Notes: generated by a model not told the origin, from the letters alone. DNA of 17,020 nucleotides from a bacterium (GCA_046757025.1 JBHHXN010000117.1:1-17020), one strand, 5' to 3'; shown: positions 1-17,020, numbered from the stretch's first letter. A program made the numbers and translations.

Positions 1-1468
1 GATATTCGAAAGTCACCACATCCCCCTGGCCGCCTACGCCGCGATTGATTTGCGGAATGGGCACGTTTGTTCCCACTTTGATGACGGCCTCCTGGTTGTC
101 CATCGCCAGGATACGCGGATTGGAAACCAGCTTGGAGTTGGTGTGCGTGTCTAAAAAATCAAGTACGGCCTGGTATTCGCCGAACTTTAAGGTGCCAAAA
201 TTCACACTTCCCCCTTCCAGCGGCACCTCTGCGGTATAACGAAACGGCAGCCCGGAAGGCAAGATGATCTCGCGAAAAATCTGGGCGTTGATGGTTTTCG
301 ACCAATCGATCCCGAGTTTCTGCTCGTTCTGGGGTGCGATTTCGATGAGCTTGGCCTCGATCATAATCTGCGGCGTGGGCACATCCAGCGCTTCGATGAT
401 GGCTTCCAGCTGCGGAAATTTTTCCGCCGTGTCGGTGACGATCAAGGTACTGCTGCGGCTTTTGGCTTGAGCCTTCTGACCCACGGCGCTTTCCGCAGCC
501 GGTTGAAAGTCGTAGTTGAATACCTGAATTTTAGCCTGGTCGGAAAGCACCTTGCTGAGTGTGGATTTAAGGTTGCTGGCGTCAATATATTGCAGTCGAA
601 ACACTTTTGTTTTCAGCTCCTGAAGCTGGAATTTATCCCGCGGCTTCACCAGGATGACCTCCCCCTCCACTACGTATTCGTAGCCGTTGGCTTTGGCGAT
701 GGCGTCCAGCGCTTGTTTGATGCTTACATTTGAAAGGCTCACTGTTACCTTGCCGCTCACTTCACGGCTGGCCACGATGTTCAATTTGGTTTGTTTGGCA
801 AGCAGGCGCAGCACGTTTGAGATCTCGGCGGCTTTCACATCCAGGGAAATTAGGGCGTCGCTGCGCAGCGGCGCCGGTACCCTGTCCGCATGGGGCTTCT
901 TGATGCTGACCGAGCGATAGTAGGCATTGGACGCCGGCGGCGGCACCTTTTCTGCGGCCTCTTCAAATAAAATATTTACCGATTTCTCCAGGGCTTTCTT
1001 CCTCTTGTGTTGTGTACCGAGTTTGCCGGTGGCGCCATCTTGCTTCGGCTGTGGGGAGGAGGGCAGCGGTATTCTCAAATCGAGGTAAATCAAGCCTGGT
1101 ATTTTTTGAGTGATGGTGTAATTCAACGGTCGTGAAAACGAAAAGGTGAGCTTGACGATAGCCGGCGATTTTTTCCATTGCTGCGCCGTGATGGTTTTGA
1201 CAAACACGTTCTTAAGTCTCAGGTGTTTTTTTTTCAGACGCAATTTCGCATTTTTAACATAAAGGTCGAGTCGCGGCGGTTTCTGACGATACTTTTCGAC
1301 ATAGGCCATTTGGCCGGAGCTGTGCACCATAAGACGATAAAAGCTACCCATATTCATCAGCTCGATTTCCTCTATGTGGGATATTTGCGCCTGCGCCCCG
1401 AGAAAGGACAGAAGCAGCATCAGAATACTCATACTCGCACAGCGGAATTTTCGAAAATTACAGCACAT
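1..1468 (-). CDS. pilQ: Type IV pilus / T2SS-family secretin (PilQ-like), 3' end outside the window
   Basis: Absent from the ORF track because there is no stop in the window. Manual translation from ATG at 1468 gives 489 open codons: signal peptide (MCCNFRKFRCASMSILMLLLSFLGAQA), a probable AMIN-like region, an STN/N0 domain (ISLDVKAAEISNVLRLLAKQTKLNIVASREVSGKVTVSLSNV), a secretin N domain (TKVFRLQYIDA...SSTLIVTD...LDVPTPQIMIEAKLIEI) and the secretin-core motif KLVSNPRILAMDNQEAVIKVG. It overlaps the pilP-like gene by 11 nt. Confidence 0.93.
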   Translation of the reverse strand, partial: MCCNFRKFRCASMSILMLLLSFLGAQAQISHIEEIELMNMGSFYRLMVHSSGQMAYVEKYRQKPPRLDLYVKNAKLRLKKKHLRLKNVFVKTITAQQWKKSPAIVKLTFSFSRPLNYTITQKIPGLIYLDLRIPLPSSPQPKQDGATGKLGTQHKRKKALEKSVNILFEEAAEKVPPPASNAYYRSVSIKKPHADRVPAPLRSDALISLDVKAAEISNVLRLLAKQTKLNIVASREVSGKVTVSLSNVSIKQALDAIAKANGYEYVVEGEVILVKPRDKFQLQELKTKVFRLQYIDASNLKSTLSKVLSDQAKIQVFNYDFQPAAESAVGQKAQAKSRSSTLIVTDTAEKFPQLEAIIEALDVPTPQIMIEAKLIEIAPQNEQKLGIDWSKTINAQIFREIILPSGLPFRYTAEVPLEGGSVNFGTLKFGEYQAVLDFLDTHTNSKLVSNPRILAMDNQEAVIKVGTNVPIPQINRGVGGQGDVVTFEY

Positions 1469-1940
1469 CGTTATTGAGCAACAAAGTCACCACTTTGCGT
1501 CCTTTTTTGCAGATCACGCGGTCGTGCTCGATGTCCAGCACCTTCAAATCGCCTTTTTGCTCGCCCGATTTCAAGATGACATCCCCGATCAAAACGTAAG
1601 CTTGTTTACCCTGCCAGATAATTCCTTTCAGAACAAAATCAGTGGAATCCATTCGCGAGGTATCCAGCTGGGACAGACGAAAAGTCTGGGCAAAGGGATC
1701 CCGGCCCCAGTTCATGTATTTCACCAGCTTTTTTATTTTTTTAGTGGCTTTTTGAATTTGTACAGGCTTCTGCGGCAGCGGCGGTTTCGACGGAGCCGTT
1801 GCCACGGTGGCGGTCTTTTGCAGGCGTTTTTTTTCTGGCCTGTCCGCTTTTTGACACACAAACTGATTGAAGACAAAACAGACCACACTTAAAACCGTCA
1901 GGGCGATCAGTCTTTTCTCACTTTTCTTTAGGCTCGACAT
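1458..1940 (-). CDS. PilP/GspC-like assembly protein
   Basis: 160 aa with an N-terminal hydrophobic segment, a Lys/Pro-rich linker, a WGRDPF motif (RDPF is typical of PilP) and a C-terminal beta domain (LKGIIWQGKQAYVLIGD...KVLDIEHDRVI). It lies between pilO and pilQ. Confidence 0.8.
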   Translation of the reverse strand: MSSLKKSEKRLIALTVLSVVCFVFNQFVCQKADRPEKKRLQKTATVATAPSKPPLPQKPVQIQKATKKIKKLVKYMNWGRDPFAQTFRLSQLDTSRMDSTDFVLKGIIWQGKQAYVLIGDVILKSGEQKGDLKVLDIEHDRVICKKGRKVVTLLLNNDVL

Positions 1941-1941
1941 G

Positions 1942-2523
1942 TCAGGATTTCGTTTGCGTTTCGGTACGGTCTGTCAGAAACAGAATCATGTCCACCAAAA
2001 TTTCGACTCTGGGATGAATGGCTTCATTATAAACAATTATCACTTCGCCCACGGAAACATAAAACGGCAGCTCCCGCAGCGCTTCCACAAATCGGCCGAA
2101 GTTTTTGTAATAGCCTTGCAGTTTTACATGTACGGGCAAATTGATGATCTCAGAAGGTGTTTGTTCGACGTCCGGGAGCTTGATCAAGGACTTGTACTCG
2201 GGAATCACCTGATTGAATTTCAAACCGAAACGGCTGCCGCAATTTCGCAGTTCGTTGACGGCCTGGCTCAGATTCTCTTTTGGAATTAATTTTGAGCGGG
2301 TGGTCAGTATTTCATCCTGGATTTTTTCCACCTGTGCTTGCAAAGCCGAAATTTGTGCATCCGTAACTTTGAAGCTCTGTAACTGCACCAGTAATTTTTT
2401 GCTCTCTTCTTTAAATGCCTGCAATTTTACCCAATCCGGACGGTAAACCGCAAAGTACCATCCCATCCCGATCAGGATGGTCAGCGCCAAAATCAGGAAA
2501 AGTGATTTAAGGGATTGGGGCAT
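1942..2523 (-). CDS. pilO: Type IV pilus assembly protein PilO
   Basis: 193 aa: N-terminal TM helix, coiled coil, then LIPKENLSQAVNEL...LPVHVKLQGYYKNFGRFVEALRELP, matching the PilO/GspM pattern. Its position in the MNOPQ order fits. Confidence 0.87.
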   Translation of the reverse strand: MPQSLKSLFLILALTILIGMGWYFAVYRPDWVKLQAFKEESKKLLVQLQSFKVTDAQISALQAQVEKIQDEILTTRSKLIPKENLSQAVNELRNCGSRFGLKFNQVIPEYKSLIKLPDVEQTPSEIINLPVHVKLQGYYKNFGRFVEALRELPFYVSVGEVIIVYNEAIHPRVEILVDMILFLTDRTETQTKS

Positions 2524-2536
2524 AATTTAACATACC

Positions 2537-5365
2537 TTAAATGGTACATTCGATAGCAAATTCTAAATTCCCATCTTCCCTGATTTTTTGATATTTGATG
2601 GCGATTTCATCGAAGTAGTGTGAATTTTCCAACGCCAGCAAGAAATTCGCCAGGTTGACCCCTTCCCGGGATCGATCGTGAAAAGCCACGCCATCCAGAA
2701 TAACCAGCTCCTGGCCATGTTCAAAAGACTTTTCATAGCGCGTCACCAGTTTAAGCGAGGTCAAGGCAATGTTGGCTGGAATCAAGTTGCTGATAGCCTT
2801 TAAATGATTTGAGGACGCTAAATTGACGACCACTTTTCCCTGAAATTGCTTGCGAAGGTGCTGAAGGGCAGACAATTGCTTCTGTAGTCCCAGATATTTT
2901 TCTCGTTTTGGTTTATAATTTTGATACTCCACACGAATGGCGGCGATTTCTTTTTCAAATTTCTGTATTTGAAATTTCACTCTTTGTGACAGCACCAGTA
3001 AAATCAAGAGAAAAATTAAAAAGCCATAATTGAATATTTTTTTGAATTGGCGAAATGTGTGCTCTTTTTTTAAATTGCCCGGCAAAAAATTTAGAGATCT
3101 TTCCCGATCCAGAGCCAGGCCGATGGCCACGGCGAATCGGGAACCCAGTTTGGCTAATTCCGTTTGATTGGTCACATTCTTCAGTGAAATATTCCGAAAG
3201 GGCTCTAAAAACGCCACCGGAGTATCGAGCTCGCGTGACAAGTATTTCGGCAAATTTATAAGCAAAGCGCCGCCGCCGCTAATCAATATTTTCTGCAGCG
3301 ATTCCACATGAAATTTCTCTTTATAAAAATCCACGGTTCTTTTGATTTCGGTGATCAACCGCTCCAACACCGGCCCCATCATAACGGAAATTTCCTGTAA
3401 TGGAATGCCGTCTGTGGTTTTTCTATCCTCGGGCTTCAAAATGTAACCGTACTCCCGTTTCAGGCTTTCAGCGCGGTCGTGCGAAATGGTCACTTCTTTG
3501 CCATCCAGAAATATCGAGCCCGTAAGCGCTTCAGTGATATCATTGCCGCCGGTGGAAATTTCCCGGGCAAACTGCAATTCACCATGATTTATAAATGCGA
3601 CGTGGGATGAACCGCCTCCCAGGTCGATGATTGCAATGCTTTCTTCGCCATCGCTACTCACCGCAACTCGATACAAATTCCAGAGGGCCACCGGCACGGT
3701 TGACACTTTGGTTGGCGTAACGGCAGCCGACTGCAATACGTCGATATGTTTTGAAATCAGATCGTTTTGTGCAGCCGTCACAAACAGCTCAATTTTTCCA
3801 TTTGATTGACGGTTTTTATCGATGACTTTGTATTCAAAATGGGTGGATTCCAGCGGAAACGGAAAATCTTTTCGGCAAGCCCACGGTACCGCCCGCGCCA
3901 ATTCCTTCTCCGCTTTTAAGGGCAGTTTGATATTTTGGTACAAGACTTCCAACCCCGAAACTGCGCTGGTGATCAAGGTGTTCTTATACTGCTTTAAATT
4001 AAAATCCTCGCGAATGGTATTGGCGATGGGAGACAACTTGGATTCTTCACGGTCGTGCTGCATCAGCTCGGGATTTGGCCGCATGCTACAATCCACGAGT
4101 TTCAGCTTGTTGCCGGTTCTTTGTATTACGACGTATTTCAGCGAATTGGTACCGATATCCAATCCCATAGACTTACTGTTTTCAAACAGAGAGGTCAACG
4201 AAAACGCACGGTTCAAAAGACTGCCACCTTTATAATGGCTCTGAAAGGATGCACCTATCCTTTCTAAAGATTGACGGATCTCGTCAGGAGATTCGGATTC
4301 TGACTCCCGTTTGTGAGTTGCTGTCTTTTCACTCAGAACGCGCGGCGAGGCCAAATCGTCAGCAGCATTCGGAATCGGGACGGCAGGCTCTTCGGCGTTC
4401 GCAGCGCTCAGGTCTGGCGCAGCCGCATGCGCCTTTTCTTCGGCCAGCTCATTTGTCCCTTCCGTGACTGGCGTCTTCTCAGATTCGAGCGCCGCCGTTT
4501 CAGACAAAGCATCCGTTTGCTCGGGAAAAGGCATCGAAACTTCCGTCCCGCCTTGCGTGGAGGATTTAATCAAGTCGGCGTTTTCACTCAAATCAAAGTC
4601 CTGGTTCTGCAGATTAATTGGCAGGTCGGATGCGCTGTTTCCCGGTGCAATCTCTGTGGATTCAGTGGACTCCATTTTCGATGCAAGCGCCGGCTCCGTC
4701 GGCAGAATCAAAATATCCTCGTCCTCTAAATTTTCAGTAGAAGCATGGTCTTTGGCTGCGGCTGAAGTTTCCACTTCCAGATTCTGATCGTCGAGCTCAC
4801 TGTTTTTGGTTTCCGAATCATCGGCATTTTTCAAATCGTAAGGAATCTCTGTTTGAAGATTAAATTCAGGCTCTGGAGGTAAAGTTAGCGGGGCGTCCAC
4901 TGCATCATCGACAAAATCAAAGCCTAAATTCTCAGCGCTGTTTTCTATCTCAGCAACCAAATCCGGTTCCTCAACTACCTCCTTCTCTATCTCTGATTCA
5001 TTGGCTACGTTTTCCGTGACCGTTTCAGATTCCTTTTCCTGAACCACGTCTTCATCCACCGCGAAATGATTTACCGATTCCAGAGCCTGTTCATTTATGT
5101 CGAATTTTAAGTCATGTGACGCCTGTTCGTCGGAATCCTTCTTTTCAAGCTTTGGCGCTGAGAGACTCTCCTCAGACGACGGGGTTTCCTGATTTTTACT
5201 GCCGCTCAACAACAACGACAAATCCAATTTATCGATTCCATAAACTTCCCGGTTGAGTTTATCGATATCGATGGTCGCGCTGTCAGACTTATTTTTAGAA
5301 GGCAACTTGCGATTTTTTTTCTTCGCTTGCACCAAAAAGTCCAGATCTAATTTGTCCGAATTCAT
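2537..5365 (-). CDS. pilM: PilM-PilN fusion protein with long acidic N-terminal extension
   Basis: 942 aa. Actin-like PilM motifs start at about residue 400 (MGLDIGTNSLKYV, IIDLGGGSSHV, ILISGGGALL, FAVAIGLAL). They are followed in frame by a PilN-type LNFLP motif (3080-3094), a TM helix (FNYGFLIFLLILLVLS), a coiled coil and a PilN-like core. Confidence 0.9.
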   Translation of the reverse strand: MNSDKLDLDFLVQAKKKNRKLPSKNKSDSATIDIDKLNREVYGIDKLDLSLLLSGSKNQETPSSEESLSAPKLEKKDSDEQASHDLKFDINEQALESVNHFAVDEDVVQEKESETVTENVANESEIEKEVVEEPDLVAEIENSAENLGFDFVDDAVDAPLTLPPEPEFNLQTEIPYDLKNADDSETKNSELDDQNLEVETSAAAKDHASTENLEDEDILILPTEPALASKMESTESTEIAPGNSASDLPINLQNQDFDLSENADLIKSSTQGGTEVSMPFPEQTDALSETAALESEKTPVTEGTNELAEEKAHAAAPDLSAANAEEPAVPIPNAADDLASPRVLSEKTATHKRESESESPDEIRQSLERIGASFQSHYKGGSLLNRAFSLTSLFENSKSMGLDIGTNSLKYVVIQRTGNKLKLVDCSMRPNPELMQHDREESKLSPIANTIREDFNLKQYKNTLITSAVSGLEVLYQNIKLPLKAEKELARAVPWACRKDFPFPLESTHFEYKVIDKNRQSNGKIELFVTAAQNDLISKHIDVLQSAAVTPTKVSTVPVALWNLYRVAVSSDGEESIAIIDLGGGSSHVAFINHGELQFAREISTGGNDITEALTGSIFLDGKEVTISHDRAESLKREYGYILKPEDRKTTDGIPLQEISVMMGPVLERLITEIKRTVDFYKEKFHVESLQKILISGGGALLINLPKYLSRELDTPVAFLEPFRNISLKNVTNQTELAKLGSRFAVAIGLALDRERSLNFLPGNLKKEHTFRQFKKIFNYGFLIFLLILLVLSQRVKFQIQKFEKEIAAIRVEYQNYKPKREKYLGLQKQLSALQHLRKQFQGKVVVNLASSNHLKAISNLIPANIALTSLKLVTRYEKSFEHGQELVILDGVAFHDRSREGVNLANFLLALENSHYFDEIAIKYQKIREDGNLEFAIECTI

Positions 5366-5387
5366 GTTGACAAAAATGAAATTAGTT

Positions 5388-5544
5388 AGTGTCTGACCGA
5401 AAACGGAAGTCTTTATGCTGAGTCCCGAAGTAAATTCGGGAAAGCATGATATAAAAACAAGAACTTATCACCCTTCGACGCAGTTTATCCTGAGCTTGTC
5501 GAAGGGCTCAGGGTAAAGAAATATGGACTTTTCAGCCAGACAAT
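5388..5544. mobile_element. MITE-like non-coding element with imperfect TIRs and nested REP-like palindromes
   Basis: Left end AGTGTCTGACCGAAAA (5388-5403) vs reverse complement of the right end ATTGTCTGGCTGAAAA (5529-5544) match at 13/16. Internal hairpins are TCCCGAA-gtaaa-TTCGGGA and CCCTTCGAC...GTCGAAGGG / TTTATCCTGAG...CTCAGGGTAAA. Confidence 0.65.
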
Positions 5545-5807
5545 TGTTAAGGTTTTATTAATTAATTATCAATCGAAACCAATACTTCAACACTCAATGT
5601 AATTGTGAATTATTTAAGTGGCTATTTTAAAAACAACATCAAATTTCACTGATAAATTCAGTCGATTATTTCAACAAATCGTGTCTTCAAAACATCGTAA
5701 AGAAACACCGGGCAAACGTTATTCACACCTTCATTTTGATATTTTCGCAAAAATATGTCGTAACGATTGATTAGTTAAACAGCCGGTGTTTTTGGATATA
5801 ATACTGT

Positions 5808-6641
5808 TTAAGTTATCGGCAGGAAGTCTGAAGTGTTGAGTGAAAATTGACCGTCAGAAATCAATTTTAAATAATGATTTAATTCATATTCCGGCGGTAC
5901 ATTCAATCCCATTTTGTTGAGTTGTTCCACCTCCTGAAAAATGATCTCCGGCCGGTCATCTCGGACGATCTTGCCCTCGTGTAAAACCAACAGCCGGTCA
6001 AACAGGAGGACTTCTTCGGGAAACTGAGTGATAAACAGCGTGGTAATCGCTTGCGGCGAAGGTAAGGCAGGTTGCATTTTGTTGAGATTCAGAATCAATG
6101 AAATGACTGCCTTGCGGCTGGGGGGATCTAACAGGGAGGTCGGTTCATCAAAAATGAGATAGCGCGGCGACATCGCCATGACCGCCGCCAGAGCCAGTCG
6201 CTGCATTTCACCGCCAGAAAGCCGGTGCGGCGGTTGCAGGCGGAGGGACTCCAGGTTAAATTTCTGCAGCATATCGTCCACGATGCGGTGCATTTCGGCG
6301 GCAGGCACGCCTAAATTCTCCAGGCCAAAGGCGATCTCTCGTTCAACGGTGGTGGAGACGATCTGGTTTTCCGGGTTCTGAAAAACCATGCCAACCCGAC
6401 GGCGGATTTCTACCGCTTCGTCGGCCCGACGTGTATCGAGCTCATCAACCCAGACCGCCCCTTCGGTTGGCAACAGCAAACCATTCAGACAGCGAGCCAG
6501 AGTGGTCTTCCCTGAACCGTTTGCGCCCATGAGTCCGATGGTTTCCCCCGGCTGAATTTCGAAGTGGACGCCATCGAGAACGCGGATATTTTTTGTCTGG
6601 TGCTGAGTGTATTCGAAGGTGAGATTTTGAACTCGAACCAT
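5808..6641 (-). CDS. ecfA: Energy-coupling factor (ECF) transporter ATPase, EcfA1/CbiO-like
   Basis: Walker A GANGSGKT, VGMVFQNPENQIVSTTVEREIAFGLENLG (typical of ECF ATPases), signature LSGGE, Walker B IFDEPTSLLDP. Confidence 0.9.
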   Translation of the reverse strand: MVRVQNLTFEYTQHQTKNIRVLDGVHFEIQPGETIGLMGANGSGKTTLARCLNGLLLPTEGAVWVDELDTRRADEAVEIRRRVGMVFQNPENQIVSTTVEREIAFGLENLGVPAAEMHRIVDDMLQKFNLESLRLQPPHRLSGGEMQRLALAAVMAMSPRYLIFDEPTSLLDPPSRKAVISLILNLNKMQPALPSPQAITTLFITQFPEEVLLFDRLLVLHEGKIVRDDRPEIIFQEVEQLNKMGLNVPPEYELNHYLKLISDGQFSLNTSDFLPIT

Positions 6642-6740
6642 GGCTCATGCAGCAGACAATTCGATTGGTAATTGAGAATAATTCTGCTCTCCAATCGCTC
6701 CCGGAAGCTCACAATCATATTTGTCGTGTTTCAGCAAAGT

Positions 6741-7160
6741 TTACTCCCCAGTGATCTGTACTTGCACACTTCGGCGGCGGGAGCGATTGTCGAAGTCGAT
6801 AACCACGATTTGCTGCCAGGTACCCAGCAGCAAGCGGCCATCCTTAAACGGCGCGGTGAAGGACGGACCCAGCATGGCCGCACGTACGTGTGCGTAGCCG
6901 TTACCGTCGCCCCAGGTGGCATCGTGATGGTAAGTCACTCCCGTAGGTGCAAACTTCTCAAACGCCTGCGGCAGGTCTTTCAGCAAGCCCGGCTCATATT
7001 CGATGCTGGTCACGCCGGCCGTGGAGCCAGAAAGAAATACCAGTACATGGCCCTGGTTCAGTCCGGACTGCTGCACAATGGCAGCCACTTCCCGAGTGAT
7101 GTCAATGATATCGGTGTGGCCGCAAGTCGAAATCTCAATGGAATCGGTAATGATTTTCAT
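6741..7160 (-). CDS. yjbQ: YjbQ / UPF0047 family protein (secondary thiamine-phosphate synthase family)
   Basis: 139 aa with DIIDIT, GSTAGVTSIEYEPGL, GNGYAHVRAAMLGPS and LLLGTWQQIVVIDFD motifs. Confidence 0.92.
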   Translation of the reverse strand: MKIITDSIEISTCGHTDIIDITREVAAIVQQSGLNQGHVLVFLSGSTAGVTSIEYEPGLLKDLPQAFEKFAPTGVTYHHDATWGDGNGYAHVRAAMLGPSFTAPFKDGRLLLGTWQQIVVIDFDNRSRRRSVQVQITGE

Positions 7161-7237
7161 GGTTCAATTAAATTTTAAGAACGGGAAATGGCGATTGAAT
7201 AATTTTGTATATGCAAAGTTGTGACGATGGTTGCGCA

Positions 7238-8158
7238 TCAAAAACCGCTGTTTTTAAAGTCAAAATGGGTCATGTGCCAGAATCCTTCAAATCGCATGCG
7301 AATTTCGTCGTCGGTTAAATCGCGCAATCGTTCCATACTAAATTTTTCCACACAAAAAGAAGCCAGGGTGCTGCCGAAGATGAGGGCGCGTTTGAAATGA
7401 TCCCGGCTCCACTCTCCCGATTTTGCGAGGTAGCCCATAAAGCCGCCGGCAAACGCATCGCCGGCGCCGGTGGGATCGCTGATGTTTTCCAGCGGATAAG
7501 CCGGTGCCCAGAAGAAGCTGTCTTCTGTGAACATCAACGCTCCGTGCTCTCCCTTTTTAATGACCATCAATCTCGGACCAAAATCGAGAATTTTTCTGGC
7601 TGCCTTCACCAGGTTGGGCTCCTGTGCCAATTGTCGCGCTTCCGAATCGTTGATTATCAGGACGTCCAACGACTCGAGCACCTGGTGCAGCGTCGGCAGG
7701 CTGCCTTCGATCCAATAATTCATGGTGTCCAGCGCCACCAGCTTTGGCGATTTGATCTGCTGCAGCACCTCGATTTGCAGCGCTGGAGCGATGTTGGCCA
7801 GAAATACAAATTCACTGTCTCGGTAATCCTCAGGGATGACTGGATTGAAGTTTTCAAACACATTCAGATGTGTGAACAGCGTATCGCGTGAGTTGAGGTC
7901 GAAATCATATTTACCGCCCCAGCGAAAGGTTTTTCCACGGGCCACTTCCAGTCCCTGTAAGTCGACATTTCGCTCAGTCAAAAAGTTCAAGCCAGCTTTC
8001 GAGAAATCCTCACCCACAACCGCTACGATGCGCACCGGCGCGAAAAAAGAAGCCGCCGCGCTGAAGTAAATAGCCGAACCCCCCAACGCCTCTTCAGCCT
8101 TGCCGAAGGGGGTCTCAACCGTGTCATAAGCTACGGAACCAACTACCAGGATACTCAT
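7238..8158 (-). CDS. PfkB/ribokinase-family carbohydrate or nucleoside kinase
   Basis: Starts MSILVVGSVAYD (ATG at 8158, preceded by AAAGGA; the track's 22 extra residues are probably not translated). Contains GGSA, INDSEA, KKGEHGA and the PfkB signature DPTGAGDAFAGGF. Confidence 0.92.
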   Translation of the reverse strand: MSILVVGSVAYDTVETPFGKAEEALGGSAIYFSAAASFFAPVRIVAVVGEDFSKAGLNFLTERNVDLQGLEVARGKTFRWGGKYDFDLNSRDTLFTHLNVFENFNPVIPEDYRDSEFVFLANIAPALQIEVLQQIKSPKLVALDTMNYWIEGSLPTLHQVLESLDVLIINDSEARQLAQEPNLVKAARKILDFGPRLMVIKKGEHGALMFTEDSFFWAPAYPLENISDPTGAGDAFAGGFMGYLAKSGEWSRDHFKRALIFGSTLASFCVEKFSMERLRDLTDDEIRMRFEGFWHMTHFDFKNSGF

Positions 8159-8246
8159 CTTGCATTCCTTTTCAAGGTTTTTCAGGTATTTTTTTTTGTC
8201 CATTTCTGAAATTGTGAAACTCACAGAATATTCAAGTCGCGGCCAG

Positions 8247-8278
8247 CGCTTGGTGAAAAAAAATCAATTTACCAAGCG
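8247..8278. other. Inverted repeat (11-bp stem, 10-nt loop) downstream of argS
   Basis: CGCTTGGTGAA ... TTTACCAAGCG. There is no U-tract after it on the minus strand, so it is not a canonical intrinsic terminator. Confidence 0.4.
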
Positions 8279-8311
8279 GAGCGCCCCCCCAAACTTCAAT
8301 TCAAACTTGCG

Positions 8312-9964
8312 CTACATTCTCTCCGGTGCGCTAATGCCCAACAATTTTAACGCATTAGCCAGAACAATTCGCGTGCATTCAATCAAGGTCAAGCGAGCTT
8401 GTGTCAGCTCAGAGTCTTCGGTCACCACTCGGTGGTGATGAAAAAAACGATGAAACGTGGCCGCCAGTTCCTGCAAATAGTTAGGAAGGCGGTGGGGCTC
8501 CAGGTACTTCGCCGCCGACGAAATCAGATCCGGGAATTCCAGCAATCTCTTGATCAAACTCATTTCTTCAGCCGTCTTCAACAAGTTTACATTTCCCTTT
8601 CCTGAATAGGCCACCCCTTGTTCCTGTGCAAATTTGAAAATGTTGCAGATTCGTGCATGGGCGTACTGCACATAAAACACCGGGTTTTCCTCAGTGGTAT
8701 TTTTGGCCAGAGTCAAATCAAAATCTAATGGACTTTGACTGCGTCGTTCTAAAAAAAAGAACCGCGCAACGTCCACGCCCACCTCGTCAACCAGCTCTCC
8801 CATTTCAATGATTTTACCAGCCCGTTTCGACATTTTGACCATTTCGCCGTCTTCTAGCAAATTGACTTGTTGAATGATCAAAACCTCAAAGCTGCCCCTG
8901 GGATAACCTAAAGCCACCAGCGCCGCTTTCATTCTATCGATGTAGCCATGATGGTCAGGACCCCAGAGATCGTACAGCAATTCAAATCCGCGCTCATACT
9001 TGTCGAGGTGGTAGGCGATGTCCACCAAAAAATAGGTCGGCTCACCTTCGCGGGTCACCAGCACGCGATCCTTTTCATCGCCAAATTGCGAGGACTTGAA
9101 CCAGCGGGCACCGTCCCGTTCGTACAAAACGCCGTTTTCCTCAAACCGTTTCAACACTTTTATATGTTCGTTCTTTTCCCGCAACTGACTTTCGCGAAAC
9201 CAGTTGTGAAATTTGACGCCGAATTTATCGAGTACACTTTGCTGTGACACGATAATTCTTTCCAAAGCCAGTTTTGAAAACTGTTGACAGCGTTCTTCTT
9301 TGGCAAGGCTGGCGAACTGCTCGCCAAACTCCTCTTTTAATTCCCGGGCTAAATCGCGAACGTAGTCGCCATGGTAACCTTCTTCGGGGAAGGCTTCGCT
9401 TTTACCTATCAGCTCCAGGTAGCGCGCATTCACCGATTCGCCCAAAAGACGCACCTGACGGCCGGCGTCGTTGACGTAGTATTCTTTTTCCACTTCAAAT
9501 CCCACTGCCGCGTATAAATTGCCCAGCACGTCGCCAATGGTTGCGGCGCGGGCGCTAACCACATTTAGCGGTCCCGTGGGATTGGCGCTGACAAATTCGA
9601 ACTGCACTTTTTTCTTTTTGCCCCAGTCGTTGCGTCCGAAATTGGCCCCCTGTTCAAGAATGGTGGTCAGGGCGTTTTGAGAAAATTTATCACACAAGTA
9701 AAAGTTGATGAATCCTGCCCCCGCCACTTCCACTTTTTTCACGATTTCGGAATCGAGATTCAAATTCTGGATAATTTCATTTGCGATGTCCCTGGGATTC
9801 CGGCGTAATTTTGACGCCAGCAGCATGGCCACATTTGCAGCCAGATCACCATGATCACTCATTTTGGGCCTTTCTAAGATGATGCCGATTTCGTCAGCTT
9901 CGCTGATTCCCATTTTCACCAGTGCGTGCGCAATTTGCTCACGCAAATATTTTTCGCCAATCAT
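8312..9964 (-). CDS. argS: Arginine--tRNA ligase
   Basis: 550 aa from ATG at 9964, two bases after the rsfS stop. Motifs HGDLAAN, VAGAGFINF, FEFVSANPTGPL, YYVNDAGRQ, KMSKRAG, FYVQYAHAR and the C-terminal LLGISAPERM. Confidence 0.98.
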   Translation of the reverse strand: MIGEKYLREQIAHALVKMGISEADEIGIILERPKMSDHGDLAANVAMLLASKLRRNPRDIANEIIQNLNLDSEIVKKVEVAGAGFINFYLCDKFSQNALTTILEQGANFGRNDWGKKKKVQFEFVSANPTGPLNVVSARAATIGDVLGNLYAAVGFEVEKEYYVNDAGRQVRLLGESVNARYLELIGKSEAFPEEGYHGDYVRDLARELKEEFGEQFASLAKEERCQQFSKLALERIIVSQQSVLDKFGVKFHNWFRESQLREKNEHIKVLKRFEENGVLYERDGARWFKSSQFGDEKDRVLVTREGEPTYFLVDIAYHLDKYERGFELLYDLWGPDHHGYIDRMKAALVALGYPRGSFEVLIIQQVNLLEDGEMVKMSKRAGKIIEMGELVDEVGVDVARFFFLERRSQSPLDFDLTLAKNTTEENPVFYVQYAHARICNIFKFAQEQGVAYSGKGNVNLLKTAEEMSLIKRLLEFPDLISSAAKYLEPHRLPNYLQELAATFHRFFHHHRVVTEDSELTQARLTLIECTRIVLANALKLLGISAPERM

Positions 9965-9966
9965 GT

Positions 9967-10314
9967 TTATTCGTCCTTTATCTCCTCGACCTCGGCGTCG
10001 CCCCAAAGCCGCTCGATTGCATAAAATTCTCGTTTGTGCGGTTGAAAAATGTGTACAATTACGTGGATGTAATCGATGAGCACCCACTCCTGATTATTCA
10101 ACCCCTCGATATGCAGCGGACGGATTTTTTCTTTTTTTAAATTTTCGGAAATGTGCTCGCTGATGGCTTTTACCTGCGTATTGGTGGAGCCGGTGCAAAT
10201 GACAAAATAATCGGTCATGGTTGTAAGCGGGTACATCGTCATGATGAGGACGTCGCTTGCCTTCTTTTCCAGAGACAAGTTTGCAATTTTGTGGGCCAGG
10301 TTTTTAGAAGTCAA
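9967..10314 (-). CDS. rsfS: Ribosome silencing factor RsfS (Iojap)
   Basis: EKKASDV, DYFVICTG..TQVKAI, EWVLIDY..VIVHIF...REFYAIERLW. The likely start is TTG at 10314, 10 nt after GGAGGAG (the track starts at GTG 10335). Confidence 0.95.
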   Translation of the reverse strand: MTSKNLAHKIANLSLEKKASDVLIMTMYPLTTMTDYFVICTGSTNTQVKAISEHISENLKKEKIRPLHIEGLNNQEWVLIDYIHVIVHIFQPHKREFYAIERLWGDAEVEEIKDE

Positions 10315-10392
10315 ATATTTTTTGCTCCTCCACAATAAATGAATAATTGATTTTTTTCCGCGGTTGAAAAAGTCGGGTGCGGTCTTAAAAAT

Positions 10393-10421
10393 AAGTTAGT
10401 TTTGAAAAGAATAAAATGCAA
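10393..10421 (-). promoter_or_regulatory. Putative sigma70 promoter for rsfS-argS
   Basis: Minus strand TTGCAT-17 nt-TAACTT in an AT-rich intergenic region. Confidence 0.5.
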
Positions 10422-10570
10422 GTATTTGATGATTTTTTTTTCGTCCGCGTGCGACTCCATTTTCAGATTCAATGTTTTGTTGAGTGAATAAATTCAGCTA
10501 TTTTACGGAAATCGGAGAGAGACTTCAATTGCTCCATTTTGACGAAAGGTCTTGGAACAAAGTTATCAGC

Positions 10571-11506
10571 TTAGAGATTCGTTTGTTGTTTGAACCAGGC
10601 GACGGTTTTAGTTAAACCCTCCTCCAGGCCCACTTTGGGCTGCCAGTCCAAAATGCTTTTGGCCTTACTGATGTCTGGTTGGCGCACTTTAGGGTCGTCC
10701 TCTGGCAGAGGGTGATAGCTGATTTCACTGGAGCTGCTGGTCACTTTAATGATCATCTCGGCCAGTTCTTTAATTGTCATTTCATTTGGATTGCCAATGT
10801 TCAACGGTTCATGATATTCCGAAATCAGCAGTCGGTAAATACCTTCGATCAAATCATCCACATAACAAAAGCTGCGCGTCTGGGAACCGTCGCCGAAAAT
10901 CGTGATCGGCTGGTTTTTCAGCGCTTGCGGGATGAACGCCGGAATAGCGCGGCCGTCTTTCGGGCGCATGCGCGGACCGTAAGTGTTAAATATTCGTACT
11001 ATCTTGGTGTCCAGTCCATGGTAGCGGTGATACGCCATGGTGATGGCTTCGCCAAAGCGCTTGGCCTCATCATAAACTCCTCGTGGGCCCACCGGGTTCA
11101 CATGCCCCCAGTAATCTTCCTTCTGGGGATGAACCTGTGGATCGCCGTACACTTCGGAGGTGGAAGCCAGCAAAAATGTGGCTTGTTTCTCCAGCGCCAA
11201 ACCCAGGGCTTTATGCGCGCCCAGCGCGCCCACTTTCAAGGTTTGGATGGGAAGCTCCAAATAATCCTTCGGACTGGCGGGAGAAGCAAAATGTAAAACG
11301 TAATCGATTTTGCCAGCGGTGTAAATATATTCGGTGACATTATGTTTCACAAACTTAAATTGTTCACTCTGTAAATGTTCAATATTGGCGACGGTGCCTG
11401 TCAGCAAATTATCCATGGCAATGACTTCGTGACCTTTTTTGAGCAGGTATTCACAAATATGCGATCCCAAAAATCCAGCGCCCCCAGTGACTAACGTTCT
11501 TGGCAT
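10571..11506 (-). CDS. UDP-glucuronic acid decarboxylase (UDP-xylose synthase)-like extended SDR
   Basis: [11 protein letters not shown]-binding motif, [29 protein letters not shown] (YxxxK), [39 protein letters not shown] upstream. Confidence 0.92.
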
Positions 11507-11539
11507 TTTGAATTCTCACCTTTATTTTCAACTAATTCA

Positions 11540-11682
11540 TATCCATCTATAATCGTCATTCCCGAGTATTCCCTGCTAACGGTATGCAATGAGCAACTCA
11601 TCGGGAATCTTGTGCTGAACTGACCAATGGATTCCCGTTTAAGATTGCGGGAATGACAAAAAAAGCTCTTTACGGATGGATA
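11540..11682. mobile_element. MITE-like element with TIRs, target-site duplication and GTCATTCCCG/CGGGAATGAC REP-like core
   Basis: TIRs TATCCATCTATAA (11540-11552) and TTACGGATGGATA (11670-11682) match at 11/13. The element is flanked by the direct repeat CTAATTCA (11532-11539 and 11683-11690). Internal layout: GTCATTCCCG..CGGGAATC..GATTCCCG..CGGGAATGAC. Confidence 0.78.
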
Positions 11683-11988
11683 CTAATTCATGTTAATTTA
11701 CATTTTTCTAATAAACATTGACAAACTCGAACAAACCGTCTTCACTCAATCCTTCACGCCGTTTTCAGATTTTATTCCAACGTTCACTTCATGATATACC
11801 TGCAAATCCGCGCCGGAGTGAAAAACAATCTCATGAAATCAGGCGATCAAACCGTAGCCGATCACAGGGTACTACAAATAGAAAAGGACACGTGTGTGTC
11901 CGAAAGTAAACTGATTTTCACTCGCTCTGCGGATCAAATTGCCACTACCTTTAAAGAACTCAACCCACCCCTGCCGGTTTGGCTACGC

Positions 11989-12966
11989 TCAACTCTCTCG
12001 CGTGGTGATAAATTCCACCAGCTTGATCAGGGAATTTTTATAAGGTGTATCGGGATAATTATTGAGTGTTTTGAGCGCTTCATCGCTGAATTCTTTAGCT
12101 TTTGACATGGCATAGTCAATGCCGCCATATTTTTCCACAAACGCGATGATTTCTTTTAACTGATGCTTTCTGGCCTTATTTTTGATCAAGCGGATAATCT
12201 TCCGGGCCTCTTTTTTTTCGGCATTTTTCAAAGCATGCAGCAAAGGCAAAGTGATCTTGTTTTCCCGAATATCGTTTCCCAGCGGTTTGCCGGTATTTTT
12301 CTCCACGCCCAGGATGTCGAGTAAATCATCTCTTATTTGAAAAGCGATCCCTAAGTTTTCGCCAAAATGTTTCATAGCCGATATTTGTTGTTCATCGTCT
12401 GTGCAGGAAACCGCTCCCAGTTGACAGGCAGCGGCTAAAAGAGAAGCGGTCTTGTCGGCAATAAGTTGATAATACACTTCCTCTTCCATCCAGTAATCTT
12501 TGCTGCGCTCCACCCCCAGCAGCTCGCCTTGACTCATCCGTTCAGCGGTTTCGGAAATGATTTCATAAGCGCGCATGCTTTTCAGGCTTAACATCGCCAA
12601 CAGCGCTTTCGAGAATAAATAATCGCCCATTAAAACGGAAACTTTATTTTTCCAAATCGAATTGATGGAAGGCCGGCCACGTCGTTGATGCGAGTTATCG
12701 ATGACATCGTCGTGCACCAGCGTAGCCGTGTGCAAAAGCTCCATGATGGCCGCGGCTTTCAAATTTCTTTTATCCATCGCCACGCCGTTGTGGAGTTTAC
12801 TGGTCAGGATCACTAAAATCGGCCGCAGCCGTTTGCCCTTGTTGGCAATGATGTATTGCACGACTTTGTCGATCAAAAAAACGTTCGATTTGAGGAGTTT
12901 TCTGAATTCTTTTTCGTAAGCGGCGAGATCGGCTTTAATGGGTTTGTATATCTCTTTAAGGGACAC
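11989..12966 (-). CDS. Polyprenyl diphosphate synthase (IspB/HepT-like, long-chain trans-prenyltransferase)
   Basis: GKRLRP, first aspartate-rich motif LHTATLVHDDVID..RRG, LMGDYL, KTASL, second motif GIAFQIRDDLLD, GKPLGNDIRENKITLP. Ala five residues before the first motif fits long-chain products. Confidence 0.95.
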   Translation of the reverse strand: MSLKEIYKPIKADLAAYEKEFRKLLKSNVFLIDKVVQYIIANKGKRLRPILVILTSKLHNGVAMDKRNLKAAAIMELLHTATLVHDDVIDNSHQRRGRPSINSIWKNKVSVLMGDYLFSKALLAMLSLKSMRAYEIISETAERMSQGELLGVERSKDYWMEEEVYYQLIADKTASLLAAACQLGAVSCTDDEQQISAMKHFGENLGIAFQIRDDLLDILGVEKNTGKPLGNDIRENKITLPLLHALKNAEKKEARKIIRLIKNKARKHQLKEIIAFVEKYGGIDYAMSKAKEFSDEALKTLNNYPDTPYKNSLIKLVEFITTRES

Positions 12967-13011
12967 GGTTCGGCCTTATTAAATTTTTCAAACGGTTGTA
13001 AAAATCCGCCT

Positions 13012-13040
13012 AATGTAACAATTAAAACCGATTTTGTCAA
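13012..13040 (-). promoter_or_regulatory. Sigma70 promoter for the polyprenyl synthase gene
   Basis: Minus strand TTGACA-17 nt-TACATT, with a TG at the extended -10 position, about 45 nt upstream of the GTG start. Confidence 0.7.
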
Positions 13041-13274
13041 ACAAAATAAAAAGATATTCGCACGAGGGCAGAGGTAGGTAAAATGCGGCTCCCACTGCAA
13101 CATCCAGCTAAAATAAGAAGGACTTCGGAGGCAGTTCGTCGGAGGTACCGCACAAGGAAACGGATGAAGAATATTTCAGGTGGTACGCTTATCCAATTAG
13201 CTCAGAAGATGAGTTAACTGTATCACCGTATTCAGGTGGGTTTAAGCCATGGCGTTTTGTGAGGTCCCGACCAG

Positions 13275-15116
13275 TCAGCAGACCACGGTGATTTCTTCAC
13301 TCTCAGAAGCCGGCAAAGTCAGGATAAAAGTGGTCCCCTCATTCACCCTGCTTTCTGCCTGAATGCTGCCGCCACCTTTCTCGATGATCATCTGCGAAAC
13401 GTACAGGCCCAGGCCGGTTCCGAAGCCGGCGCGTTTGGTAGTAAAAAACGGTGTATAAATTTGCGCCAGCTGGTCTTCCGGAATGCCCACCCCGGTATCG
13501 CTGATTTTCAGGTCGATGTAATTGTCATCCCGCTTTTCGGTGGTGATGGTTAGTTTGCCGCCCTTGGGCATGGCTTGAATGGCATTAATGAAAATATTCA
13601 ACAACACCTGCTTTAAGGAATCGATATTGAAATACACATCGTGCCCTGGGTCCGGTTCAAAATGGAATTCAATGTTGTTTGCAGTCAACTCCTTTCCAAG
13701 TAGAGCCACAGCACTTTCGATCAATTTGCTCAATTTTATTTTCTCTTTCTCATGCTGAGAATCCCTTGAAAATTCCAACAGGTTGTTGATGATGTTGGAG
13801 GCCCGGCGCACATTTTTGCGAATAATTTGCAGCTTATCTATGATATCCGGATTGTGGTCTGGCAAATACTCTTCGATGTAATAGCGCGCGGTTTCGATGA
13901 TGTTCAGAGGATTTCTGATTTCATGTGAAATACCGGACGAGAGCAGTCCAATTGTGGCTAACTTTTCGGACTGAATCAATGATTTTTCTAATTTCTTTTT
14001 TTCCGTGATATTTTTAGAGTACAGCGCCACGGATTCGATGGTATTTTCAAAATCAAATATGGGATAGCTTTTGATTTCAAAAATAATCTCACCGTGTTTT
14101 TTTTCGATAATCTTCGGCTGTTTGATGTTGAAGGTCACTTGCGCCGGGCAGTCGCTGCAAACATCGTCATTGCCATAATATACCTGGTAGCATTTTTTAC
14201 CGATGAGATTTTCAGGCTGATCGCGGCATCCATCCGCAAATGCTTTGTTGGCAATGACAATTTCAAAATCCTTATTCACCTGGTAGATGATATCGGTGAT
14301 ACCATCAAACATACTTTGCAACCGCCGTTTACTGTTCAAAATTTGCTGCTGCAATTTTCGTTTTTCAGCGGTGCTGCGCAGGATGCCCAGAATGTATTGA
14401 TATTTGCCAAACTCAATGACGCTGGCATTGATGTCCACCGGTACCAGCTCGGCGTCGCGAGTGCGAATGGAAAGCGAGTCCTCGCGATTCACACCTTTGG
14501 CGAAGGTATCTTCCAGCAGTTTTTTGGCAGCTAAGCGCTGTTCCTCCGGATACAATTCCTGGAACGGCAGCCCAATCAACTCATCCTTTTGGTATTTCAA
14601 GATTTCAGTGGCTTTGATATTGGTTTCCAAAATATTCATATTTTGGGGATTGATGATCAAAATGGCATCGTTGGCCTTTTCAAAGATATGACGATATTTA
14701 TGTTCCGATTCTTTGAGTTTGAGCTCTAAATGATAATTCTCGATGGTTTTCTGAATGACTTTGGGGAGAACGGTTAAAAAACTGGTATCTTTGACGAGGT
14801 AGTCATAAGCGCCCTTTTTCAGCGCTTCTACGGCTACTTGTTCGCTTCCCTGCCCGGAAACCACCACCACTGGTGTATCGATATTTGCTTTCTCAATTTC
14901 CGACAGCAGATCCAATCCATTGCAATCCGGCAATTGATAATCCAAAATGATGGCCCCAAATACCTCCTCCTTTTGATTGAGCATTTTCAAACAGGAATCC
15001 CCCGAAGTCGTGGTGGCAACTTCGAACTGGGGATTAAACTTTTGCATGCGCTGCCGCACCATATCAGCCAGATGTAAATCGTCCTCAATCAATAAAATTT
15101 TTATTGAACCTTCCAT
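13275..15116 (-). CDS. Hybrid sensor histidine kinase: REC-PAS-PAS-HisKA-HATPase (NtrB-like core)
   Basis: Receiver domain (ILLIEDD, IILDYQLPD, VVVVSG, AYDYLVK), two PAS-like segments, QSEKLATIGLLSSGISHEIRNPL H-box, NAIQAM N-box, DTGVGI, PFFTTK, GTGLGL. ATG at 15116 follows GGAGGT at 7 nt. Confidence 0.94.
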   Translation of the reverse strand: MEGSIKILLIEDDLHLADMVRQRMQKFNPQFEVATTTSGDSCLKMLNQKEEVFGAIILDYQLPDCNGLDLLSEIEKANIDTPVVVVSGQGSEQVAVEALKKGAYDYLVKDTSFLTVLPKVIQKTIENYHLELKLKESEHKYRHIFEKANDAILIINPQNMNILETNIKATEILKYQKDELIGLPFQELYPEEQRLAAKKLLEDTFAKGVNREDSLSIRTRDAELVPVDINASVIEFGKYQYILGILRSTAEKRKLQQQILNSKRRLQSMFDGITDIIYQVNKDFEIVIANKAFADGCRDQPENLIGKKCYQVYYGNDDVCSDCPAQVTFNIKQPKIIEKKHGEIIFEIKSYPIFDFENTIESVALYSKNITEKKKLEKSLIQSEKLATIGLLSSGISHEIRNPLNIIETARYYIEEYLPDHNPDIIDKLQIIRKNVRRASNIINNLLEFSRDSQHEKEKIKLSKLIESAVALLGKELTANNIEFHFEPDPGHDVYFNIDSLKQVLLNIFINAIQAMPKGGKLTITTEKRDDNYIDLKISDTGVGIPEDQLAQIYTPFFTTKRAGFGTGLGLYVSQMIIEKGGGSIQAESRVNEGTTFILTLPASESEEITVVC

Positions 15117-15245
15117 GGAAACCACCTCCGATGCATGAATTAAGGTTGTAAGATCATCGTTTTCAATACGGTGTTGATAAAAGCAAGCTGTTTATTTGGT
15201 GGTAATTCGTTTAGAATGCGCGATCACGATACATCTCGAAATAGC

Positions 15246-15968
15246 TCAAGGAGACCTTTTCGGCAAGGTGAAGAAAATGGTGGTACCCTTATTTTTTCTG
15301 GAATCTACCCAGATTTCGCCGCCATGACCTTGAATGATCCTCTTGACAATAGCCAATCCAATTCCAGAACCTTGCACGTTGTTTTTATTATGTAATCGGC
15401 TGAATAGATTAAACACTTTATCGCGATCTTTTGCCCGTATGCCAACGCCGTTATCTTGTACGAAAAATTTGTGGAAAATCTCATCCTCGCGGTAACCTAA
15501 AACAATTTGGCAGGCACGTCTGGCATTCGCGTATTTGATCGCATTAGAAAGCAAATTTGTGTAAACCTGGGTCATGGCACTAAAATCACAATAGATTTCC
15601 GGCAGATTGGGTTGTATTTGAAACTGCGTTTTGTTTTGCATGATTTCCATGGCCAAAGATTCTAAAGCTGCCTCGATAATGGCACGCACTGCGACCTTTT
15701 GAAATTCGCATTCATTGACGACAACCTTAGCGAGCCGGGTGATATCGGTGAGCAAATTATCAATTTTTGATAAATTCGATAAAATGCGCTCTAAGTACTT
15801 CGTACCCTCACCCGGAAGGTTTGTTTGAAAATTTTCAGCTAAAAGCGAAGTAAATCCCTGAATGGAAACCAGAGGCGTTCTGAGCTCATGAACGATGGTG
15901 TGCAAATACACATTTAATTGCTCATTACAATGGGATGGGTTTGCATTCACTGAACGAATTTTGTTCAT
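15246..15968 (-). CDS. Histidine kinase core without a sensor domain (HisKA-HATPase)
   Basis: 240 aa. The H-box VHELRTPLVSIQGF begins at residue 26, followed by NLLSNAIKY, DNGVGI, FNLFSRL and GSGIGL. Confidence 0.9.
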   Translation of the reverse strand: MNKIRSVNANPSHCNEQLNVYLHTIVHELRTPLVSIQGFTSLLAENFQTNLPGEGTKYLERILSNLSKIDNLLTDITRLAKVVVNECEFQKVAVRAIIEAALESLAMEIMQNKTQFQIQPNLPEIYCDFSAMTQVYTNLLSNAIKYANARRACQIVLGYREDEIFHKFFVQDNGVGIRAKDRDKVFNLFSRLHNKNNVQGSGIGLAIVKRIIQGHGGEIWVDSRKNKGTTIFFTLPKRSP

Positions 15969-15988
15969 TTCATAACGACATTTACAAG

Positions 15989-17020
15989 TTACGCCTGTTT
16001 GGGCAATGAAAAATAAACCGTGGTGCCTTTACCCTTTTGTGAACTCATTCGAACACATCCCCCTTGATTTTCAACGATGCGTTTGACGATGGCGAGTCCC
16101 ACGCCGGTTCCCTCAATTTCCTTGGCGACGCCCGCTCTCTCAAACAATTGAAACACCTGTTCTTGAAACGACTCTTCGATTCCAGCACCGTTGTCTTTGA
16201 CCCAGAAGACAAAAAACCGCTTTTGCTCTTCCCATCCGATCTCGATAACGGCTTGGCTTGTGTCCCCCATATATTTCATGGCGTTATCAACGAGGTTAGC
16301 AAACACCGTGATCAAGCCTTCTCTATCTCCGACGACCTCGGGCATTTGCTTTGGAATTTTCAAACGAATATTTTTCTCTTTCAACTGCAAATGATATTCG
16401 ATGTGGATATTTTGTAAAACGTCGTCCAGAGATACCGGCACAAACTCCGTGTCACGTTTGTTAAATTTGGCGAACTCCAACAAATCGTGAACCATTTTTT
16501 CCAAGCGCGTGTTGTTCTTTTGGATTCTTTCCAAATAATGTCTAAGCTCAGCCGGCGGCAAGGTCGCCTGATTTTCAAGCAGCAAATTGGTGAATCCCTG
16601 GATGGAGACAATGGGAGATTTTAAATTGTGTGAAATGAGTAAGAGAAGATTTTCCAGGTCGTTGGACTTTTGTTCGATTTCTGTAAAAGATTCTTCCAAT
16701 TCCGTTTTATCGAAAAACGTGGCTAGAATCAATCCACTGCTTGACAACTGCTTCAACACAATATTCATGGATTTTCTGACGCCGCTTTGATTCACCAGAC
16801 AGGTATCTATTTGTGCGGTTTGATGACGATTGCTGTGAAATTTCATAAGCTGGTCACGCAATTTGTCTTTTTCAAGCGCCGGCAGCATATCCACTAAATT
16901 GATTTTTGCTACGTCGGGACCTTTGGATCGACCGGTGAGTTTTAGAAAAGCCGGATTGGCCTGAATCAATTGTCCGGATTCTTCCAATATAATTGACGGC
17001 ACTGGCAACTTATTAAATAC
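15989..17020 (-). CDS. PAS-domain histidine kinase(-like) protein, 5' end probably outside the window
   Basis: The frame is open to the window edge (VFNKLPVPSIILEE...ANPAF, a typical PAS start). H-box SHNLKSPIVSIQGF, NLVDNAMKY, DNGAGI, FQLFER, GTGVGL. Confidence 0.9.
   Translation of the reverse strand, partial: VFNKLPVPSIILEESGQLIQANPAFLKLTGRSKGPDVAKINLVDMLPALEKDKLRDQLMKFHSNRHQTAQIDTCLVNQSGVRKSMNIVLKQLSSSGLILATFFDKTELEESFTEIEQKSNDLENLLLLISHNLKSPIVSIQGFTNLLLENQATLPPAELRHYLERIQKNNTRLEKMVHDLLEFAKFNKRDTEFVPVSLDDVLQNIHIEYHLQLKEKNIRLKIPKQMPEVVGDREGLITVFANLVDNAMKYMGDTSQAVIEIGWEEQKRFFVFWVKDNGAGIEESFQEQVFQLFERAGVAKEIEGTGVGLAIVKRIVENQGGCVRMSSQKGKGTTVYFSLPKQA

Follow-up and report, generated by a model that had tools for sequence, protein, structure and literature searches.

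In the type IV pilus systems that have been studied, pilus placement and motor choice are left to separate landmark or adaptor proteins, whereas PilM itself serves as a compact stator. The locus described here raises the question of what a long acidic stretch is doing ahead of the normal start of PilM, and whether that stretch is protein at all. The DNA that we analysed (the window; 17,020 nt) is contig C117 of a draft genome, G000 (5.96 Mb, 95% complete), whose relatives carry the labels candidate division KSB1, Caldithrix sp., Calditrichaceae and others. The gene and its parts are as follows:

2537..5365, minus strand: pilMN gene, 942 aa (acidic arm, PilM, TM and PilN), from a stop-free ORF, profile searches and AlphaFold2
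4211..5365, minus strand: arm added at the N-terminus (residues 1-385), acidic and with predicted disorder
4166..4210, minus strand: native start of PilM (SLTSLFEN), by alignment to the N-terminus of Thermus PilM
3104..4165, minus strand: PilM actin-like domain, residues 401-754 (PF11104, TIGR01175, Foldseek 5eou/2ych)
3080..3097, minus strand: SLNFLP, the fused PilN N-terminal motif (family consensus NLLP)
2984..3037, minus strand: single TM helix (AlphaFold2, hydropathy)
2540..2983, minus strand: PilN periplasmic coiled coil and ferredoxin-like domain

The central domain was matched by PF11104 with E 7e-40 (137.4 against a cut-off of 27 in the Pfam scan) and by TIGR01175 with 169.6 bits (cut-off 133), and its best Foldseek matches were the PilM structures 5eou and 2ych. 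The presumptive nucleotide-binding motifs GxDIG, DxGG and GGG are present in it and conserved in alignments. The initial annotation had taken the gene for PilM alone and overlooked what follows this domain: LNFLP at residues 758-762, a TM helix at ~777-794 and a match to PF05137 (PilN) at residues 855-942 (E 4e-4; 20.8 bits, slightly under the Pfam cut-off of 22.8), so that the protein is a PilM-PilN fusion. PF05137 is also annotated for many pilMN homologues. With the PilM-PilN pairs of T. thermophilus (2YCH), P. aeruginosa (5EOU) and M. xanthus (3JC8) the protein shares the actin-like fold, the nucleotide motifs, the NLLP strand and a TM helix with PilN and, with type IVa systems, an operon including pilO and pilQ; it differs from them in being a single chain and in carrying, across the KSB1-type proteins, an acidic arm of 144-397 aa with a motif at its tip before the normal N-terminus. 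Fusion of PilM to PilN is already known from GspL/PulL of the T2SS and from the Amuc_1101 family (PMC10191384, excerpt). In contrast to these, the pilMN operon has pilT, and the T2SS-like clusters of G000 lie elsewhere (C69 and C183; a second pil cluster is on C3). The Amuc_1101 family model, NF045709, scored 155.2 bits, below its cut-off of 650.

The GLDIG motif of PilM is at residue 401, and the Thermus PilM 2ych begins, in the alignment, opposite residues 389-393. These residues mark the native PilM start, and the added arm is thus residues 1 to ~385; the extension of ~395 aa described in the initial annotation therefore ends somewhat earlier. Its description as acidic, free of stops and without a TM segment was borne out. 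In the arm D+E make up 23% and K+R 8%, compared with 12% and 12% in the PilM core, and the peak 19-residue hydropathy is 0.37, compared with 2.04 for the TM that begins around residue 774. Residues 1 to ~385 are predicted to be disordered, as the initial annotation had supposed: the AlphaFold2 pLDDT is <50 at residues 1-8, 18-93 and 95-389, with short predicted helices at residues 9-17 (pLDDT ~50) and 92-98.

To place the arm in its family, we turned to the class to which G000 belongs. The pilMN core was matched at E<=1e-25 in 34 of 125 genomes, giving 33 orthologues in five families; the one other matching genome has only stand-alone PilMs (354 and 364 aa). Orthologue start codons were picked by eye, and 31 of the 33 could be scored, leaving out G015, where a contig end cuts the gene, and G101, which has an internal stop. 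All 31 have the arm (144-397 aa, median 301, net charge -0.02 to -0.23 per residue), so the expectation that homologues keep long acidic N-termini was confirmed. Arm length varies almost 3-fold with retention of the motifs described below.

Is the arm translated? The alternative is that it is untranslated or an assembly artefact, with translation starting from Met400. In its favour, G000 has an ATG one codon ahead of GLDIG, no Shine-Dalgarno-like word was found upstream of Met1, and the arm has a low codon-bias score (~5th percentile of 998 genes), so that the codon-bias test gives no support to coding. However, a Shine-Dalgarno-like word precedes only 702 of the 1620 long ATG ORFs of G000, and only 10 of the 31 orthologues have an ATG 20 codons or fewer from the core. 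In four genomes pilMN starts ~5-40 nt past the ecfA stop, which leaves no alternative reading there. The arm is also under purifying selection: in the four of seven same-genus pairs with estimable dS, its dN/dS was 0.37, 0.32, 0.16 and 0.16, against 0.15, 0.10, 0.02 and 0.13 for the core (dS is near saturation in the last two). As to assembly, single unitigs of runs X1 and X2 cover positions 2400-5444 with 1-2 differences and no joints, although both runs come from one study that is possibly the genome's source; unitigs of runs X3 and X4 are fragmented across the same interval. The dN/dS values and the gene-spanning unitigs together show that the arm is coding and not a chimera, and we regard the artefact as highly improbable. 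A promoter scan returned 2 sites against 2.4 by chance. The stretch is present in hydrothermal-vent metagenome runs from one study, none of them RNA, which is neutral on expression.

Within the arm the spacer is nearly unalignable between orthologues, and only four short motifs persist. In the window they are:

5321..5353, minus strand: M1, residues 5-15, KLDLDFLVQAK, predicted by AlphaFold to be helical at 9-17; the consensus is D-[LIVF]-x-[FWY]-L
5204..5230, minus strand: M2, residues 46-54, KLDLSLLLS, a second M1-type copy
5072..5110, minus strand: M3, residues 86-98, LKFDINEQALESV, helix 92-98
4868..4894, minus strand: M4, first copy, PLTLPPEP
4691..4720, minus strand: M4, second copy, ILILPTEP

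M1 occurs within the first 50 residues in 30 of the 31 orthologues, usually at residue 6-14, compared with a mean of 0.25 and a maximum of 3 in 1000 shuffles. It is kept across all five families despite PilMN core identity down to 26-37%. Amongst the 34 database homologues of >700 aa, a set that overlaps with the genome-derived orthologues, 32 have M1 of the DLDFL type. It is absent from G003 and from the database proteins P0029 and P0037, which have a different starting motif (RFTF). The database gene call for the locus itself (P0002) begins at residue 12, so that M1 is lost from it. M2 lies near residue 50, and its strict pattern is found in 7 of 24 genome orthologues. M3, defined as F-[DE]-I-[NSTD]-[ED] plus a helix, is found in 12 of the 24 and in 20 of the 34 database homologues; M4, of the type (E)PLILP, is found in 22 of the 34 with 1-4 copies each. 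The recurrence of M3 and M4 far exceeds shuffles. All these patterns were derived from the very sequences scored, which makes the shuffle controls post hoc. The initial annotation had listed DLDFL (residue 7), DLKFDI (85), NLGFDFVDD (146), EFNLQ (167) and DFDLSE (256). All are present, but most are not conserved: whilst DLDFL and FDI[N/S] recur in 32 and 20 of the 34 homologues, GFDF is found in 1, EFNLQ in 3 and DFDLS in none.

We also asked where else the tip occurs. A profile of the tip (15 sequences) gave a single match in the PDB (E 0.54) and none in Pfam better than E 0.1. A word-index search returned 12 matches, all to the pilMN family or its fragments, and a full scan of 1.84 billion representatives returned 17: 14 from the pilMN family or its fragments (P0089 being counted there by length and match position alone) and three unrelated tandem-repeat proteins. 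In these searches, therefore, no other protein turned up with the motif set. An ESM Atlas search with residues 1-130 gave no usable match. As a separate lead, we considered M3 as shared with an acidic TPR protein on contig C95; the M3 matrix ranks that protein second of 4356 ORFs, and the reciprocal matrix ranks PilMN 133rd, leaving it weak.

The arm probably has a single origin, on a PilMN fusion that already existed. In a tree of 43 PilM cores (a quick version with a midpoint root), the long-arm proteins cluster, with arm-less fusions of 522-541 aa outside; the nearest outgroup consists of arm-less fusions of 522-525 aa (P0043-P0045). This arrangement suggests that the arm arose once. P0046, which has a 93-aa lead, and one truncated row fall inside the long-arm group. 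Long N-terminal arms with other motifs are also seen in a group of PilM proteins unrelated to these, suggesting that the design is recurrent.

The neighbours of pilMN in the window are:

5808..6641, minus strand: ecfA1-type ECF ATPase gene, a conserved upstream neighbour, probably positional
1942..2523, minus strand: pilO (PF04350, E 2e-9)
1458..1940, minus strand: gene in the pilP position, 160 aa, with no family match and named by position alone
2..1468, minus strand: pilQ secretin gene (AMIN-like, STN, Secretin_N), truncated where the contig stops

In relatives the gene order is ecfA-pilMN-pilO-(pilP)-pilQ-pilT, often followed by gapA/tpiA and by a gene that we take, from its sequence, to be comF-like. 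The pilT gene, encoding the retraction ATPase (349 aa, T2SSE family), directly follows pilQ in most relatives with a long enough contig; in G000 the contig ends within pilQ and pilT is not assembled there. PilB, PilC and the pilins are on other contigs of G000, which also encodes mglB-mglA, a chemotaxis cluster with a CheY-like gene, and bactofilin.

Conserved short motifs within a fast-changing acidic spacer are the anatomy of a docking scaffold, which makes a PilM with its own scaffold, as proposed in the initial annotation, a reasonable idea; the link to FimV/HubP drawn there has no counterpart in sequence or domains. The motifs probably dock some protein. As to the whole arrangement, our preferred reading, held tentatively and with slightly less than even confidence, is that the flexible acidic arm with its motifs is a tethered docking site at the pilus base for a positioning or signalling protein, most likely the ParA/MinD-type ATPase or a CheY-like receiver of the co-inherited ParA operon.

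Three other functions of the arm have to be weighed against a docking site of this kind. The arm could be a leash for the motor ATPases, its motifs capturing PilT or PilB and raising their local concentration at the PilM socket. The operon position of pilT fits this, as does the report that PilB docks in the PilM socket and that PilT competes for it (PMC11656802, excerpt). Moreover, the second PilMN paralogue contains an acidic loop, conserved as L-x-x-L-E-x-A-F-[DEN]-I, that resembles M3, and repeated motifs would fit a hexamer. Nevertheless, canonical PilM engages motors without an arm and PilMN fusions exist that lack one (P0043-P0045), and we consider the leash doubtful. Alternatively, bulk effects could dominate, with the arm forming an acidic brush, or a spacer that makes condensates, around the pilus base; the motif at the tip would then act in stability, degradation or self-association and not in docking a dedicated regulator. 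Most of the arm is barely alignable and free to change in length, and several other G000 proteins carry long acidic tracts, which suggests that tract expansion is common in the lineage. It is an unlikely explanation of the whole arm since the conservation of M1 over five families, and the recurrence of M3 and M4 far above shuffles, exceed a compositional need.

The motifs could also fold back on PilM, of their own or a neighbouring chain, as an autoinhibitory or ring-stabilizing strap, with M4 competing with the PilN NLLP strand. M4 (PLILP) does resemble the NLLP motif, and PilM can reportedly take its own N-terminus into the cleft for PilN. That cleft, though, would already be occupied by the fused NLLP. 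Two AlphaFold2 runs, on two orthologues with alignments of 23 and 50 sequences, docked no arm motif onto PilM in cis, leaving all motifs at pLDDT ~50 or below where PilM was mostly at 80-98; the orthologue of the second run, which has predicted helices at M1, M2 and M3, is without M4. We therefore think a strap improbable.

Known systems offer several parallels for a docking arm. HubP (Vibrio) and FimV (Pseudomonas) are likewise anchored in the membrane by a single TM and have a long acidic cytoplasmic region (10.1101/116954, PMC8789113; excerpts), and the acidic cytosolic part of HubP binds ParA1, ParC and FlhG (PMC8789113, excerpt). By its sequence the pilMN protein is not a member of the FimV/HubP family: it lacks LysM and a C-terminal TPR (TIGR03504), and Pfam and TIGRFAM profile scans found no link. 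Its arm extends a core pilus subunit N-terminally and is anchored by PilN, unlike HubP/FimV, which are anchored by peptidoglycan binding. A fimV gene, which the initial annotation had brought into the discussion, was not recovered in G000 (95% complete) with FimV_Cterm (TIGR03504), a weak blank given that the control set also had no match above the cut-off; TIGR03505 (FimV_core) likewise gave no match, and none in the control. PopZ (Caulobacter) binds its partners with a short helix at its N-terminus, which a disordered region follows (PMC12682051, excerpt). A similar order, with a helix at residues 9-17 before a disordered acidic region, is predicted in the pilMN arm, which differs from PopZ in having no homology to it, in being anchored by PilMN instead of self-assembled, and in bearing several motif types. 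By analogy, the arm may work like the acidic part of HubP/FimV or the helix-tipped disordered region of PopZ.

M1 also resembles the N-terminal EIDAL of FliM, which binds the MinD-like FlhG and CheY-P (10.1101/2022.04.21.489128, excerpt). Both are N-terminal, acidic-hydrophobic, five-residue helix motifs on a protein of a motor base, although the likeness amounts to five letters; D-[LI]-D-F-L differs in that it belongs to a pilus protein and is carried on a long tether, where docking is putative. FliM itself had no match in G000. M1-like five-residue helix starts also occur in the first helix of PilT and in the tail of FtsZ2, so the likeness to EIDAL may be generic. ParA/MinD ATPases often bind the N-terminal region of a partner, and Tad pili depend on TadZ/CpaE for their assembly (PMC11407121, excerpt).

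A candidate of this type is an orphan ParA, encoded on C14 in G000. It is present in 46 of the 125 genomes, including 31 of the 33 pilMN carriers; 15 genomes have ParA only, two (the drafts G013 and G100) have pilMN only, and 77 have neither. We mapped both genes on an RpoB tree covering 28 genomes (30 were searched; one without a match and one with a split gene were excluded). The pilMN carriers do not form a single clade on it, and 4 changes are required for pilMN against 5 for ParA. Neither gene is present in f4 (the sister of f5), in f10 (the sister of f2) or in f7/f9/f11, and these three joint absences, though few, are suggestive of a link. Without pilMN, f6, f15, f14 and G102 retain ParA partly or wholly. 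The ParA operon also encodes REC-DUF4388, a lytic transglycosylase (SLT), a second FtsZ (FtsZ2) and, in many genomes, a single-domain REC; the co-occurrence could thus reflect a link to any gene of the operon, such as SLT or FtsZ2, or a shared lifestyle. The C3-type PilMN shows a different spread over genomes from the arm-bearing pilMN. That the docked partner comes from the ParA operon is, on these data, possible though rather unlikely.

Other candidate partners were set aside. MglA is present in 31 of 31 near-complete genomes and is thus uninformative. The upstream EcfA1 has its ecfA2 and ecfT elsewhere in the genome, pointing to ordinary synteny. The one ExeA-like ATPase of G000 is on a different contig and not adjacent. 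Bactofilin adjoins the chromosomal parA/parB, and no link to pilMN was found.

If the arm is a tethered docking site, it might work as follows. M1 and M2 would fold upon binding, in the way that the EIDAL helix of FliM folds on FlhG or CheY-P. Reach would be set by the spacer of 144-397 residues, its charge keeping it extended. With multiple copies of PilMN in a ring, the arms would form a multivalent brush that concentrates the partner, and the concentrated partner could then place or switch the PilT-driven pilus. The most specific version is a FliM-like switch grafted onto a type IV pilus, in which the PilMN tip would bind the orphan ParA/MinD ATPase and/or a phosphorylated receiver of the co-inherited operon. 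This version is drawn by analogy, and we think it unlikely to hold in full.

The PilMN fusion is known, and what appears to be new is the conserved, motif-tipped acidic arm upon it in uncultured KSB1-type bacteria; among the matches listed in our literature search (titles and abstract openings, in sources other than subscription journals), no earlier description of such an arm was found. M1, M3 and M4 are short, defined peptides suited to direct binding tests. If PilM does carry its own conserved docking arm, regulation would be wired into a core subunit of the pilus. If, further, the arm acts as a FliM-like switch, the pilus base would be its own landmark, positioned and switched directly, without FimV, HubP or a TPR adaptor.

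Upstream of pilMN (the gene for the fused PilM-PilN protein with the acidic N-terminal arm), an interspersed repeat of ~130 bp lies at window positions 5400-5545, separating pilMN from ecfA. This repeat, which we take to be MITE/REP-like, has 42 matches in the genome, with a contig depth of up to about 40-fold. The gene beyond it, ecfA1 (5808-6641), is the immediate upstream neighbour of pilMN in five families, whereas ecfA2 (contig C148) and ecfT (C14) are dispersed. In genome G101 (L172, G101:C105) the pilMN gene is interrupted by an internal TAA; database protein P0082 runs out of frame, ending shortly ahead of the PilM core; and in P0085 the arm is joined to an EcfA C-terminus on a contig of 916 nt, probably an assembly artefact.

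Elsewhere in the genome of the window, G000, the following features were recorded:

C3:88288-90369, second PilMN-like protein (L081-L099, L108)
C2:110067-110642, divergent further PilM_2 match in a 324-aa frame
C14:25430-30741, orphan parA operon encoding, in addition, REC-DUF4388, an SLT protein and a second FtsZ (L137, L212-L231)
C20:13476-15014, mglB-mglA and a third small gene (L078)
C95:3225-4961 and C10:61911-65696, acidic-tract/TPR proteins (L109, L110, L112-L136)
C3:53720-54937, TPR-acidic linker-TPR protein of 406 aa (L111)
C41:17969-20458, 830-aa protein, its N-terminal 200 residues extremely acidic and followed by an Arg-rich region

Within its PilM-like domain, the second PilMN-like protein has an acidic loop with the conserved motif L-x-x-L-E-x-A-F-[DEN]-I-x-[ED], which is present in G000 and in each of the 18 family-f1 orthologues for which the N-terminal sequence was inspected; the motif is similar to M3, one of the short recurrent motifs of the pilMN arm. 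Counterparts of the PilM_2 match occur in most genomes of the class. An unrelated group of stand-alone PilM proteins (P0055, P0056, P0058 and P0059) has Pro-rich N-terminal arms of 206-299 aa, along which a WKKEIS[FL] motif is repeated; this is an independent case of a motif-bearing PilM arm.

In the parA operon, the FtsZ C-terminal peptide F-S-x-V-x-[DE]-A-V-[KR]-[YF]-[IF]-[DK]-K-L-[FL] is conserved in most family-f1 genomes; the C-terminus differs in f6/f15 genomes, which are without pilMN of the window type. MglA identity across the class is 52-84%.

A family of HATPase-HAMP-SpoIIE-acidic tract-TPR proteins (about 1200-1400 aa) is found class-wide, and a paralogous acidic-TPR protein has conserved EAEFVLG and DISDS-type motifs. 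The acidic tract-TPR proteins of C95 and C10 are FimV-like in layout and represent a candidate landmark.
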